Positions 1 through 64,000 of a stretch of DNA of 64,000 nucleotides are shown piece by piece; positions within the stretch are counted from its first letter, which is position 1, and every line of letters begins with the position of its first letter. A program made the position numbers and the translations under genes. The notes below the pieces were generated by a model. The model did no database searches. It saw nothing but the letters and a program-made list of their open reading frames with translations, and had not been told where the DNA came from. This DNA comes from a virus. The stretch is from IMG/VR virus record IMGVR_UViG_3300008116_000004. One strand, given 5' to 3'.

Positions 1-1803
1 GATCTTCACACCTTCTTTTTTACCTTTAACCGCAATACAATCTAATTCAATAACGTTATAAGAACTCTTTACCTGATTAGCGGTTTCTGGTCCGAGGATG
101 ATCTGTACTCCATAGTTTTTTGATTGTCCTTCGAGTCTTGAGGCTAAATTAACATTATCCCCAAGGCAAGTATAATCAAAACGTTGTATACTACCCATGT
201 TTCCCACAACAACATTACCAGTATTGATACCCAATCCCATACCGAACGGGGGGACTCCCTCTTTGGCAATCTCATCATTAAACTCCTTCAACTTATCTAA
301 CATCTTGACTGCAGCTTCAACAGCATGTTTAGCATGCTGTGTATCATCAAGAGGTGCATTCCAAAATGCCATTTGTGCATCACCAATATACTTGTCAAGT
401 GTTCCGTTTGACTCTAAGATAGACTGAGTCATTGCAGTCATGTAACGATTCATTATCTTAGTAAGACCTTGAACGTCTGTACCGTAATGTTCAGATATAG
501 AAGTAAACCCGCGAACGTCAGTAAACATGATAGATAACTCTCTTGTCTCACCACCAAGTTGTAGAAGTTCTGGATTCTTCTGTAACTTCTCGACCATTGC
601 TGGTGATAGATATGTTCCAAATTGCTTCTTGATTTGTAACTTCTGTAGATACTCAGATATCATTTTCTGAGCAACAATCATAAAGTAAATTAGTGAACCA
701 GCTAATAGTATATAAGAAGAATCCCAAAGCTGGTTATAAGTTGTAAACAGATAGCTTTGTGTGTATGCTACTGCAGGAAACAATATTACATAAACTGGAA
801 CTGTCCAAAGTACAGGGAGTCTAGTAACTATTAATATGATAAGAAGACCAAGTAGTGCAAACGCTAATAGTTCTACAGTAGGTGCAATTGCAATACGTTC
901 TGGTGTTGTTCCAGCAAATACAGAAAGTAGTGCCTGTGCTTGTAGATCTTGAACAAATTGTTCACCATGAGGTGTGGCAACTACTGTAGAAACTCCAGAT
1001 GCAGACACACCTAGTATAACTAATTTACCTTCAACATCTTTTTGTTCTACATCTAAGAAATCTATATGCTTAAAACGGCTAGAAGGGTCAAGCCAAATAC
1101 GAGCATTAGCATCAGTGTTAATAGTCTTAAACTGTGGAATGCGTACAGCCTCGATACCTGCTTCTCCAGTTTTAATTTGGAACGATGGGTCATCTGTTAA
1201 TGTTCTTATTATTTCTAAAGGAAGGGAAGGATATAGTTGATCGCCAATTCTCACTACCATTGGCATACGTCTGATAACACCATCTATTTCTGGTGTTGAT
1301 GCAATAGTACCAACACCAGCAGCATTATCTGCAAATTGCTTTAACGGAGCAACAGCACCAGGCCAGCTAAAAGTATAGGGGAGAGGGTCAGCACCAATGG
1401 CAGAAAATCCTCTCCTAACAGCATCAGGTTTTTGGGTTTGGTTGGTAGGCACCTGCGCAAGTACGATACCCCCAGATCCCACAGATTTTGCAAATTCATT
1501 ATCGTGTCCGCTCCTATCGGGTTCTGAAAACAAAATAGGGAATACTATTACACCAGCTTGATAATGACGAAGACGTTCAATCATATCAGCAAACTCTTTA
1601 CGATCAATAGGCCACTGACCCAGCTTTTCGAGAGTCTTATCAGATACGTCTACAATTACAATATCTTCGTTTGTTGTTATCTCTTTACTTCGTAACGTAT
1701 AGTCAATAGACTTAAGTTCAAGAATTTGTACTGGATATGGATTCCAAACCTTAAGTGCTACTAATGCACCAAGTACAAGTAAAGAAATAAGAAGATTTTT
1801 CAT
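1..1803 (-). CDS. CHASE2-domain membrane adenylate cyclase (class III), 3' end runs off the window
   Basis: Absent from the ORF track; translated by hand from ATG at 1803. N-terminal TM, CHASE2 motifs (IVIVDVSDKTLEKLGQWPIDR, FPILFSEPDR), three TMs, then cyclase motifs ELSIMFTDVRGFT, DKYIGDAQMAFWNAP, GINTGNVVVGNMGS, DYTCLGDNVNLASRLEG. Confidence 0.93.
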   Translation of the reverse strand, partial: MKNLLISLLVLGALVALKVWNPYPVQILELKSIDYTLRSKEITTNEDIVIVDVSDKTLEKLGQWPIDRKEFADMIERLRHYQAGVIVFPILFSEPDRSGHDNEFAKSVGSGGIVLAQVPTNQTQKPDAVRRGFSAIGADPLPYTFSWPGAVAPLKQFADNAAGVGTIASTPEIDGVIRRMPMVVRIGDQLYPSLPLEIIRTLTDDPSFQIKTGEAGIEAVRIPQFKTINTDANARIWLDPSSRFKHIDFLDVEQKDVEGKLVILGVSASGVSTVVATPHGEQFVQDLQAQALLSVFAGTTPERIAIAPTVELLAFALLGLLIILIVTRLPVLWTVPVYVILFPAVAYTQSYLFTTYNQLWDSSYILLAGSLIYFMIVAQKMISEYLQKLQIKKQFGTYLSPAMVEKLQKNPELLQLGGETRELSIMFTDVRGFTSISEHYGTDVQGLTKIMNRYMTAMTQSILESNGTLDKYIGDAQMAFWNAPLDDTQHAKHAVEAAVKMLDKLKEFNDEIAKEGVPPFGMGLGINTGNVVVGNMGSIQRFDYTCLGDNVNLASRLEGQSKNYGVQIILGPETANQVKSSYNVIELDCIAVKGKKEGVKI

Positions 1804-2141
1804 TGTGTCTGGTTCACTATCAATGGATATGGATTACAAGATGATATGCCGCAGTACTGTTGTATAGAATAAGAAAGGTTAGAAGAACTATTCTGTGTAA
1901 CTGAAATATTATAGTTATTAAAGTTACCATATAATTCTATATTAGAACTATGATTTCCTCCACCTTGTTGATCTATAGAAACAGTACTGTTATTTAGGTC
2001 TGTTGCTAGAAAGTTTGATGTAGGATCTCCAATCTGAGTAGCAGTTATAGCATTACTATTGCCAGTCAGATTAATAATATTGCTTCCTGCATAACAAGGT
2101 GTAACTATTAGTAATAGAATTAAACTAATTATTTTTTCCAT
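1800..2141 (-). CDS. Small secreted curlin-repeat protein (CsgB-like)
   Basis: Probable start MEKIISL at 2141. Signal peptide followed by N-x-hydrophobic-x-hydrophobic-x-Q-x-G repeats (NSNAITATQIG, NSTVSIDQQGG, NISVTQ). Confidence 0.7.
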   Translation of the reverse strand: MEKIISLILLLIVTPCYAGSNIINLTGNSNAITATQIGDPTSNFLATDLNNSTVSIDQQGGGNHSSNIELYGNFNNYNISVTQNSSSNLSYSIQQYCGISSCNPYPLIVNQTQ

Positions 2142-2860
2142 AGGATTACTTCCATAGTTCCGTCCATATGCTCGACAATTGCTGAGCAAGTTTCGACCCA
2201 ATCCCCACAATTAAGATACGTAACTCCCATAATATCTCGTCTATTAGGATGATGAATATGCCCACAAACAATACCATCACACCCAACAGATTTTGCATAA
2301 TTGCAGAGAGTTTTTTCATAATCGCCTATAAAATTTACAGCTTTTTTGACTTTATATTTAAGCCAAGAACTAATAGACCACGGCTTAAATTTTAATTTAT
2401 TTCTTATTCTATTAATAAAAACATTTATCACTATGGATACATCATAAGCCCAGGATCCAAAATGAGATAACCATTTGGCGTGCTCTATAACAACATCAAA
2501 TTGATCACCATGTATGACAAGATACTTCTTACCATCTACTCCTATATGATAATCTTTATCTATTAATTTTATATTACCAAATTCATGATCGCCAAAACTT
2601 CTTAAAAATTCATCATGGTTACCAGGTATGTAAATTACTTCTGTACCTTTACGAGCCATTCTCATTAACTTCTGAATAACATCGTTATGAGTCTGAGGCC
2701 AATAAAAAGATTTATATAATGCCCAACCATCAATAATATCACCTACTAAGTATAATTTTTCACATTCAAATGTTTTAATAAATTCTAAAACTTGATTAGC
2801 TTGCGACATCTTAGTGCCAAGATGAATATCAGATATAAAAACTGTTTTATACTTGTTCAT
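2129..2860 (-). CDS. Calcineurin-like metallophosphoesterase (LpxH/YbbF-like family)
   Basis: Motifs SDIHLG, GDIIDGW, PGNHDE, HGDQFD, GHIH, NCGDWVE. Confidence 0.88.
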   Translation of the reverse strand: MNKYKTVFISDIHLGTKMSQANQVLEFIKTFECEKLYLVGDIIDGWALYKSFYWPQTHNDVIQKLMRMARKGTEVIYIPGNHDEFLRSFGDHEFGNIKLIDKDYHIGVDGKKYLVIHGDQFDVVIEHAKWLSHFGSWAYDVSIVINVFINRIRNKLKFKPWSISSWLKYKVKKAVNFIGDYEKTLCNYAKSVGCDGIVCGHIHHPNRRDIMGVTYLNCGDWVETCSAIVEHMDGTMEVILWKK

Positions 2861-3978
2861 AGTGATTGCTTTATTGTTATAGTTGTTGAACCAGCATTGT
2901 TTACAACTTGTTTAATTGATATGTTATCTTGAGTTAATTCGTAAGTTGTTGTATGAGTATCTGCCACGTTCAGTTCAGCATAATGATTGACATCTTCTCT
3001 GTATAATACTACATTGTTCATATCATCTACAAAATATTTAAGTCCTGCACCTTTATTATATCTATTATAGTTTGGAAGTAGTGAGTTAAACTCTTCTAAT
3101 TCACTTTGTAAGAATTGTGAACTTTGTGCATCTAAAACATTAAGCATAAAATCTTGATCTAAGAAATTAATATCTAATCTGTTGTTAATAAGATAATCTT
3201 TGTTCAATTCGTCATAAGCTAGAAAATCTACATTGAGGAAATCTTGATCAAGAAAGCTTTTAGTGGTTGTCATTTCATCTTGAGCTTTTTTAATTTCTCT
3301 TGGTGGTGTGACAATGAGAATATTATTAATTTGATTCTCGCTCAATTCTAGTATCACAGGTTTAGTAGGAAGTTTACCTCTTGTATCCACTGATGTAGCT
3401 TGGAATGGTTTAGTCAACCATACTTCACCAGCATCAGTCATAACAACTATTTGTCCTGTGATGCAATCTTTTTCAATGTCTCTGAAGCCGACAGGGCAAG
3501 AAGGTAAAAGAATAATAGTACTGCGACCAATCTCGTCAACAGTAGATGTAAAATCTGTACCTCTGACACCAATCGTAGCAGACGGCGTTTCAACCTTAAC
3601 TTGTTGTGGATCATTCTTTGCAATCTGTCCTGATGTATACTTGACTGTTCCTAAAGCAATCTTAACAGCTAGCTTACCTGCACCTTTGTTAGGATCATAC
3701 ACGAAGTTATCTATCACGAGTTTGCTTTGCTCGGTGATATGAACTTGTGTTTGATCCTCAAAAGTAATACCTGCCTTCGCATTAGCAGTAGTGACAGTAT
3801 CATCCATTTCTACTTTAGTACTAAGCTCGGAAGGTATTACTTCTTTGTTTCGCTTTATTTCTGTTGGACCAGTCTGTTCTGTAACAGTACCTATTGCAGC
3901 ATTAGTAGTTGCTGTTAATAGACATAGTGTTGCCAGAGCCAGTAATAGTCGCTGTAACGCTGCTATCAATTCCACCAC
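2857..3978 (-). CDS. Secreted/periplasmic FecR-domain protein
   Basis: Signal peptide, then FecR-type beta fold (ITFEDQTQVHITEQSKLVID, VETPSATIGVRGTDF). Confidence 0.85.
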   Translation of the reverse strand: MVELIAALQRLLLALATLCLLTATTNAAIGTVTEQTGPTEIKRNKEVIPSELSTKVEMDDTVTTANAKAGITFEDQTQVHITEQSKLVIDNFVYDPNKGAGKLAVKIALGTVKYTSGQIAKNDPQQVKVETPSATIGVRGTDFTSTVDEIGRSTIILLPSCPVGFRDIEKDCITGQIVVMTDAGEVWLTKPFQATSVDTRGKLPTKPVILELSENQINNILIVTPPREIKKAQDEMTTTKSFLDQDFLNVDFLAYDELNKDYLINNRLDINFLDQDFMLNVLDAQSSQFLQSELEEFNSLLPNYNRYNKGAGLKYFVDDMNNVVLYREDVNHYAELNVADTHTTTYELTQDNISIKQVVNNAGSTTITIKQSL

Positions 3979-4576
3979 CTTGATCGATGTTTACTGTATT
4001 TGTTGCACCTACTATAGTTAAATTAGCATTATGTCCACTAGTACTAGCAGCACCAGTTTGTCTTATTTGAACAGTGTTACCGTTACCACCAGAAATGTCA
4101 ACTGCTGATTGTGCACCTGATATTGCAGTTGAATCATTGTTGATAGTTACATCATTATTATCTGAATTAATATCGATAGTAGATGTACTTGAAGATGTAT
4201 CAAAATTGCGACTAATTATATTACCATTACCGTAAACTGTATCTGTCATAGTAATCATAGAACAAGTAACACACAGTAAACTTAAATCATTAAAGTTACC
4301 TGTAAATGTGTGAGTCAATGTGTTACCGTTACCGTCTACTGAGTAGGCAGCTGTATTGTTATTACCTATCTGATCTATCGTTATGGCATTAGAGTTGCCA
4401 TTTATTATCGCGTGATTTGTTGCATCACCAATGCTGTTACCAAGTCCAGTTTGTGTAAAATTAATTGTTGAACTGCTACCAATCTGATCAACTATAATAC
4501 TGTTACTCGCAGCATATGCATATTGAACCATAACAAAGAATGACAAAATCATTGCCAATCTTGTTATTAGTTTCAT
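3902..4576 (-). CDS. Secreted curlin-repeat protein (CsgA/CsgB-like)
   Basis: Signal peptide; many curlin-type repeats (NSIIVDQIG, NAITIDQIG, NTVQIRQTG, NTVNIDQGG); N/G/T/I-rich; adjacent to csgG. Confidence 0.75.
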   Translation of the reverse strand: MKLITRLAMILSFFVMVQYAYAASNSIIVDQIGSSSTINFTQTGLGNSIGDATNHAIINGNSNAITIDQIGNNNTAAYSVDGNGNTLTHTFTGNFNDLSLLCVTCSMITMTDTVYGNGNIISRNFDTSSSTSTIDINSDNNDVTINNDSTAISGAQSAVDISGGNGNTVQIRQTGAASTSGHNANLTIVGATNTVNIDQGGGIDSSVTATITGSGNTMSINSNY

Positions 4577-4579
4577 TCC

Positions 4580-5380
4580 TTACCTCTTTTCTGACCTATG
4601 TTTCCATAATTGTTTTCTCATACCCTCACGGACCATCTGTACTACTGCTTCTTCTATTGCAACTCGAACTGCATATGTTGTAGGCTCATTGATATTATTA
4701 CCAGCCTCAAACTCCACAGTAGTAGTATTCTGGTCTACAAACTTTAACAAATTTCCATTAGTACCTGTGCTAAGAATAGTCTTAGATACTCCCGTTGATA
4801 ATAATATCTCACCAGTATTAATGGAAACTAATCTCAATACTACAGTCACTTCATCTTTACGGTATTGCTGTGATGCACCTATTCCTAATAAACGTGCACC
4901 AGCACCTCCAGATGAAACATTACTATCATAACCTACCACACCACCTTCGATCATAATACCTGCAACGATTAAAGGTTGTAGTGGCTTTGCTTCTTTACCT
5001 TCGTATACTTCTCTCTGACTCTTAATTAGTTGTCTCTCTTTAACTAGGTTATCTAAATTAACTCTCTCAACAACTTTAAACCAAGTCCCACCTCCAGCAT
5101 CCTGGAGAGCCTTTATCATAAACACTTCTGAACCTTGCGATACAGCTGTGCTAAGATCAGCAAAGCGATCATTAGGTTTTCTTTGTCCGGTCAAATCACC
5201 AAACTTGTAAACAGCAACTGGGATAGGATCACTATCAGGTGGCTGTAAATTTACTAAATCATTCTGACGCTTTTTGTAGATAGGAGTAGGCATTTCTGTC
5301 TTTAATTCGTCCCTATAATCTCTAGGCACAGAATTGCATCCTACTAGTAAAAGCGATGCTAAAATTATAATATATTTCAT
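4580..5380 (-). CDS. csgG: Curli secretion channel lipoprotein CsgG
   Basis: Lipobox LVGC; VAVYKFGDLTGQRKP, STAVSQG, WFKVVERVNLDNLVKERQLI, IEGGVVGYDSN, YRKDEVTVVLRLVS. Confidence 0.93.
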   Translation of the reverse strand: MKYIIILASLLLVGCNSVPRDYRDELKTEMPTPIYKKRQNDLVNLQPPDSDPIPVAVYKFGDLTGQRKPNDRFADLSTAVSQGSEVFMIKALQDAGGGTWFKVVERVNLDNLVKERQLIKSQREVYEGKEAKPLQPLIVAGIMIEGGVVGYDSNVSSGGAGARLLGIGASQQYRKDEVTVVLRLVSINTGEILLSTGVSKTILSTGTNGNLLKFVDQNTTTVEFEAGNNINEPTTYAVRVAIEEAVVQMVREGMRKQLWKHRSEKR

Positions 5381-5814
5381 ATTGCAAGACTTCCCAAAGG
5401 AACAGTTATGTCAGTTGTCAAACCACCAGCGTCAGTTATTATTAAATGTATACCATCTGCAGTTGATTCCCAGAATATATTAGAACCAGCAACATCAAAA
5501 GACCCTGTTGTTAATCCTTGATCTGAAAATAACTGCTCAGCAATTTTCTGAGATATAGTAGCGTATATTCTACTCTCTAAGTTATTAAGAAACTTAGCTA
5601 GATTAGTATTTTTAGCATCTGCAGCAGCTTTCGCTTCTGCAGCTTTTTTATCCTCTATAATCTTCATCTTACGAGTGTACTCTTGATTTTCTATCGTAAG
5701 AACATGCGAAGACCACCCTTCACCAGAGAATGAAGGGTTATTAAACTTGAACACCATCTCAGAAGCTGAGGCTGGAGTTATTATCAAAAAACCTGCTAAA
5801 ACGTATCTAATCAT
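5377..5814 (-). CDS. csgF: Curli assembly component CsgF
   Basis: Start MIRYVL at 5814 after GGAGG; mature N-terminus SEMVFKFNNPSFSG resembles the CsgF FQFRNPNFGG motif; adjacent to csgG. Confidence 0.88.
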   Translation of the reverse strand: MIRYVLAGFLIITPASASEMVFKFNNPSFSGEGWSSHVLTIENQEYTRKMKIIEDKKAAEAKAAADAKNTNLAKFLNNLESRIYATISQKIAEQLFSDQGLTTGSFDVAGSNIFWESTADGIHLIITDAGGLTTDITVPLGSLAI

Positions 5815-5828
5815 AAATACCTCCGTGA

Positions 5829-5836
5829 TATTTATA
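5829..5836 (-). promoter_or_regulatory. T4-type late promoter TATAAATA upstream of csgF
   Basis: Exact TATAAATA on the minus strand 14 nt upstream of the csgF start; gp55 is encoded in this window. Confidence 0.75.
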
Positions 5837-5883
5837 AATTTCAATATGAAAATTTAATGAATTTAATTGATGGAGATATTATA

Positions 5884-6165
5884 ATGGCTAAATTAGATGA
5901 ATTAACTGCAAAAGATGTATCAGAGGCTCGTTCACTTCACTCAGAATTAGTAAAGAAGGGTGATGCAACTGCAAGCCATTTTATTTACTGGTATAGTTGG
6001 TTTTGGGCTATAAGCTCCACTGTTTACTTTTTTTGTGTAACTTTTGTACAGTTACCTGAGGGTGGTAGAGATTTTGCAAATATTATTTTAGGATTCTTGC
6101 TTGGTACTGCGGTAGCTACCATCATAGGATTTTTCTATGGTAATAGCGAAAAAGGAGGCTCTTAA
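5884..6165 (+). CDS. Small two-TM membrane protein (holin-like candidate)
   Basis: Start MAKLDEL after GGAG; two hydrophobic helices ending IIGFFYGNS. Confidence 0.5.
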   Translation: MAKLDELTAKDVSEARSLHSELVKKGDATASHFIYWYSWFWAISSTVYFFCVTFVQLPEGGRDFANIILGFLLGTAVATIIGFFYGNSEKGGS

Positions 6166-6482
6166 TGAGTACTAAAACTTTAGAAAAAGGTTCCAAGTAT
6201 AATCAATTTGACGTTGATGGTGATGGAACAGTTACTGATGACGAAATGACTAAAGCACAAGCTATGATCGATGCTGAAAATAAAGACAAAAAAGAAGACC
6301 AGCTTCGTTCCATGGCATGGGTTGCAATGGGAAGCATGGTCTTCTTTACTTTAGCTTTATTTACACCACTTGTTAGCATAGAGAGACTTGGTGCATTAGA
6401 TAATCTATTACAGATGTTCTATATTGCACAAGCTGGTGTAGTTGCTACATTCTTTGGTGCTAATGCCTATATGAGCAAGTAA
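6165..6482 (+). CDS. Membrane protein with N-terminal EF-hand-like loop
   Basis: DVDGDGTVTDDE loop followed by two TM segments. Confidence 0.55.
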   Translation: MSTKTLEKGSKYNQFDVDGDGTVTDDEMTKAQAMIDAENKDKKEDQLRSMAWVAMGSMVFFTLALFTPLVSIERLGALDNLLQMFYIAQAGVVATFFGANAYMSK

Positions 6483-6806
6483 TCAAAGATTACCTGGTTT
6501 AGACATCATATCAATCCCTGATTTCTTATCGTCAGATGTAACAATATAATTGACGGGAGTAATCAGGGATTTCTTTTTCTCAATATCCCATTCTTTTAGA
6601 TAATCATTTTCCTTATCAAAAAGAACTAGATAATCATCTTCTGTAATCTCAGAAACACGAGAGATTGTTTCACCAAGCCATTCTTGGCTAAACTCTTTTG
6701 CTTCTTCCATTGTTACTGTATCTTTAGCATCTTCTTCGTTTTCACAACGAACAACATATGATGTACGATATGAAGATACTGCGTCAACTAGAAACAGTTT
6801 CATCAC
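6483..6806 (-). CDS. Hypothetical phage protein
   Basis: ORF coupled by overlap to the upstream gene; acidic. Confidence 0.6.
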   Translation of the reverse strand: MMKLFLVDAVSSYRTSYVVRCENEEDAKDTVTMEEAKEFSQEWLGETISRVSEITEDDYLVLFDKENDYLKEWDIEKKKSLITPVNYIVTSDDKKSGIDMMSKPGNL

Positions 6807-7003
6807 ACACCATACTTTTTAGCAATGTTATGAATTGTTTTAGCTGCTTCATAATCTGAAACTGTATGGTGAAACCACCCTACAAAAGAACAACCACCAA
6901 TCAATGCTAATGTGTAATCATGGTTAACCATACCATAGATAAATGATATAAAACTAATAAGTGTTACAACTAAAGAACATAAAAACTGTACTTTGAACAT
7001 CAC
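6803..7003 (-). CDS. Hypothetical membrane protein
   Basis: Two hydrophobic stretches; overlaps with neighbours. Confidence 0.5.
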   Translation of the reverse strand: MMFKVQFLCSLVVTLISFISFIYGMVNHDYTLALIGGCSFVGWFHHTVSDYEAAKTIHNIAKKYGV

Positions 7004-7194
7004 GCGGCCCTCACTTTAAAATTGTGAAATTTACCATCACGGTTTAGTTTAGAGACTGCATCGATCCAAGACTTAGCTTCTTTTTCAGATGTAAAATGAA
7101 TCTTATCCGTGACTGTAAGACCATTTAGAACACCTTTAGCAAGAGTCTTTTCGAATTCAACAATGTACTTGTATTGACCTGGGTATACTGACAT
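7000..7194 (-). CDS. Hypothetical early protein
   Basis: GGAGG RBS before MSVYPG; lies downstream of a sigma70-like promoter. Confidence 0.55.
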   Translation of the reverse strand: MSVYPGQYKYIVEFEKTLAKGVLNGLTVTDKIHFTSEKEAKSWIDAVSKLNRDGKFHNFKVRAA

Positions 7195-7221
7195 GTTAGC
7201 CTCCATTACTGTATATATTAT

Positions 7222-7250
7222 ATATTAGCATAGTTTCATAAAAAAAGCCA
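7222..7250 (-). promoter_or_regulatory. Sigma70-like early promoter
   Basis: TGGCTT-N17-TAATAT, overlapping the tRNA terminator. Confidence 0.5.
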
Positions 7251-7271
7251 CTAGTTTTTACACTAGTGGCT
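7240..7271 (-). terminator. Intrinsic terminator after the tRNA
   Basis: AGCCACTAG/CTAGTGGCT 9-bp stem followed by a T7 run on the minus strand. Confidence 0.7.
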
Positions 7272-7276
7272 AATTT

Positions 7277-7352
7277 TGGTAGACGAGGAGGGATTCGAAC
7301 CCCCGATAAGACCGTTATGAGCGGCCGGCCTTGACCACTTGGCGACTCGTCT
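7277..7352 (-). tRNA. tRNA with CAU anticodon, probably tRNA-Ile2 (lysidine type)
   Basis: AGACGAG/CTCGTCT acceptor stem, A discriminator, encoded CCA, GGTTCGAATCC T-arm; anticodon arm GGCCG-CTCATAA-CGGTC resembles alphaproteobacterial Ile2 as I recall it. Confidence 0.9.
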
Positions 7353-7548
7353 AGAAAGGTATATCATACGTTTCACCTAATGCAATTTGTATTTCGGTAA
7401 AACGTATCATATCTTTTAATTTAGCTATTTTTTCTTGATTTTCTTCCCATACAGCATCAGAAAGTTGTTTTTTATATTCCTTCAGCTGTACAGCAAGAAG
7501 AGGAAACGTAAAGTATGTTACTTCCGTTTCATGGACTAGAGCACTCAT
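7351..7548 (-). CDS. Hypothetical protein (coiled coil)
   Basis: ORF track; ATGA overlap with the upstream peptide. Confidence 0.55.
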   Translation of the reverse strand: MSALVHETEVTYFTFPLLAVQLKEYKKQLSDAVWEENQEKIAKLKDMIRFTEIQIALGETYDIPF

Positions 7549-7637
7549 TTCTTCTTACGATTATTCCGTGCTTTTCGTTTTTTAGAACCTACTTTACGGC
7601 GCCCTTTACGAGGACGATTCTTATGAGGGTGTGCCAT
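7545..7637 (-). CDS. 30-aa highly basic peptide MAHPHKNRPRKGRRKVGSKKRKARNNRKKK
   Basis: Translated by hand; AGGAG RBS upstream and ATGA coupling to the next ORF. Confidence 0.65.
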   Translation of the reverse strand: MAHPHKNRPRKGRRKVGSKKRKARNNRKKK

Positions 7638-7646
7638 TATTTACTC

Positions 7647-8087
7647 CTAAAAGTTACCAGGTTGAACCTGTAATACTCTAATACCTTCTTCACGCATAGC
7701 ATCTACTACACGATTACGATCATCAAACCATAAAAAAGGTTCACCCCATTCATCTCGAATTTGTTCAAGCAATTCTTTCTTGACGATACCATCATCTCGA
7801 TAGTCATTAGCTTTTCTCATAAACAAATCGTCGAAATATACATTATATTTAATCAACCAATCTAATGTATCTTTACGACTTGTTTCATCTCGAGCAGAAC
7901 AAAGTACTACTGAACCATAGCTTTTAAAGCACTGAGTCAACCAGATGATATCTTCATGAGGAGTATCTTGTGGAAGTAAAGCTTTAAATGTAGTCCAATC
8001 TTTAGGTGATTTACGAATGTATTGTAGACGGTGATCGAGATTACTTAACGTACCGTCAATATCAAACACAAACACTTTATTATTCAT
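7647..8087 (-). CDS. HAD-family phosphatase (PseT/PNK 3'-phosphatase-like)
   Basis: FDIDGTL, CSAR, LFMRKANDYRDDGIVK, FDDRNRVV motifs. Confidence 0.85.
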   Translation of the reverse strand: MNNKVFVFDIDGTLSNLDHRLQYIRKSPKDWTTFKALLPQDTPHEDIIWLTQCFKSYGSVVLCSARDETSRKDTLDWLIKYNVYFDDLFMRKANDYRDDGIVKKELLEQIRDEWGEPFLWFDDRNRVVDAMREEGIRVLQVQPGNF

Positions 8088-8213
8088 TAATCACCTTGTA
8101 AGCATTTCTGCCAAAATAATACCGAAAATCATACCTGTAAGAAACTGCAGCAGATATAGCGCAATTTCCATTTTAGTTTCTTTTGTCATGTTTTTTCCTT
8201 TCATCATATTATA

Positions 8214-8242
8214 ATAATAGGATATTATGAGAAAAAAATCAA
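8214..8242 (-). promoter_or_regulatory. Sigma70-like early promoter
   Basis: TTGATT-N17-TATTAT. Confidence 0.6.
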
Positions 8243-8245
8243 CTC

Positions 8246-8473
8246 TTATTTTTCTGGAGCAAACCTATAATAAATGTCAGCTACTTTACGGATATCGTCA
8301 TTGGTACGTTCGTAACATTCTTTATCCATAATAGCAGCAACGATAAGATGAACATCGTTCTCACTATAATACTTACGAAGAACCTCTTTAAACCTATCCC
8401 AGAAATTTACTGGAATGTTAATAACTGGTTTCGTAATATTATTCTTTTTAAACTCTAGAACCGTTCCCATCAC
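8246..8473 (-). CDS. Hypothetical protein
   Basis: ORF track; the start is probably near MGTVLEF. Confidence 0.5.
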   Translation of the reverse strand: MMGTVLEFKKNNITKPVINIPVNFWDRFKEVLRKYYSENDVHLIVAAIMDKECYERTNDDIRKVADIYYRFAPEK

Positions 8474-8738
8474 CAAGAATCCTTTCAGCGTCTGCAACTG
8501 CTTGCTTTGCTAACATAAGATACAATTCTGATTCAATCATTAATGGTTTTGATGCGATATGATACACTGCATCTTCAAGAGGATTCCCCTCATTTACTTT
8601 TTGAATCGCTTGATGAGCCATTGCACGAACAAACTCATCATTTGACTCTTGTTTGATACGAAGTAAAATATCAACAAGATACTGAGTCATTGATCCAGGT
8701 GGTCCACCACGATCAGTTAAGAGTCTACGTTTGTTCAT
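8448..8738 (-). CDS. Hypothetical protein
   Basis: ORF track; TAATG coupling. Confidence 0.55.
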   Translation of the reverse strand: MNKRRLLTDRGGPPGSMTQYLVDILLRIKQESNDEFVRAMAHQAIQKVNEGNPLEDAVYHIASKPLMIESELYLMLAKQAVADAERILGDGNGSRV

Positions 8739-8977
8739 TATTCCATTCCAATAGCTGACATATAGAGTTCGAGAAGAGCTTCTTCTTCTTGACGTTCTTC
8801 TTTTGACTTACGACGAATAGAAACGAGCTTGCGAATGATCTTGGGATCATACCCTGTTGATTTTACTTCAAGATAGACACTCTTGATATCTTCAGAGATA
8901 GCTCTCTTTTCTTCTTCAAGTTTTTCGATGCGGTTAATATACTGCATCACTTCATCTTTATTTGGTCCATTGCTCAT
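8738..8977 (-). CDS. gapR: GapR/DUF2312 (UPF0335) nucleoid-associated DNA-binding protein
   Basis: YINRIEKLEEEKRAISEDIKSVYLEVKSTGYDPKIIRKLVSIRRK...EEEALLELYMSAIGM matches the family pattern. Confidence 0.9.
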   Translation of the reverse strand: MSNGPNKDEVMQYINRIEKLEEEKRAISEDIKSVYLEVKSTGYDPKIIRKLVSIRRKSKEERQEEEALLELYMSAIGME

Positions 8978-9207
8978 TGCATCATTTCCTTCGGTGGTGT
9001 AAACGGTCTTACACTATCTTTTGACTCGGCAACTGCTTCCATCATAGTATTAAATTCTTCTGGAGGCAACACTGTTTTATACAGTGACATAGTTAAGGAT
9101 AGCATAGCAGCTCCAACTACAATAGGATCATAGCGGTCTAGTATATCATTCATAAAAGATAATACTTCTGTATATGCTAACTTTAAGTCCTGATCTGAGC
9201 TATTCAT
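8974..9207 (-). CDS. Hypothetical protein
   Basis: ORF track; coupled to neighbours. Confidence 0.55.
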   Translation of the reverse strand: MNSSDQDLKLAYTEVLSFMNDILDRYDPIVVGAAMLSLTMSLYKTVLPPEEFNTMMEAVAESKDSVRPFTPPKEMMQ

Positions 9208-9412
9208 TTTCTTTAACCAGTTTTAAAGAATCGCTAGGATCAATTACATATCCTATGACTGTAAGAAAATCTCTAAATTTTTCTAACACTGCATTTACAT
9301 GTACATCAGTAGCATCAAACTCAATTGTACCTGTAGTATCTGGGAACAACTCATCATGATGTCCTGATGATTCTACTTTGAGTGTTACTTTAACTTGATA
9401 TTGTTTTTCCAT
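9200..9412 (-). CDS. Hypothetical protein
   Basis: GGAG RBS before MEKQYQ. Confidence 0.55.
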   Translation of the reverse strand: MEKQYQVKVTLKVESSGHHDELFPDTTGTIEFDATDVHVNAVLEKFRDFLTVIGYVIDPSDSLKLVKENE

Positions 9413-9438
9413 CTTTATCTCCAAAGAAGGGAGACGGC

Positions 9439-10374
9439 TTACGCCGCCTCCGCATAAGAAATTGCCTTGTTAAGAGCAGTGATCTTACGTTGACGATTCT
9501 GACCATACCATGAAGACTGCATACGAGACTCGTTTGTATGACCGAGAACGTGATCAGTAGTATAAGTTACAGCATTAAAAGCATTCCACCATGAACCAGG
9601 AGCAAAATCTGCGCCAGGCTGTGTATCTACTACTGACAATACAGTTTCTGCTGGACGTGACATAACATCCTTGTTTTCCTTCGAAAGAGAAGGAAAGAGC
9701 TCACGGAGGTAGTTGTGAAGTGTTTCTTCACTGTAACGCTTAGATGAAAGAAACTCTGCAGCTTCTTTATAAGTAGACATCTTATTATTAGCAATACCTA
9801 GAGTACGTTTAACCAGTTCCCCATCAAAACTACGGCGATGATTGAGACGTACAACGAGGTCACTAGAAGAACCAAGAGCGAGAGTAAGCGTATTATTACA
9901 TACCACCCGAATTGGAGTAAAGCGAATATCAATGGAGCGACCATACTCATGAGGATTGCTAAAAAGAAGATAGCTGTCAACTTTGTCTCCACCAAGAATC
10001 TCAAACGATTCATTTACCTTTGCAAGAGCCCAAACATTCTTACCTTCACGTAATGAACCTGCTGTATGCATTTTCATATTGCCTTCCATAACAAAGTCAT
10101 GAAAGAAATCAAACGCTTCGTGATTCTGTACTGGGTTCCATTCACCTGATACTACTGAGAGAACTTTACCATCAGAAGAACGAACAAGAGCAGAATCTTC
10201 TGTAGGAATCTTCTGACCGTTATAGTCAATATAAGTAGGAACTTTATCGACAGTCCAATCAAGACCTGCCTTCTCAAGCATCTGAGCAGGAGTCAAATCA
10301 TCTAATACTTTAATACCAAGACCGTGCCAAGGAACTTCACCAGCATATGCCATGCTTTCTACCAAATGTGCCAT
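9439..10374 (-). CDS. DUF932 (phage/plasmid TIGR03299-like) protein
   Basis: MAYAGEVPWHGLG, AGLDWTV, PVQNHEAFDFF, TPIRVVCNNTL, WNAFNAVT. Confidence 0.88.
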   Translation of the reverse strand: MAHLVESMAYAGEVPWHGLGIKVLDDLTPAQMLEKAGLDWTVDKVPTYIDYNGQKIPTEDSALVRSSDGKVLSVVSGEWNPVQNHEAFDFFHDFVMEGNMKMHTAGSLREGKNVWALAKVNESFEILGGDKVDSYLLFSNPHEYGRSIDIRFTPIRVVCNNTLTLALGSSSDLVVRLNHRRSFDGELVKRTLGIANNKMSTYKEAAEFLSSKRYSEETLHNYLRELFPSLSKENKDVMSRPAETVLSVVDTQPGADFAPGSWWNAFNAVTYTTDHVLGHTNESRMQSSWYGQNRQRKITALNKAISYAEAA

Positions 10375-10415
10375 TTCACTTCTCCATTTTAAAATTGGTC
10401 ACAATTCACATTATT

Positions 10416-10444
10416 ATAGTAGGCTGTTTTTTTAATTTAAGCAA
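10416..10444 (-). promoter_or_regulatory. Sigma70-like early promoter
   Basis: TTGCTT-N17-TACTAT upstream of the DUF932 gene. Confidence 0.6.
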
Positions 10445-10991
10445 CTGTTTTTTCTAAAACAGTAAAACCGTTGTTTTCAGTCGTATGGTAATTTACGACC
10501 CATTCTCTATGTTCCTTAAGAAACTCTAGAATTGCGGGAAGAAGACCTTTACCGTCTTGGCAGGTACAACCATAAGTGTGTGTATCATGAAAAGCAATAT
10601 ACTTATTTACTTTCATGTGATGACGTTCTAATTCATGTTTTACTTGGGAATAGCTATGATCTGTATCTATGAATAAAAGATCAGTCTGTTCTATATCAAT
10701 ATGTAAAGTATTTCCAATTGAATACTTAACATCACGACCTTGACTGCCAGCAAGGTTAAACAATTCTTGTACTTTAGGATCAATAAAAAGATCATAAGAG
10801 CGTACTACTGGAGCATTAGATGCAAGTATAGCTCTTGTAGATTGACCTTCTCTAACACCAAATTCTGTAACATGATTACAGAGACTAGCAATCCCTCTCA
10901 AAAGAGGAAGATGCTGGTTAATATCGGTTGGCGTTAAACACGCAATTTCAAATTCATCTAATAATGTAAGGCTCATAATATTCTCAATCAC
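10437..10991 (-). CDS. Class I SAM-dependent methyltransferase (Methyltransf_24-like)
   Basis: EFGVREGQST, DLLFIDTDHSY, IAFHDT motifs. Confidence 0.8.
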   Translation of the reverse strand: MIENIMSLTLLDEFEIACLTPTDINQHLPLLRGIASLCNHVTEFGVREGQSTRAILASNAPVVRSYDLFIDPKVQELFNLAGSQGRDVKYSIGNTLHIDIEQTDLLFIDTDHSYSQVKHELERHHMKVNKYIAFHDTHTYGCTCQDGKGLLPAILEFLKEHREWVVNYHTTENNGFTVLEKTVA

Positions 10992-11286
10992 AGATTACTT
11001 GATACTGATTTACCCAGCGCCAACCATTCCAGTATGAACCCATGAATACATTTTGACATACAGGTTGATAGCGATAAGACTGCTGATAATATCCTTGTTG
11101 AGTATTCATCATAAGACCACCTATAATAAGACCACCCACAAGAGGTGCTACCCAGTTATTATTACCTCCATGGTAGTGATGGTTATGATGTCTAGGTGCA
11201 TGATGATGTCTTTGCCATTCACCTGCTTGTGCAGAAGTAGAAAATATTGTTAAAGCGGTTAATGCACTTAAAAATAATTTACGCAT
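10984..11286 (-). CDS. Secreted His-rich BA14K-like protein
   Basis: Start MRKLF at 11286; signal peptide, HHHAPRHHNHHYH, GGLIIGG hydrophobic segment, Y/Q-rich linker, two Cys. Confidence 0.55.
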   Translation of the reverse strand: MRKLFLSALTALTIFSTSAQAGEWQRHHHAPRHHNHHYHGGNNNWVAPLVGGLIIGGLMMNTQQGYYQQSYRYQPVCQNVFMGSYWNGWRWVNQYQVICD

Positions 11287-11407
11287 GTCTTTTCTCCAGA
11301 CGTTTACGATCGTAAGAGCCTTTACCCTTACACGCACGGATAACTCTCGGGCGGTATTTTCGTTCCGAGAGCTCTCTAGCAAAGATGTTTTTTACTGCTG
11401 TTTTCAT
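11279..11407 (-). CDS. arfA: ArfA-like alternative ribosome-rescue factor (42 aa)
   Basis: KNIFARELSERKYRPRVIRACKGKGSYDRK aligns without gaps to the E. coli ArfA core [30 protein letters not shown] (recalled sequence). Confidence 0.7.
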   Translation of the reverse strand: MKTAVKNIFARELSERKYRPRVIRACKGKGSYDRKRLEKRHA

Positions 11408-11413
11408 AATATT

Positions 11414-11442
11414 AATATAGTATTTTTTTGAAAAAAATGCAA
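11414..11442 (-). promoter_or_regulatory. Sigma70-like early promoter
   Basis: TTGCAT-N17-TATATT, a few nt upstream of the ArfA-like ATG. Confidence 0.65.
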
Positions 11443-11455
11443 CTAAAAAAATATC

Positions 11456-11474
11456 CAATGATTTCAATGAGTTA
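11456..11474. repeat. Dispersed motif CAATGATTTCAATNNGTTA, copy 1
   Basis: Other copies start at 20928, 31811, 31844 and 31870. Confidence 0.8.
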
Positions 11475-11876
11475 GTACTTGGATCCTATGGTATATTTTG
11501 CTACTAGATTCCACTTATCTTTTTCTTTAAAAGGAATAATTTTTATTTGATTAAGGGGAGCTTCTGGTGTTTCTGTTTTATTATAATCTACCTGCTCGAT
11601 CAACTCCCATTCATCTAATAAATTAACTATTCTATTACGTCTTGCAATATCACCTTCAGAAAGATCAGCTTGTTTACCATCTAGTAAAAACAATTCTTTG
11701 AAATGCACAATATAATACTTACCTTGTTTGTGCAAGATATGACAGGATTGATATAATGTGTTTTCCTTTTTAGATGCAAGACCTATGCGAGAAAGTGTCT
11801 CTTTTACTTTTAGAAAATCTTCTGGACTTCTAAGTCTCACTTCCACCAGCTGGTTTATGTTGAACATGATTACCAC
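11472..11876 (-). CDS. regA: RegA translational repressor
   Basis: DFLKVKETLSRIG, LYQSCHILHKQGKYYIVHFKELF, WNLVAKYTIG. Confidence 0.95.
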   Translation of the reverse strand: MVIMFNINQLVEVRLRSPEDFLKVKETLSRIGLASKKENTLYQSCHILHKQGKYYIVHFKELFLLDGKQADLSEGDIARRNRIVNLLDEWELIEQVDYNKTETPEAPLNQIKIIPFKEKDKWNLVAKYTIGSKY

Positions 11877-12252
11877 CTTTTATTATTTTTGTTTTTATAT
11901 GGTCAATCTGCTCTCTAGTCAGAACTTTACTGATCTCAAGAGCTCTGTTATAATTCACCTTATAATATTCTTGTATACTTTCTACGTCAGAACTCTCAAC
12001 AGGCTTTGCCCATTTTGAAAATCTCTTAGAAACTCGTATACTATTTAGGTAATAATCATTTTGTAGTATAGAATCCACGTGATTTGCACGATTCATCTCA
12101 TTAGCATATAGAACTGTATCAACATAATAAGAAAGAGCCCTGTTCACGAGGAAAGGGCTATAATCTTTTTCGGCTAAAGTTGGATTTTCGCTATTTCTAA
12201 TTAGATCTTTTTTACTAATATTAATAGCGTTAACATATTCAAAAGGGTTCAT
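11830..12252 (-). CDS. Clamp loader small subunit gp62
   Basis: YSPFLVNRALS, ANEMN, KRFSKWAK; lies between gp44 and regA. Confidence 0.92.
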   Translation of the reverse strand: MNPFEYVNAINISKKDLIRNSENPTLAEKDYSPFLVNRALSYYVDTVLYANEMNRANHVDSILQNDYYLNSIRVSKRFSKWAKPVESSDVESIQEYYKVNYNRALEISKVLTREQIDHIKTKIIKGGNHVQHKPAGGSET

Positions 12253-13184
12253 AGAAACTCCAATGATACCATAACTTCTGTTAAAAATGCAGCTGTGTTA
12301 ATTTCTGGATCAGCAACAAAAGCTGCTTGATATTGGTATTTTGCAATCAATACTACTAGCTCTGGAATGCTAGCCGGTTTAACATAATTATAGGCTTGAT
12401 CATAGAACTTCCTAAACAGCTGCGCAGAATCTGTATCTGAGTTTTCTCCAACCCATTTACGCATCTCACTAAAGTTCTTTGCCTTAATATAACCAATAAG
12501 AGTCTTAAGATTCTCATCAGCAAGATTAACAAAGATACCAGAATCAATCTTACCGTTTACTGAGTATCTTTGTAGTTCATTAAGCACACGACGCCAATCA
12601 GGCACATGCTTATTAATAAGCTCAGCAACAACAGCTTTATCATATTCTACCCCTTCTTTAGAAAGTATTCCCACTGTTCTTTTAAAAAATTGAACTGCAA
12701 GTCTAGGTAGATCGTCTTTGGAAATTTTGAAGTCAACCACGGAGCAACGTGAGTGTAATGGTTCAATGATGCGGTGCTTGAAGTTACACGTGAGTATGAA
12801 GCCGCAGTTCCTTGAGAACTCTTCCATAAAATTGCGTAGAGCTGGCTGTGTAGAGTTGGCGTTAAGGTAGTCGGCTTCGTCGAGGATGACATACTTTCTT
12901 CCCCCACCAAAAGATACCGAGGAAGCAAATTGTTGGATGTCGTTCCGGAGTGTGTCAATATTACCATTCATCGATCCATTGATAACAATATAGTCAGCAC
13001 CAATCTGTTCTAACATAGCTTTAGCAACTGTTGTCTTACCAACACCAGCTGAACCAGTAAGAAGAAGATTAGGTATATTTCCGCTATCTATAAAAGAGCT
13101 GAAGGTCTGCTTGAGACCTTCAGGAAGTATACAATCATTAATTGTCTTTGGTCGATACTTTTCGACCCAGAGAAATTCATCCAT
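12249..13184 (-). CDS. Clamp loader large subunit gp44
   Basis: LWVEKYRP, GSAGVGKTT, ILDEADYL, EPLHSRC. Confidence 0.96.
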   Translation of the reverse strand: MDEFLWVEKYRPKTINDCILPEGLKQTFSSFIDSGNIPNLLLTGSAGVGKTTVAKAMLEQIGADYIVINGSMNGNIDTLRNDIQQFASSVSFGGGRKYVILDEADYLNANSTQPALRNFMEEFSRNCGFILTCNFKHRIIEPLHSRCSVVDFKISKDDLPRLAVQFFKRTVGILSKEGVEYDKAVVAELINKHVPDWRRVLNELQRYSVNGKIDSGIFVNLADENLKTLIGYIKAKNFSEMRKWVGENSDTDSAQLFRKFYDQAYNYVKPASIPELVVLIAKYQYQAAFVADPEINTAAFLTEVMVSLEFL

Positions 13185-13186
13185 AG

Positions 13187-13852
13187 TTACCCACCATACG
13201 AACTAGATGCTTCAGTCATGACAAAGTAAATAGTATTGCCTGTTGACCATTTCGATATACCACGTGATGTTATTTTAACATCATAGTTAGATGAAATCAA
13301 CTTAACAATGTTTTCTACTTTAAAGAACATATTAAATGTCTTATCAGTAGTACCTACTTCAATACTGAATACATCTGTTGTTGGGTTTTTAGAATTAGTA
13401 GCAGTGATTGTAATGGTATGCCCATCACCAATCACTGCAATTTCCGGAAGCTGAAGAACGCTAGTAGCCCTTACGACTCTCTGCAATTCATCTTGAGAAA
13501 TGGAGAACTCAATATCAGCTCCCGGAAAACTTATCTCTTTATTAGGATCTGGTGCAACAATCATAGAAGGATCAGCATATGTGTAATTAACTGACTGACG
13601 TCCAGATACAATTCTTACTTGCTTATCACTAAAATCTAACTCAGGTTCTTTAAATAGCGATACAATACCAAGAAACTTTGCAAGTTCATAGATAGCAAAT
13701 TGTTGAGGAAAAGTTTCTTCCACAATTGCTTTAGCAAAGATATTCTTAGATGGTGAAATAGTAGTAATACTATTACCAGGTGCTACCAAGAGTGATGGAT
13801 TGATAGTAGAGAAGTTTTTAAGAATATTAATAGTAGCTTCACTTAATTTCAT
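13187..13852 (-). CDS. Sliding clamp gp45
   Basis: MKLSEATINILKNFSTINPS, FAIYELAKFL; T4 synteny. Confidence 0.93.
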   Translation of the reverse strand: MKLSEATINILKNFSTINPSLLVAPGNSITTISPSKNIFAKAIVEETFPQQFAIYELAKFLGIVSLFKEPELDFSDKQVRIVSGRQSVNYTYADPSMIVAPDPNKEISFPGADIEFSISQDELQRVVRATSVLQLPEIAVIGDGHTITITATNSKNPTTDVFSIEVGTTDKTFNMFFKVENIVKLISSNYDVKITSRGISKWSTGNTIYFVMTEASSSYGG

Positions 13853-13866
13853 AATATAAATTTCCT

Positions 13867-14925
13867 TTAACCAATCTTTTTAAACTTCTTGAGAAGGTTT
13901 GGATCAGCTGATCCCATTGGTACTGGTTGAGGTGCTGCAGGTGCGTTACCTGCACGTTGTTTTTTAATGAGTTCTGCATCTGCAGTTGCTGATGCACCAA
14001 TAGAAGCTAGTGCTGGCAATTTGCCACCAAACACATATGAGCCTGAATGTTGTAGATGCATCCATGGACACAACCATACCTTCATGCCAGCCTTGCGTAC
14101 ATTCTGACAGAACAGATAATCTTCAGAAAGATAGCGATCTGTTGAAGAATTAATCTTTGATTGTGCTTCTGCTAATGCATCAGATACTTCTTTACTAGGA
14201 ACTGATTCACCTGAAGCAATACGCTTAAGAAGTTCTTCATATTTTTTAATAGGATTGTGACGATCAACTTCAGCTTGGAAATACATACCGATCTTACGTG
14301 AACCATCAAACGCTTCTGTACGAACATGATCTGGTTTATACATAATTTCTGGATAAGCAGCAAGATACTTCTTAAAAGTATCCTTACGAATCATCATAAA
14401 CCCAGTACCAGTTTCTAGCACTTGTGCAGGTTCATCTAAACGAATAACTCTTGATGAAGGATCATTCTCATCAATTGCAGGGTTAAATACAAAGTCACCA
14501 ACAAAATCTTCAAGTACATTAGGGTTTTGATCAGCTACACCTTTATCAACTGCCTGTTTAATCTTTTCCCAAGTAATACACTTCTTAGGATAAGGAGCTG
14601 CAATAACATCATATTCTGACTCTGGTGTCTGTAATGCCATCATAGCAATAACATCTTGTGGATTGAATCCAATGTCTGAGTCAATAAACAGGAGGTGCTC
14701 TGAATCTGAACGAATAAATTCATCTGCACAATAATTGCGTGCACGTGTGATCAATGATTCGTTAAACAAAAAGTATGAACGCACTTCAATGCCATACTTA
14801 ACACAGAGTGCAGTAAGATCACACATAGAACGTGTATACATCCCACCTGCCATACCACCATACATCGGTGTTGCTACAAACAACTTACGCTTTCTAAGCG
14901 CTTCTATATCAATTTTAATTTCCAT
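13867..14925 (-). CDS. GT-A-fold glycosyltransferase-like protein
   Basis: VATPMYGG, NESLITRARN, LLFIDSDIGF (DxD), GTGFMMI, YLSEDYLFC, LQHSGSY. Confidence 0.72.
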   Translation of the reverse strand: MEIKIDIEALRKRKLFVATPMYGGMAGGMYTRSMCDLTALCVKYGIEVRSYFLFNESLITRARNYCADEFIRSDSEHLLFIDSDIGFNPQDVIAMMALQTPESEYDVIAAPYPKKCITWEKIKQAVDKGVADQNPNVLEDFVGDFVFNPAIDENDPSSRVIRLDEPAQVLETGTGFMMIRKDTFKKYLAAYPEIMYKPDHVRTEAFDGSRKIGMYFQAEVDRHNPIKKYEELLKRIASGESVPSKEVSDALAEAQSKINSSTDRYLSEDYLFCQNVRKAGMKVWLCPWMHLQHSGSYVFGGKLPALASIGASATADAELIKKQRAGNAPAAPQPVPMGSADPNLLKKFKKIG

Positions 14926-14939
14926 TTTTTATTTCCTTA

Positions 14940-15158
14940 TTACCACGAACCATCATCAATGATGAATTCTATTCTAAACATTAATAGTCTAATAATTAAC
15001 TGATGCATCTTAGGGTTAAAATCATCAGGTCTCCTATAATTAAAATCTAAACCCCAGCTTATAGGATTAAGAATAAACATAATTGATAAATTTGACCACC
15101 TAAGATAATTAAGTATACTTTTGATCATGCGCTTTGCCAATACCATAATCACCATCAT
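14940..15158 (-). CDS. Hypothetical protein
   Basis: ORF filling the gap; start uncertain. Confidence 0.45.
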   Translation of the reverse strand: MMVIMVLAKRMIKSILNYLRWSNLSIMFILNPISWGLDFNYRRPDDFNPKMHQLIIRLLMFRIEFIIDDGSW

Positions 15159-15615
15159 ACTTCTTTAGTGATTGCGACTTAAAGAGAAGGAACTGACCTA
15201 CACGAGTTCCTTTCTTAATCTTTGCAGGTGCTGTTACATGGAGAGCACCTGCCATAACGCCATGATAGCCAGAATCGTATAGACCACTAGTAATAAACAA
15301 ACCATTGCGATTAAGGGTTGATCTAGTAATAACCCAGCCAGCCTCGTCAGATCCAACCTGGATAATATTTTCCATAATGATCTCATATGAGCCAGGATTG
15401 AGGTACCAATAACCTTCATTATCTGGATTGAGTTCTGTAGAACCTCTATGCTGTTTAGTTTCTTTGCCATTCTCTTCACCAATAACAAATGTCTTATCAA
15501 GATCCATTCTAAAGATCTTTTCCACCCGGAGGTCTACTGCATTAGGTTGAATATCAGTTAACTCTACATTAGTAAGAGTAGATTGAGTATCTTGTGCTGC
15601 AATATGTATCATCAT
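15109..15615 (-). CDS. Trimeric dCTP deaminase/dUTPase-family protein
   Basis: IQPNAVDLR, TRSTLNRNG, GLYDSGYHG, RVGQFL. Confidence 0.85.
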   Translation of the reverse strand: MMIHIAAQDTQSTLTNVELTDIQPNAVDLRVEKIFRMDLDKTFVIGEENGKETKQHRGSTELNPDNEGYWYLNPGSYEIIMENIIQVGSDEAGWVITRSTLNRNGLFITSGLYDSGYHGVMAGALHVTAPAKIKKGTRVGQFLLFKSQSLKKYDGDYGIGKAHDQKYT

Positions 15616-16256
15616 GAAGCTTCATCCATAAAAAAATAAGGGTTTTCAAATGTATCAAAATGTCCTACAATCTCCATCATAGGCTGTCCTGGAATAAATT
15701 GCCAGATATAATTTGGTTCTAACGGTCTCGAACCAGTAAATTTAGTAGATGATATATTACCTTGCTCATCAATAAACATAGGAGATATTTCATTACGAAA
15801 GAGTTGTAAACCTACCCCATCTTCATAGTATAGACAAGAAAACGTACCATCAATATTGTTTAAGTTTTTTGTATACTTGTATTTGTGTAGTATGAGATAT
15901 GTATCCCATGTAATATATCCTAATGCTGCACCTGAACTTTCAATAAACTTTTTAATCCAGTTATCTTTAATAATACCATTATGCCAAAGATAATGATTAC
16001 CTATATTAGCTGGGTGTATAGAATTCTCTGATTTATTATCTGTTGTAGGTGCTTGCATATGAGCAATACAATATTGCCCTTCTGGTATATTTACATCGTA
16101 AATAGGAAATAATCCTAATGCTTTTTGCATATATGTAATACGTTTAATTTTAGGATCATAGTAAGAAAATGAATAAGAATGCCCACCCCTGTATGCATTA
16201 AGCATAGCAAGTTCTACTATTTTACCTTTATCGAAACTTCCAAATATACTACACAT
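15612..16256 (-). CDS. Class II (Ntn) glutamine amidotransferase
   Basis: True start MCSIFGS gives an N-terminal Cys nucleophile; YRGGHSYS, HMQAPT, SIHP, LWHNGII, WDT. Confidence 0.85.
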   Translation of the reverse strand: MCSIFGSFDKGKIVELAMLNAYRGGHSYSFSYYDPKIKRITYMQKALGLFPIYDVNIPEGQYCIAHMQAPTTDNKSENSIHPANIGNHYLWHNGIIKDNWIKKFIESSGAALGYITWDTYLILHKYKYTKNLNNIDGTFSCLYYEDGVGLQLFRNEISPMFIDEQGNISSTKFTGSRPLEPNYIWQFIPGQPMMEIVGHFDTFENPYFFMDEAS

Positions 16257-17029
16257 CATAGGCCTAGAGAATTGTAAGGTAAATATTTTTCCCAATCAAT
16301 AGGAGGGTTATACGGAATAGGATCTTTTACCCTTGCTTTAATGAAGTTAGCAATTCGTTCAGAGCATGAAGGACATTTTCCGCAAGAGTTGCCATTTTCA
16401 TCAGGGTTATAGCAAGTAAGTGTGTAATCAAATCTAACATTACCTAACTCCTGTGCAATCATAATCTCATCATACTTAGAGAGCAAACTAAAAGGTGCTT
16501 CTAGTTTTACTTTATGTGTACGATTTTGATCTGCAACTGCATTCATACAATCAACAAACTTCTGAGTTGTATCCCAATAACCATATTCATCATGTACTTG
16601 TAACCCAGTAAACACATGAGATGCTTTGTTTGATTCTGCAAATGAAAATGCTAGTGCATTAAGAATCATATTGCGGAACGGTACATAGGTTTTAGGTTGT
16701 GGATCTCCAAGAACTTCTTTGATGGTTGGCATAGCCACGTCAGTGCCGCCGATATTTGCACTGACATCCTTTACAATATCACCAAGAATTCCAAGATCCA
16801 ATACTTTATGAGCAATACCAAGATGTTGACACGTTTTAGCAGCCATCTCAAGCTCTTTTACTTGCTTCTGTCCATAATTATATGATAAAGCAAACACTCT
16901 ATTATTGCCATACTTTTTAACAAGTATGTAAGTCATAATTGTAGAATCTAGACCACCAGAAAGAACTGATACTACATTTTGATCTGTATCAGGTAACTTA
17001 CTTAATGCTTCGTTCATATTCATTTGCAA
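16256..17029 (-). CDS. queC: 7-cyano-7-deazaguanine (preQ0) synthase QueC
   Basis: SGGLDS, YNYGQKQ, TYVPFRN, TLTCY...CGKCPSCSER. Confidence 0.95.
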   Translation of the reverse strand: MQMNMNEALSKLPDTDQNVVSVLSGGLDSTIMTYILVKKYGNNRVFALSYNYGQKQVKELEMAAKTCQHLGIAHKVLDLGILGDIVKDVSANIGGTDVAMPTIKEVLGDPQPKTYVPFRNMILNALAFSFAESNKASHVFTGLQVHDEYGYWDTTQKFVDCMNAVADQNRTHKVKLEAPFSLLSKYDEIMIAQELGNVRFDYTLTCYNPDENGNSCGKCPSCSERIANFIKARVKDPIPYNPPIDWEKYLPYNSLGL

Positions 17030-17354
17030 TTTCTTCCTGTAAATACCACATTGCTTTGTGTAAATCTTCTAGACGCTTTGCTGGATCTTTTTTACCTGCT
17101 CGTGCAACATACTTAACTACATTACCGAGTGAGAAGCTTAACTCCCACGCACGAATAACTTTAATGACTTCATATGGATTATCTTTACCACCATAATGAT
17201 CTGGGTGATTTACTGCCTCTTTTTTACGAGTAGTCTCTCTATGAACTGGTTGATGTACAACTTCTTTTTCTGTTGCAGGTTGTACAGCAGGTATAACCGG
17301 TCTTGCTGGAACACTACCACTAGTAATTATACTACCACCTGTTTTAATAGCCAT
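16998..17354 (-). CDS. DUF3310 protein (T7 gp1.7-like nucleotide kinase family)
   Basis: VNHPDHY, EVIKVI, LGNVVKYVARAGKK, EDLHKAMWYL. Confidence 0.85.
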   Translation of the reverse strand: MAIKTGGSIITSGSVPARPVIPAVQPATEKEVVHQPVHRETTRKKEAVNHPDHYGGKDNPYEVIKVIRAWELSFSLGNVVKYVARAGKKDPAKRLEDLHKAMWYLQEEIANEYERSIK

Positions 17355-17355
17355 A

Positions 17356-18291
17356 TTATTGCCTCAATGTTTTAGTGTTTAACTTACCTGCATCAACCAA
17401 GTCTCTTGCATACTTGAAAATTAAATGATCATTAGTTGCGCGTACTGGATTAATATCAATACCACCACGGCGTGTATAAAGACATGATACAAGAAGTTGA
17501 TCTGGTTCTAATAAATCATAAAGTCTCTTATAGACACATTCACATATTTCTTCATGAAAGTGATTTTCTCTACGCATAGAAACAATATACTGTAGAAGTG
17601 ATTCTGGTGTTACTGTCTTATTACCTTTGATTGAGATGTAAATATCACCCCAGTCAGGTTGGTTAGTAACACGACAGTTTGAACGAAGAACTGCTGAACG
17701 CCAGTTATAATGTGCGTCAGGGTTAGTATCTTTTACTACTAAGATAGCAGGATCTTCGTTATATTGATTAAACTCAATCTTCTCTACATTAACACTATGT
17801 TCAAGAGATATAAATGAGAAATTACCAATAGGTGATGAACAGGATGTGCTTTCATCACAAAATGCTACTTGAATTGCATCTTGTTCAACACCTAATGTTT
17901 TAGAAAGGTCTCTGTAGATAATATCTACTACTTCATCAATAACATCAGAAACTGTATCACCTAAACGTGCCATATTAAATGAGTTCATATAAAGCTTAAG
18001 TGATTTTGATTCTACAATGTTAGGTGAATCAGACGGATACACACAACGAATAACCCCGCAAACAGGAAAACCGTTTGTAGTAAGGGTGGAAAACTCATAA
18101 CAATTCCAAGTATCGTACCCAACAAAAGGAAGATTATCATCATCGATGTTATAGACGGTACGATTAAGATGGCGAGGGATACCGACGAGTAAAGTAGGAT
18201 CAATGTTATCAGGAGTAACATAAGGTTTAACAACTGAACCATCACCAGCTTTTCCTAGGTGCACAGACGCAATATCTTCAATATTAACCAT
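17356..18291 (-). CDS. queF: NADPH-dependent preQ0 reductase QueF (bimodular)
   Basis: IVESKSLKLYMNSFN, SNCRVTNQPDWG, NHFHEEICE, YTRRGGIDINP; probable start MVNIED. Confidence 0.95.
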   Translation of the reverse strand: MVNIEDIASVHLGKAGDGSVVKPYVTPDNIDPTLLVGIPRHLNRTVYNIDDDNLPFVGYDTWNCYEFSTLTTNGFPVCGVIRCVYPSDSPNIVESKSLKLYMNSFNMARLGDTVSDVIDEVVDIIYRDLSKTLGVEQDAIQVAFCDESTSCSSPIGNFSFISLEHSVNVEKIEFNQYNEDPAILVVKDTNPDAHYNWRSAVLRSNCRVTNQPDWGDIYISIKGNKTVTPESLLQYIVSMRRENHFHEEICECVYKRLYDLLEPDQLLVSCLYTRRGGIDINPVRATNDHLIFKYARDLVDAGKLNTKTLRQ

Positions 18292-18520
18292 TTTTCTTTT
18301 CCTCATATGCAATTGCAAATTCTAAAAACTTAGCAGCTTTCTTAAGATCTTGAAGTACAGGATCTTTATTACCTGCTCTCCAAACATACTTAAAAGCTTG
18401 AAATCGATTATAATCTGTAAACGTATCGTTAGTAGAAGTCTTACATAATTCTTCAATCACATCAATACATTCATACTTACTATCACCTTTATAGTGACTA
18501 GGTCTAATAGCATCAGACAT
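18284..18520 (-). CDS. DUF3310 protein
   Basis: RPSHY, ECIDVI, FKYVWRAGNK, QDLKKA. Confidence 0.82.
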   Translation of the reverse strand: MSDAIRPSHYKGDSKYECIDVIEELCKTSTNDTFTDYNRFQAFKYVWRAGNKDPVLQDLKKAAKFLEFAIAYEEKKNG

Positions 18521-19046
18521 TAATATGCTCCGGTAAGAATTCTAACCATGATTGTAGTGAACAATCCTTTAGTGTATTATAAAGCTCTTCTTTAGTAATG
18601 CAAGTGTTATCTCTAAGAACACTATGAACTACTTCACCTTCATCTACCCCTTCAGTTACTTTATGAATAACCGATCCAATAGTATGATACTTGGCATGAC
18701 CTTCCCAAGTTTTCTCTTGAGGGTCTTTACCTTTAAGTTCTGGATGTAGATGAATAGCTGCAGGATGTCCGTTAAAGATATCATGCATTGTTACAATATC
18801 TTTAGGAATAATTTTAAGATAACCATGAAGTGTTATAAAACATCTTCGTTTAGTAAAACGCAATGAGTTATGAATAGCCTCAAAGTTCATAATAGTGACC
18901 TTATCTACCGGTATATTATGTGACCATTGATCTTCATTTCTATTATTAGTAATAATATCAGTAGGCCAGACATCGAAGTGATCACAAATCTTCTTGAGTT
19001 CACTTCCTGTCTGACTAAAGAGTGCTATCCAAGGTCTCAATTGCAA
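18513..19046 (-). CDS. PurN-like formyltransferase (DpdN-like)
   Basis: ALFSQTGSE, LHGYLKII, NGHPA, GSVIHKVTEGVDEG; embedded in the que cluster. Confidence 0.85.
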   Translation of the reverse strand: MQLRPWIALFSQTGSELKKICDHFDVWPTDIITNNRNEDQWSHNIPVDKVTIMNFEAIHNSLRFTKRRCFITLHGYLKIIPKDIVTMHDIFNGHPAAIHLHPELKGKDPQEKTWEGHAKYHTIGSVIHKVTEGVDEGEVVHSVLRDNTCITKEELYNTLKDCSLQSWLEFLPEHINV

Positions 19047-19828
19047 AACTTTCTAAACTGTTCAATATTACCTTTAATAAACTCAAGTTGCATATCTGTT
19101 ACTTCTTCAGACATGTACTCAATAAGCTTAGTAGAGATCTTATCATCAAGACCAGTAGGACGATACTGCACACCATTTAATCCGTGAACAATAGGATTAG
19201 AAGTATCCACAGAATCAATCCACTTGTAATCTTTATAAGCAATAAACTCTTGAGGAAGACCGCAGCCGAGAAGGTGATGAGGCTTGTTAGTATCAATAAT
19301 ACCATCATTGAGAAGATCACTCAATAGTTTCTGACGACCTAGCATCCAAGCTGCATACTTATTAATAGGTCTAAGATTTTCTGTTGATGCAATATAATAT
19401 GAGTAATCAAAAGAGATTGCAACTTTATCTACACGAGGTGCAATGTCTTTATAGCAGTCAACTATCTCTTTATAAGTCTTCCCTTGTACAACACCTATTG
19501 ACTTAATAGAAGGATTTACTGCATACTTTGCTAGCCATTTATCCATCTTACGTAGAGTACCTAGAGTATCTTCTAAGATGTCAGGTATAATATACCAAGT
19601 AGGTTGTAATTTCTCAATCCATTTGAAGTATACATCACCGTCAAATGACTCGCCTAATTCAAAGATAGAATTATCAAGAATAACTTCACGACCATTAATT
19701 ACTGCATCCTTGAACATACGGTAGTATACCATATTAGATTCAAAAAGATGAACCAATGCATAATCATAATCGGTCATGCGCTGGACAGTAGGAAATATAC
19801 TTATAGGAGCTTCATGCGCAATTTTCAT
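19037..19828 (-). CDS. TGT-fold deazaguanine transglycosylase (DpdA family, DpdA3-like)
   Basis: ILDNSIFE, IPDILED, GVVQG, HHLLGC, DSVDTS TGT-barrel motifs; cluster context. Confidence 0.75.
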   Translation of the reverse strand: MKIAHEAPISIFPTVQRMTDYDYALVHLFESNMVYYRMFKDAVINGREVILDNSIFELGESFDGDVYFKWIEKLQPTWYIIPDILEDTLGTLRKMDKWLAKYAVNPSIKSIGVVQGKTYKEIVDCYKDIAPRVDKVAISFDYSYYIASTENLRPINKYAAWMLGRQKLLSDLLNDGIIDTNKPHHLLGCGLPQEFIAYKDYKWIDSVDTSNPIVHGLNGVQYRPTGLDDKISTKLIEYMSEEVTDMQLEFIKGNIEQFRKFCN

Positions 19829-20186
19829 TCAATACACCTTTATTCATAATAGCAAAGATCTGTTGAATCTCATCATAGTTCCATTTGCGCATTTCTGTAA
19901 TGCCAGAAATTTGATCTGGTTCATACCAATTATGAAATTTATTTTCTTTGCCTTTTATAGTATCCATTATTAGCTTTTCTAATGATAATGCTTCTTCTTC
20001 TGTTTCACAATAAACTGAATGCATTACTTTAATGTCAGTAAAGTAGTTACTAATAGGATAAGGCTCATCAGAACCTCTATACATAAGTCTATCCATAGCA
20101 TCTCTAGACTTAGTAATACCTACTTTATATACTACTTTAGGAATAGCAGTAGTACGTTTAAGTTTAGCCAAATAAACTTTATACAT
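19812..20186 (-). CDS. GIY-YIG/T5orf172-like nuclease
   Basis: VYL...YKVGIT...DRL...EALSLEK...GITE pattern. Confidence 0.6.
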   Translation of the reverse strand: MYKVYLAKLKRTTAIPKVVYKVGITKSRDAMDRLMYRGSDEPYPISNYFTDIKVMHSVYCETEEEALSLEKLIMDTIKGKENKFHNWYEPDQISGITEMRKWNYDEIQQIFAIMNKGVLNENCA

Positions 20187-20628
20187 AATGAATCATCCAA
20201 TCCACTACTAGATTAGTATTTTTAACTTTCCTTTTATCCTGACTATTAAGTGATGGTGAATAAAGAAATTCATTATTAGCAAGATCTGCTTTTTTATAAA
20301 ACTCATCATGCGGTATTTTAGACACAAACTGATTAAAACGATCTATAATCTTAAGAGTATCAAATCTATTTTCTTTACCTACAATACCTTTCATACGAAT
20401 ATACTCATTCGAATGTATATTTACTACTTTTACTTCTACACGCTCTCCAGTCTTAGGATCATAATGATCATAACCTGGATTATGAGAAGATGTCAAAATA
20501 TGGCCATCTTCTTTTGCACTCATATGTTCCATAATAATTGCTGCAAATGTAGCGTTAGTTTTAATTAACTCTTTTAAATTTTTACGACCATACTTTTCAA
20601 CTTGAGCATCTGTATATAAAAATGACAT
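20179..20628 (-). CDS. Putative PD-(D/E)XK endonuclease
   Basis: MEH...PGYDHYD...VEVK catalytic-like pattern. Confidence 0.5.
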   Translation of the reverse strand: MSFLYTDAQVEKYGRKNLKELIKTNATFAAIIMEHMSAKEDGHILTSSHNPGYDHYDPKTGERVEVKVVNIHSNEYIRMKGIVGKENRFDTLKIIDRFNQFVSKIPHDEFYKKADLANNEFLYSPSLNSQDKRKVKNTNLVVDWMIHYV

Positions 20629-20629
20629 G

Positions 20630-20842
20630 TTACTTGACCTTCATTCCATAGCCTGAAAAGGCAAAATTGGTTGCAAAAGTATCTAAACGTTTACCAGATA
20701 GAGTCTGTATATCTCTAAGTGCCTTAACCTTAGTATCGGTTTTAGCATGAGATACTGCAAGCAATTCTTTGAAGGCTTCTCGTTTTTGTTCAGTAGTCTC
20801 TGACTTCCAAACTTTTTGTACGTATTTGTCTAGATTAATCAT
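20630..20842 (-). CDS. Hypothetical early protein
   Basis: GGAG RBS before MINLDKY; first gene after its own promoter. Confidence 0.6.
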   Translation of the reverse strand: MINLDKYVQKVWKSETTEQKREAFKELLAVSHAKTDTKVKALRDIQTLSGKRLDTFATNFAFSGYGMKVK

Positions 20843-20858
20843 AGGTAATTTCTCCATT

Positions 20859-20892
20859 TTTTACCTGGTCTTCTAGCGACAATTAAATATAG
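20859..20892 (-). repeat. 34-bp exact repeat (-10 box plus leader) shared with 31929..31962
   Basis: CTATATTTAATTGTCGCTAGAAGACCAGGTAAAA at both loci, in opposite orientations. Confidence 0.9.
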
Positions 20893-20914
20893 ACTATTTT
20901 TGAAATAAGTGCAA
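20886..20914 (-). promoter_or_regulatory. Sigma70-like early promoter
   Basis: TTGCAC-N17-TATATT. Confidence 0.65.
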
Positions 20915-20939
20915 CTAATAAAAAACTCAATGATTTCAA

Positions 20940-21707
20940 TTAGTTACATGAATATCTACTGGTTTGAAGCTTGATATTACTATAGAATTCGTTCTTAACT
21001 GAAGGATCATCTAAGAAATCTCCGAGTAATACCGCTGTTTGAGTCATTGAGTTAGATGCACCAATTCCTCTGTTTTCACAGCAACCATGTTTTGCTTCGA
21101 TGTATACACCAACGTCTTTTGACTCTGTTGCTTTACTAATTGCCTTTGCAATATCACCGCAAAGCTCTTCTTGAAGAGTCCCACGACGAGCACAGTGCTG
21201 AGCAATACGAATATACTTACTAAGACCGATAACACGAGTGTGAGGTATGACACCGATGTATGCGGTACCTGTAACTGGTTGATGATGATGTGAACACATA
21301 GACTTAAGTTCAGCCCTAACCACAAGCATACCATGATAAGGCTCTGTACCATGCGATCCATCATTAGGGAACGAAGTAACCTTAGGTTCATTATGATACC
21401 TTCCACTCATAATTTCATTAACATACATCTTAGCAAGACGTCTTGCTGTACCATGAGAGTTTGGATCATTATCAACATCGATTAATAATGAACGTAGCAC
21501 CCCATCAAACTTCTCTGCTACCTCGTCAATGAGTAACTTACGATCATCATCGTCCATAAATTGGCTAATGTTATCGTTGGCAAAAAAACGAGCATTTGCA
21601 TCTTTAATTTTCTTTCTTATTTTCATTGAAACTGGGTTAAAACTAATAGCAGTTTCAATAGCTGTAGGCACTGAAAAACTAACTGGTCCTTTTACTTCAT
21701 TACTCAT
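20940..21707 (-). CDS. folE: GTP cyclohydrolase I FolE
   Basis: TARRLAKMY, SMCSHHHQP, IGLSKY, LQEELC, HGCCENRG. Confidence 0.95.
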   Translation of the reverse strand: MSNEVKGPVSFSVPTAIETAISFNPVSMKIRKKIKDANARFFANDNISQFMDDDDRKLLIDEVAEKFDGVLRSLLIDVDNDPNSHGTARRLAKMYVNEIMSGRYHNEPKVTSFPNDGSHGTEPYHGMLVVRAELKSMCSHHHQPVTGTAYIGVIPHTRVIGLSKYIRIAQHCARRGTLQEELCGDIAKAISKATESKDVGVYIEAKHGCCENRGIGASNSMTQTAVLLGDFLDDPSVKNEFYSNIKLQTSRYSCN

Positions 21708-22201
21708 GCGAACAAATCCTCATTCCATTCTCTATGACCTTCACGATAAGCCATGTTAGCTATCGTTTCACGAACTTCAACTTTAAAGCACCAGAGACGT
21801 TCTGCTTCACCTGGCCCCCACATATCAGGAATGTACACACCATTAACATACTTATAGAGCATGTCTGAAAGTCCTTCACAACCTAATTTTGGTAGAATAG
21901 TTAGTTTAGCTAAATTTTTACTTTCTAGCAACTTAAATGTTTCCATTTCTGGATCATCTTGTGCAACTAGCAATGTATGATCAAACTGATCCTCAAGTAC
22001 CTTCTTTAGCTCTTTAAGACCACCATAATCAGCTACCCAATTACGAATATCAAGGTGATCTGATCCAAAGTAAAATTTCATAGAGAAAGAATAACCATGA
22101 ATAAGATTACAATGACTATCTGCTCTCCATTGACGATATGCGCATGGAAAAGCATTATGGTATTCTTTAGTGCTAACGTATTTGTATGTTCTTGGTTCCA
22201 T
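21704..22201 (-). CDS. queD: 6-carboxy-tetrahydropterin synthase QueD
   Basis: HCNLIHGY, DYGGLK, FDHTLL, VEVRET. Confidence 0.93.
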   Translation of the reverse strand: MEPRTYKYVSTKEYHNAFPCAYRQWRADSHCNLIHGYSFSMKFYFGSDHLDIRNWVADYGGLKELKKVLEDQFDHTLLVAQDDPEMETFKLLESKNLAKLTILPKLGCEGLSDMLYKYVNGVYIPDMWGPGEAERLWCFKVEVRETIANMAYREGHREWNEDLFA

Positions 22202-22202
22202 T

Positions 22203-22418
22203 TTATTTCCTCATGAACGTTTCTATTCTACGGTCAATATATTCATCTAAATGTTTTTTAAACTTATCTTTTGCAGAAGGTATAATAATATTTCTAATAT
22301 TATCTGCTTTACGCCATTCACCTTCTTTATTGTGATGCCATTCATCATCTAAAGCATCAATAAGATATTCTAAAGATGTAATAACATCTTCAATAATTTC
22401 ACTACTTTTTCTTGGCAT
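22203..22418 (-). CDS. Hypothetical protein
   Basis: TAATG-coupled start MPRKSS at 22418. Confidence 0.55.
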   Translation of the reverse strand: MPRKSSEIIEDVITSLEYLIDALDDEWHHNKEGEWRKADNIRNIIIPSAKDKFKKHLDEYIDRRIETFMRK

Positions 22419-23281
22419 TATGTACCCCAGGCATTCTTCCAGAGTTGTACCTGTAAACGAGGAGTATAACGCCATCCATGTTTCATTGCAAGGTCTGCAA
22501 CCCATTTTTCATTAGTATCATATACCTTTGTAGTACCACCTGCAGGCATAAGGTAGATTGGAATATGCTGCATTGCACCACGTAGTGTCATAGAATAATC
22601 ATCGATAGCTTTAATTACATCTTGATAATCTTCTTCATTAGATACTACCCATTTAAAATAAGTAAGATTACCTATATCGTAATATTGTTTAATAATTTCT
22701 GGACGGATAGCTTCTTCCCACTTTTCACCTGAAGAAGGTAATTTTGAAGATACACTGAATGTGATGTTAAGATCAGAATAACTATCATTAGATTTAAACC
22801 ATTCAATTAACTCTGATTTTAATTCTTGTGTACCGTTAGTCTCAAATGTAATGTGAGTAAGATTCATGTCACGTTTAAAGAGTTCTTCAAACAATGCAAT
22901 ATATGAACGTTGCCATCCTAGTAATGGTTCACCTCCGGTGAGAATTAGATGTTTATCTGGTCCAAATTTACCGTCTGGCAAAAGTTCTTGTATCTTATCA
23001 ACAATTGCTTCTACAGTTAACATTGGTGAAAGATGCTTGAAGCGTACATCCCAAGATGCATATGAATCACACCCAGTGTGTACTAACGGTAAATTTTCAT
23101 ACTGGGTATATTGATTAGGATCAACTGAAAGACGTTCTTCAGATAGTTGACCACGAGGCATACCAAATCCAGCGCATTGAAAATTACAACCAAACACGCG
23201 CAGAAAAACGCTTGGAGTTCCAAGATACTGTCCTTCACCTTGAAGTGAATAGAACAGTTCAGCGACTTTAATTTTTGACAT
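22418..23281 (-). CDS. queE: 7-carboxy-7-deazaguanine synthase QueE (radical SAM)
   Basis: ELFYSLQGEG, FLRVFGCNFQC...GCDS, TGGEPL, ETNGT, PRLQVQLW. Confidence 0.95.
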   Translation of the reverse strand: MSKIKVAELFYSLQGEGQYLGTPSVFLRVFGCNFQCAGFGMPRGQLSEERLSVDPNQYTQYENLPLVHTGCDSYASWDVRFKHLSPMLTVEAIVDKIQELLPDGKFGPDKHLILTGGEPLLGWQRSYIALFEELFKRDMNLTHITFETNGTQELKSELIEWFKSNDSYSDLNITFSVSSKLPSSGEKWEEAIRPEIIKQYYDIGNLTYFKWVVSNEEDYQDVIKAIDDYSMTLRGAMQHIPIYLMPAGGTTKVYDTNEKWVADLAMKHGWRYTPRLQVQLWKNAWGT

Positions 23282-23287
23282 TATTTG

Positions 23288-23324
23288 CTCCTAGTTTTGT
23301 TTAATCAGTGGAAGGGCACTGATC
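23288..23324 (-). promoter_or_regulatory. Hairpin/pseudoknot leader resembling a class I preQ1 riboswitch upstream of queE
   Basis: GAUCAGUG-CCCUUC-CACUGAUU-AAACAAAACUAGGAG. The stem plus A-rich tail ends in the SD; the loop deviates from the preQ1-I consensus. Confidence 0.35.
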
Positions 23325-23556
23325 ACTTATTTATATTATCTTTTTCAATAATAGATATTAACATACGGTTTATTTCTTCACTAATAGCTTTTTCTAACTC
23401 TGGTGTAATCTGCTTATTAGCTTTGTGAAGACTTCCATCTTTCTCTATTTTAAAAATATCCACATCCATATACATTTCACCATTTTCATTTTCATGAACA
23501 AAGTCCCCTGGTGGAAAAGATATAAAATATTCCCCTATTCTAAATCCGTCTCTCAT
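23323..23556 (-). CDS. Hypothetical protein
   Basis: ORF track; coupled to def. Confidence 0.55.
   Translation of the reverse strand: MRDGFRIGEYFISFPPGDFVHENENGEMYMDVDIFKIEKDGSLHKANKQITPELEKAISEEINRMLISIIEKDNINK
23328..23335 (-). promoter_or_regulatory. T4-type late promoter upstream of queE
   Basis: Exact TATAAATA inside the last codons of the upstream ORF. Confidence 0.55.
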
Positions 23557-24037
23557 TATAATATCCTTTTAATGCTTTATCTCTGTGATATCTTCCAGCA
23601 CGATTAAAAAATAAAATACCATCAAGATGATCTAACTCATGTTGAAAGACTCTTGCTGTAAGACCTTGAAATACTCTAGTAACTGTTTCACCTGAAGGTG
23701 TTTGAAAACGTACTTTAATACCAATAGGCCTTTTTATTTTTACATTTACGTTAGGAAAAGAGAGACATGCTTCCTCTAATAATTCAACTTCTTTACTCTT
23801 ATCTACAATTCTTGGATTAAAACAAACTAGGTTTTCTGGGCTACCTCTCATAGCAAAAACTCTATAAGGAATACCTAGTTGATTTGCTGCAATACCAACT
23901 GCATTATATTGATTCATTGCTTGCATCAATCCAGTAGCTAGATCATAAGGATCTCCTGGAGGATTTTTAAAGTCAAATTCTTCACAAGGTGTAGTTAGTA
24001 TACTGTTAGGATATTTAATTAGAAGATCTTCACTCAT
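23540..24037 (-). CDS. def: Peptide deformylase
   Basis: GIAANQLG, EACLSFP, QHELDHLDG. Confidence 0.95.
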   Translation of the reverse strand: MSEDLLIKYPNSILTTPCEEFDFKNPPGDPYDLATGLMQAMNQYNAVGIAANQLGIPYRVFAMRGSPENLVCFNPRIVDKSKEVELLEEACLSFPNVNVKIKRPIGIKVRFQTPSGETVTRVFQGLTARVFQHELDHLDGILFFNRAGRYHRDKALKGYYNERRI

Positions 24038-24210
24038 ACCCACTCCTCAACAATACCTAAAAGTTCAGCAACAAATAAAAATGCTGCAAGATATAATATA
24101 TCATAGCCAAACCAAATAACAGATGCACAACCAATCAAACGTAAACTACTTTTTACATAAGACCAGTATCCATGCCATGATTTGTATTTGTTTTCAAAAT
24201 TATCACTCAT
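24034..24210 (-). CDS. Small membrane protein (58 aa)
   Basis: Translated by hand: MSDNFENKYKSWHGYWSYVKSSLRLIGC...AELLGIVEEWV; ATGA overlaps at both ends. Confidence 0.6.
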   Translation of the reverse strand: MSDNFENKYKSWHGYWSYVKSSLRLIGCASVIWFGYDILYLAAFLFVAELLGIVEEWV

Positions 24211-25922
24211 GCTGCTATCCTTGAGAAATTTTTATGCTTTTCAAACTTAAGCACGTTTGTAAATTTATCGTACATCTGATCTGTTTTATGGCTTATTATA
24301 AATGTATTTGTGTCCTGAGTCAAGGTATTAATGATCTTCAGGAACTCATCAGTGCCATTACTATCCAACGAACCGTCGAGGACTTCGTCCATAATAAGTA
24401 GATTAGTGCTAGCACTATTGCGTAACTTAGCAACAGCTCTCCAAGTGAATAGTATAGCCAAGTTAATTCGCATTTTTTCTCCTTCTGAGAAGGAGGCGTA
24501 GCTAAATTCATCTCTGAATCTTGATTTGATTGTTTCTTCGAAGTTTTCATTTAGCTCAAAGTTTACAAAGAAGTCCATTGCAGCCAAATACTTGTTAATT
24601 AGTTTGTTAATAACAGGTACATACTGTTTAATGATTCTTGCTTTGATACCGTTGTCCTTAAGGATGATTGATGATATATTTAATGCATCCTTGTCTTTAA
24701 GGAGCTCTGTCTTTTCTTCTCTTTGTTTGTCAAGAAGATCTTCTAGTTCTTTCATCTTATCATCGTTCATAATAAGATCATCAGATTTGTCTTGAAGATC
24801 TTTTATTTCTTTAGCAATCTTTTTACATTGTTGTACAAGACCTGTAATAGAATTACTTCTAGTAATCTTATCAATATTCAATGAAGAAATTTTAGATGAT
24901 ACATCAGCAATCTGTTGGATCTTTTCTTGTATCGTGGTAATTTCTTCCTTGAGTTTTTCAATACCTTGCTGGGTTTCCTGTATTTGTGCTTGTTTTGCAT
25001 CGACAGTCTCACACTTAAACGCATTATCAATATCCTGCTTGCATGTAGGACAGCTATCGTGTGAAGTAAAGAACTCGATGTCAGCTTGGAGTTTGGAAAT
25101 TTTATCTGATAATTGGATGTCGAGTCTTTGTAATGTTTTTTGCTTTTTGTTGATTTGCTCTTGGTCTTCGATAGAGGCTCTGAGCGATAGAATTTGTTCG
25201 TCGATAGTTTCAATTTCATTCTTTTCTCTTTCAATGAAATCTGTATAATCTTTTAACTCTTTTTTAAGCTTCTCAATTTGCTCTTCACTATTCTTTTGCA
25301 TGGCAACGATATGCTCATGCTGCATTTTAATCTTCTCTGAAGTAAGATCATATTGATATTCTACTTCAAGTAACTTTGTATTATTGCTACTAATTTTATC
25401 TTTAAGAAGACTATTCATAGTAGAGAAGATCTGTATGTCAAGGAGATCCTCGATTACATCTCGTCTGTTCTGCGCTGTAAGCTGCATGAAAGGAACAAAC
25501 GAGGCAGAACCAAGTACTACCACCTGACAAAACGATTTGTGGTTAAGCTTAAGTATTTGCTTTTCTAAAACCTCTTGATAGTCTTTTGTTTCAGCATCTT
25601 GATTGATTAGATTATTATTTTGATATACTTCAAAGATAGATGGTTTAAGACCGCGTACGATCTTATACATATGTGAACCAATATTAAACTCAATCTCTAC
25701 AACAAGATCTTTCTTGTTAATAGAATTTAATAACTGTGGTTTATTTACTCTACGAAATGGTTTATTATATAAAACAAACGATAAGGCATCAAGCATAGTT
25801 GATTTGCCTGCACCATTCTCACCAACAATCAGTGTGGTGTTGTTTTTACTATAATCAATCTCTGTAAATGTATTACCGGTACTGAGAAAGTTCTTCCAGC
25901 GAATCTTTTTAAAAAATATCAT
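24207..25922 (-). CDS. Recombination endonuclease subunit gp46 (Rad50/SbcC-like)
   Basis: WKNFLSTGN, GENGAGKST, CPTC hook, FSEGEKMRI, LIMDEVLDGSLD. Confidence 0.96.
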   Translation of the reverse strand: MIFFKKIRWKNFLSTGNTFTEIDYSKNNTTLIVGENGAGKSTMLDALSFVLYNKPFRRVNKPQLLNSINKKDLVVEIEFNIGSHMYKIVRGLKPSIFEVYQNNNLINQDAETKDYQEVLEKQILKLNHKSFCQVVVLGSASFVPFMQLTAQNRRDVIEDLLDIQIFSTMNSLLKDKISSNNTKLLEVEYQYDLTSEKIKMQHEHIVAMQKNSEEQIEKLKKELKDYTDFIEREKNEIETIDEQILSLRASIEDQEQINKKQKTLQRLDIQLSDKISKLQADIEFFTSHDSCPTCKQDIDNAFKCETVDAKQAQIQETQQGIEKLKEEITTIQEKIQQIADVSSKISSLNIDKITRSNSITGLVQQCKKIAKEIKDLQDKSDDLIMNDDKMKELEDLLDKQREEKTELLKDKDALNISSIILKDNGIKARIIKQYVPVINKLINKYLAAMDFFVNFELNENFEETIKSRFRDEFSYASFSEGEKMRINLAILFTWRAVAKLRNSASTNLLIMDEVLDGSLDSNGTDEFLKIINTLTQDTNTFIISHKTDQMYDKFTNVLKFEKHKNFSRIAA

Positions 25923-25925
25923 AAA

Positions 25926-26243
25926 CTATGCAATCCATATTAAATATAACAGTACCATGATAAACAAATAACCAAATAAACTCAACGGTTTTCCTTTACG
26001 GTATTTAATTTTCCTTGTTTTTTTAACACCACCCCAAGTTTCAGTTTGTCTTCTTGTCATACCACCCATGCTAATAGTGGTAGTTCTTTTAGTTTTACCG
26101 TTTGGTAATAGTGAATAAGTTACTCTGTTAGATTTATTACCGTAAGAAACACTCTGTGTAATACCTTTAGCGGAATTTTGAGTAATAGTAGTATTACCTA
26201 CTTTTCTTCTTCTAACCCAACCTCCAGTACCTTTCTTGCCCAT
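25926..26243 (-). CDS. Basic protein with C-terminal TM anchor
   Basis: K/R/T/G-rich N-terminus and hydrophobic tail. Confidence 0.55.
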   Translation of the reverse strand: MGKKGTGGWVRRRKVGNTTITQNSAKGITQSVSYGNKSNRVTYSLLPNGKTKRTTTISMGGMTRRQTETWGGVKKTRKIKYRKGKPLSLFGYLFIMVLLYLIWIA

Positions 26244-26476
26244 TATGCTGAAACTTTCACACCTATCATTTCAACTTCTGCATCAGTCTCGATCCAAAGT
26301 TTAGCACCACAAGGTCTAGGCTTATTTGGACGGTATACCATACGTGATGGTCCTTTAATGTCTACTTCCATACAATACTTAACAACGCCATTTTCTTCAA
26401 CACGACATACCGGCTCATCTTTACCATGTTTTGCATTTTGTTGTATGATATTTCTATTAATATGAATTATCTTCAT
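26243..26476 (-). CDS. Hypothetical phage protein
   Basis: IIHINRN...GPSRMVY...CGAKLWIET; coupled to gp47. Confidence 0.65.
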   Translation of the reverse strand: MKIIHINRNIIQQNAKHGKDEPVCRVEENGVVKYCMEVDIKGPSRMVYRPNKPRPCGAKLWIETDAEVEMIGVKVSA

Positions 26477-27582
26477 AATACGTCATGAGCCTCTACATAG
26501 AGATTTTGTATAATGTTTTCTACTCGTTTTCTATCTGTATTAATATTCATACTGTCAATAAACTTATTAATAATACTCATAGTATCTTCTGCTTCATTGA
26601 CAATATCATCATCTGCTTCTAAATCAAGATGAAAGTGATCTTCTACTACTTGTAGATCAGCAACCCCCGCTTTTTCTAACTTCTCGATAACAATGTCAAA
26701 CCAAAACGGATTTGTTTTATTTTTTACTACTACTTTAACATAGCAATCTTTATAATCTTTTACGTCAAAAGAAAAAACTTCATCCATATTCTTATTAAGA
26801 TCATCATAAAAGAACTTATGAAAGATCTGATTAGGGTTAGGAATAAATTCTAATGTTCTGGTGGATGTATCCAGGATATGAAACCCTTTTGTATCCACAT
26901 AGTCACTCCAAATATACTGTACAGGAGTCCCCAGATAATGGATATTACCGCTACTGGAACGAGTATGATAATGCCCAGAAAGTACGATATCGAATTTATC
27001 AAAGATCTTAGGATCGTCACCATGATCACTTACCTGTCCTTTATACATCTCATACCCAGCTAATTCAAGATGACCTAATGCAATAGGTGCTTTTGTCTCT
27101 TTAATTAACTCTAATGTTCTTTCTCTATTCTCATCACAAATCCAAGGCATGAGAAATAATCCTAGATCGTCTTTAGAAAGATGCAGGGTACAAGGTGCTT
27201 CATAGTAAATATACGTCTTAGGGTAACGCTTAATATCTCTAACTACGTCATTGTATGGCTTAGGATTACCAATAAGCTCTACTAACGAGTTTGTTGCATT
27301 GGTATTCTTGTAGTAGGTATCATGGTTGCCAGCAATAATGTGCAACTCAAGACCGCGTTCATGAACTGGATCGAGAAAATCTTCTCTAAGACGTCTGGCA
27401 GTTACATAGTTAACATACTTACGGCGATCAACGAGATCCCCAAGATGAATAATATGAGTAATGCCTTCTCGATCAATAGTAGGGAAAAAGATTTCATCTA
27501 AAAACTTCTTCATATGGTTGTGCATGATAGGAGAATCATTTCTGACTCCCCAGTGAGTATCAGTTATTAATGCTATCTTCAC
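26473..27582 (-). CDS. Recombination endonuclease subunit gp47 (Mre11/SbcD-like)
   Basis: TDTHWG, LGDLVDRR, GNHD, GHLEL, SGHYH. Confidence 0.95.
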   Translation of the reverse strand: MKIALITDTHWGVRNDSPIMHNHMKKFLDEIFFPTIDREGITHIIHLGDLVDRRKYVNYVTARRLREDFLDPVHERGLELHIIAGNHDTYYKNTNATNSLVELIGNPKPYNDVVRDIKRYPKTYIYYEAPCTLHLSKDDLGLFLMPWICDENRERTLELIKETKAPIALGHLELAGYEMYKGQVSDHGDDPKIFDKFDIVLSGHYHTRSSSGNIHYLGTPVQYIWSDYVDTKGFHILDTSTRTLEFIPNPNQIFHKFFYDDLNKNMDEVFSFDVKDYKDCYVKVVVKNKTNPFWFDIVIEKLEKAGVADLQVVEDHFHLDLEADDDIVNEAEDTMSIINKFIDSMNINTDRKRVENIIQNLYVEAHDVL

Positions 27583-27797
27583 TTAGCTACCTCTATATTT
27601 CTACTACCACGTCCGCGTTTATAAATGTTAGTATTAACTTCCATATTATGTCTACGGATTGCATCATCACAGTAATCACGAATTGCTTCTAGTCTAATAA
27701 TATAATTTAGACGGAGATTGTCTTGCTTTGTAGTAGCAAGACTTTGTGCACAATCAATAACTACCTGTGGTACTAGATGTAGTTTTTCATTCTTCAT
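27579..27797 (-). CDS. Hypothetical protein
   Basis: ORF between gp55 and gp47. Confidence 0.6.
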   Translation of the reverse strand: MKNEKLHLVPQVVIDCAQSLATTKQDNLRLNYIIRLEAIRDYCDDAIRRHNMEVNTNIYKRGRGSRNIEVAK

Positions 27798-28341
27798 AGA
27801 ACTTCTCCACGCCTGTTCTTCTTGCTTTATTCTTTTTTTGTTTTTCTGCTTGTTTCTTATCGTAAGACTCTACAAGACCTTTCATATACTCATTATCTAA
27901 ATTAACTGTGACGTTATGATCATCATCACTCATACCTTGATCAGCTAACATACCTTCAAAGTAAAAATTCTCTAATGTCTTCTGTTTAATATAAAGATGT
28001 CTTTTTTCTTTATCAATACGTCTTAGGAAAGCAAACCATATAATCTGTGTAAAGTAGGCGAATGGATTGTCTGATTTTTCTGGATTAAAATTATTAAGAT
28101 AGTTAATACAATTCTCTAATCCATCAGAGATCATTTCATCTCTATACGTATAACTAATAAAGTTTGGTTTAAGAGACAATCGTGTTGCAATCTTGTATAG
28201 ACATTCACCAATATATGCAGGTATACGTGGCTCAGGTAGATTATTTTTCTTTGCTTCTTCTATATCTCGTTTATATTGTAAGATAGCAGTATAAAACTTT
28301 TTATTATCAATATAGTGTTTGTTATTCTTACCTATAGCCAT
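27787..28341 (-). CDS. Late-transcription sigma factor gp55
   Basis: HYIDNKKF, YIGEC..KIA, NFISYTYRDEMISDG, NPFAYFTQI. Confidence 0.95.
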   Translation of the reverse strand: MAIGKNNKHYIDNKKFYTAILQYKRDIEEAKKNNLPEPRIPAYIGECLYKIATRLSLKPNFISYTYRDEMISDGLENCINYLNNFNPEKSDNPFAYFTQIIWFAFLRRIDKEKRHLYIKQKTLENFYFEGMLADQGMSDDDHNVTVNLDNEYMKGLVESYDKKQAEKQKKNKARRTGVEKFYEE

Positions 28342-28401
28342 ACTGAAACCTTTAATGTATAAAAATGAAGTTATAATTACTAATCTAGATTATTTTATTA
28401 A

Positions 28402-28728
28402 TTAATGCAAGGATTTTTGCTTTAATATCAATTCTTTTTTAGACTCTTGAGGCTTCTTAAAAGATAATTTATTTTCTTTCATCTCAGCAACTATCATTTT
28501 ATAAAACTCAAGAACGTCTTCATCAATACCTGATACACTGATAATGTTATCTTTATTAAACGCAACTATACCACCTTTTGCAAATGGCACATAAGGCATC
28601 GTATAAAGGTATGTTTCTTCTTTTAATACAATTACAGGATACTCAACGTTCATAAACTCTTCATCTTCTTTAACAACATTACCAATAATAGGTTGTACAC
28701 CTGGTACAGTAAAGAGAATAACTTTCAT
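28402..28728 (-). CDS. Hypothetical protein (between uvsW and gp55)
   Basis: ORF track; position typical of T4-like genomes. Confidence 0.6.
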   Translation of the reverse strand: MKVILFTVPGVQPIIGNVVKEDEEFMNVEYPVIVLKEETYLYTMPYVPFAKGGIVAFNKDNIISVSGIDEDVLEFYKMIVAEMKENKLSFKKPQESKKELILKQKSLH

Positions 28729-30210
28729 TTATATCTCCGTGTTGAAGATTTTATATTCAAAACCTTCGTTGTTATAGATATTTATTCTCTCCATAAAATG
28801 TTGAAGTGTAAAGTTAGTATATGTACCAGCTCTCAAGTCATCAGCAATATCATAAAGAGTCATACTGTCTTTGCTATCACCTATCCTAAGCCCACGACCA
28901 ATCGACTGAAGAATTCGAACACGAGACTTAGAAGGACTAGCAAGAACAACACTATGTAAGTTACGTATGTTGATACCGGTAGAGAAAGTTCCATAGCTTG
29001 CCACAATGATAGCATCGGATTCTTTCTCGACAATTCCTCGAATTCTTTCTCTGTCATCACCTTCCACTCCTCCGTGGACAAAAAATATTTTACGATCAGG
29101 TGCTTTAGTTTTCATCATATCAAAAAGCACTTTACCATGCTTCTCAACATATTGAAAGAGTACTAGTGAATTACCTTCTAACGATAATGTTAGATTACGA
29201 ATAAATTTATTTCTCTTTTCATGGCGTACTAAGAAATCCATCTCATCTTGATAGTTTAGTTTCTTAGTAGCCTGTCTTGTATCTTTATCGTATTGTAGTA
29301 CTAATGCTTTAATCTTCAGGTTTGCAATATGACCTTGGTCCATAAGTTCTGCAGATGTAGTAATTTGCTTAACTGCACCGAATAGACCTTCTAAAGTAAC
29401 CTTATTAGTGAGAGAACCATCTAGAGTACCAGTAAAACCAAAACGGTATTTACAATCAACTAACTTCTCCATAATTGATTTAAGAGAGGTTGCTTTAAAT
29501 AGATGAACCTCATCACCAATAACACAACCAAATTGCTTAAACCAATCTTTAGGCATCTTATAAATTGATTGCCATGTCGATATAACAACAGGTGATATAG
29601 TCACCTTATCAACACCTGCAGTAATAGAATGTATGTCTAAAGATTTACCTGCATACTCTTCAAAGTCTTTCTTCATCTGTAATACAAGAGATACAGTAGG
29701 TACAATAACTAACACTCTCTGTTTTTTAAGAATAGAAAGATAATAACAAGCAATTAGATAGATGATAAGAGATTTACCTGAAGCAGTAGGTGATAAAAAG
29801 ATAGCTCTGTTGCTTGTTATAGCAATATTAAAAGCAAGTTTTTGATAGTCACGTGGAGCTATCTTACTAATATTAGAAATATGCTCTTGTAAATATTCTT
29901 CATTTAATAGTTCACCGGATTGTAATTCAGGATCAATTTCTACATCATAGTTACGTGATGCTGCAAACTCAGAAATCTCCTTAACCAGACCTGTATAAGT
30001 GAGGCCAGTTAAGGAGTTCAACAGTCTAATTTTTCCATCCCAGAATTTATTTTTATACGCAGGTGAAAACTTTGCACCTGGTACCATAAAAGTGAGATGA
30101 TCTGAGAGTTCCTGGACCACGGAAGGTTCACTTACTACTCTCAGATAAACTTCGTTCACCTTTTGTAATAACAACCTATCACGCGCCCACCTTGAATTTT
30201 TCGTAGTCAA
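28729..30210 (-). CDS. uvsW: UvsW DNA helicase
   Basis: WDGKIRL, PTASGKS, STWQS, GDEVH, GFTGTL, QSIGRGLR; start uncertain. Confidence 0.95.
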   Translation of the reverse strand: MTTKNSRWARDRLLLQKVNEVYLRVVSEPSVVQELSDHLTFMVPGAKFSPAYKNKFWDGKIRLLNSLTGLTYTGLVKEISEFAASRNYDVEIDPELQSGELLNEEYLQEHISNISKIAPRDYQKLAFNIAITSNRAIFLSPTASGKSLIIYLIACYYLSILKKQRVLVIVPTVSLVLQMKKDFEEYAGKSLDIHSITAGVDKVTISPVVISTWQSIYKMPKDWFKQFGCVIGDEVHLFKATSLKSIMEKLVDCKYRFGFTGTLDGSLTNKVTLEGLFGAVKQITTSAELMDQGHIANLKIKALVLQYDKDTRQATKKLNYQDEMDFLVRHEKRNKFIRNLTLSLEGNSLVLFQYVEKHGKVLFDMMKTKAPDRKIFFVHGGVEGDDRERIRGIVEKESDAIIVASYGTFSTGINIRNLHSVVLASPSKSRVRILQSIGRGLRIGDSKDSMTLYDIADDLRAGTYTNFTLQHFMERINIYNNEGFEYKIFNTEI

Positions 30211-30613
30211 TTGCGCTCTTTATTAAGTAACCTCTATTACTTATCGATTTGATAATCGATTCGAGCGTATCTACTTTTTCACCTTGCATTGCAATCTTGA
30301 GATTCATTTTTATAATATCTTGATCGGCATCTATATGCATAGGGATATCAGACTTAAGAACATTAAGTCTGAATGGTTCCCATCCATTTGATTTTAGATC
30401 TTCTTCAGGTAAAATACCACGATAGTAATCGTGTTTGAGTTTAATTAACTCTCTCTTTTCTTCTTCTAATTTACGAAGTAAAAGTCTCTCTTCTGAATAA
30501 TGTCTGAGATACTTACTATGTAGTTTTGGTATCTTGAGTGCTTCTTCGCCCAACTCAGTACGGTCGACGTTACAGTCCGTTGACCACATATCCAATATTT
30601 CATCAAGTTTCAT
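30179..30613 (-). CDS. uvsY: UvsY recombination mediator
   Basis: KIPKLHSKYL, RGYLIKSAIDYEKF; synteny. Confidence 0.9.
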   Translation of the reverse strand: MKLDEILDMWSTDCNVDRTELGEEALKIPKLHSKYLRHYSEERLLLRKLEEEKRELIKLKHDYYRGILPEEDLKSNGWEPFRLNVLKSDIPMHIDADQDIIKMNLKIAMQGEKVDTLESIIKSISNRGYLIKSAIDYEKFKVGA

Positions 30614-30621
30614 AACAAACC

Positions 30622-31143
30622 TTAAATTTTAACTACTGTAAATTTCTTATATTTAAATGTTACAGTATTAGTCACATAATTTACATCAGTATCTGAAGTA
30701 GTAAAGTTTATATCACCAATAGTTACTGGAAATAGATCTTGAAAGCGCACTTCAACGTTTGGATCCATTGCACTATTCATTATAGTTAATGTAGCATCAG
30801 AAACAATAGTTTCTTTTGATCCTCTTACTGCATCTTTAATATTTTTATATTGACCAAACTCATCTGGAAAACCTAGTGCAATAATCCAATTGTAAATTTC
30901 AAAATAGTTTTCAAAATCTTCATCTACTCTAAAAGTAATCTGAAGATCACCAAAATCTATTTTATCACCAGGTAGTTCAATGATTTTAAAAGGAGTAGGT
31001 AATTCTATGAATCCAAGAGACATAGATGGAATATTAGCATCAGTCACAAAGAAGTTTAAGTTAGGCGATCTCTGTAGTGTAAACTTAAAACCTAATGGTG
31101 AAAGAAAATTAATATTATTTGGTTGATTAGCTAATATAGCCAT
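30622..31143 (-). CDS. Tail completion protein gp3 (tail-tube fold)
   Basis: NFLSPLGFKF, PGDKIDFGDL, VDEDFENYFEIYNW, SDATL; late CATAAATA at 31170-31177. Confidence 0.85.
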   Translation of the reverse strand: MAILANQPNNINFLSPLGFKFTLQRSPNLNFFVTDANIPSMSLGFIELPTPFKIIELPGDKIDFGDLQITFRVDEDFENYFEIYNWIIALGFPDEFGQYKNIKDAVRGSKETIVSDATLTIMNSAMDPNVEVRFQDLFPVTIGDINFTTSDTDVNYVTNTVTFKYKKFTVVKI

Positions 31144-31342
31144 TATCTACTCCTATTTGATAATAAGAGTATTTATGGGTTCTGTTTGCTATTTTTAATA
31201 TCTTTAACTTCATTAAAAACACCTTTAATTGCATGTACCATAAGAACAATAAAGGCGCCTATTGATACCATAGCTAAAATAAACAATGATACAATAAAGA
31301 TAAGATCTTGAGGTGAATAGCAAGCTTTAAGTTCAGTTAACA

Positions 31343-31558
31343 TTATGCAGTCTCCATCGTATCTTGATATTGCTCATATGCAAATGCTTCTTCGTCAATT
31401 TCTGCATTAATGCCGTCTACAATATTTTGTAGTTCTGACAGGATAGCTTTACTATCAGTATTATACTTCTTCCATGAAGTAATTAGTTTCTCTAACTGCT
31501 CTAAGATTTCATAACGATCACTAAACATCTTATTCACCCTTTCCATAAAACAACTCAC
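31343..31558 (-). CDS. Hypothetical early protein
   Basis: ORF track. Confidence 0.5.
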   Translation of the reverse strand: MSCFMERVNKMFSDRYEILEQLEKLITSWKKYNTDSKAILSELQNIVDGINAEIDEEAFAYEQYQDTMETA

Positions 31559-31733
31559 GCATACCTTCCATTACAATCCGATATGCTTGACGCTCTTTAA
31601 CAGAGAATTGCTCTGTCCATTCTGCATGACCTTCTTTATAAATGCCATCCATATATTCAAGAGCTTCTAAGATACCCGAATCATGATCCATTGCAAATGT
31701 GCTAATAATCGAAGTTGCTTCTGCATATGTCAT
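31530..31733 (-). CDS. Hypothetical early protein
   Basis: GGAG RBS; follows the divergent promoter region. Confidence 0.55.
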   Translation of the reverse strand: MTYAEATSIISTFAMDHDSGILEALEYMDGIYKEGHAEWTEQFSVKERQAYRIVMEGMRELFYGKGE

Positions 31734-31749
31734 TTATTTTCTCCATTTC

Positions 31750-31962
31750 TCATATTATTATAATCGTATATTTTCGTAATAATTGCAACTTATTTTTTAG
31801 GAAAAAACCTCAATGTTTTCAATGATCTAGGAAATAAAAAACTCAATGATTTCAATAGGTTAAAAATCTCAATGATTTCAATGATGTATTTTTAGGAAAA
31901 TAACAGTTGACTTATTACTCAAAAAAGGCTATATTTAATTGTCGCTAGAAGACCAGGTAAAA
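31750..31962. promoter_or_regulatory. Divergent early promoter region with three CAATG(A/T)TTTCAAT boxes
   Basis: Minus-strand TTGCAA at 31783-31788; plus-strand TTGACT-N17-TATATT at 31907-31935; boxes start at 31811, 31844 and 31870. Confidence 0.75.
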
Positions 31963-31988
31963 TTATTAAAATTTTATCTGAACCCAAA

Positions 31989-32234
31989 ATGGAGAATAAA
32001 ATGAAAGTTAACTCACCTTATCTTCCTTTTACTCAAAATATTCCTTCTAATGAAGTATATACAGAATTCCTTTTAGATATTTTAGATAGATTATCTGAAG
32101 GAGAGAGAGTTTGGTTGAATAAAGAAGAAAGAGAAAAGTTAACTGAAATCCTTGATTGTAGTTTTAATCAGGTAGAGATTTTAGATAAGGCTCAGGAAAA
32201 TACTCCTTATTATGCAATTGATCCTGTATTCTAA
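31989..32234 (+). CDS. Hypothetical early protein
   Basis: ORF track; RBS GGAG before MKVNS. Confidence 0.55.
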   Translation: MENKMKVNSPYLPFTQNIPSNEVYTEFLLDILDRLSEGERVWLNKEEREKLTEILDCSFNQVEILDKAQENTPYYAIDPVF

Positions 32235-32247
32235 AATTTAAAATAAA

Positions 32248-32270
32248 AGGAGGGAGTTAATCTCCCTCCT
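32248..32270. terminator. Stem-loop AGGAGGGAG/CTCCCTCCT
   Basis: Perfect 9-bp stem; T-rich tail on the minus strand. Confidence 0.55.
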
Positions 32271-32279
32271 ACCTTTATA

Positions 32280-32651
32280 ATGGAGAATGTTATGCGTGTA
32301 GTTATACGAAATAGTCTTAAAGAAAAACTTGCTGCTTATTCTCATATGCCCGACACTTACGAGTATGAGGGAGAAGTAGTAGCAACTCCTAAATGGGTTG
32401 ATTATCCTGCTCTTGCATTATCTACAGGTAATAGAAAGTTTCCTTTTAGACTTATTGCACACAGTGATATTATAAGCATGGATGGTGAAACAATCAAGCT
32501 AAAAATGCCAGAAGATACAAAAAAAGTTATCCAGGTTACTGGTTCTAAAGGAGACGTATATACGGTTACTATAGACGGGTCTCATAAAACTTGTACTTGT
32601 CAGGCATATACTTTCCGTCGTAGTTGCCGTCATATTGCAGAGGCAGTATAA
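32280..32651 (+). CDS. Protein with C-terminal SWIM-type zinc finger
   Basis: GSKGDVYTV...CTCQAYTFRRSCRHI. Confidence 0.7.
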   Translation: MENVMRVVIRNSLKEKLAAYSHMPDTYEYEGEVVATPKWVDYPALALSTGNRKFPFRLIAHSDIISMDGETIKLKMPEDTKKVIQVTGSKGDVYTVTIDGSHKTCTCQAYTFRRSCRHIAEAV

Positions 32652-32677
32652 TAATAGAATGGAAACAGGAGATAATT

Positions 32678-32848
32678 ATGTACTTTCGTAGACGTAAGGT
32701 TATTAACTTTAAAGAGCCAAAGTATATCGAGAATCCGTTGATTACTTTTACCTGGGATAAGATACTGATTGAAACTGATCAGGGCACTCTAGTTGTTGAC
32801 AGCAAACCTAAGAAGCGCCGTAAGAAGGAAGAAGACAGTGAAGATTGA
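32678..32848 (+). CDS. Hypothetical protein
   Basis: AGGAG RBS before MYFRRRK. Confidence 0.5.
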   Translation: MYFRRRKVINFKEPKYIENPLITFTWDKILIETDQGTLVVDSKPKKRRKKEEDSED

Positions 32849-33275
32849 TACTAAGTGTTCTTTTATCAAAGAAGAAATGATTCCAGTATTCGAAAAGGAA
32901 TATAATGCAAAGTATATTCTCGAGACGGATCTTAAGTATAAAGATGGTGGTTGGGCTAATAGACCTGCTGCAATCTTCTATACAGAGAAGGCTCATCCTC
33001 GTGGATCTAATTACTTTGCAGTATATTTTAGCGGTGACTCTCTTATGATTACTGACGGTCTTCCTTCAGTTAAAGACGTAGTGTTCTCTGGTATTGAAGC
33101 AGAAGGTGAAGTAGTATACTCACGTTATCGTCATGATTACCGCGAAGGTAAGAACGGAGCATTTGTAGATGGTGGGCGAGATTATTTTAGGTATGGTGGC
33201 GATCGGTTTTCTGATTATAATGTTGTTAAATTTAAAGTAGTGAAAGATCAACTGGAGTTTATAGACAATGTCTGA
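32838..33275 (+). CDS. Hypothetical phage protein
   Basis: Probable GTG start; YSRYRHDY...FVDGGRDYFR. Confidence 0.65.
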   Translation: MKIDTKCSFIKEEMIPVFEKEYNAKYILETDLKYKDGGWANRPAAIFYTEKAHPRGSNYFAVYFSGDSLMITDGLPSVKDVVFSGIEAEGEVVYSRYRHDYREGKNGAFVDGGRDYFRYGGDRFSDYNVVKFKVVKDQLEFIDNV

Positions 33276-33465
33276 CGATACTAACTATACTGCTGTTATT
33301 GGCTATCTTGAGAGTCGAATGGATACTCTCTATTCCAATATTATTGCGCGTGATCGGAAGCTAGCTGCAGCTAAAGATGAGGCTGATATGTGGCGCGGTA
33401 AGTGTCAACGTCTCGAGTGGGAGATTAACCAACTCCTCCGGGAGAGCTCGGAGGAGATTGAATGA
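33268..33465 (+). CDS. Hypothetical coiled-coil protein
   Basis: ORF track. Confidence 0.5.
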   Translation: MSDDTNYTAVIGYLESRMDTLYSNIIARDRKLAAAKDEADMWRGKCQRLEWEINQLLRESSEEIE

Positions 33466-33758
33466 TGAACAGACGTAGTCTATTTGGAGTGATTGCTTTA
33501 TCGCCTATTATGGCAGTAGAAGCATTTGCTAATGAAAAGCCAACAGGAGAGCCTTTAGAAGATTCAGTAAAAATGACTCTTATGGGAGCTAAGAAGAAAG
33601 ACGGTACAATGATGTATCTTGGAAATGGTTCTTCTATGACTCTTGGTAACTTTCCTCAATATGATCCTGATAAACAGGTATCAATGTCAGTAGGTGAAGA
33701 TGGTAATCTTTGGTTAAAGAGTAAAGATGGTCAATGGAAAAGGGTAGTAACAGAATGA
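33462..33758 (+). CDS. Putative Tat-exported protein
   Basis: MMNRRSLFG twin-arginine motif, h-region and AFA cleavage site. Confidence 0.6.
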   Translation: MMNRRSLFGVIALSPIMAVEAFANEKPTGEPLEDSVKMTLMGAKKKDGTMMYLGNGSSMTLGNFPQYDPDKQVSMSVGEDGNLWLKSKDGQWKRVVTE

Positions 33759-34102
33759 GTAATATCGTAGAAGAAATCTTAAAGAATGAAATTGAAGTAT
33801 TGAAGTCTAAGTATCTTCCCGAGGACACAGGACATCTTCGTACTGCTGTATCTGTATTGGAAGAACGTCTTAAAGAACTTCCTGTATCAGATCAAGCATA
33901 CTTAACTGCTCATAACATCCAGCTTGAGATGATGAAGAGCTTTGATGAGAGGCTTGATGGGTATGCTAGAAATGAAGTATGGAACCGTCAATGGGCTATT
34001 GAGCAATCATTGAAATTTAATGAATCTAATAAATATGTGCAAACAGTAGATTCAATTATCGAGACTGCTGATAGGTTTTACAATTACGTTAATAACAAGT
34101 AA
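33755..34102 (+). CDS. Hypothetical protein
   Basis: ATGA-coupled start MSNIVEE. Confidence 0.55.
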   Translation: MSNIVEEILKNEIEVLKSKYLPEDTGHLRTAVSVLEERLKELPVSDQAYLTAHNIQLEMMKSFDERLDGYARNEVWNRQWAIEQSLKFNESNKYVQTVDSIIETADRFYNYVNNK

Positions 34103-34130
34103 AAGAAAAGGGGGCCGAAGCCCCCTTTAT
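34101..34130. terminator. Bidirectional intrinsic terminator with cUUCGg loop
   Basis: AAAGGGGGC-CGAA-GCCCCCTTT between convergent genes; a second hairpin AGCAGG/CCTGCT lies at 34137-34153. Confidence 0.85.
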
Positions 34131-34158
34131 TAGTTGAGCAGGTTGATCCTGCTTTTTA

Positions 34159-35505
34159 TTACATGATGTTTGTAACAAGTACTCTACGATAGTAAGCGTT
34201 AGTACCACCAGTGATAGCACCGTCGTTAGCAGCACCTGGTGTACCCTGTACTGAACGAGCAAATGGATTTGCAACCATTCCGTAACGAGTCTTGAAGCCG
34301 ATCTTTGGCTGGAAGTCAGACTGACCAACTGCACGAACCATCTGAAGTGGTACGTATGGGCAGTAGAAGATACCAGCGTCGAATGCATTAGAACCCTTAT
34401 AACCGATAGTCATATAGTTACCAGTAGTATATGGGTCAATGTAAACGCGGAAGCGACCATTTAGGATACCTGCGAAAGTATTGCCTGTGTCATCAACCTG
34501 AAGGTTGTTTGAGTTAAGAGCAGGAGCATAATCAAGAACACCAGCCATCTGAAGAGCAGATGCAACGTCTGATGAACAGATTACGATGTTACCCTTACCA
34601 CGACGTGTGTCCTTGGCAATCTTGTTAGCTTCTCTTTCCATGTGGAACATAAGGCCCTTGAACTTTTCAACTGACCAACGGCCGTTTGAATCTGTATCAA
34701 GGTCGAATGTACCTGCAGTTGTTGTGCTGCTATCTTGAGCACCTGCACGAGCTGAAAGGTTGATTGTACGAACAACTTCACGGTTGATTTCAGCAAGAAT
34801 TTCTGACTGAAGGATGTTCGCAAGTTCTGTCTCAGCATCAAGACCATGAACTGCCTTAAGATCTTGAGCAAGTTCCATAGTGTATTCTGCTTTTAGAGCA
34901 CGTGACTGTGCAGTTACAGAAACCTTATCGATTGAGAAGGCCATTTCTGGGAATGTTAAGCTTGAACCGAAAGCTTCAGCATCTGAAGTTGCAGCACCAC
35001 CAGCGAAGTTATATGCATCAGCGCCTGCAGCTGGAACTGTACCAGTCTGTGCGTTACCGATTGTATTAGCACCTGAACGGTATGTACCAAATGCTGTATT
35101 TGCTTCATCATAAAGTGCTTCGTTGCCCTTTGCACTTGAGTTAGCATAGTTAGCACGCATTGCGAAAATAAGACCTGTTGGTCCAGTCATTGGCTGAACA
35201 CCGCAGATATCATATGCAACGAGGTTAGGCATAGAACGACGAATCAATGAGATAAGGATAGGATCGTAACCCTGTACACCAGTACCACCATTACCACCAA
35301 AACCACCTGTTGTTGCAGCATTGACTGGTGTTTCAAAAAGGTTCTGTGCGCCTACGCCACCATTCTGTTCTCTGATAGCCTTCTCAGTATTCTCAAGTAG
35401 AACTGCAGTAACATTGCGACGGTGTGCATCACCAATCTTTGGAAGATCGGAATGCTCAAGTACTGGCTTCCACTTTGCAATTAATTCTTCATTTAGATAG
35501 TTCAT
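34159..35505 (-). CDS. Major capsid protein gp23
   Basis: DICGVQPMTGPTGLIFAMR, SRALKAEYTMELAQDLKAVHGLDAE, FQPKIGFKTRYG. Confidence 0.98.
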   Translation of the reverse strand: MNYLNEELIAKWKPVLEHSDLPKIGDAHRRNVTAVLLENTEKAIREQNGGVGAQNLFETPVNAATTGGFGGNGGTGVQGYDPILISLIRRSMPNLVAYDICGVQPMTGPTGLIFAMRANYANSSAKGNEALYDEANTAFGTYRSGANTIGNAQTGTVPAAGADAYNFAGGAATSDAEAFGSSLTFPEMAFSIDKVSVTAQSRALKAEYTMELAQDLKAVHGLDAETELANILQSEILAEINREVVRTINLSARAGAQDSSTTTAGTFDLDTDSNGRWSVEKFKGLMFHMEREANKIAKDTRRGKGNIVICSSDVASALQMAGVLDYAPALNSNNLQVDDTGNTFAGILNGRFRVYIDPYTTGNYMTIGYKGSNAFDAGIFYCPYVPLQMVRAVGQSDFQPKIGFKTRYGMVANPFARSVQGTPGAANDGAITGGTNAYYRRVLVTNIM

Positions 35506-35547
35506 TTGTATCTCCTTTAGAGTTAATATAAGTTTATTTATGCGAAA

Positions 35548-36627
35548 TTACTTTTTAACGATTTTTGCGATTGAAGAAACATAGCGTGCCATGTTAGGAT
35601 CAAGAGAAGCTTCCTTTACAGGCTCTTCTACTGTCTCATTAAGAAGCTGATCTTCAGTAACCTTTACTTCAGCCTTTGATGGGAAGTATGTTTCCTTGAT
35701 GATAGCTATCTTTTTGCGAAACTCAGCAACATCAGAAAAGTCGATTGCTTCAGTGAGCTTTACAAACTTATCTTTCTGAGTGTCAGTCATTCCTTCTGAG
35801 AAAGAAGCAGTGATATCTGCTACTTCTTTTGTAGTAACAACTTTCATAAGCTCGATATTCTTTTCAGTTGTTTCATTAAGACGGCTCTTAAGTTCTTCAA
35901 CTTCAGCAGCTAATGACTCTACAACGTTAACTTTATCTTCTGGGATATCGATGTAGTGTTCAGTAAATACTGCCTTAAGACCGTTAATGAATGACTCAGC
36001 AATATCAGTTCTGATATTTTGCTCAATAGCAAGCTTATTTTCTTGGATCCATTCGGCTACAGCATAGTTTAGATATGAATCTACATTTTCAACCATTTCA
36101 GTTGAAATGTTGTTTACTGATTCTTCTAAATCTGCTGCATATTGTTCTTCTAAGCTCTTTGCTTTAGCTTCGAAATCTTCCTGTACCTTTGCAACTTCAA
36201 GATTAACTCTAGTTGATACAGCTGCTTCAAAAATTGTAGAAATCTTTGATTTGAAGTCTTCTGATAGATCTTCTGAACCACCAAATACTACTTCAAGATC
36301 TTCTTTTACTGACTGCATTGCATCTGCATGTGCACCAGATGATTTAATTGAAGCTTTGTTTTTATCTGAATTGTCGCCAACTGCATCTTGAGCTGCTTTG
36401 TTAGCGTTATAAATGTCATCGTTTGATTTTGAAATAGTTTCTACTGCCTGTGCAAGAGTGTCAGCACTCATCTTTGATGCATATGCTACCATCTTTGCAA
36501 GAAGGTCAGACTTTGAAACAGTTTCGTTACCAGCGATAGATGCTTGATTTGAAGATGCATCCTCAACAACGGCTTCTGCACCGCTATCGATTACTTGATC
36601 TTCTTTGTTTAATTCTGTGTCAGACAT
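35548..36627 (-). CDS. Prohead core scaffold gp22
   Basis: LSEDFKSKISTIFEAAV, VDSYLNY, EHYIDIPEDK; late promoter at 36654-36661. Confidence 0.93.
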   Translation of the reverse strand: MSDTELNKEDQVIDSGAEAVVEDASSNQASIAGNETVSKSDLLAKMVAYASKMSADTLAQAVETISKSNDDIYNANKAAQDAVGDNSDKNKASIKSSGAHADAMQSVKEDLEVVFGGSEDLSEDFKSKISTIFEAAVSTRVNLEVAKVQEDFEAKAKSLEEQYAADLEESVNNISTEMVENVDSYLNYAVAEWIQENKLAIEQNIRTDIAESFINGLKAVFTEHYIDIPEDKVNVVESLAAEVEELKSRLNETTEKNIELMKVVTTKEVADITASFSEGMTDTQKDKFVKLTEAIDFSDVAEFRKKIAIIKETYFPSKAEVKVTEDQLLNETVEEPVKEASLDPNMARYVSSIAKIVKK

Positions 36628-36665
36628 TAATTTTCTCCTTAGGTAATTTGAAATATTTATATATT

Positions 36666-37325
36666 TTACATATTTGAAAGAAAATGTTTAAAAACTCGTA
36701 TCTTAGCTTCTTCTAATTGTTTTTTATCTTTTTTAGATGCTGCTTCATTGATTACTTGCTTAGCCTTTTCTAATTGGCTAGCTTTGAGAACACCATTATC
36801 CCAGATCCATTCTACACCTTCCATGATGCCATTTACGAATGCATCAGGAGCGGATGGATCTGCTACTATGTCAGCAGCAGTAGCTAGATAGAAATCTCCT
36901 TGGACTTCCATAATACCGTTTCTTTCAACTAGAGAACCCATGCCTCTAGAAGAAACACCTAGAAGAGCACCTTCTTTCATAAGATTACTCACGATATTAC
37001 CATAAGGAGTGTCCATAATTTTAGCACGTCCAATGAAATTATCGCCTTCTTGAACGAGTGATTTAATCATATGAGATACTCGTTCTAGATTGATAGATGG
37101 TCCAGAAGGATGACCTAGCTCACCGTATGCACGATTTTTATCAATTTGCTCTGCACGGTATCTATCAACTTCTTTAGCAAGAAGCTCAGTAGGATATTTA
37201 CGACCGTTACGGTTCTTTAAATTGCCTTGTAAAAATATACCTTCAATGTAAAGACTCTTTTTGCCTTCTACACCTTCTTCAGTTATAATTTTTACGTCTT
37301 CTACGACTTCAGTAATGAGTTTCAT
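36666..37325 (-). CDS. Prohead protease gp21
   Basis: NRNGRKYP, GELGHP, GVSSRGMGS, ADIVADPSAPDA. Confidence 0.96.
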   Translation of the reverse strand: MKLITEVVEDVKIITEEGVEGKKSLYIEGIFLQGNLKNRNGRKYPTELLAKEVDRYRAEQIDKNRAYGELGHPSGPSINLERVSHMIKSLVQEGDNFIGRAKIMDTPYGNIVSNLMKEGALLGVSSRGMGSLVERNGIMEVQGDFYLATAADIVADPSAPDAFVNGIMEGVEWIWDNGVLKASQLEKAKQVINEAASKKDKKQLEEAKIRVFKHFLSNM

Positions 37326-37327
37326 TG

Positions 37328-37600
37328 TTAGTTCCTATAAGCAATTTGTACTGCTCTTAAATTAGTTCCAGTTAAAGTATCTGTAGTAGCTTTTTCTACA
37401 TTTACAGCTTCATAAGGAGTAAGAGTTACATTAGCGTAAGTAGCAGTAGTGTTTGCAATGGTTAAAACTGTAAGAGAGTTATTAGCATTTGTAACTCTTA
37501 CTAGCTTTGAACCATAAACAGTGTTAGCTGTTGTTAGGCTTATTTCTAAACCGTAATCAGTATTAGCAGATACACTTAAAAATTTATACACAGCTGACAT
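37328..37600 (-). CDS. Small virion/head-associated protein
   Basis: Located in the head operon; coupled to neighbours. Confidence 0.55.
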   Translation of the reverse strand: MSAVYKFLSVSANTDYGLEISLTTANTVYGSKLVRVTNANNSLTVLTIANTTATYANVTLTPYEAVNVEKATTDTLTGTNLRAVQIAYRN

Positions 37601-37602
37601 TA

Positions 37603-40020
37603 TTAGTACCCTTGCTCCTGAGCAAATTTAAGAAGTTCAGCTTTACCTTCTGCTGTAAGCATTTTTTCATTAAATTTAACTCTATTATTTTCAGATAAAT
37701 TGTTGTATAGATTATTTAGGGAAACCTCTTCCGCCATAGTAGATTTACCACTATAAGCTTGACCTTCACCACCGATAGGCTTATTTCCAGTAGTAGCAGG
37801 GAGATCAATCTTTTCCTTAGAAGCGAGTGGATCTTTCTTAATCTTATCTACACTATCTTGAGCCATATTTTCTTTACTAAGAGCCTCTGATACTTTTACT
37901 GATCTTTTAGGTAATGCTGCCCATCTTACAGCAGGGCGTCCAGTTTTAGGGTTAGTAGCTTGAACTGCAATACGCTCTCTTCTATCCGAAACAGCAACTT
38001 CACCTCTAGCTTCATCTACTTGTGCATCTTCTTTTACTGATTTTGCAAGTGATACCTTAGGACGAGGAGCATCTACTATTGCTTTACCAGTCTTGAGAGT
38101 CTCATGGAATCTATCATGAGAATGTGAAAGTGAATGCTGTATTGCAAGACGATCAGATGCTTTTGCATTCTGAAGCATTGAGAGTGCTTTATGTGCATGT
38201 GCAGATGTTATTGTATGTGTCTTACCGTTATTAAAAGTAACTGGCTTGTTAGCTGAGATTACTTTATGTAACTGTGTATGAATGTTCTTATCTGCTTCTT
38301 GATGATCATCATCACCAGCTGGTTTTGAACCATCCTTACGAGGACGACCGCGCTTGGCTTCATCAACTTGTTCTACTTCTTCCGTGAAGTGAGACATTGC
38401 AACTGGAGTCTTAGTGCTTGAACCACGATGAGAAAGATGAACAGTATCACCTTCTCTGTGAGCAGTTACCTTAGACTTAGTTTCATCTGTAAAAGTGGTG
38501 CTCTCACCATCTTTTAATTTACCAATTGCTTCTTGATGTTCTGGGTGTAATGGAAAAGAATGAGATGACCCATGGTGTACAGTAATCATTTTACCCCATG
38601 GGTGTGTAGACTTTTTTACAGAAACTGCTTCTTCTAGTTCTACTTCTTCTTTTTGAACTTTCTTAGAAGCTCTGTCTTTGATTGCTTTCTTTAACCAAGA
38701 AGGTGCAGAGCCTGGTTCACGTGTTGCTGCATCTCTAGATGCCTTCTTAATATTATCCATTGTTCCTAATGCTTCATCTATTTCAGTTTCTTCAACTAAA
38801 AGATCAACATCATCTTCTTTTTCTTCTCCTAGACGGTTAAGAAAGGAGCCATAATTAGCAGCCATAGAAGAACTTTGAGAATAATTATCTTCCATCTCAT
38901 TTTCTTCTTTATCTTCAGGCTCTTGCTTTACGTTTGGTTCTGAATACATCATATAGTCGTAAACAGAATCAATCATATACTTGGCTTTAGTAATCTTTGA
39001 TTGTAACCATGCTTCAAGTTGAGTATCATTCTCTAACATGTCCGCAAGTACACCAGCTTTATCACAGATAGCATTTAGTTCTGCTTTAGCCATTTCACCT
39101 TCGTAATCAAAATCAGCTTCTTCAGCTAACTTCTTTTTAGCTCTTAAAAGTTTGAAGTCGTGAGCGTCAATCTTATTATTCTTATTAGCATCAATCTTAT
39201 GTTGATCACCTTTTAAATCTTCTGCTACTCTTTTTGCAGTTGCAGTAGCAATGGCCATCTTCTGTGCCATTGGCATACCAGGATGTTCACGCTTTAAAGC
39301 CTTGGCGACTTCTTCACGCTTTTTCATTTCAGCAGGTGTAAGAGTCTTTTCTTCAACATGTTCTGCTTCTTCTTTAACTTTAGCACCTACGTGTGTAGCT
39401 TGTGCTGCTAGCTTTCTAAGAGCTTCTCTAGAAGGACCAGGTGTAGGTAATGGTTTCTTTTTGAGCATTCTATTGCTTAGAGTATCATTCATATGATGTC
39501 TAGCAACTTTATCCCAGTTGTTTTTACCACCTTCATCAACTTGCTCTACTTCTTCATTAGCGCGCATTTTAGCGAGAATAGCACCAGCTACTTTTTTTCC
39601 AGCTTCTTCTGAACCATAACGATCAGCAGCTGCTTTAGCAATCTTAGCAAAATTCTTACCGGGCTCGCCTATATCTTTACCTGCACGAGCTGCAGTAGCA
39701 GAAAGAGTAGATTCATTAATTTCTACACCTTCATTTCTTACTGCATCTATTGGCTTGTAATCTTCACCAGGACGTGGATAGGAAACTTCCTTTACTTTGA
39801 GACCTTTATCATATGCTGCAATATCTGCTTGATTTTCATAAGAAGCAGTTGGAGCATCGTACTCTCTCTTTAGACCTTTGAAAAGAAAATCTTGATCAGT
39901 AACACCAGGTACAATATCTCTGTTAATAGCAACTAGAGAACCATGCATGTCCTTAAAGTTCTTTTCTCCTTGGGAGAGAGGTTGCTGTATTTCAGCAATG
40001 ATCTCATTAAACGTTTTCAT
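37603..40020 (-). CDS. Large prohead-core/internal head protein with repeated gp21-type cleavage linkers
   Basis: Between gp20 and gp21; recurring EEVEQVDE-like linkers; AT-hook KRGRPRK; EF-hand-like DANKNNKIDAHD. Confidence 0.65.
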   Translation of the reverse strand: MKTFNEIIAEIQQPLSQGEKNFKDMHGSLVAINRDIVPGVTDQDFLFKGLKREYDAPTASYENQADIAAYDKGLKVKEVSYPRPGEDYKPIDAVRNEGVEINESTLSATAARAGKDIGEPGKNFAKIAKAAADRYGSEEAGKKVAGAILAKMRANEEVEQVDEGGKNNWDKVARHHMNDTLSNRMLKKKPLPTPGPSREALRKLAAQATHVGAKVKEEAEHVEEKTLTPAEMKKREEVAKALKREHPGMPMAQKMAIATATAKRVAEDLKGDQHKIDANKNNKIDAHDFKLLRAKKKLAEEADFDYEGEMAKAELNAICDKAGVLADMLENDTQLEAWLQSKITKAKYMIDSVYDYMMYSEPNVKQEPEDKEENEMEDNYSQSSSMAANYGSFLNRLGEEKEDDVDLLVEETEIDEALGTMDNIKKASRDAATREPGSAPSWLKKAIKDRASKKVQKEEVELEEAVSVKKSTHPWGKMITVHHGSSHSFPLHPEHQEAIGKLKDGESTTFTDETKSKVTAHREGDTVHLSHRGSSTKTPVAMSHFTEEVEQVDEAKRGRPRKDGSKPAGDDDHQEADKNIHTQLHKVISANKPVTFNNGKTHTITSAHAHKALSMLQNAKASDRLAIQHSLSHSHDRFHETLKTGKAIVDAPRPKVSLAKSVKEDAQVDEARGEVAVSDRRERIAVQATNPKTGRPAVRWAALPKRSVKVSEALSKENMAQDSVDKIKKDPLASKEKIDLPATTGNKPIGGEGQAYSGKSTMAEEVSLNNLYNNLSENNRVKFNEKMLTAEGKAELLKFAQEQGY

Positions 40021-40261
40021 CTGTTATTCCTTCGGTTGAATCTGGTTCTATTTGTATATTTTCATCCGGAGAGGTCTCTTGAACTTCTTCTACTGGAGCA
40101 TCTATACCATTAGAAGAACCAAAAACGCTAGCTGCAACGTCTTGATACATACCACCAACAGCATCTGCAACCTTAGATTGCATAATAGAATCTAATGCAC
40201 CTTTAAGATTAGCTGCATCTTTATTCCAAGCATAACCAAAAATATCTTCAACGCTACTCAT
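40007..40261 (-). CDS. Prohead core protein (gp67-like)
   Basis: Small acidic protein after gp20; late promoter at 40288-40295. Confidence 0.6.
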   Translation of the reverse strand: MSSVEDIFGYAWNKDAANLKGALDSIMQSKVADAVGGMYQDVAASVFGSSNGIDAPVEEVQETSPDENIQIEPDSTEGITDENV

Positions 40262-40296
40262 ATTTCCTCCAAAAAATCTATGTGTTTTATTTATAA

Positions 40297-41877
40297 TTAC
40301 CTTGAATTTCCTGCACCTGGTACATTAGGTTTTAACGGGATTGCAGGAGTTTGTTGTTCTTCTTCTGGTTGAACCTGTGAATTTAAAGTATTAATCTCAG
40401 ATTCTGGCATAGGTTCCATGGAAATCTCTTCCATCATCTGTTTTATATCTTCATCTGTTTGCATGAGTATGTTTTTACGAACCCACATATCTGAAAAATA
40501 TTTACCGATAAAAGGCTGAACATTATTTAACAATTGAAGTCTATTAGTTAAAACTTCTGCTTCTTTAAACTCTTCAAAGTGATTATCAATAGTAAAATCA
40601 AAATTAATGTTATTTGCAATCTCAGGCCAGTCAGATTCAGAAACTACACCTTTAAGTATTAATTGCTTTTCTAAAGCTTTTAAAAGTAACTGAGAGAATC
40701 TTCTACGGAGACGACCAATAAATTTTGTAAACTTAACTTCATCTCGAGATATTTCTGCTGCACGTCCTAAATTAAATCCTGCAGAAGAAGGTTCTAATCT
40801 AGACATAGGAACGTTAAGAGATTGAAATAATTTTCTCTGAAAATATTGAACATCTGCCATTTCACCGAGATTTTGACCGGCAGGTAGTGTGGTTATTTCT
40901 GTACCACGATTACCTTCACGACGAGGTAACCAATAATCTTCTAGCATAGTCATATACTTACGATCGTCACGAATTTCACCAGTAGCAGCATCATATACTA
41001 GTCGGTTTTTATGGCGAACCATCATATCTCTTAGATATTGTTCTGCTTTTGCTTTAGGAAGATTACCGACATCAATATAGAAGATACGGCGTTCAGGAGC
41101 GCGAGAGATACGATAAATGACAGTAGCATCTTCTAATGTTCTTAATTGATTAAGAGGTTTAATTGCTTTTTGTAGATAAGAATACACCATTGCATTATTC
41201 TTATCCATAAGACCTGAAGTACAGTGTAAAATAGCATCGGTAGCTATTCTTATACCTGCAGTACTAGTAGTATCCATTGGAACACCAGCATTACCACCAG
41301 CAGGTAAAAAAGTACGGTCGTTATAAACATAATACTCTCTTTGAGTATTTGTTACTGTAATTCCACTTTTAGATTTTCTTCTTACTTCGCGAACTTTACG
41401 GATTTTACGTGGATCAACATAGCGAAGTTCTTTAATACCATTACGAGGATTTTCTTCATCGATGATAACATGATAGTACATTCTACCATCAATATACCAT
41501 CTTTTAAATAATTCGTATGCTTCGTTTTGAAAATTAAATAATTCAAGAATAGTATCAAACTCATCTCTGATCTTATCTTTTACTGAATCAGAGTAGTTAA
41601 GTTTATCCGTATTAAGTTCTACTATAGAACTAGCATCTGTATCAATAGCTTCATTGACAATATCATCTATTGCCATTTCTATTTCTGGATGTAAAGATAC
41701 TTCACGGTATTTTGAGACAAGTTCAGCTTCTGTGCGTGCAGTGCCGTCTAGGTCAATATATGTACCGTAAGCACCACCAGCTGCTACTACGAGAGCACCG
41801 TCGTCTTTTACCTCTGGGGCAAAAGATTCAACAGGCTCTTCCTTTGCTCTTTTGATTTCAAATCCAAATAATTGCAT
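40297..41877 (-). CDS. Portal protein gp20
   Basis: IYRISRAPERRIFYIDVGNLPK, MLEDYWLPRREG, EISRDEVKF. Confidence 0.97.
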   Translation of the reverse strand: MQLFGFEIKRAKEEPVESFAPEVKDDGALVVAAGGAYGTYIDLDGTARTEAELVSKYREVSLHPEIEMAIDDIVNEAIDTDASSIVELNTDKLNYSDSVKDKIRDEFDTILELFNFQNEAYELFKRWYIDGRMYYHVIIDEENPRNGIKELRYVDPRKIRKVREVRRKSKSGITVTNTQREYYVYNDRTFLPAGGNAGVPMDTTSTAGIRIATDAILHCTSGLMDKNNAMVYSYLQKAIKPLNQLRTLEDATVIYRISRAPERRIFYIDVGNLPKAKAEQYLRDMMVRHKNRLVYDAATGEIRDDRKYMTMLEDYWLPRREGNRGTEITTLPAGQNLGEMADVQYFQRKLFQSLNVPMSRLEPSSAGFNLGRAAEISRDEVKFTKFIGRLRRRFSQLLLKALEKQLILKGVVSESDWPEIANNINFDFTIDNHFEEFKEAEVLTNRLQLLNNVQPFIGKYFSDMWVRKNILMQTDEDIKQMMEEISMEPMPESEINTLNSQVQPEEEQQTPAIPLKPNVPGAGNSR

Positions 41878-41894
41878 AATATGTCCTTAAGAAA

Positions 41895-41925
41895 GAGAGC
41901 CGCTATAGTATTTATAACGGCTCTC
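41895..41925 (-). terminator. Hairpin after gp19 containing the gp20 late promoter
   Basis: GAGAGCCG/CGGCTCTC stem enclosing TATAAATA (41909-41916, minus strand). Confidence 0.7.
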
Positions 41926-41935
41926 GATCTTAATC

Positions 41936-42487
41936 TTAAGCACCGCCTGCATTACCAGTAACGCCATTTAATACCTCAAATGTATCGTACTGGAATGTAA
42001 CTTGGAACTCTTCAATTTCATCTACTGAAGCCCAAGCAAGATCAATTGGAGCGATTGCTTCTGGATAAATTCCGTTGAACTGATATGTTCTAAGAATTTC
42101 ACCAGCTTTACCAAATTGAGTAACAGTTGCTTGTGATTTGTAGTTAGAAGGAGCTCCAGTTCCTAATGCAGTAACGTTTTGCTGATAAAGCTGAATGGAG
42201 TTATTCCATTGTTCCATAGCATTACGTACTAGGAAGTCTTCATCATTGATGATTGTAACAGTCCATGGATCGAATCTACGATCACCTGCCATCTTAAGTC
42301 TTCTTCCAAAGTAAGGTACTTCAATAAGACCTAGAATTGAACTAGGAATCTGAGCAGTCTTACAAAGGAAAGGTAACTTAAGATCAGCTACTGGATTTAC
42401 TGGGTTGCTGATAATCACCTGGAAGAGACTTGGACGCGCACCACCAAAGGTAAGCTGGGCGCGGATATCATTAATATTGAACGCCAT
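41936..42487 (-). CDS. Tail tube protein gp19
   Basis: GGARPSLF, AGDRRFDPWTVTIINDEDF, IEEFQVTF. Confidence 0.95.
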   Translation of the reverse strand: MAFNINDIRAQLTFGGARPSLFQVIISNPVNPVADLKLPFLCKTAQIPSSILGLIEVPYFGRRLKMAGDRRFDPWTVTIINDEDFLVRNAMEQWNNSIQLYQQNVTALGTGAPSNYKSQATVTQFGKAGEILRTYQFNGIYPEAIAPIDLAWASVDEIEEFQVTFQYDTFEVLNGVTGNAGGA

Positions 42488-42507
42488 TTTTGTGTTCCTC
42501 CCTTACC

Positions 42508-44514
42508 TTAAATGCGACCAACGATTTCTTCAAACTCTACACCGGTGCGTACTGCAACGAAGTTGAGCTGAATGAAGTTAATTGAACGAGCTGGCTTGAT
42601 GTAAATATCACCACGGAACTCGTTACGATCAATAACTTCAGGAGTATTATTTGTAGTATCACAAACCACTCTAAAGTCATAGATTCCTCTGCGGCCTTGG
42701 ATATCACGTAGGTAAGGCTCTACAAGATTACGGAATGAAGCTCTTGTAAAGTCATCATTGAATTCAAATAGAGCAGACTTAGCAGCTGTTGCAATGGCTT
42801 TTTCAAGAACAATGAACAATCTACGTACGTTAATTCTATCGAATGCTGATGGTCTTCCTAGGAGTGTCTTATCACCGAAGAGTACAACACCTTGACCTGG
42901 GAAGTTAACTACAGGGTTGATGTCTACCTTATAAAGCTCATCTCTATCAGCTTTATCTGGATTGTATGCAAGTTTAACAATGTTCTTAATGTTACCTCTG
43001 TTGAACCCTGCTGGAGAGAACCATGGATCTCTTACGCTGTCTGTGCGTACGCAAAGACCAGCAATATCGCCGTTTAGAGGTACCCAACGATACACATCGT
43101 TGTACTTGTCATATTGATATTTGTGACCTGAATCGAGCACTGCATAAGAAGAAGCTCTTAAGAGGTTTCTAAATGTTTTAAGTTTAGTAAGTTCTTGTCC
43201 AGGTACATTAACAGTATCTGTGTTATTTGGAGAAACGAATGCTACGCAATCTTTTCTATATTCACAAATATTGTCTATGATGTAATTTGCTACCAATTGT
43301 CCAGAACCACCAGTTGCACGACCACCAAGTACTAATGAGATATCAATATCTTCTGCAGATGCAAATTTATCATAAGCAGTCATAATTTTTGCAGGTGCAA
43401 TAACAGATTCTGCATCATCAGATCCACCACCATTGAATGATATTGTATCAACCATGGTGTTTGTACCGGTAAGTTTATCTATTGATGATGTTGTTGTAGA
43501 AGTGTAATTATCTTTACCTGGCCATACCCACTGTGAGTTATTCTTAAGAATATCTTTCCAGTAAATAGAACCACCCTGTTCACCTTTTGCATCAGAAGCT
43601 CTAGAAACGTTTTTCCAAACTTCAATAATTTCACCAGGCACTCCAGTAATATTACCATCTTCATCTGCTACAACGATATGCATTTCGTCAGTCTTAGTTG
43701 TATCATTTACACGAGTAGCAACATAATTTGATTGACCAGGTGCACCGTCTACTGAATTAAAGTATTCCCAGTATCTAGTAGCTACTGCAGTAGAAGAGCT
43801 GTTAGTTATATTAACCCAGTCAGTCTTTAATTTGCTAGTTTCATTAAGAGTTACTGTAACTGTGTTACCTGAAACAGACTTTGACTTAATCTTAACATAT
43901 TGTGTACCAATAGTAGTGTTACCAATTAGGATATAGTCACCTACTGTAAGTTCTGAGTCAACAGTTGTAGCCATAGCACTGAGATCAGCTCTTAGATAGA
44001 GAGTAGTGCTTCCAACTGCAACTTCCGCAACTACGTTTGATGTAGTATTTGCGTAACCAAATGATGATGTATATGCATTTGCATCTGGACAGATAGAAAT
44101 CTTAAGTGAATTTCCTAAAGAACCAGGGTATTTTGCAACAAAAGCAGTGTTTGCTTCAGCTTGAACTGTTGATTCTTGACTAGTCCAATCTGTGCTGTTT
44201 TTAATAAAATAATTTACAAGAGTGCCAGTATTTGCTACCGCATTATAATTATCTGTATTTGCTGCTCTTGAAATATAAAGCTGGTTTCCATATGCTAAAA
44301 AGTTAGCAGCAGTGAACCATGTTTCGAAATTATTAGCTGTTGGTTTTCCGTATGTATTAACTAGTTCGTTTTCAGAAGAAATCAGGACTGCTTCTTCAAC
44401 AGGTCCCCATCTAAAAACGCCAGCAAACGCACCTGTAGTAGTTGATACTGATGGTACGATTGTAGTTAAGTCAATTTCTGATACGTTAACACCAGGACTT
44501 ACTTGAAATGGCAT
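42508..44514 (-). CDS. Tail sheath protein gp18
   Basis: SPGVNVSEIDLT, WFSPAGFNRG, FDRINVRRLF, KPARSINFIQLNFVA. Confidence 0.97.
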   Translation of the reverse strand: MPFQVSPGVNVSEIDLTTIVPSVSTTTGAFAGVFRWGPVEEAVLISSENELVNTYGKPTANNFETWFTAANFLAYGNQLYISRAANTDNYNAVANTGTLVNYFIKNSTDWTSQESTVQAEANTAFVAKYPGSLGNSLKISICPDANAYTSSFGYANTTSNVVAEVAVGSTTLYLRADLSAMATTVDSELTVGDYILIGNTTIGTQYVKIKSKSVSGNTVTVTLNETSKLKTDWVNITNSSSTAVATRYWEYFNSVDGAPGQSNYVATRVNDTTKTDEMHIVVADEDGNITGVPGEIIEVWKNVSRASDAKGEQGGSIYWKDILKNNSQWVWPGKDNYTSTTTSSIDKLTGTNTMVDTISFNGGGSDDAESVIAPAKIMTAYDKFASAEDIDISLVLGGRATGGSGQLVANYIIDNICEYRKDCVAFVSPNNTDTVNVPGQELTKLKTFRNLLRASSYAVLDSGHKYQYDKYNDVYRWVPLNGDIAGLCVRTDSVRDPWFSPAGFNRGNIKNIVKLAYNPDKADRDELYKVDINPVVNFPGQGVVLFGDKTLLGRPSAFDRINVRRLFIVLEKAIATAAKSALFEFNDDFTRASFRNLVEPYLRDIQGRRGIYDFRVVCDTTNNTPEVIDRNEFRGDIYIKPARSINFIQLNFVAVRTGVEFEEIVGRI

Positions 44515-44571
44515 TGTTTTCTCCTTTATGATAAAGTATTTTCAGTATCTAGTAAGTTTATTTATGATTTC

Positions 44572-46167
44572 TTAGTTTAGAAGAAATCTATCAAACTCAC
44601 TGACTGTCAAAATCCTATCGGATGGATCATCTTCTCTTCCATCATCGATGAGTCCAAAAGGAGTAAACTCTTCTTGTTCTTCTTCTATTTTTCTACGAAT
44701 ATCCGTATTTGAGACATCCTTAAAATAGTTCTGGCTAACCATCCATCCGAAGAGAACCAGACACATCACTAAATCATCATGGTGGCCATCTTCGGCATTG
44801 TAAGTACTTCCATCTACTATATAGGTTGAAAGCTCATTAATAATATCATAATCATTAAGAATTATTTTATTACTTTCGATTATAGTCTTAAGATTCGAGC
44901 ATCCAATTCTCTTAGTGATCTTTGTAGTTTTTATACCTAATCGATTCTGATTACCAGCAGTTCCGATAATAGTACCTTTTCTGCCAGACATTTTTGTCAT
45001 AACAACATTGTCATATTCTAGATCTTGATGGAGAATATTAACAACCTGTGATCCTATATTGACTTCTACTAGAACTGCAGCATTATTATAATATTTTGCA
45101 ATACTTTCTAGAAGTGTTGGATACATGAGCTGAGATATATTAGCATCTTTATATGTTGCAACTACTTCATAAGGAACTGTAGAACAATCTATAATTACAA
45201 ATGCAGAACTATCTAAACCTAGCCCTTCAGATACATCTACTGTTATAGAATAAACATGGTCCTTTATCGGTTCTTTATAGATTTTTACATTATGTATTTC
45301 TTTAAGAATTGGGTGGTAAACTAATTTAGAGAGAATAGAAGGATGAATTAGAGTGTTAGCTGAACCTAAGAACTCACACTCAAACTCTTGTCTAAATTGA
45401 TCTATAGAAGTACTTCTGATCATCTGCTCTTTCCAGGCTTCATCTCGACCTGGAACATCTGACCAGTGAACATCAACTCTTGCATAATCATTGTTACCGT
45501 TAACAGAGTCCATCCAGATCTTATAGAATAGATTCATACCGTTAGGTGTTGATGTGATCAGAAGTTTAGATGATGAACCGGAAGTAATAGTAGGGAAGAC
45601 CGATGCAAAGAAAGCATCCTGAACGTTACGAGGCACGAATGCAAACTCGTCAAGATAAACTAGATTATAAGATTGACCACGTACTGCAGATGATGACGTT
45701 GCAGATGCAAGTATCTTAGAACCATTCTCTAATTCTATGTTACCTTTATTCCATTCAACAATACCCTGCTGTAACCACTTAGGGAGCCATTCATATGCAA
45801 GTTGTACTCTAGAAAGAATTTCTCTTGCCTGTACTTGTTTGTTTGCAAGAACTGCAATATTATAATTTTCATTAAAAAGAATCTTATGAAGTAGATACCC
45901 TACAACACCTGTAGTTTTACCAACCTGACGAGGCATCTTACATACAGTAAAACGATTATCATCAAATACCTTAAACATTTTCTTTTGATAATCAAAAGGT
46001 TTAAAAGGTTGTAACCCTTTATCTACGGTAACAATCTTAACGTATTTTTCACAAAAGTATTCAACATCCTTAGCACATTTGATATACTCTTGGATTTGCT
46101 CTGTAGTATAATTAAGTTTGACGTCTTTGTTCTTTAGGTTTTTATTACCTAGATATATCTCGCTCAT
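44572..46167 (-). CDS. Terminase large subunit gp17
   Basis: MPRQVGKTT, YLDEFAF, ITSTPNG, QEFECEF, HDDLVM. Confidence 0.97.
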   Translation of the reverse strand: MSEIYLGNKNLKNKDVKLNYTTEQIQEYIKCAKDVEYFCEKYVKIVTVDKGLQPFKPFDYQKKMFKVFDDNRFTVCKMPRQVGKTTGVVGYLLHKILFNENYNIAVLANKQVQAREILSRVQLAYEWLPKWLQQGIVEWNKGNIELENGSKILASATSSSAVRGQSYNLVYLDEFAFVPRNVQDAFFASVFPTITSGSSSKLLITSTPNGMNLFYKIWMDSVNGNNDYARVDVHWSDVPGRDEAWKEQMIRSTSIDQFRQEFECEFLGSANTLIHPSILSKLVYHPILKEIHNVKIYKEPIKDHVYSITVDVSEGLGLDSSAFVIIDCSTVPYEVVATYKDANISQLMYPTLLESIAKYYNNAAVLVEVNIGSQVVNILHQDLEYDNVVMTKMSGRKGTIIGTAGNQNRLGIKTTKITKRIGCSNLKTIIESNKIILNDYDIINELSTYIVDGSTYNAEDGHHDDLVMCLVLFGWMVSQNYFKDVSNTDIRRKIEEEQEEFTPFGLIDDGREDDPSDRILTVSEFDRFLLN

Positions 46168-46369
46168 CTTTGATTGCTCTTTTAATTTCTACAACCTTTT
46201 CTTTTTCTATAAGCTCGATACAAAGTGTTGTAATTTCAATATCTTTTTGTATGAAAAACATTTTAGTTTTTAGTTTTTCTAACTGCTCATTATAAAATCT
46301 AAGTTCTTCTTCTTTTCGTCTTTTTGTCTCGTAAATATCAGTAAGTAAAATTATCTTACCTTCACTCAT
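46145..46369 (-). CDS. Hypothetical coiled-coil protein
   Basis: Lies between gp16 and gp17. Confidence 0.6.
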   Translation of the reverse strand: MSEGKIILLTDIYETKRRKEEELRFYNEQLEKLKTKMFFIQKDIEITTLCIELIEKEKVVEIKRAIKDERDISR

Positions 46370-46760
46370 TAGACTTATCTTTGATCATTTTAAGGAGATC
46401 GGCAGAGGTTAAAACAAGGTTATTATTTGTAATATTCTTTTGTTCTGGAACGTCTTCTTTATCTAAGTCTTTTTTAACTTTTGCTAAGTTCAACAGATCC
46501 TTGTTTGCCTCTGCCATTGTCTTTATAAGATTAGTAGCAACTTCAAATGCTCGTGCTGATTCTGATTGTTTGGCAATATCAATAATATCTTCTAGAGCAT
46601 TCTGACCCTTTTCAATAATATCATAAAGGTTTTGACGTGCATATTCATAATCATCATTCTTCTGTGCTTTAATAGCAGGGAGAACTTGAGTAATTTTAGT
46701 AGTTTGCTCTAAAGGTTCTATACCTAAAGAATCAGAAATAATATCTTTTTTAGCTGCCAT
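46362..46760 (-). CDS. Terminase small subunit gp16
   Basis: DDYEYARQNLY, ARAFEVA, TNNNL..TSADL. Confidence 0.92.
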   Translation of the reverse strand: MAAKKDIISDSLGIEPLEQTTKITQVLPAIKAQKNDDYEYARQNLYDIIEKGQNALEDIIDIAKQSESARAFEVATNLIKTMAEANKDLLNLAKVKKDLDKEDVPEQKNITNNNLVLTSADLLKMIKDKSNE

Positions 46761-47568
46761 AATTATTTTCTACTGTCACAATATAACCAAAATTATCATC
46801 TTCATCTATTGCAGATAATGCTACTGAAAGATCCGCATTAGAAGTAGGTTCACCATCTGCAGTTAATCCAGGTCTAGTAGTAGTTGTAGTTACACCTGTA
46901 TTAGCAGTAGTATCTGAATATAGACGGACATCAGTAAGTTTAATGAGTTTACTTTCTGTTACAGGTCCGTAGAAATAACATTTCATTACAAAATTAAGTG
47001 AGAATACTAAAACTCTTCTGGTTAAGAAGTCTGCAGCATATGTATCATCTATTGCAACTGAATCCAACACTAAAGGTATATCAGTGACATTATCAAAATC
47101 ATTACCTAATAGTTTTGCACTCACAGTCCATTCTGGTGTAAAATACGGAAGAATTTGCTCAACTATTCTTAACCCGTCTTCCATAGTTTTAGACATAATA
47201 TCTAATCTAAATCCAATATCGTAAGGAACTGGATTAAATACTTTATCATAGACATTCACACCATTAAGAGTTTTTCTTGAAGCTACTTTATTAATTGTCT
47301 GCAATTTTCTTGCAGGAGCATAATTAATTGATGATATCTCAAATGCCATTCTTGGAAGTTTAATAGCAGTTAATGCAGTAGCATCCGGGTTATCTTCAAT
47401 ACGAGCAAGAAACTTTTCTCTAGGACCATAAGCAATGGGTACTTTAAAAGTTTGTTCTAGACCACCTGTTGAATTTTTACGTTCAATCTTTATATTATTA
47501 AAGAGAGTTCCAAAAATAACAACATACTTCTTAAAAAGTGAATTATAAAAAGGAGAACTTGAAATCAT
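46750..47568 (-). CDS. Tail sheath stabilizer gp15
   Basis: FGTLFNNI, KVPIAYGPREKF, LPRMAFE, EQILPYFTP. Confidence 0.93.
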   Translation of the reverse strand: MISSSPFYNSLFKKYVVIFGTLFNNIKIERKNSTGGLEQTFKVPIAYGPREKFLARIEDNPDATALTAIKLPRMAFEISSINYAPARKLQTINKVASRKTLNGVNVYDKVFNPVPYDIGFRLDIMSKTMEDGLRIVEQILPYFTPEWTVSAKLLGNDFDNVTDIPLVLDSVAIDDTYAADFLTRRVLVFSLNFVMKCYFYGPVTESKLIKLTDVRLYSDTTANTGVTTTTTRPGLTADGEPTSNADLSVALSAIDEDDNFGYIVTVENNYGS

Positions 47569-48296
47569 TATGCTCTCCTATCACCTTCACTAAACGGATC
47601 TCTTTCTGTAAAGTCTAGGAAGTCTACTGCTTCAGTTTCAAAGAATTCATTCTGGGACGATTGATCTAATTCATCTATATCATATTCTTCTTTAATTAAC
47701 TGATAACCATCTTCTGTAGTTAAACTTACACTGGTTTCCGTAGTAATAATATATGGATCTGTTGTTGTAAGAAGTGCGTTATAAGTTTTATCAATAACAT
47801 CAACACCAGTATTAAATACTTCATTAGAGTATTCAAACAGTTCACATACAACATCATAGAATTGTAATGCACCCATTTGATAGAATACTGGTTTCTTATT
47901 AACAAATTTAATAGTATAAAGAGTCTTAGTAAATGGGAACCATATAAGATCAGATTCAATTGGACGATCTCTTTTAAGAAGAGTACCTACTTCATTATCG
48001 AATACTCTCATTGCAATAGAAAATGTAATTTGATCTCTAACTTCGACACCAAACTTAGATAGGAATTCTCCATCCCCTTCAAACCCATCTACATTTCTAA
48101 TGTACATTTCAACTAAAACTGCTTCACCATACTCTGCAAACTCTTGTTCTCTAAATGCACTATCTCTATTAATAATTTTTCTCGGAATATAATAGTTATC
48201 AACACCATGAATCTTGATAGACTCTATGATAAGATTTTCTATTAGTGATTGCTCACCAGAAGAAGAAAAATTATTAAAATAAAAATTAGTGGCCAT
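47568..48296 (-). CDS. Neck protein gp14
   Basis: EQSLIENLIIESI, LSKFGVEVRD, RPIESDLI, ELFEYSNE. Confidence 0.93.
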   Translation of the reverse strand: MATNFYFNNFSSSGEQSLIENLIIESIKIHGVDNYYIPRKIINRDSAFREQEFAEYGEAVLVEMYIRNVDGFEGDGEFLSKFGVEVRDQITFSIAMRVFDNEVGTLLKRDRPIESDLIWFPFTKTLYTIKFVNKKPVFYQMGALQFYDVVCELFEYSNEVFNTGVDVIDKTYNALLTTTDPYIITTETSVSLTTEDGYQLIKEEYDIDELDQSSQNEFFETEAVDFLDFTERDPFSEGDRRA

Positions 48297-48297
48297 A

Positions 48298-49035
48298 TTA
48301 ACCTATCATATCTGCAACAGGTAAACTGTAGCTGTTGATCATTTCTGCTTCTAGTTTGTCTATCTCTTCATGTGCGTCATTATAGATTTGTGTACCGTTA
48401 AAGGTAATACCGCCTGGTAACTGAACGCCGTTAAACTTAGTAAGATTAGAACCCCATTGCTTTTTAATGAGCTGGGTAGCATATCTTTGCAACCATCTAT
48501 CTGACCATACATCTGAATATGTTTCAGGATCTACAACCTGGTATGCTTCTATTACAAGATAATAACCTTCTACTATTTTAGTCCAATCAACATCAATATA
48601 AAGTTTATCTGTATGTCTATTAAATCTTATTGGTTGCTGTCCTACTAAAAGCTGTTCTAGCATTTGAATATGCTGGAATGCCATATAATAGGGAACCATA
48701 GATTGGTATGTAAGAGTATAAAGATCGTTAAGCGCTATTTGATATCTTATGTTAAAAATATTATTAACAGACATATAATTGCCAATATCAAATATTCTTA
48801 CAGCTCCTATAATATTTTCAGGGAGAGTAATATATTTGTTGGAAATATCACTTGCAGTAACTAGATGTTTATAGTATACTTTCTCTGTACCATCGAAGTG
48901 ATAATCCCAATAGTATTTGAGAGCTTCATCAATACGATCTTCAACCTGATCATCATCCACGTTGATTTCAATAACAGGTTTGCCGAGTTTTCTCAGGCAA
49001 TATTCTTTAAATTCTTCTCTAGATGTAACTGCCAT
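48298..49035 (-). CDS. Neck protein gp13
   Basis: YCLRKLGKPVIEINVDDDQVEDRI, KKQWGSNLTKF, LPGGITFNG. Confidence 0.94.
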   Translation of the reverse strand: MAVTSREEFKEYCLRKLGKPVIEINVDDDQVEDRIDEALKYYWDYHFDGTEKVYYKHLVTASDISNKYITLPENIIGAVRIFDIGNYMSVNNIFNIRYQIALNDLYTLTYQSMVPYYMAFQHIQMLEQLLVGQQPIRFNRHTDKLYIDVDWTKIVEGYYLVIEAYQVVDPETYSDVWSDRWLQRYATQLIKKQWGSNLTKFNGVQLPGGITFNGTQIYNDAHEEIDKLEAEMINSYSLPVADMIG

Positions 49036-49069
49036 TTAAATATCCTTTTTAGATATTTATGAATCCTGT

Positions 49070-49648
49070 TTATATGTAAAATCCAATGATTTTACCGTTT
49101 TTATCAGAATACTTTCCTGGATTTATATTTACTGGGTTGTATACAGACGCAAACGGCGTCAGAGGAGGAACATCTTTTCCGTCTATGCATAGTTTTATAT
49201 TAGAAAAATATACCCTTTTTAGTGTTGTTCTAAAAATTCTATAGATTGATAATTCATGTTCTTCTACTTTAATAATATGGTTTCTATTAGTGGGAACTAC
49301 ACACCAGTACGAACTATCAGGTTCTATAGATGTTATAGTTACTGAATTACAAGAATCGTGAACTGGGTAATAAAGACGTTCCAATTGAGATGTAAAAATA
49401 GGATATGTCTTGTGATTTTCGTCTAACTGCTCAGTAACATTATCATCAAAAACACCCTGAGGTTGACCATCTGTTAACCATTCTATTTTAAATGTGTTTA
49501 GAGAGACATGATAGCGATTATAATTTTCTGTACTAAAAGTGCCATGATCAAAATTAAAGATAAACTTATCACCAGCTTCAGAAAAAACTGCACGATCGCA
49601 GTTTATACCTGCTAATCTGAAAACTTTGCTATCAGTCATAGTTATCAT
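49070..49648 (-). CDS. Hypothetical protein
   Basis: ORF track. Confidence 0.55.
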   Translation of the reverse strand: MITMTDSKVFRLAGINCDRAVFSEAGDKFIFNFDHGTFSTENYNRYHVSLNTFKIEWLTDGQPQGVFDDNVTEQLDENHKTYPIFTSQLERLYYPVHDSCNSVTITSIEPDSSYWCVVPTNRNHIIKVEEHELSIYRIFRTTLKRVYFSNIKLCIDGKDVPPLTPFASVYNPVNINPGKYSDKNGKIIGFYI

Positions 49649-49965
49649 GTTAAAACAGCTCCTTCAGGAATTAATTCACTTAGATCAAACTCATATACTT
49701 TATCTACTTCTAATTTAGCATTTTCTATACTATTAAAATTCTTTTTACTATCTTCTTCTATTTTTTGATTAGCAGCTATCTCAACTCCTTGGATTGCAAT
49801 AGCATAGATAGTTTCACGTAGGTCATCTGGATTAAAATTACCGATATTATAGGTGTATTTTCTATATTCACCAACATCTAAATCATTTTCATCTGATGCA
49901 AAACTTACTACCAGAGAATGAGTTTCTTCATCATATTCATGTATCTTCATTTTCAATCTTTGCAT
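49645..49965 (-). CDS. Hypothetical protein
   Basis: ORF track; acidic. Confidence 0.55.
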   Translation of the reverse strand: MQRLKMKIHEYDEETHSLVVSFASDENDLDVGEYRKYTYNIGNFNPDDLRETIYAIAIQGVEIAANQKIEEDSKKNFNSIENAKLEVDKVYEFDLSELIPEGAVLT

Positions 49966-49975
49966 TTTATTCCCC

Positions 49976-50689
49976 TTAAGTTGCAGAACCTAAACGTGTA
50001 CCAATTGCTGCCCAAGTAGCATATTGTTGTCCACCTTGTATATAAGCTCCTCCTGCACCTGCTGCAGTCTGACCATTTTGACCTGCTGCACCTGGGCCAC
50101 CACCTGCGCCTGCACCACCTTCACCAGTACCGGCTGCACCTCCAGATGTTCTGGTACCTGAACTACCACCGTTACTACCTGAACCGCCTGAGCCAGGAGT
50201 ATAACCAGCACCTCCACCACCACCAGAACCACTAAACGAGCCACCACCGTAACCACAGGATCCGTATGTAGTGCCACCACGACCAGCACCACCACCGCCA
50301 CCACCACCTGCAATAGTCCCATAATTGTATATTGTAGTGGGGTATGTTAATAATATTGCAAGACCACCGCCTTGACCGTTAGAGCCACCACTACCTCCGC
50401 TACCTGCATTACCACCATTACCACCTTTACCTATTATAACACCGTTATTAGTAACTCTTATAGTATCACCAATGGTAAATCCACTTATATTTAATGCAGC
50501 TGATGTAGATGTACTTCCAACGTAAACACCAGAATTAATATTGAGTCTGATATCACTTTTACCTGCTCTATACCTACCAGTATTCGATGCAGCAGTTAAT
50601 AGATTGTAATTTTGAGTATCAGAAGCAATAGATAAATCTATACTCGATCTTAAACCACCAAGACCTAAAAATACATTATATATTGACAT
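49976..50689 (-). CDS. Glycine-rich receptor-binding adhesin (gp38-like)
   Basis: Beta-helix-like segment (LNINSGVYVGS, VTNNGVIIGKGGNGG) followed by polyglycine motifs (IAGGGGGGG). Confidence 0.65.
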   Translation of the reverse strand: MSIYNVFLGLGGLRSSIDLSIASDTQNYNLLTAASNTGRYRAGKSDIRLNINSGVYVGSTSTSAALNISGFTIGDTIRVTNNGVIIGKGGNGGNAGSGGSGGSNGQGGGLAILLTYPTTIYNYGTIAGGGGGGGAGRGGTTYGSCGYGGGSFSGSGGGGGAGYTPGSGGSGSNGGSSGTRTSGGAAGTGEGGAGAGGGPGAAGQNGQTAAGAGGAYIQGGQQYATWAAIGTRLGSAT

Positions 50690-50690
50690 A

Positions 50691-51260
50691 TCAAGTCAAC
50701 CCTGCACCTGTAATAACTGCATATGTCGGATTAATAAAGAGAACTGTACATAAACCTGCTGTTGCGAGTGTTCTACTTCCAGTAGTAACAGAAGGCTGTC
50801 CAGCCCAATATAATGTACCTCCACCGCCTTGTACTATAGTAAATGCAGGACCAGAATTATAAATTGTTATTGTATCACCTCCAACAAATATGCCAAATGG
50901 AACTGTCATAGTTCCACCAGCACCATTATATACTACTTTACCTGAATCTAAAGCAACTAATGTATATCCAGAACCTACAGGATTCATAGGTACCTGTCTT
51001 ACGTTACCAATTCTATCTGAAATAGTATTAGAAGATGATAATATTGCAGAGGTACCTAAAGTGACATTTGCATAAAATGTACTGTTACCACTAAAATATG
51101 ATAATGAATTAGAAAAAAAGTTTGTATTTGATGTTAGATTAGCATTATGGACATGTTCACCTGTAAATACAAAGTAGCCAGTAGTATTCACTGCTTCTGA
51201 TAAGGAAGCATTGAGATCAGCAGCAGTAAGCGTTTCACCAGCTACATATGTCTTACCCAT
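50691..51260 (-). CDS. Tail-fibre-associated protein
   Basis: GETLTAADLN N-terminus; YTLVALDSGK...ITGAGLT C-terminal module. Confidence 0.55.
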   Translation of the reverse strand: MGKTYVAGETLTAADLNASLSEAVNTTGYFVFTGEHVHNANLTSNTNFFSNSLSYFSGNSTFYANVTLGTSAILSSSNTISDRIGNVRQVPMNPVGSGYTLVALDSGKVVYNGAGGTMTVPFGIFVGGDTITIYNSGPAFTIVQGGGGTLYWAGQPSVTTGSRTLATAGLCTVLFINPTYAVITGAGLT

Positions 51261-51263
51261 TTT

Positions 51264-51623
51264 TTACCCCATTATAAATTCGTTTGATGGCCAAGGACCA
51301 AGCACTTTAGGTTCTTCTCCAGGAACAGGTCCTAATCTACCAGCTCCTGATGGTGATTCAAGAGGTGCATTAGATACAGTAGATCCTGCTATAATAACTG
51401 CACCACATCCGCAAATACTACCGGATACAGCAGTAATAGCACTCTCACATTTAAAATTGCCTGACCCGTTTACTATAGGAGTAATACCATGACCAGGGAT
51501 AGGACAAGAATGTAAATCTCCTACCCTGGCTGTCAAAACTCCTTCAGTTTTAGTAACGGAAGCTGATGATATAATAACACCACCATGAGAACTTCCGTCA
51601 CCAAGTCTTGCAATTAATGCCAT
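51264..51623 (-). CDS. PAAR spike-tip protein (gp5.4-like)
   Basis: IARLGD..SHGG, TARVGDLHSCPIPGHG, CGCGA. Confidence 0.9.
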   Translation of the reverse strand: MALIARLGDGSSHGGVIISSASVTKTEGVLTARVGDLHSCPIPGHGITPIVNGSGNFKCESAITAVSGSICGCGAVIIAGSTVSNAPLESPSGAGRLGPVPGEEPKVLGPWPSNEFIMG

Positions 51624-52243
51624 TAAGCACCTAGAAGACCTTTAAATTCTTCTGTATGCTTCTTACGATCTTCAAGACCAATAGTACCACCGTTAATTCT
51701 TTTTGTAACAGCAGTAACATCATCTTTATCTGCAAGAGCATTAAGACCGTTCTTATTCCAGAACCATGCTGCTGATTCACAAGCACCTTCTGGTGTCTCA
51801 AGGTAGGCAGCACATTCTTCTACTGAAATGCCCATATCAGCAGCCATTGCTGAATAATTATTCTTACCAGTCAATTGGATCAAACCACGACCACGATAAC
51901 GGAAACCATCACCTGATGCAGTATCGCCATTTCCCATACGAGATGCATAAACTACGTTTGCAATCTTTTCTGGTTGACGAGCATATTCAGCCGCACTACG
52001 ACCTGCATTCTTGAAGTACTTTGGGAATACTTTATCGAGGCTTTCTGCTGAGTAGTTAAGGTTTTCTACGATTGCTCTGAAACCACCAGACTCGTGAGCA
52101 GTCTGTGCAAGGAAATGTGCAAGACGAAGTGGTGTATTGATACCATACTTCTCTGCAAACATTTCTAAACTACCAGCAAGTGCTTTAACAATATCTGGCT
52201 TTGAGTTAGGATAACCATGTTTAATTTGTTCTTCTGTAAGCAT
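51623..52243 (-). CDS. GH19 (chitinase-like) endolysin
   Basis: FLAQTAHESGGF, ENLNYS, YRGRGLIQLTGKNNY, SAAWFW, TKRINGG. Confidence 0.92.
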   Translation of the reverse strand: MLTEEQIKHGYPNSKPDIVKALAGSLEMFAEKYGINTPLRLAHFLAQTAHESGGFRAIVENLNYSAESLDKVFPKYFKNAGRSAAEYARQPEKIANVVYASRMGNGDTASGDGFRYRGRGLIQLTGKNNYSAMAADMGISVEECAAYLETPEGACESAAWFWNKNGLNALADKDDVTAVTKRINGGTIGLEDRKKHTEEFKGLLGA

Positions 52244-52253
52244 TATATACTCC

Positions 52254-54626
52254 TTATACTATATTTTCGTTATACATTATGAACGCAAGATCAACTCTTG
52301 GAGGTTTATATTCATAGGATTGTGACACAATAATATTAGTCACATTAGATGCATCTGAAGGTGCTAATTTGAAAGTATTTGCTGATGAAATAGCATGTGT
52401 ATGATTTAATGAGTCTTCAAACGTATGGCTACCGATATCAGTTGCAGTTCCAAAACCAGTATCTTCACCAGTAAGTGGGCCTAAATGTGAGTGATTACCA
52501 TTAGCTTCCATAGTGATATCAGATATAGTCATGGTGTTAGATGAATTATATACTACATCATGATAGGTATTAGAAGTATCAAAATTAGCATAGATAAAAT
52601 AACCTCTAAGATCAGGAGTACCTTTAGTACCGTCACAAAAATGCCAGTTAACTGGCAAGCCTGCAGAGTTAGAATATACTCCTGGATATAATGTACTTGG
52701 TCCTATAGAATAAGCAATAATAACACCGTTCGCAATTAACGTCTCATCCTGAGTTGTTATCCATGCCTTTAGTATTTTTGATCTTAATGCAACATTAGCA
52801 GTATATGTTATCTTATGATTGTGAATACCTGCATCTAATATTCTGTAGCCTTTTTGATTAGTCTTATTTGATCTACTTCTATTAATAACCGGTACTGATT
52901 CATGATTATGTGATAATACAGTATTAGATAATAATGAGAATGATAAGGTGTTTGCTAAGTTTAAAATACCTTGTTCATTATTAGTTGCAATTAGTGGTAG
53001 TATTTTATTATTTGCAGAGTATGTGTGTGAACTATCATCTCTGGTATAGTTGTTAGTAGGAAGATCATCACCAAATACTAAAACATTCTTAGGAAAAAAG
53101 TAAAGTTTCTTGTCGTTATAAGTTGTAGTAGTGGTAGTGAGAAGTGGATCACGAAGAATTGGATTTACTGCAATTGCATTTATACCTTGTATAGTACCAG
53201 TATAATCTTCTTCACCATACACTACACTTCTTAGTGAATCTGCAATACCAGATGAAGAATGGTCATGGGTGTGATCACCAAATTGTAGTCTATAAGTTGC
53301 AGGTAGTACACCGTTGTTTGATGCTGGTGAATCACCAGATATAGATCCTAATGCATTATAAATTGTACTTCTTACTAATGTGCTAGGACCGTGTGTATAA
53401 GATTCAAAAAGAGTTGCACCAGTATTAGGCAAGCTGGTAGAAGAAGAACGACATACACCAGTATTTGCACCCCAATTGTTGTCTGATATTACACAACTAA
53501 TAAGAGGGTTACTTTTTAACGTAGTTAATGTGCCATTTTCATCATAATAAGATGCTACAGGGTAATAAATGTCTGAGTATTCTCTGTAATTATCATAGTT
53601 AAGAGTACCAGAAGGTGTACCGGAAAAATCTTCTACTCTTCCGTAATAAAATCCACCGTTAAACGTGGTGATTGAAACAAAATCAGTGTAGTTTGCATTA
53701 GATGTAAGTGTAGGTCCTTCTGGAGAGTAGATCCCCTCACCTGATGGCCATACAATAGTTTGATTTGACCAATCTACCGTTCTACCACCTGTAGCATCTT
53801 GAGTTAATGCTAATGAAAATGTATATGCTTTACCTGCATTGAGTCCAGCAGTACTTAAAATAATTGCTACTGATGCTGCATTTAGTGTAAGAGTATGAAT
53901 ATTACCATCAGCAAATTCTAATGTTACTTCACTACCAGAATTACCTTTAACATTAATTATTTCACTATAACTTTTTAATGATGGTGATATAACAGTGTTA
54001 CCGTTAAAGTTTACACTAGTACCGAACGAATTAGTTACATACGAATTGCTATCAAAGTAAAGACCGTTAGCAGTAGCATTTACTCTTACAAAGTGATTTG
54101 CTTTTGATGTATAACTAGAAGGGACGTCAGTAAGAGTAGTGAATGCAAATGGTGTAGTATTACCTGGATCACCAGCCGATCCTTGATATCCAACTGAACC
54201 TTGGTATCCTGCTGATCCTTGGTCGCCTACCGATCCTGTATAACCAGTACCACCTAATGAACCCTGGTAGCCTGCAGAACCTAGATAACCTACATCACCT
54301 ACTGACCCAGTGTATCCTACAGAACCTAGATAGCCTGTGCTACCAATAGATCCTTGATAACCTACTGCACCTTGAACTCCATCATCACCAGTTGATCCTG
54401 TATAACCAGTAGAACCAAAGTAACCGGTTGTTCCTAAAGAACCTTGATAACCAACTGATCCTGTATAACCTACGATTTCAGCAAGATTAATATTTGCTAG
54501 TTCTGCTACTGATTGATTAGACCAGTATGGTCCAGAAGATCCAATAACAAGAAGCGCTCCTACATTAGCTTGTCCGCCTGTAGAATTAGCTGTATCAATC
54601 TGTGAAACATAGATTTTAGTTGACAT
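52254..54626 (-). CDS. Tail fibre protein with collagen-like GY(T/Q)GS repeats
   Basis: Gly-X-Y tract near the N-terminus, QDATGGRTV domain, collar-like CDGTKGTPDLRG, several HxH motifs; late promoter at 54656-54663. Confidence 0.75.
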   Translation of the reverse strand: MSTKIYVSQIDTANSTGGQANVGALLVIGSSGPYWSNQSVAELANINLAEIVGYTGSVGYQGSLGTTGYFGSTGYTGSTGDDGVQGAVGYQGSIGSTGYLGSVGYTGSVGDVGYLGSAGYQGSLGGTGYTGSVGDQGSAGYQGSVGYQGSAGDPGNTTPFAFTTLTDVPSSYTSKANHFVRVNATANGLYFDSNSYVTNSFGTSVNFNGNTVISPSLKSYSEIINVKGNSGSEVTLEFADGNIHTLTLNAASVAIILSTAGLNAGKAYTFSLALTQDATGGRTVDWSNQTIVWPSGEGIYSPEGPTLTSNANYTDFVSITTFNGGFYYGRVEDFSGTPSGTLNYDNYREYSDIYYPVASYYDENGTLTTLKSNPLISCVISDNNWGANTGVCRSSSTSLPNTGATLFESYTHGPSTLVRSTIYNALGSISGDSPASNNGVLPATYRLQFGDHTHDHSSSGIADSLRSVVYGEEDYTGTIQGINAIAVNPILRDPLLTTTTTTYNDKKLYFFPKNVLVFGDDLPTNNYTRDDSSHTYSANNKILPLIATNNEQGILNLANTLSFSLLSNTVLSHNHESVPVINRSRSNKTNQKGYRILDAGIHNHKITYTANVALRSKILKAWITTQDETLIANGVIIAYSIGPSTLYPGVYSNSAGLPVNWHFCDGTKGTPDLRGYFIYANFDTSNTYHDVVYNSSNTMTISDITMEANGNHSHLGPLTGEDTGFGTATDIGSHTFEDSLNHTHAISSANTFKLAPSDASNVTNIIVSQSYEYKPPRVDLAFIMYNENIV

Positions 54627-54664
54627 CTTATATCCTGATAATTATATTACTAGTCTATTTATAA

Positions 54665-55024
54665 TCACTCAGGAATTACTACTTCATCCCAAGATAGAGT
54701 ATTTTCATTCCAATTATAAATCTTACCATCAGTAGGATAAGGAGTAGGAGCTTCCCAGAGACAAGTAGTTTCATCTAATGTCCAGCTATTAAAAGGCTTA
54801 GGTGGAATAAACGCATCACGACCAGCATCATAAGAATAGCCAATTCCTGCATAATTTTTACGAAGAGGGGTCCCACCATTTTTGTGCTGACCAGCATATG
54901 TATTATAACTGGTTTGGATCCAGCTTGATGGATCGCCTACTGCTCCGGAATTAATAAAATCTTGTTCTGCAACTATCACCTGAGTTACAATGTTGTTTTC
55001 ATCAACATGTGCAAAATGACTCAT
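54665..55024 (-). CDS. Tail-associated protein (possible fibre assembly factor)
   Basis: MSHFAHVD, WIQTSYN, RKNYAGIG, DAFIPPKP, WEAPTPYP; late promoter at 55057-55064. Confidence 0.6.
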   Translation of the reverse strand: MSHFAHVDENNIVTQVIVAEQDFINSGAVGDPSSWIQTSYNTYAGQHKNGGTPLRKNYAGIGYSYDAGRDAFIPPKPFNSWTLDETTCLWEAPTPYPTDGKIYNWNENTLSWDEVVIPE

Positions 55025-55064
55025 TTTATACTTCTCCTGTAAATTTTATTTTATACTATTTATA

Positions 55065-55976
55065 TTACCATACAGTTATTATTGCTAACCCGTCACCACC
55101 TCTTCCACCAGTACCACCTGCACCATTACCAGCGTTTCTTGATGATCCACCACCACCGCCGCCGCATCCATAGGCGCCATCACCTCCATTACCTGTAGTT
55201 CCTGTTAAGTTTGGTGAGCCTCCTCCACCTGAACCACCAGTACCATACATATAATTCGAATTCCAAACACCAGGCAACCCGTTTTGTTCAGGTGCACCAC
55301 CAGATATTGTTTGGGTTTGAAATGCACCGGTTATTTCCGCTCCTGCAAACCCTGCAGCACTTGCACCAGTACATCCTCCCCCACCTGCACCACCTCCTAC
55401 TATATTTACACCTAATGCCTGGCGGCTGTTGTCAGTTGTTGAAGTACTAACAAAACCTCCACCACCAGCTTGTCCTGATGTTGAATTAAACATAACAGCA
55501 GAACTTCTTAAAAGTAAGGAACCTAAACTTCCTGCTGCACCTCCAGCACGAGAGCCAGTACCACCACCACCGGAGCAACTCATAATATGATATTGTGAAT
55601 TTATGTAAAGAGGATACCATGCAATAACACTATTAGTACCAGATGAACCAGTACCACCGGTAGTAGCTGCTCTTGCCCCGCCGTTCCCACCAATACCAAT
55701 GTTTATATAAATTGTTTCAGGTAAGTATTCTGTTGGCATTACCAATGTAGCTGTAGATCCTGAACCTCCACCTCCACCCCCTGCATATGAAGAAGCTGCT
55801 CCAGTTGGTTGTGAGCCGCCACCCCCTCCACCACCAGCTCCTATCAATAAAAAACTTATCATTTTTACTTTATTGGGAATTGTAAATGACTGAAATCCGG
55901 TGATTTGCGCACCGGTAGTAGCGGTGAATATAAAAGTATCCCCGTATTTTCCTATTGTGTCATTAAGTGTTGTCAT
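55065..55976 (-). CDS. Glycine-rich fibre-tip protein, paralog 3
   Basis: IGAGGGGGGG...GGDGAYGCGGGGGG...GGDGLAIITVW. Confidence 0.7.
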   Translation of the reverse strand: MTTLNDTIGKYGDTFIFTATTGAQITGFQSFTIPNKVKMISFLLIGAGGGGGGGSQPTGAASSYAGGGGGGSGSTATLVMPTEYLPETIYINIGIGGNGGARAATTGGTGSSGTNSVIAWYPLYINSQYHIMSCSGGGGTGSRAGGAAGSLGSLLLRSSAVMFNSTSGQAGGGGFVSTSTTDNSRQALGVNIVGGGAGGGGCTGASAAGFAGAEITGAFQTQTISGGAPEQNGLPGVWNSNYMYGTGGSGGGGSPNLTGTTGNGGDGAYGCGGGGGGSSRNAGNGAGGTGGRGGDGLAIITVW

Positions 55977-55983
55977 TTATTAC

Positions 55984-56910
55984 TTACCACGCTAAGATTA
56001 TTAACATTCCAGGTCCACCATTTCCACCAGCACCCGCTGTTGTACCAGCTCCGCCACCTCCACCTCCACATCCATAAGATCCATCACCACCTCTACCACC
56101 AGTACCGTTGAACCCAGCACCTCCTGCACCACCCAAGGAAGCAAATGGTTTCAATACCATTGTACCATTACCTCCAGGTGAGTTAGCAGCAATTGCACCA
56201 CCTGGTATTGTTGGTAGAATTTCAGAAAATAAGGCAGAAACATCTCCACCAACACCACCAACGTTACCTGTTGTGACCCCACCTCCACCGGCACCACCAG
56301 TTAAAGTAAGGTTACCAGTACCACCTGCGGAAACACTTCCTCCAGTCGGCGCAGCGCCGCTGCCACCAGTACCACCCCCTAAACCGGTAGTTTCAACAAA
56401 ATAACATTGACCTGATAGAGGGTAATTCGTTGAGAAATTTGTTACACCAGGATTAGCACCACCGCCAGCACCAGTAGTTTGAGTTCCAACGCCACCATCG
56501 CCACCAGATGCACGTGCTAATGTATTACCTGCAGTAGATGTGAAATTAGTAACTGGTAAAAATACTATGGTTTCTGAACCATTAGTGCCATTTGTACCAG
56601 ATGCCCCACCTGCACCGCCTTTACCAACAGCATATGCAATTGATTCAGGTAAAAAACTAGTGTGATAAGTTGCGGAGAGCCATGATCCTGATGCTCCTCC
56701 TCCACCGCCTCCCCTAGCTATACCAGATGCAGCTGATCTTCCTGAACCTCCACCGCCTCCTCCGCCAATGCATATAAAGGTAATAAAACTAGCTTTCTGA
56801 GGTATATTCCATTTACCAAACGTATATAATACAGCAGATGATGGTCCGGGACCATATACCATATATGCAATATCATTTTCGTCAAAATTTAAAAACATTT
56901 TTAAAAACAC
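55984..56910 (-). CDS. Glycine-rich fibre-tip protein, paralog 2
   Basis: CIGGGGGGG...GGDGSYGCGGGGGG...GGPGMLIILAW. Confidence 0.7.
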   Translation of the reverse strand: MFLKMFLNFDENDIAYMVYGPGPSSAVLYTFGKWNIPQKASFITFICIGGGGGGGSGRSAASGIARGGGGGGASGSWLSATYHTSFLPESIAYAVGKGGAGGASGTNGTNGSETIVFLPVTNFTSTAGNTLARASGGDGGVGTQTTGAGGGANPGVTNFSTNYPLSGQCYFVETTGLGGGTGGSGAAPTGGSVSAGGTGNLTLTGGAGGGGVTTGNVGGVGGDVSALFSEILPTIPGGAIAANSPGGNGTMVLKPFASLGGAGGAGFNGTGGRGGDGSYGCGGGGGGAGTTAGAGGNGGPGMLIILAW

Positions 56911-57794
56911 TTCATGATTATTAGACCAGGGCCACCAAGACCACCAGCATCAGCATCAGCGGTAACACAAGATCCACCACCACCTCCACCGCAACCAAAA
57001 CTACCATTGCCTCCAATACCAGGAAGAGTGCTGCCTGCCCCTCCACCTCCACCGCCTTGACCTGCAAGATGCGGTTTCCAAAACCAATTACCATCCCCAC
57101 CTCGGTTGCCTCTTCCTGAGGCATTTGACGTCCCACCTGCAATAGAAGGAAACCATTCATTATTTGATACAACACCACCACCTGCAGTATATCCAGGTGT
57201 AACAGCTGTTCCACCCCCACCAGCACCACCAGTCAATCCAAAAGAATTAGAAAGCATAAAAGTAGCATTTGTACCTGCTACACCCGCTGCGCCACCAGCA
57301 GCTCCTATTACTCCTGCTACACACTGATACATAATAGCAGAGCCAATAAAAGGCGGCGGTCCCAAAGAAATATCAGTTGCAGCTAACGGAGCAGTACCAC
57401 CAGCTCCACCTGCAGTACCAGTGGAATCACCTCCATTACCTCCAGCCTTAGCAAATAATATTTTTACATATAATGAATTGTTATTATTTGGTTCAACTGC
57501 TATAGTAGTATCTGTAGTAGAAATGTTAAGATATAAAACAGAAGGTAAAAACTTAGTTGCAAAGATAGCTTTAGAAATAGCACCTGAGGATCCTCCTCCA
57601 CCTCCACCTTTGCCTGTACCGTTTGCAATGGCTCTTCCTAATCCACCTCTACCACCAGCACCTATAGCAATCATACTAATATAATTTGCAGATGCAGGTA
57701 TTGTCCAGGCTTTCCATTCATTAGTACCCGAAGTAAAACTACCTGGAAATATAAAAAGACCGTCATCTCTATTACTAGGAATATTATAAAACAT
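56901..57794 (-). CDS. Glycine-rich fibre-tip protein, paralog 1
   Basis: IGAGGRGG...GGNGSFGCGGGGGG...GGPGLIIMKCF. Confidence 0.7.
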   Translation of the reverse strand: MFYNIPSNRDDGLFIFPGSFTSGTNEWKAWTIPASANYISMIAIGAGGRGGLGRAIANGTGKGGGGGGSSGAISKAIFATKFLPSVLYLNISTTDTTIAVEPNNNNSLYVKILFAKAGGNGGDSTGTAGGAGGTAPLAATDISLGPPPFIGSAIMYQCVAGVIGAAGGAAGVAGTNATFMLSNSFGLTGGAGGGGTAVTPGYTAGGGVVSNNEWFPSIAGGTSNASGRGNRGGDGNWFWKPHLAGQGGGGGGAGSTLPGIGGNGSFGCGGGGGGSCVTADADAGGLGGPGLIIMKCF

Positions 57795-57798
57795 AATG

Positions 57799-58008
57799 TT
57801 ATTGAGGTTCAGTATACCATGCTGGTGTAGAAGGTTGTGGTTTTACTGACGTATAAGATATACCTTCTTCACCTGTTTGTGGAAAAGCAGTTTCATAACC
57901 ATTTGTATCAAACCAACGTGTAATTTGATTATTCAATACTTCTTGATATAGTTGACCGTTAAACCCGTTTTCAACACTTGTAGTAAATTGCATAAGAATA
58001 AGTGCCAT
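57799..58008 (-). CDS. Hypothetical protein
   Basis: TAATG-coupled ORF. Confidence 0.55.
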   Translation of the reverse strand: MALILMQFTTSVENGFNGQLYQEVLNNQITRWFDTNGYETAFPQTGEEGISYTSVKPQPSTPAWYTEPQ

Positions 58009-58430
58009 TAGTAATCTCCTCCTATTGCGGTAACCATAAATGTACCTGTTGAATAAGTACCAATAGATGCATACATTCTATATGAAGGAGGTAATATAAT
58101 ACCACCTCTTGTCATAGGAATAACATAATCTGGTGTAGCTGCTACCTGTGATGTTGTAATAATTGGAATTGTAATTTCAGCTATTAACGTATTATTTGTG
58201 GTTGTACTTAGAGTAGAACCATTGTTTATCCAAACACGAAAAGCAGTTGCTACAGTTGATGTGCCTGGTATATATTTTACCCTAACTTCAGTAACAATAG
58301 ATCCGTTAGTTGCATCAGAAGTAAAAATAAGTGCAGCGTTAGTGAGATCTGCACCAGTAACAGCTGTTGCAGTTTGTGCCCATGATATCTCACCTATTCT
58401 TGCAAAAATTGGCTGTACATTGCCTGGCCT
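58008..58430 (-). CDS. Virion beta-sandwich-like protein whose reading frame lacks a canonical start codon
   Basis: Open 141-codon frame (R)PGNVQPIFARIGE...VTAIGGDY*; AGG where ATG is expected; not in the ORF track. Confidence 0.6.
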   Translation of the reverse strand, partial: RPGNVQPIFARIGEISWAQTATAVTGADLTNAALIFTSDATNGSIVTEVRVKYIPGTSTVATAFRVWINNGSTLSTTTNNTLIAEITIPIITTSQVAATPDYVIPMTRGGIILPPSYRMYASIGTYSTGTFMVTAIGGDY

Positions 58431-58714
58431 TACATTATTATTGATCTATATGAATAAAATATTGCAACGTCCCCAGTTGAACCTGTATAACCTATTGAAC
58501 CCGTATAACCTAGGGAACCTGTTGAACCATCATAACCCACATCCCCTCTAGAGCCTGTGTAACCAATATCTCCTTTAGAGCCGGTGTACCCTATAGTAGA
58601 ATTAGCATATGGTTGCCAAGCCGTATAGGTAGTACTATAAGCATATACCATCCCTGTTGTTGGGTTGGTATATAATTGACCATTTGTAGGACTAGAAGGA
58701 AAATCAATTGCCAT
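58430..58714 (-). CDS. Short fibre protein with GYTGS repeats
   Basis: MAIDFPSSPTNGQ head followed by Gly-X-Y repeats. Confidence 0.65.
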   Translation of the reverse strand: MAIDFPSSPTNGQLYTNPTTGMVYAYSTTYTAWQPYANSTIGYTGSKGDIGYTGSRGDVGYDGSTGSLGYTGSIGYTGSTGDVAIFYSYRSIIM

Positions 58715-58731
58715 AAATTACTCTTTTGTTT

Positions 58732-58971
58732 TTATTTATTCAATATATTTAAAATTTCATCAAGTTTATTTGTATTAACAAATGACACTTCATTTCTTAA
58801 ATCATCTAAAAGGTTTTTAACAAACAATCTCCAGAATGCTTTTTGTTCTTCTGTAATATGTGAAGGCCATTCTGTAATTAATGAAGAGGGGATATCATTT
58901 CCGTTTTGCATATCTCTCCAATAGGGCCATGATGTACACTGCATAGCATATTTTTCAATAAGTTCGTTCAT
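58732..58971 (-). CDS. Hypothetical protein
   Basis: ORF track. Confidence 0.5.
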   Translation of the reverse strand: MNELIEKYAMQCTSWPYWRDMQNGNDIPSSLITEWPSHITEEQKAFWRLFVKNLLDDLRNEVSFVNTNKLDEILNILNK

Positions 58972-58980
58972 TGTTTTCTC

Positions 58981-61083
58981 TTATTGGTTAGCAAATGTTG
59001 ATGTTGGTGGTGTAAAATTAGCTGTGTAGCGGGCATATTTAGATATACGAATTTCATCTAGATATCCATTAAGCAAATTAGCAGCTGCGTTAAAACCATC
59101 AGCCCCTATTATTGGCCTATTAGACCCTACAATATGAGATTGAGAATCTGTATATGTAGTACCCTTCTGTACCCCGTCTACAAATAATCTAGCAGATGTA
59201 CCACTTCTACATAGAGCAATATGATACCATTGGCCAGTATTTAAAGCACCTCCTGATATTGCAGTAACACCAGCAGTTTCATATTTTAAATCACTTGTGA
59301 TATATCCTAATTTAATATAATTAGTAGTTGACGAAGTGCCCGATGGTCTTGAATCGTAAAATGATTGGTTGCCGGAAGAATTTAAATATAACCAGAATTC
59401 TATAGTAAAATCACCTGCACCAAAAGTAAAATTATTACTAGGGGCAAAAGCTAAATAAGCAGTACCATCAAAAGACACACTAGTTCCATTAAACCTACTT
59501 TGTGTGGAACTAATTGCAGCTGCACCAAATGTTGTTATGTTATTTTTAGCAGTATGATCTATAACACCGGCGTTTGTTCCATTTAAAAGCAATGTAGTAT
59601 TATTTACTACGGATAAAGGAGCTGTAGGTACAGTCAAAGTTGTTAATGTTGGGTCATATACGGGTGAGTCATTAACAATTCTCAAATTATAGAGATAGGC
59701 ATTTAAGTATCCAGTACCTTGTGTACCTCTTCCTATATTCTGTGTAGCACTACCTGTTGCAAAGCTTGCACTAGAAGTTGTAGTTGCTACTCTAGAACCA
59801 TTAACGAATAGTGATAGTGTGGTACCAGATCTTACATAAGCCATATGATACCATTGATTGGGTGTTAGATTACTATATGCATAATCTAAAATTACATCTA
59901 CACCGGAACGTCCTAAACGCAATGCACCAGCAGCAGTGTTGACCCACACCTGCATTCCAGATGAAGTGCCATTATCAAATATATACTGATCACTAGTACT
60001 CCAGGCATTATTTTTATAAATCCAAAATTCAACAGTAAAATCACTAGTACCTATACCAAAAGCAGTAGAAGTCAACGAAAGATAATCAGTACTTCCATTT
60101 AAATAAATGCTACCACCTACTGTTGAGGTAGAATATGATGAAGTTGGTGCAAATGGGGCAAACGGTTGAATTGATGGTGTGCCGGTTAACGTCAATGCTT
60201 GGGTATTTGCTCCATTATCATAATATCTAGAATCTTGAAGAGTTAAAAGTTTTGTCTCACTACCAGTTGAAGTTATTTCTGTTGTTGAAGGTGTAAAATT
60301 AGCTGAATAAAGACCTGTACCTATGATATATCTCATATTAGACATATATCCAGAACCCCAGGTAGCACCACCGGGATCTCTCATGGTTGTCATTTTAAAT
60401 GCTGCTGTCCAGTTATCAGAAACAACATAATCACTACCAATTTGTGTACCGTTTAAAAACATTTTAGTAGTACCACCAATTCTACTAACAGCAATATGAT
60501 TCCAAGTAAAAGCTAAAGTTGAAAGACCTACGGTATAACTTATCTTTGAGGTTGCTGATGTACTTACACCTATATCTAATGATATTGCAGTACCTGTGTA
60601 GTAAACTAAAATTCTGTTAGTTCCTGAAGAAGCTTGTAAATTAAACCAGTTTTGTCTTCCAGAAGTGGCAGTTGGATATACCCAGAATTCTATAGTATAA
60701 TCACTTGTGCCGGGAGTTAAACTAGCATCAAAATTAGTTGTTGCTAACGCATCCGTACTTCCAGATAAATTAAATGCAGCACTCCAACCAGTTTGACTAA
60801 ATGGAGTGTATGTACCTTGATAAGGTTTACCATTTGTTGTTAAAGTTAAAGCGTTTGCAGAACTATCAACAAATACAGTATTATTACCGGTAGCATCACC
60901 GTGTATTAATAGAGTGTTGTATTTAAAATAAACATCAGAAGGAACATTAGATACAGCTATTGGCCAAAGTGAACTTCTTGAATATTTTTCATGTTCTTTC
61001 ATTGACCACATACCACCAGCAACTGATGCTGTTGGATTATTAACTGATCCTATTAACCCACCATCTAATCTTACTCTAGGCAT
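58981..61083 (-). CDS. LamG/concanavalin-A-like lectin tail protein (three domains)
   Basis: Three repeats of D(Y/F)T(I/V)EFW...W(N/Y)H(I/M)A..R.G....F(L/V)(N/D)G...GY..(N/E).R. Confidence 0.85.
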   Translation of the reverse strand: MPRVRLDGGLIGSVNNPTASVAGGMWSMKEHEKYSRSSLWPIAVSNVPSDVYFKYNTLLIHGDATGNNTVFVDSSANALTLTTNGKPYQGTYTPFSQTGWSAAFNLSGSTDALATTNFDASLTPGTSDYTIEFWVYPTATSGRQNWFNLQASSGTNRILVYYTGTAISLDIGVSTSATSKISYTVGLSTLAFTWNHIAVSRIGGTTKMFLNGTQIGSDYVVSDNWTAAFKMTTMRDPGGATWGSGYMSNMRYIIGTGLYSANFTPSTTEITSTGSETKLLTLQDSRYYDNGANTQALTLTGTPSIQPFAPFAPTSSYSTSTVGGSIYLNGSTDYLSLTSTAFGIGTSDFTVEFWIYKNNAWSTSDQYIFDNGTSSGMQVWVNTAAGALRLGRSGVDVILDYAYSNLTPNQWYHMAYVRSGTTLSLFVNGSRVATTTSSASFATGSATQNIGRGTQGTGYLNAYLYNLRIVNDSPVYDPTLTTLTVPTAPLSVVNNTTLLLNGTNAGVIDHTAKNNITTFGAAAISSTQSRFNGTSVSFDGTAYLAFAPSNNFTFGAGDFTIEFWLYLNSSGNQSFYDSRPSGTSSTTNYIKLGYITSDLKYETAGVTAISGGALNTGQWYHIALCRSGTSARLFVDGVQKGTTYTDSQSHIVGSNRPIIGADGFNAAANLLNGYLDEIRISKYARYTANFTPPTSTFANQ

Positions 61084-61084
61084 A

Positions 61085-61447
61085 TCAACTTATCTGTTCG
61101 TATGTGACAAGTGCGGAAAGTGAACTGTTTGATCCAGCAGTTAACTGTACTGAAGAATTTTCTAACAAGTAAAATGATGTATCTTTGCCAACTACTACAA
61201 GTGAAGAGTTAGCAGGAACAGCAACACTTCTAGCAAGATATGTATTTGCCCCAGCATTGTTGTATTCTACATTTATACTAACAGCAGATGATAATGTGTT
61301 AATATTTGCAATTGTCAACGCATTAATTTTATAAACTTGCCCAGAAGATGATGGGTTGGCAACTACGTTTGTAGTCACTGTACTAACTGCAAGTGTCGCT
61401 GTGTTTCCATAAATTGTTGAAACATTGACTATATTAGGATTAGCCAT
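61085..61447 (-). CDS. Small virion structural protein
   Basis: MANPNIVNVSTIYG...VPANSSLVV...YLLE...YEQIS; tail-gene context. Confidence 0.65.
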   Translation of the reverse strand: MANPNIVNVSTIYGNTATLAVSTVTTNVVANPSSSGQVYKINALTIANINTLSSAVSINVEYNNAGANTYLARSVAVPANSSLVVVGKDTSFYLLENSSVQLTAGSNSSLSALVTYEQIS

Positions 61448-61453
61448 AAAAAA

Positions 61454-64000
61454 TTATCCTCCAAATACTATTGACATAGCAATAGATTTACCAACTGTTG
61501 TAGTATTTATTGCTGGTAATGTTGGTGATGCTACTACCCATTGTGATGTATCACCGTCATTGTAGTAAAGATATAATGATCCTAAATCAGAATTCCACCA
61601 GAGGTCTCCGGAGTTTGCTGATAAAGGTGCAGTGGCAGAGACAGTTACTGATGCTCCTCCACCTCCACCTCCTCCGGTACCAGCAGAACCAGTGTAACCT
61701 ACAGAACCTTGAGACCCTGTATAACCTGTACCTTCTGATCCTGTATAACCAGCGCCAGTTGAACCAGTAAATCCAACCGAACCGGTGTAACCTTCACTAC
61801 CTGTAAACCCTACACTACCAGTATAACCTACTGAGCCAGTAAATCCTACCGAACCTGTATAACCTATACTACCGGTGTAGCCTGTAGTTCCTTGAGAGCC
61901 TTGAGATCCAGTATAACCTGTAGTTCCTTGTGAGCCTTCAGAACCAGTATAACCTACTGAACCTGTAAACCCTACACTTCCTGTATCACCTTTAGAACCA
62001 GTATATCCAAATGAACCGGTATAACCAATATCTCCTTTAGACCCCGTATAACCTAAATCACCTTTAGATCCAGTATAACCTAAATCTCCTTTAGAACCTG
62101 TATAACCTTCTGACCCAGTATATCCTAGATCACCTTTAGAACCAGTGTATCCTAAGTCACCTTTGGATCCTGTGTAACCCAGATCTCCTTTGGATCCTGT
62201 GTATCCAAAAGATCCATCATATCCTGTTATACCCTGAGATCCAGTATATCCTAGATCACCTTTTGAACCAGTATATCCTATATTACCCTGAGACCCAGTA
62301 TATCCTAAATCACCTTGAGATCCATCATAACCAGTATCTCCTTTTGATCCAGTGTACCCAATAGAACCAGTATAACCCTGAATACCTTGAGATCCGGTAT
62401 ATCCTAAATCACCTTTAGATCCTGTGAATCCTACTGATCCAGTATAACCAGTATCACCTTGAATGCCCTGAGATCCAGTAAATCCTATACTACCTGTATA
62501 TCCTAAATCACCTTTGGATCCAGTAAATCCAATTGAACCCGAATATCCTATATTACCCTGTGAACCAGTATATCCAAGAGAACCTGTATAACCAATATCA
62601 CCTTTGGATCCAGTATAACCAATATCACCCTTAGAGCCAGTATAACCAGTATCACCAATATCCCCAGTTCTAGCAAAAGTAATTATAGTATTAGTGCCGT
62701 TAACAAATGTTGTTACACCACTTAGATAAGAAATAGGAACTTCAAAGTGATCAGTTACTTCTGTGTGTATACCTACAATAGAGAACATTGCATAGTTTAA
62801 AGAATTAGCAAGATCTCTGATAGAGAAGTGACCTTTAATTGCAGAAGTAGAGTCGTCAATTGTTTGTAAGAACGAATAACTATTGGCTCCCAACACATCA
62901 ATGTAATCAATATAGAGAGTGTTAGCATTAGAAAGATTTGTATTACTAAAATTAAGATAACCATCTGGAGTAGTTGTATGCGTAGTATTGGTTGAATAGA
63001 TATATTCAAAGGCAGCACCACCAAATGTACCTTGTGGGCCTTGTGATCCAGTATAGCCAAATGATCCAACATATCCTGTGGATCCTGTGTAACCAGTAGC
63101 CCCTATAGATCCTGTATAACCAAAAGAACCTGTATAACCTACAAACGTACCTGCATCATTCCAAGCTGATCCTGTCCAGACCCACAAATGTCCTGTGTCA
63201 GTAGTAACATATGCATCACCAGCCGATCCACCATATGATGATGGATATCCTGGAAGATTTGTTGATGTTGAAACAGTTCCTAAGATAGTAATTGATGTAC
63301 CATCGTTACCTCTTGAACCGGTATAACCTAGATCACCTTTAGATCCGGTAAACCCAGTATCACCCTTTGATCCTGTGAATCCTATTGATCCTGTATAACC
63401 CAAATCACCCTTGGATCCTGTATACCCTAAATCACCTTTTGATCCAGTATATCCAATAGAGCCAGTGTATCCTAAATCACCTTGAGATCCTGTATAACCC
63501 AAATTGCCTTTTGAGCCTGTATAACCCAGATCACCCTTAGATCCAGTATATCCATCAACACCCTGCGATCCAGTATATCCTAAATCACCTTTCGAGCCAA
63601 CAAAACCTGTTGTTCCTTGAATACCTTGTGATCCTGTAAACCCAGTTATCCCTTGATCACCTTGTGATCCTGTATAACCTATAGATCCAGTATAACCCAG
63701 ATCACCTTTTGAACCAGTATATCCTAAATCACCTTTTGACCCAGTATATCCAGTATTTCCCTGATCACCTTTAGATCCAGTAAATCCTGTATCACCTACA
63801 GAACCCGTATATCCTATAGATCCAGTATATCCAGCATCACCTTTAGAACCTGTGTAACCGTCAACACCTTGAGAGCCTGTATAACCAAAAGATCCAGTAT
63901 AACCTAAATCACCTTTAGAACCAGTATAACCAATAGATCCAGTGTATCCAGTATCACCTTTAGATCCTGTATAGCCAGTTACCCCTTGAATACCTTGTGA
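61454..64000 (-). CDS. Long collagen-like tail fibre (GYTGSKGDL repeats), 5' end outside the window
   Basis: The repeat frame stays open to the window edge; the ORF-track start at 63502 is internal; two globular inserts; C-terminal GDLWWNSD...KSIAMSIVFGG. Confidence 0.85.
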   Translation of the reverse strand, partial: SQGIQGVTGYTGSKGDTGYTGSIGYTGSKGDLGYTGSFGYTGSQGVDGYTGSKGDAGYTGSIGYTGSVGDTGFTGSKGDQGNTGYTGSKGDLGYTGSKGDLGYTGSIGYTGSQGDQGITGFTGSQGIQGTTGFVGSKGDLGYTGSQGVDGYTGSKGDLGYTGSKGNLGYTGSQGDLGYTGSIGYTGSKGDLGYTGSKGDLGYTGSIGFTGSKGDTGFTGSKGDLGYTGSRGNDGTSITILGTVSTSTNLPGYPSSYGGSAGDAYVTTDTGHLWVWTGSAWNDAGTFVGYTGSFGYTGSIGATGYTGSTGYVGSFGYTGSQGPQGTFGGAAFEYIYSTNTTHTTTPDGYLNFSNTNLSNANTLYIDYIDVLGANSYSFLQTIDDSTSAIKGHFSIRDLANSLNYAMFSIVGIHTEVTDHFEVPISYLSGVTTFVNGTNTIITFARTGDIGDTGYTGSKGDIGYTGSKGDIGYTGSLGYTGSQGNIGYSGSIGFTGSKGDLGYTGSIGFTGSQGIQGDTGYTGSVGFTGSKGDLGYTGSQGIQGYTGSIGYTGSKGDTGYDGSQGDLGYTGSQGNIGYTGSKGDLGYTGSQGITGYDGSFGYTGSKGDLGYTGSKGDLGYTGSKGDLGYTGSEGYTGSKGDLGYTGSKGDLGYTGSKGDIGYTGSFGYTGSKGDTGSVGFTGSVGYTGSEGSQGTTGYTGSQGSQGTTGYTGSIGYTGSVGFTGSVGYTGSVGFTGSEGYTGSVGFTGSTGAGYTGSEGTGYTGSQGSVGYTGSAGTGGGGGGGASVTVSATAPLSANSGDLWWNSDLGSLYLYYNDGDTSQWVVASPTLPAINTTTVGKSIAMSIVFGG

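Follow-up and report, generated by a model that had tools for sequence, protein, structure and literature searches.

The window analysed here, a stretch of 64,000 nucleotides from IMG/VR virus record IMGVR_UViG_3300008116_000004, comes from a marine T4-like phage, and the block of seven genes at its positions 1-5836 almost certainly belongs to the pelagiphage "viral T8SS/curli" module that is already known. Six of the genes form a conserved core, encoding CsgF, CsgG, a first curlin (A), a FecR-fold protein, a second curlin (B) and a predicted CHASE2 adenylate cyclase; the seventh, a metallophosphoesterase, is an extra. We favour, at a probability of roughly 55%, a model in which a secretion half and a sensing half of this core are coupled. 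The module as such is not new. The first-pass annotation regarded only the pore as already described, but Wittmers et al. 2022 (PMC9599517) had described the complete block, FecR and the cyclase among its genes, from SAR11 myo- and podophages, with expression in metatranscriptomes and presence at all 65 GOV2 stations. It is also annotated, in the same gene order, in Pelagibacter phage HTVC008M and Methylophilales phage Melnitz. The csgFG genes of such phages had first been noted by Zaragoza-Solas et al. 2020 (PMC7029224). What we add is the naming of the CHASE2 sensor domain in the cyclase, with the recognition that FecR and CHASE2 are a known bacterial pair; a six-gene cassette in two Caulobacteraceae MAGs; the separation from the putative circuit of the phosphoesterase, as a mobile, host-like PlcP/LpxH-type gene; and the lack of CAP-type cAMP receptors in related phages and in most sampled SAR11-order genomes.

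The gene block and its products

The features of the block are as follows, in the order of the coding strand.

5829..5836, minus strand: TATAAATA box resembling a T4-type late promoter, 15 nt before the csgF start codon
5377..5814, minus strand: csgF, exported curli assembly factor capping CsgG (Pfam PF10614; start at the ATG at 5814)
4580..5380, minus strand: csgG, outer-membrane lipoprotein channel (Pfam CsgG)
3902..4576, minus strand: curlin A (224 aa), secreted protein with curlin repeats (Pfam Curlin_rpt and profile against PDB)
2857..3978, minus strand: exported FecR-fold protein (Pfam FecR; AF2 model with Foldseek)
2129..2860, minus strand: cytoplasmic metallophosphoesterase, LpxH/PlcP-like family (Pfam Metallophos)
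1800..2141, minus strand: curlin B, putative small secreted curlin-like protein of 113 aa (NCBIfam CsgB, E 0.002)
1..1803, minus strand: predicted CHASE2 receptor adenylate cyclase, cut by the window edge (Pfam CHASE2 and Guanylate_cyc)

The seven genes share the minus strand, and neighbours overlap by 4-77 nt or are spaced by 3 nt. Their order and identities, as first proposed from the letters alone, are borne out by matches to Pfam, NCBIfam and PDB profiles. The domain scan covered the nine ORFs of positions 1-6482 and found no CsgE, CsgC or CsgD against Pfam and NCBIfam, in agreement with the earlier remark that csgE and csgD are not visible. Wittmers et al. likewise report the three proteins absent from the viral module, and alphaproteobacterial curli loci do without them too (PMC9599517), so that they are not strictly defining for type VIII secretion. 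The end of the block at 5836 coincides with the TATAAATA box, which is followed by a GGAGG ribosome-binding site before csgF. There are seven copies of the box in the window, all on the minus (coding) strand, and at least five of them sit 15-47 nt before minus-strand ORF starts, including those of portal, scaffold and tail fibre. This total is not above chance in such AT-rich DNA, so the promoter argument is one of position; from it, the block is probably expressed late in infection.

CsgF matches Pfam PF10614 with E 1.7e-17 (64.2 bits, cut-off 25.8; profile positions 7-132 of 132) and phrog_35372 with E 2e-44, and has no significant sequence match to solved CsgF chains. CsgG is recognised by Pfam (E 8.5e-51, 172.7 bits) and aligns full-length to E. 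coli CsgG (3x2r, E 6e-46, residues 4-262), with a lipobox cysteine, Cys15, that is invariant in 13 relatives. In the loop after TGQ, the phage sequence RKPNDRFADL stands opposite E. coli FKPYPASNF, which we take to be the E. coli CsgG constriction, and the E. coli residues are not kept. The phage pore is probably CsgG-like but different in its lumen, and since the loop residues are replaced and CsgE is missing, canonical curli export is not guaranteed.

As a single sequence, curlin A falls 0.2 bits under the Pfam Curlin_rpt cut-off of 20.7 (20.5 bits, E 4.6e-4); a profile of 27 sequences run against PDB finds the curlin-repeat protein 8c50 (E 3.8e-8) and E. coli CsgA 8enq (E 0.008). Curlin A is likely a fibre subunit. 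For curlin B, a 136-aa frame from a TTG was set aside in favour of the 113-aa frame from the ATG at 2141. The case for this short variant as a curlin is weak; a relative, 87% identical, is matched by the curlin A profile at E 1e-4. It belongs to a family of second solenoids, 93-554 aa in length, encoded between FecR and the cyclase. The ORFs in this gap consist to about 50% of N, S, T, G and Q and have signal peptides, most of the second-solenoid ORFs are matched by the curlin A HMM (E 1e-26 to 1e-4), and the family has conserved Q/G motifs, a Cys pair and a C-terminal NQ(Y).

The FecR match (Pfam E 5.8e-12, 46.3 bits against a cut-off of 24) lies in a protein made of a signal peptide, a beta domain at about residues 28-215 and, predicted with low confidence, a C-terminal part that bears acidic LDxDFL motifs and has the terminus G-x4-I-x-I-x-Q. 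The AF2 model reaches a pLDDT of about 88 over residues 30-210, and Foldseek relates it to the C-terminal cell-surface signalling domain of PupR (6ovk, E 2.6e-4, probability 1.00) and to BDI_1681 (4m0h, E about 3e-4, probability 1.00). The only hydrophobic segment of the protein is N-terminal and looks cleavable: neither a cytoplasmic anti-sigma domain nor a membrane anchor beyond the signal peptide was found in it, and the Pfam and NCBIfam scan of the neighbouring ORFs gave no ECF sigma factor and no TonB-dependent transducer. Nothing in these results marks it as an iron-citrate regulator, and we class it as a protein of FecR fold rather than as FecR. Since FecR and CHASE2 are a known bacterial gene pair, the protein would more likely be a sensor partner than an iron regulator.

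The cyclase carries Pfam CHASE2 (PF05226, E 1.9e-38, 132.9 bits, residues 15-320) and Guanylate_cyc (E 3.4e-21), in the layout of a transmembrane segment, a periplasmic CHASE2 domain, three transmembrane segments and a class III catalytic domain (hydrophobic segments at 1-23, 303-347 and 364-383). Its 601 aa in the window compare with 676 aa in a 97% identical relative, so that about 75 C-terminal residues are missing. The ATP-type catalytic residues claimed for it are in place: K471 and T545 for the substrate, with D429 and D475 for metal and N552 and R556 for the transition state. These six positions are kept in 23 relatives, with T, S or D at 545 and N or S at 552, and the nearest solved structures are the adenylate cyclases CyaB 3r5g and CyaC 1wc0 (E 1e-50 to 1e-38), suggesting a class III adenylate cyclase with cAMP as product. 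Five related phage records, including one at 99% completeness, yielded no CAP-type cNMP-binding domain, and of 81 genomes sampled from the Pelagibacter-MAG order, the likely host order, only 3 have one. With CAP-type receptors missing from these phages and from most of the sampled order, a non-CAP effector would be needed.

Linkage of the six genes and the inserted phosphoesterase

With CsgG as query in IMG/VR, csgF lay upstream of csgG in 53 of 53 loci, FecR followed csgFG in all 40 loci on long enough contigs, and the cyclase was present in all 29 that were long enough, 28 of them with it on the same strand. In the opposite direction, the 25 metagenome loci with at least 7.9 kb of sequence upstream of the cyclase all had csgF-csgG-curlin-FecR there (25/25). 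Whichever of the two genes served as query, no locus of sufficient length departed from this order. The conservation of FecR and the cyclase beside csgFG, on which the first-pass annotation had staked its reading, thus held throughout.

According to Wittmers et al., bacterial T8SS operons do not include FecR and the cyclase (PMC9599517); here, in contrast, the whole block was found in two high-GC Caulobacteraceae MAGs, as a discrete 6-kb cassette of the six genes that is nested inside the phage clade. All that the two MAG contigs have in common begins at csgF and finishes at the cyclase stop (5.97 kb, 87% nucleotide identity), and the bacterial DNA flanking it is unrelated, so the six genes travel together as one cassette. 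One bacterial copy (L059) has a gene for the Pycsar effector PycTM (Pfam 87.6 bits, PADLOC E 9.6e-18) about 440 nt past the cyclase on the same strand, with no other cyclase nearby. It lies outside the shared cassette, and no PycTM was found in L061, in the five related phage records or in 80 metagenome loci. The phage module was rejected as a Pycsar anti-phage system, as its cyclase matches PycC models in the generic catalytic core only and PycTM is absent from those five phage records and 80 metagenome loci.

The metallophosphoesterase (Pfam Metallophos, E 1.9e-13) aligns over its full length to LpxH (UDP-2,3-diacylglucosamine diphosphatase), the only PDB match. It was rejected as LpxH itself, its scores against the equivalogs PRK05340 (59.4 bits, cut-off 134) and TIGR01854 (46, cut-off 190) being too low and its GNHD standing opposite GNRD of P. 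aeruginosa LpxH. At the curli block the gene occurs only in the window and in three other loci (L003, L006 and L047), in the last of which a GT2 gene adjoins it; it is missing from the close kin L004, L005 and L008, and in related phages (L112, L113 and L116) it sits at a different locus without curli genes. Among 121 sampled SAR11-order genomes, 37 have a single-copy gene whose product is 51-59% identical to this protein. There a GT4 glycosyltransferase gene directly follows it, an arrangement that matches the plcP-agt published for SAR11 HTCC7211, in which PlcP is a phospholipase C of lipid remodelling under phosphorus stress (Sebastian et al. 2016, PMC4796936); no such glycosyltransferase (agt) adjoins the copy in the window. 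The likeness to PlcP is drawn through these SAR11-order homologues and their gene context. The phosphoesterase gene appears to be a separately acquired, host-like PlcP/LpxH-type auxiliary gene outside the conserved core, and its earlier placement within the signalling circuit is not sustained. Unrelated inserts recur in the interval from FecR to the cyclase, a hot spot that has taken up PlcP-like, NifU-like and GT2 genes.

A coupled model and its alternatives

In the secretion half of the model that we favour, the CsgG lipoprotein would form an outer-membrane channel capped by CsgF, through which the Sec-exported curlin A and the shorter curlin B would pass, most likely forming amyloid-like fibres on the infected cell. 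In the sensing half, the soluble periplasmic FecR-fold protein would act, as in bacterial FecR and CHASE2 gene pairs, with the CHASE2 domain of the inner-membrane cyclase and turn a periplasmic or envelope cue into cytoplasmic cAMP. We give even odds to the two halves working as one system. As the cue we would first suspect how far curlin export or the assembly of fibres has come, or else something let in by a pore that lacks CsgE; curlin or secretion state as the cue is a tentative proposal, more probably wrong than right. To the first-pass annotation the unit looked like a complete trans-envelope circuit. Its parts are indeed present and co-linear, but completeness is overstated: a CAP-type reader of cAMP was found neither in the related phages nor in most sampled genomes of the likely host order, and the circuit itself is one that we infer. 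This missing reader counts against the model, as do the replaced CsgG loop residues and the lack of CsgE, the weak evidence for curlin B, a TATAAATA count no higher than chance, the observation by Buchholz et al. of no clumping in Melnitz-infected cells (PMC9004378), and the S. meliloti FecR-domain protein SMc02177, which was reported to be dispensable for signal perception by the CHASE2 cyclases there (PMC5498481).

The halves may instead be two independent functions that travel together, with fibres serving for aggregation ("sibling capture") or for shielding from other phages, and FecR and the cyclase raising cAMP on an unrelated environmental cue as a device to manipulate the host. The bacterial curli loci nearest in CsgG sequence fit this, as they have no FecR or cyclase (in Qipengyuania, a giant curlin, csgF and csgG are followed by an RND pump), and so do bacterial loci in which FecR adjoins a CHASE2 gene without curli genes (L081 and L101 have this FecR-CHASE2 adjacency), the unrelated inserts in the FecR-cyclase gap, and podophage modules, which more often go without the second curlin and the cyclase (Wittmers et al., PMC9599517). 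Separate functions explain less well why gene order is invariant from both search directions, why the bacterial cassette is bounded exactly by csgF and the cyclase stop, and why FecR lies between two curlin genes and not merely beside the cyclase; we regard this alternative as possible but doubtful. The replaced loop residues, the missing CsgE, the late-promoter box ahead of the operon and the lack of aggregation in Melnitz cultures (PMC9004378) would also suit a repurposed pore, in which CsgG and CsgF make a gated hole or uptake route with curlin-like plugs, and FecR and the cyclase time its opening or lysis; Buchholz et al. proposed a pinholin/secretin-like pore with structural modelling (PMC9004378). 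We consider this unlikely, because the module always encodes a pair of conserved curlin-repeat proteins, each with a signal peptide, and also CsgF, whose known role is to anchor curli fibres (PMC7029224), and because a hole in the outer membrane cannot by itself depolarise the inner one.

The least probable of the readings, and one we hold very unlikely, is an envelope tripwire in phage-phage conflict, with fibres and FecR detecting a superinfecting phage or envelope damage and a cyclic nucleotide triggering a membrane effector for exclusion or early lysis, in a Pycsar-like manner. It draws on the single PycTM gene of L059 and on the need for a non-CAP effector in any case. That PycTM lies outside the cassette and is without counterpart in the other loci searched, the match to PycC is confined to the catalytic core, and the substrate residues of the phage cyclase are ATP-type, while Pycsar cyclases make cCMP or cUMP.

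Comparison with known systems

The closest system is the pelagiphage viral T8SS module, with the same order of csgF, csgG, curlin, FecR, second curlin and cyclase in a marine T4-like phage of the same kind (61% identity in the major capsid protein). Against HTVC008M and Melnitz, CsgF, CsgG, FecR and the cyclase are 39-48% identical and curlin A 29-30%. The copy in the window differs by the phosphoesterase inserted between FecR and a very short (113 aa) second curlin, and by two small plus-strand ORFs before csgF in place of a histidine-kinase-like gene. CHASE2 is not named in PMC9599517, where FecR is read as an iron regulator. Canonical curli systems (E. coli CsgBAC/CsgDEFG; alphaproteobacterial curlin-csgF-csgG) share the CsgG channel, CsgF and curlin-repeat substrates with Sec signals. 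The E. coli system has CsgE, CsgC and CsgD, which the phage block lacks; the phage subunits are divergent, and, unlike canonical curli, its operon has genes for FecR and a CHASE2 cyclase embedded in it. Curli genes are reported to be absent from the host lineage (PMC9599517).

FecR/PupR anti-sigma regulators have the periplasmic domain fold in common with the phage protein, but the cytoplasmic anti-sigma domain and the anchor are theirs only. The bacterial FecR and CHASE2 pairs come closer to the sensing half: as in the phage, a gene for an exported FecR-fold protein adjoins one for a membrane protein with periplasmic CHASE2. They include LysM-FecR with a CHASE2 kinase in Burkholderia and Pseudomonas, a histidine kinase in the Burkholderia "BiofilmReg" (PMC5192318), and S. 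meliloti SMc02177, whose gene adjoins that of the CHASE2 adenylate cyclase CyaD1 (SMc02176; PMC5498481). Unlike the phage module, these systems have no curli genes and their reader is known (a response regulator, or Clr, which is Crp-like). The S. meliloti pair has a class III adenylate cyclase for its output, as predicted for the phage, and the outer-membrane protein NsrA acts upstream of the CHASE2 cyclases CyaK and CyaD1/D2 and is required for signal input (PMC7529298), a precedent for the proposal that an outer-membrane protein feeds a CHASE2 cyclase.

Gene content and source of the operon

ORF listing combined with Pfam, NCBIfam and PHROG scans identified seven genes on the minus strand, and the earlier gene calls were borne out.

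Genes of the operon (window coordinates, strand, product)
5377-5814, minus, csgF
4580-5380, minus, csgG
3902-4576, minus, curlin A
2857-3978, minus, FecR-domain protein
2129-2860, minus, metallophosphoesterase
1800-2141, minus, small curlin-like protein B (curlin B)
1-1803, minus, CHASE2 and Guanylate_cyc protein (the cyclase)

The seven genes are real, intact and tightly linked, adjacent genes either overlapping or being separated by 3 nt. A TATAAATA box (5829-5836), with GGAGG following it, lies 15 nt ahead of the csgF ATG. TATAAATA occurs seven times in the window, always on the coding strand and mostly immediately ahead of late genes (portal, scaffold, tail fibre), the raw count being no excess over chance. 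Transcription of the block would probably be late. Beside the operon are two small divergent ORFs, 5857-6165 (+) and 6165-6482 (+), which correspond to phrog_1544 and phrog_27150 (PHROG function unknown); the second gives a weak, sub-threshold EF-hand match. They occupy the place where other phages reportedly carry membrane or 'histidine kinase' genes before csgF. A tRNA-Met (CAT) gene is found at 7277-7352 (-), 1.4 kb upstream of the operon.

Judged by its encoded proteins, the source of the window is a T4-like marine myophage. The window encodes a gp23-type capsid protein, scaffold, portal, sheath, large terminase, helicase and SbcC-like proteins, and the capsid protein shares ~61% identity with its counterparts in Pelagibacter phage HTVC008M and Methylophilales phage Melnitz. 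No near-identical DNA was found in the GenBank phage collection. The hosts of the SAR11 and OM43 phages are among the ocean's most abundant cells.

The first-pass annotation, which took the pore alone as already known, had inferred that the block looks like a complete circuit running from a curli pore through FecR to cAMP production. The csgFG 'curli operon' was discussed, with FecR and the cyclase unmentioned, by Zaragoza-Solas et al. 2020 (PMC7029224) and Buchholz et al. 2022 (PMC9004378), and Wittmers et al. 2022 (PMC9599517) described CsgF, CsgG, CsgA/B, FecR, a second CsgA/B and an adenylate cyclase. The latter authors reported the module in Pelagibacter podophages and myophages, its expression in metatranscriptomes, and its occurrence at 65/65 GOV2 stations; they never name the CHASE2 domain, take FecR as an iron regulator, and hold that FecR and the cyclase do not occur inside bacterial T8SS operons. 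Novelty was therefore overestimated, and the feature is a further example of a module published in 2022, with an unrelated auxiliary gene inserted. According to PMC9599517, the module gives infected cells an envelope structure absent from the host lineage.

Conservation of gene order and a bacterial cassette

A CsgG query against IMG/VR returned 54 loci. When neighbours were counted only on contigs long enough to hold them, 53/53 loci carried csgF, 40/40 carried FecR and 29/29 carried the cyclase, which in 28 cases was on the same strand. The reverse search, with the cyclase as query against metagenomes, gave 80 low-GC loci, and the order csgF-csgG-curlin-FecR-cyclase was found in all 25 that had at least 7.9 kb of upstream sequence. 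The identical order is annotated in HTVC008M and Melnitz. Conservation of FecR and the cyclase beside csgFG in related genomes, which the circuit idea required, is thus clear, since from both queries these genes lie invariably there.

Two Caulobacteraceae MAG contigs (L059 and L061, 52-57% GC) carry the whole block among ordinary bacterial genes. Comparison of L059:8412-14366 with L061:9591-15529 revealed that their common sequence begins with csgF, finishes at the cyclase stop (5.97 kb, 87% nucleotide identity) and is set between unrelated flanks, which delimits a discrete ~6-kb cassette whose edges are those of the six core genes (the operon without the phosphoesterase). In a quick tree of CsgG, with true curli proteins as the root, the two Caulobacteraceae copies fall inside the phage clade (SH-aLRT 99), next to the related loci L047, L039 and L043. 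This placement suggests that the cassette moved from phage to bacterium, a direction that we hold loosely because the tree is of a single protein and has five outgroups. That the six genes enter bacterial chromosomes as a single cassette argues for a joint function, and the bacterial copies offer a more tractable experimental setting. Cyclases 55-60% identical to that of L061 (P0123, P0149 and P0163) are encoded on further long contigs.

The nearest true curli loci have neither FecR nor the cyclase. We also considered as origin a bacterial curli locus already holding both genes, and rejected it. Close homologues of the bacterial FecR and cyclase were found in only 1/401 class genomes and 1/401 order genomes sampled, in each case the query genome itself. 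Most of the 'bacterial' matches of the genome scan are low-GC T4-like phage contigs mis-binned into MAGs (among the loci L057-L068, L074 and L075) under the names Pelagibacter, Rhodobacteraceae, Flavobacteriaceae, Polynucleobacter, Maricaulis and Sphingobacteriales; nine T4-type capsid genes sit in the single bin 'Rhodobacteraceae bacterium Water_Bin34'. The taxon labels of such matches are not to be taken as host or origin.

The phosphoesterase and the gap between FecR and cyclase

The metallophosphoesterase had been counted as a member of the circuit, a role that its distribution does not bear out. The gene is absent from the ~90% identical relatives L004, L005 and L008, and related phages carry it at another position without nearby curli genes. 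It was located in the window (2129-2860, minus strand) and in L003, L006, L047 and L112-L122, at two genome positions among related phages. The protein has no export signal and belongs to an LpxH-like branch, scoring below the LpxH cut-off and having GNHD in place of the LpxH GNRD. Relatives at 64-72% identity number in the thousands, and single-copy homologues (51-59% identity) occur in 37 of the 121 sampled genomes of a Pelagibacter-MAG's order. These SAR11-order homologues lie directly upstream of a GT4 (agt-like) glycosyltransferase, in agreement with the plcP-agt arrangement published for SAR11 HTCC7211 (PMC4796936). The SAR11 gene has been used to complement a plcP mutant of Phaeobacter MED193 (PMC4796936). 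The phage auxiliary gene most likely encodes a phospholipase C of the PlcP type. The literature searched contained no account of phage-borne PlcP; if confirmed, the insert would be an auxiliary gene by which a phage takes part in lipid remodelling under phosphorus stress.

Other genes were observed in the same interval. In the related locus L016 (13355-13783, +) a NifU_N/IscU-like gene (142 aa, E 1.9e-37) lies between the second curlin gene and the cyclase, and it recurs at that position in L015, L017, L018, L020, L035, L037 and L048, all of one phage clade; in L047 the FecR-cyclase gap is occupied by a GT2 glycosyltransferase. This gap is a general insertion hot spot.

Proposed secretion half and sensing half, and their possible coupling

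The match of phage CsgG to E. coli CsgG extends along the whole protein (E 6e-46), and the phage lipobox cysteine is invariant; in contrast to the E. coli protein, the phage residues opposite the FKPYPASNF loop are replaced. As a single sequence curlin A is marginally below the Pfam cut-off. Its profile, built from 27 homologues, matched the solved curlin-repeat protein 8c50 (E 3.8e-8) and also CsgA, as well as, for most of the related loci, the products of genes lying between FecR and the cyclase. These second-solenoid proteins are secreted, consist of ~50% N/S/T/G/Q and span 93-554 residues; curlin B, at 113 residues, lies at the short end of this family, its own evidence being weak. In the C-terminal half of CsgF (window 5377-5570, minus strand) phmmer summed matches to tandem fucose-binding lectin (RSL) repeats. 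We rejected a lectin-like C-terminus, since no single stretch was significant (E 1.6-2.4) and the match is probably due to chance.

The only hydrophobic segment of the FecR protein resembles a signal peptide. Its beta domain (residues 28-215) is confidently modelled and matches the cell-surface signalling domain of PupR, and its C-terminal third is poorly modelled. Unlike true FecR, the phage protein has no anti-sigma domain. Its end (window 2857-3050, minus strand; same region in 25 homologues, alignment A2) reads G-x4-I-x-I-x-Q, resembling the last curlin A strand, and curlin B ends in h-x-h-N-Q. The FecR tail is preceded by a run of acidic LDxDFL motifs, unfolded in AF2. With the curlin A HMM, the last 45 FecR residues gave a mean z of 1.5, barely over shuffles, and we take a putative curlin-like repeat at this C-terminus as a lead only, not accepted on HMM score.

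The cyclase is arranged as TM, CHASE2 and 3TM, and is cut by the window edge (601 residues versus 676 in L005, a 97% identical relative). All six class III catalytic positions are present, with Lys and Thr at the substrate positions, and are preserved across 23 relatives, the Thr position varying as T/S/D. Among solved structures, the adenylate cyclases CyaB and CyaC are its nearest relatives. A scan of five related phage records, of which one is 99% complete, gave no cNMP_binding domain, and the domain is present in only 3/81 sampled genomes of the Pelagibacter-MAG order. This apparent shortage of CAP-type receptors sharpens the question of what reads the cAMP. Upstream of csgF in L061 is an Icc/Rv0805-like Metallophos gene, unrelated to the window phosphoesterase, which we considered as a cAMP phosphodiesterase partner and rejected as a chance neighbour, because neither L059 nor any phage locus has it and it lies outside the common cassette.

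In the working that we propose, CsgG and CsgF would form an outer-membrane channel exporting the two curlin-like proteins to make surface fibres, and the periplasmic FecR-fold protein would act with the CHASE2 domain as a sensor driving cAMP synthesis. We put the odds that the two halves work together at about even, in view of the invariant gene order, in which FecR is flanked by the two curlin genes, and of the movement as a cassette; the circuit idea of the first-pass annotation is a reasonable hypothesis. Several results count against this working: CAP-type receptors are missing from the five phage records and from most sampled genomes of the Pelagibacter-MAG order, the CsgG loop residues are replaced, clumping was absent from Melnitz cultures (PMC9004378), and the S. 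meliloti FecR neighbour SMc02177 is reported to be dispensable for signal perception (PMC5498481). When the periplasmic part of CHASE2 (21-310) and the FecR fold (27-215) were modelled as a complex from alignments, with no controls, the score was 0.27 against a mark of 0.32, which speaks neither for nor against contact.

A more elaborate and improbable reading is that the module is an envelope tripwire carried by the phage. Contact or envelope damage, caused for example by a superinfecting phage, would be signalled to the CHASE2 cyclase by the FecR-fold protein together with the curlin fibres, and a non-canonical membrane or phage effector, not of the CAP type, would read the cAMP and set lysis timing or exclude rivals. 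One weak hint in its favour is the curlin-like last strand of FecR, which could dock onto curlin subunits. Another is a gene for PycTM, a Pycsar-type effector, directly after the cyclase in one bacterial copy (L059:14809-15402, +; CANGEH010000001.1), ~440 nt downstream on the same strand (Pfam 87.6 bits, PADLOC E 9.6e-18) and with no other cyclase nearby. PycTM is absent from L061, the five phage records and the 80 metagenome loci, and lies outside the common cassette; as one observation, it hints weakly at a defence or exclusion reading with a non-CAP nucleotide reader.

Returning to the coupling of a secretion half and a sensing half, the second of these has bacterial counterparts. Burkholderiales and P. 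aeruginosa pair a LysM-FecR protein with a histidine kinase of the CHASE2 kind (PMC5192318), SMc02177 adjoins the CHASE2 adenylate cyclase CyaD1 in S. meliloti (PMC5498481), and FecR adjoins CHASE2 in two alphaproteobacterial loci of this analysis. The CHASE2 cyclases of S. meliloti need the outer-membrane protein NsrA for signal input (PMC7529298). FecR and CHASE2 are a recurrent bacterial gene pair, so that we read the phage block as two joined halves, one for curli-type secretion and one for FecR/CHASE2 sensing. Viewing FecR as the partner of a CHASE2 sensor, and not as an iron regulator, gives a concrete, testable model in which a periplasmic cue is converted to cAMP.

Follow-up and report, generated by a model that had tools for sequence, protein, structure and literature searches.

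The 45 bases 5′ of queE on the minus strand of an uncultured T4-like phage form, as we consider somewhat more probable than not from comparison of sequences, a new minimal preQ1-I-like OFF riboswitch candidate that would exert feedback on phage deazaguanine synthesis. Comparison across a family of related leaders establishes a stem (P1), an invariant loop and tail, a 5′-terminal position and a linkage to 7-deazaguanine operons. By putting 7-deazaguanines in place of guanine in their DNA, phages escape restriction by the host. The literature that we searched gave no account of how phages regulate the 7-deazaguanine pathway, and a search for preQ1-type riboswitches in phages found nothing relevant. 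The leader belongs to a very small RNA motif kept by more than 100 uncultured phages in front of 7-deazaguanine (DNA-modification) genes; if it senses a product of the pathway, phages would meter this GTP-draining pathway by feedback through a dedicated RNA sensor, and phage DNA hypermodification would be under feedback control.

The queE leader in the window

The window, that is, the whole stretch of 64,000 nucleotides that was analysed (IMG/VR record IMGVR_UViG_3300008116_000004), carries the candidate leader between a late-promoter-like box and queE (Table 1). Re-reading of the minus strand confirmed the letters and coordinates that an earlier note, made from the sequence alone, had given for it. 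Two nucleotides (AG) separate the box TATAAATA from the P1 5′ strand UGAUCAGUG, and CAAAUA lies between AGGAG and the AUG of queE (23281-23279, minus strand). The sequence AACUAGGAG occurs a single time within the window, and late-promoter boxes number seven, which is not above chance. Downstream of queE follow, in order, a 100-aa ORF, queD, folE and a TGT/DpdA-like gene. On the upstream side, the stop codon UGA of a 77-aa ORF (23325-23323, minus strand) falls within the base of the P1 stem.

Table 1. Features of the queE leader and of the adjoining genes in the window
Feature	Position	Strand	Remark
T4-type late-promoter-like box TATAAATA	23328-23335	-	2-4 nt upstream of P1
P1 5′ strand UGAUCAGUG	23317-23325	-	family-conserved 7 bp, 23323-23317
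P1 top bases of the 5′ strand	U 23318, G 23317	-	invariant in the family
6-nt loop CCCUUC	23311-23316	-	L1 is C 23316, variable in relatives
P2 5′ strand CCU	23313-23315	-	within the loop; proposed
L2, UC	23311-23312	-	C 23311 is the candidate ligand-pairing base
P1 3′ strand CACUGAUUA	23302-23310	-	conserved 7 bp, 23310-23304; first bases C, A invariant
A-rich L3 tail AACAAAACU	23293-23301	-	ends in AACU, family-invariant
Shine-Dalgarno AGGAG	23288-23292	-	AGG 23292-23290 is the proposed P2 3′ strand
queE	22418-23281	-	287-aa QueE-like (7-carboxy-7-deazaguanine synthase-like) radical SAM protein; candidate regulated gene
77-aa ORF	23323-23556	-	upstream; no family match
Peptide deformylase gene	23540-24043	-	Pfam PF01327, E 4.6e-38; two genes upstream of queE

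RNAfold predicts for the window's leader a 9-bp hairpin of -9.9 kcal/mol that leaves the ribosome site unpaired. This hairpin is only mildly better than shuffled sequences (z -2.25 and -1.88); because these z-scores are weak, folding energy alone is no proof of more than chance, and it is the comparative data that supply such proof. A simple scan flagged a terminator-like site on the plus strand (23304-23323), where the hairpin appears as its reverse complement with a T-rich run behind it. In an ORF scan of positions 19000-28000, all long ORFs were on the minus strand.

Distribution of the leader family

The same element was found in at least 119 distinct 300-nt contexts from IMG/VR and metagenome data and in at least 63 distinct motif sequences, counts that take in closely related contigs. 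Among the 35 IMG/VR loci that encode QueE relatives, three (L011, L015 and L031) have the leader. An exact-word scan for the stem-loop recovered it before further queE genes and, in L038, before a queD-like gene, and relaxed scans that used only words of the loop and of the ribosome site returned many more copies with quite different stems; that of the L079 group reads CGGGUG/CACCCG. When the loop was left free on the window's own stem, the genuine sites all carried CCCUUC. Three kinds of matches were set aside as chance, namely L049-L051 from this last scan, GC-rich stem-loops that lack the tail (L037, L042, L043 and L045) and the L262/L270 group, whose stem has only 3 bp. In 100 sources searched with covariance model R1, no divergent second copy appeared. 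Every scan held some words fixed, and each position was left free at least once except the G-C pair at the top of P1 (G2-C9) and the C and U of AACU; these were fixed by every search pattern, which imposed their constancy.

The motif is present in no cultured phage among the 50,697 GenBank phage records scanned and has therefore escaped bench work so far. Nor does the DNA of the window match any GenBank phage. The nearest isolate by QueE is Synechococcus phage BUCT-ZZ01 (45.6% identity), whose queE abuts the upstream gene and has no leader. A scan of 185,579 bacterial and archaeal species genomes yielded three matches, two of them chance. The genuine one, L293 (FZLS01000081.1, Rhodobacteraceae bacterium Water_Bin34), lies on a phage-like 11.6-kb contig in a metagenome-assembled genome, and its leader and queE start are identical to those of the IMG/VR phage contig L096. 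L293 is probably a phage contig mis-binned into this assembly, or a prophage.

Conservation and covariation of stem, loop and tail

Members of the family are 23-45 nt long and occur in three forms, with a P1 stem of 4-9 bp. Long forms, to which the window belongs, have a P1 of 6-9 bp and a tail of 8-15 nt, whereas short forms of the type CGUG-CCCUUC-CACG-UAAACU-AGGAG have a P1 of 4-5 bp and a tail of 4-8 nt; in the tandem form, found at about 17 loci, a short unit is followed at once by a long one. Among 45 aligned long forms, both sides of five of the seven P1 pairs have changed, pairs 3-7 take two to five pair types each, and 96.9% of P1 cells are paired as compared with 78% in shuffles. The P1 covariation score of 0.477 (0.101 in shuffles) exceeds that of all 500 shuffles, and registers obtained by sliding P1 all collapse. 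Covariation among queE leaders, which the earlier note had named as a means of telling a regulatory RNA from a simple hairpin, is present in the stem. The top two pairs of P1, U-A and G-C, never vary; the U and A were free in the first relaxed pattern, and the G-C pair was held fixed by every one. The P1 of short forms is 100% paired.

The loop follows the consensus N-C-C-U-U-C, in which the varying base is the first (C, A or U). Among the 63 listed motifs, it reads CCCUUC in 53, ACCUUC in four, UCCUUC in two, CCAUCC in three and CCAUUC in one, so that the loop-1 base is C in 57, A in four and U in two. In the 7-bp register, the loop of all 63 ends in C, and the base before it is U in 60 and C in three. 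The A-rich tail has an invariant end, AACU, and then comes AGG, normally the start of AGGAG.

These observations change the geometry given in the earlier note, which had read a 5-bp P1 closing the 10-nt loop UGCCCUUCCA: the leader is better described by two more invariant P1 pairs, U-A and G-C, and a 6-nt loop. The same note had reported a deviant A at the ligand-pairing position. Since the 7-bp register places a C last in the loop with a U before it, as in type I preQ1-I riboswitches, this deviation disappears.

Over a 36-nt core, the window is 100% identical to L039, L048 and L046, whose queE DNA is about 75% identical to that of the window and whose 60 nt upstream are 62-70% identical. Full identity of the core where queE DNA has diverged this far argues for purifying selection on the core. 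Taken with the stem covariation in 45 sequences, this conservation indicates that the element of the window is no chance hairpin. Taken on its own, the 4-bp P1 of short forms has a marginal stability (-2.7 to -4.9 kcal/mol, z about 0), so that their conservation cannot be put down to hairpin stability. Moreover, the tail AACUA(G/U)G is preserved in tandem first units, which lack a gene directly behind them; its retention where it is not a ribosome site indicates that it is part of the RNA fold. The distance from loop to AGG increases with P1 length (slope 1.5, the forms not being independent samples), and such a lengthening of the tail is expected if it must cross the P1 groove.

Tandem arrangements are seen at L061:664-722 (minus), L123:1024-1082 (plus), L191:1529-1590 (plus) and L327-L332. 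The short unit stands directly behind a TATAAT box, and the long unit that follows bears the ribosome site.

A proposed loop-tail pseudoknot

Pairing of the loop CCU with the AGG of the ribosome site (P2), which would make the fold an H-type pseudoknot, is possible in 63 of 63 listed motifs. The six P2 positions are constant in long forms, even when left free in the scans, and searches for long-form P2 variants gave unrelated chance matches only. Variation is found in the first units of tandems, in which a loop CCAUUC or CCAUCC goes with a tail CUAUG; the middle P2 pair has thus changed from C:G to A:U. Among 21 short units, this middle pair is C:G in 14, A:U in seven and unpaired in none, and P2 is 100% formed. 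Two scans, one of IMG/VR and one of metagenomes, left both middle-pair positions free, and neither showed a third combination in a genuine unit; the lone C/U case is the L262/L270 group discarded above. The remaining two P2 pairs never vary. The C:G to A:U change probably reflects a single evolutionary event in one lineage of tandem first units, and this one compensatory change lends the CCU:AGG pseudoknot partial support at the level of sequence.

An alternative pairing of the loop CUUC with GGAG of the Shine-Dalgarno sequence, proposed in the earlier note, has three mismatches in the tandem first units, where CCU:AGG is fully paired, and the sole covariation available thus backs CCU:AGG. A register with a 9-nt loop, UGCCCUUCC, in which the loop is matched to UUCCCUNAC of type III, was judged less likely, as it leaves an invariant A unpaired against a covarying neighbour. 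In tandems, P2 of the first unit frequently contains A:U, the weaker pair.

Relation to preQ1-I riboswitches

Rfam returned nothing above gathering threshold in the window except a tRNA, and no match at gathering threshold in 13 loci of the family. The comparison with the Rfam preQ1 model that the earlier note had suggested did not bear out a membership: a permissive search of 221 nt with PreQ1 (RF00522) gave 16.3 bits (E 0.45) where the gathering threshold is 39, took an upstream AGUG as P1 and drew its score mostly from the A-rich tail. We rejected this match as evidence because the AGUG register is not conserved in relatives, being missing in L011 and L015. Short and tandem forms gave no PreQ1 match at E<=10. 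As a positive control, the RF00522 model passes its cut-off in B. subtilis.

Type I preQ1-I riboswitches carry a U directly 5′ of the specificity C, and their tail contains CUA; their key bases are U6, U7, U16, C17, A30 and C31, and G34 pairs into P2 (PMC8752633, PMC11625349). The phage motif is like type I (e.g. that of Carnobacterium antarcticum) in its hairpin P1 followed by an A-rich tail, in the conserved U-C step immediately before the P1 3′ strand, in the proposed engagement of the first Shine-Dalgarno bases in P2 and in its location before preQ-pathway genes. The likeness of the tail, already remarked upon in the earlier note, is borne out: it is A-rich, ends in AACU and matches the AACUAGG of type I, its A-A-C-U-A-G-G corresponding to A30, C31, U32, A33 and G34. 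Unlike type I, the phage motif has a 6-nt loop instead of about 12 nt, a P1 of 4-9 bp instead of about 5, neither the conserved UU atop the P1 5′ strand nor a loop A to pair the tail U, and it is confined to uncultured phages and missed by RF00522.

In type III, represented by the leader of E. coli yhhQ, the loop is pyrimidine-rich (U6 U7 C8 C9 C10 U11 N A13 C14), P2 consists of C9-G30, C10-G29 and U11-A28 and buries the AAGG ribosome site, and conserved adenines precede P2 behind a linker of variable length (PMC10622847). The phage motif resembles it in a loop that is very short, rich in pyrimidines and includes CCCU, in three identical P2 pairs (C-G, C-G and U-A, proposed in the phage motif) on the AGG of the ribosome site, in a tail linker of variable length followed by conserved adenines and, as we infer, in an OFF wiring through burial of the ribosome site. 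Whereas the type III loop, UUCCCUNAC, counts 9 nt, with two uridines in loop 1 and with AC ahead of P1, the phage loop NCCUUC has UC in that place and a single, variable base as loop 1; the phage tail, moreover, inserts CU between the adenines and AGG. Loop-1 uridines contact preQ1 in types I-III (PMC10622847, PMC8752633), and the U7C change in the E. coli type III RNA lowers affinity 35,000-fold (PMC10622847). These uridines are absent from the phage motif, in which loop 1 is one variable base; for this reason, and because its loop has 6 nt as compared with 9-12, we do not file the motif as a member of RF00522. Judged by sequence, the phage family matches no catalogued RNA family.

The interpretation given in the earlier note is supported in part: its core, a preQ1-I-like leader that would control queE, holds. 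The leader is conserved, linked to queE or queD, 5′-terminal and endowed with features of preQ1-I; the geometry first drawn for it needed three corrections.

Promoter position and gene linkage

A box of the TAAATA, TAAGTA or TATAAT type stands upstream of P1, its end at a distance of 1-9 nt in 37 of the 63 listed members and of 15-17 nt in a further 10; an exact box is absent in 16, nine of which are second tandem units. Such a position just upstream of P1 implies that the element starts the transcript (predicted start).

All genuine instances listed stand before queE, before queD or at the head of an operon in which queE comes second. The first gene downstream is QueE, of several subfamilies, in 82 loci, an ORF of 56-59 aa followed by queE in about 40, QueD/PTPS in six, a flavodoxin gene followed by queE in four and a UDP-glucose-dehydrogenase-like gene followed by queE in two. 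The motif-linked QueE proteins are 35-78% identical to that of the window. There is one site per locus, apart from the tandem copies and two split pairs (L254 and L282), in which separate copies of the motif stand before the small ORF and before queE.

The closest QueE relatives, L001 and L032 (90-92% identical), do not have the motif, their queE directly abutting, and being coupled to, the upstream ORF, whereas more distant phages (QueE 72-78% identical) carry a leader identical to that of the window. This pattern indicates that promoter and leader form a cassette that is gained, lost or exchanged independently of queE. Its absence is seen on comparing L001:2890-3003 and L032:2890-3003 with window positions 23282-23335.

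A candidate OFF switch and alternative explanations

In the mechanism that we propose, the putative ligand would be a 7-deazaguanine intermediate, either preQ1, preQ0 or a close relative. In its absence, P1 alone would form, AGGAG would be free and queE would be translated. Once the pathway product has accumulated, it would bind between P2 and the top of P1, where the invariant G-C and U-A pairs would be buttressed by the AA of the tail, and would pair with the last loop C (23311) as in preQ1-I. Binding would lock CCU:AGG, hide the ribosome site and lower synthesis of the DNA-modification precursor, and repression of queE would extend by coupling to the genes behind it. As the ribosome site is free in the default fold, binding is predicted to turn expression OFF. 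The candidate aptamer might also bind two stacked ligands through the type-I-like UC and the tail C, or a phage-specific derivative.

The arrangement in tandem units and in split copies within one operon is known from riboswitches, and by this analogy the tandem loci and the split copies at L254 and L282 would count for a riboswitch. Against it, the 9-bp P1 of the window is stable enough that the element could work as a plain hairpin. The aptamer of preQ1-I, at 34 nt, is the current minimum, and the short-form core CGUG-CCCUUC-CACG-UAAACU-AGG spans 23-25 nt. The more ambitious joint proposal, a phage-only new riboswitch class with the smallest natural aptamer known that binds a 7-deazaguanine intermediate without loop-1 uridines, is one that we advance tentatively and regard as possible yet somewhat doubtful.

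Protein-binding hairpins, too, typically combine a variable stem with a loop and a single-stranded tail that are invariant, which brings up a translational operator at which a protein or another trans factor, of phage or host and possibly QueE itself or another protein of the pathway, would recognise loop and tail and block the ribosome site. Such an operator would resemble the autoregulation of T4 gp32, gp43 or RegA; tandem units could seat a dimer, and the loop-1 uridines required for preQ1 contact are missing. The motif nevertheless spans different phage backgrounds, with late-type TAAATA as well as sigma-70-type TATAAT promoters, and the first genes behind it differ. Where flanks were fetched (a few queD-led loci lie outside this check), QueE alone is common to nearly all loci, and QueE diverges greatly, to 35-78% identity, while the RNA stays identical. 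Under an operator, it would moreover be a coincidence that UC, AACUAGG and CCU:AGG recur in preQ1-I RNAs, which bind a ligand, and we regard this explanation as unlikely.

The start of the element at or near the predicted transcription start, and its presence or absence among close relatives such as L001 and L032, are what a promoter-plus-leader cassette would show. They would suit a ligand-independent 5′-terminal hairpin or pseudoknot that acts as an mRNA stabiliser, sets a fixed translation rate and travels as a mobile promoter-linked cassette. We hold this to be quite unlikely, as a stabilising hairpin requires neither an invariant loop nor an invariant tail, and the 4-bp stem of the short forms is marginal. 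Among the matches listed, the motif is confined to 7-deazaguanine operons, in one copy per locus apart from the tandems and the two split pairs, a restriction that argues for pathway-specific sensing and not for a generic expression cassette. A chance structure, or a terminator ending the upstream gene, could draw on the weak folding z-scores (-1.9 to -2.25) and on the plus-strand terminator-like site at 23304-23323; it is made very improbable by the covariation, the occurrence in at least 119 contexts and the strict gene linkage, by the missing U-run behind the stem on the coding strand, and by the fact that no gene in 19000-28000 would use a plus-strand terminator.

If the riboswitch interpretation is true, the preQ1 riboswitch family would gain a viral branch, and a ligand-binding RNA fold would be defined that lies about a third below the current minimum size. 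The motif could then be of use in RNA structural biology and aptamer engineering, and as a metagenome marker of DNA-hypermodifying phages.

Other genes behind the motif

The 56-59-aa ORF that lies between motif and queE, as at L191:1591-1758 (plus), L069:1754-1927 (minus), L212:7507-7674 (minus) and L151:7280-7456 (plus), has a conserved N-terminus of the type M-x-x-F-D-x-x-P-D-P-x-x-H-x-x-I-S-F-x-K and no match in Pfam or PHROG. In L254 and L282 a separate copy of the motif precedes this ORF, which would place it in the same regulon, and it may be a new partner of QueE. A flavodoxin gene stands behind the motif and directly before queE at L055:3456-3989 (minus) and L076:7846-8373 (plus), which fits the need of the radical SAM enzyme QueE for flavodoxin as reductant. 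At L088:4550-5302 (minus) and in L133, the first gene behind the motif is UDP-glucose-dehydrogenase-like (phrog_9148), an unexpected member of a deazaguanine operon.
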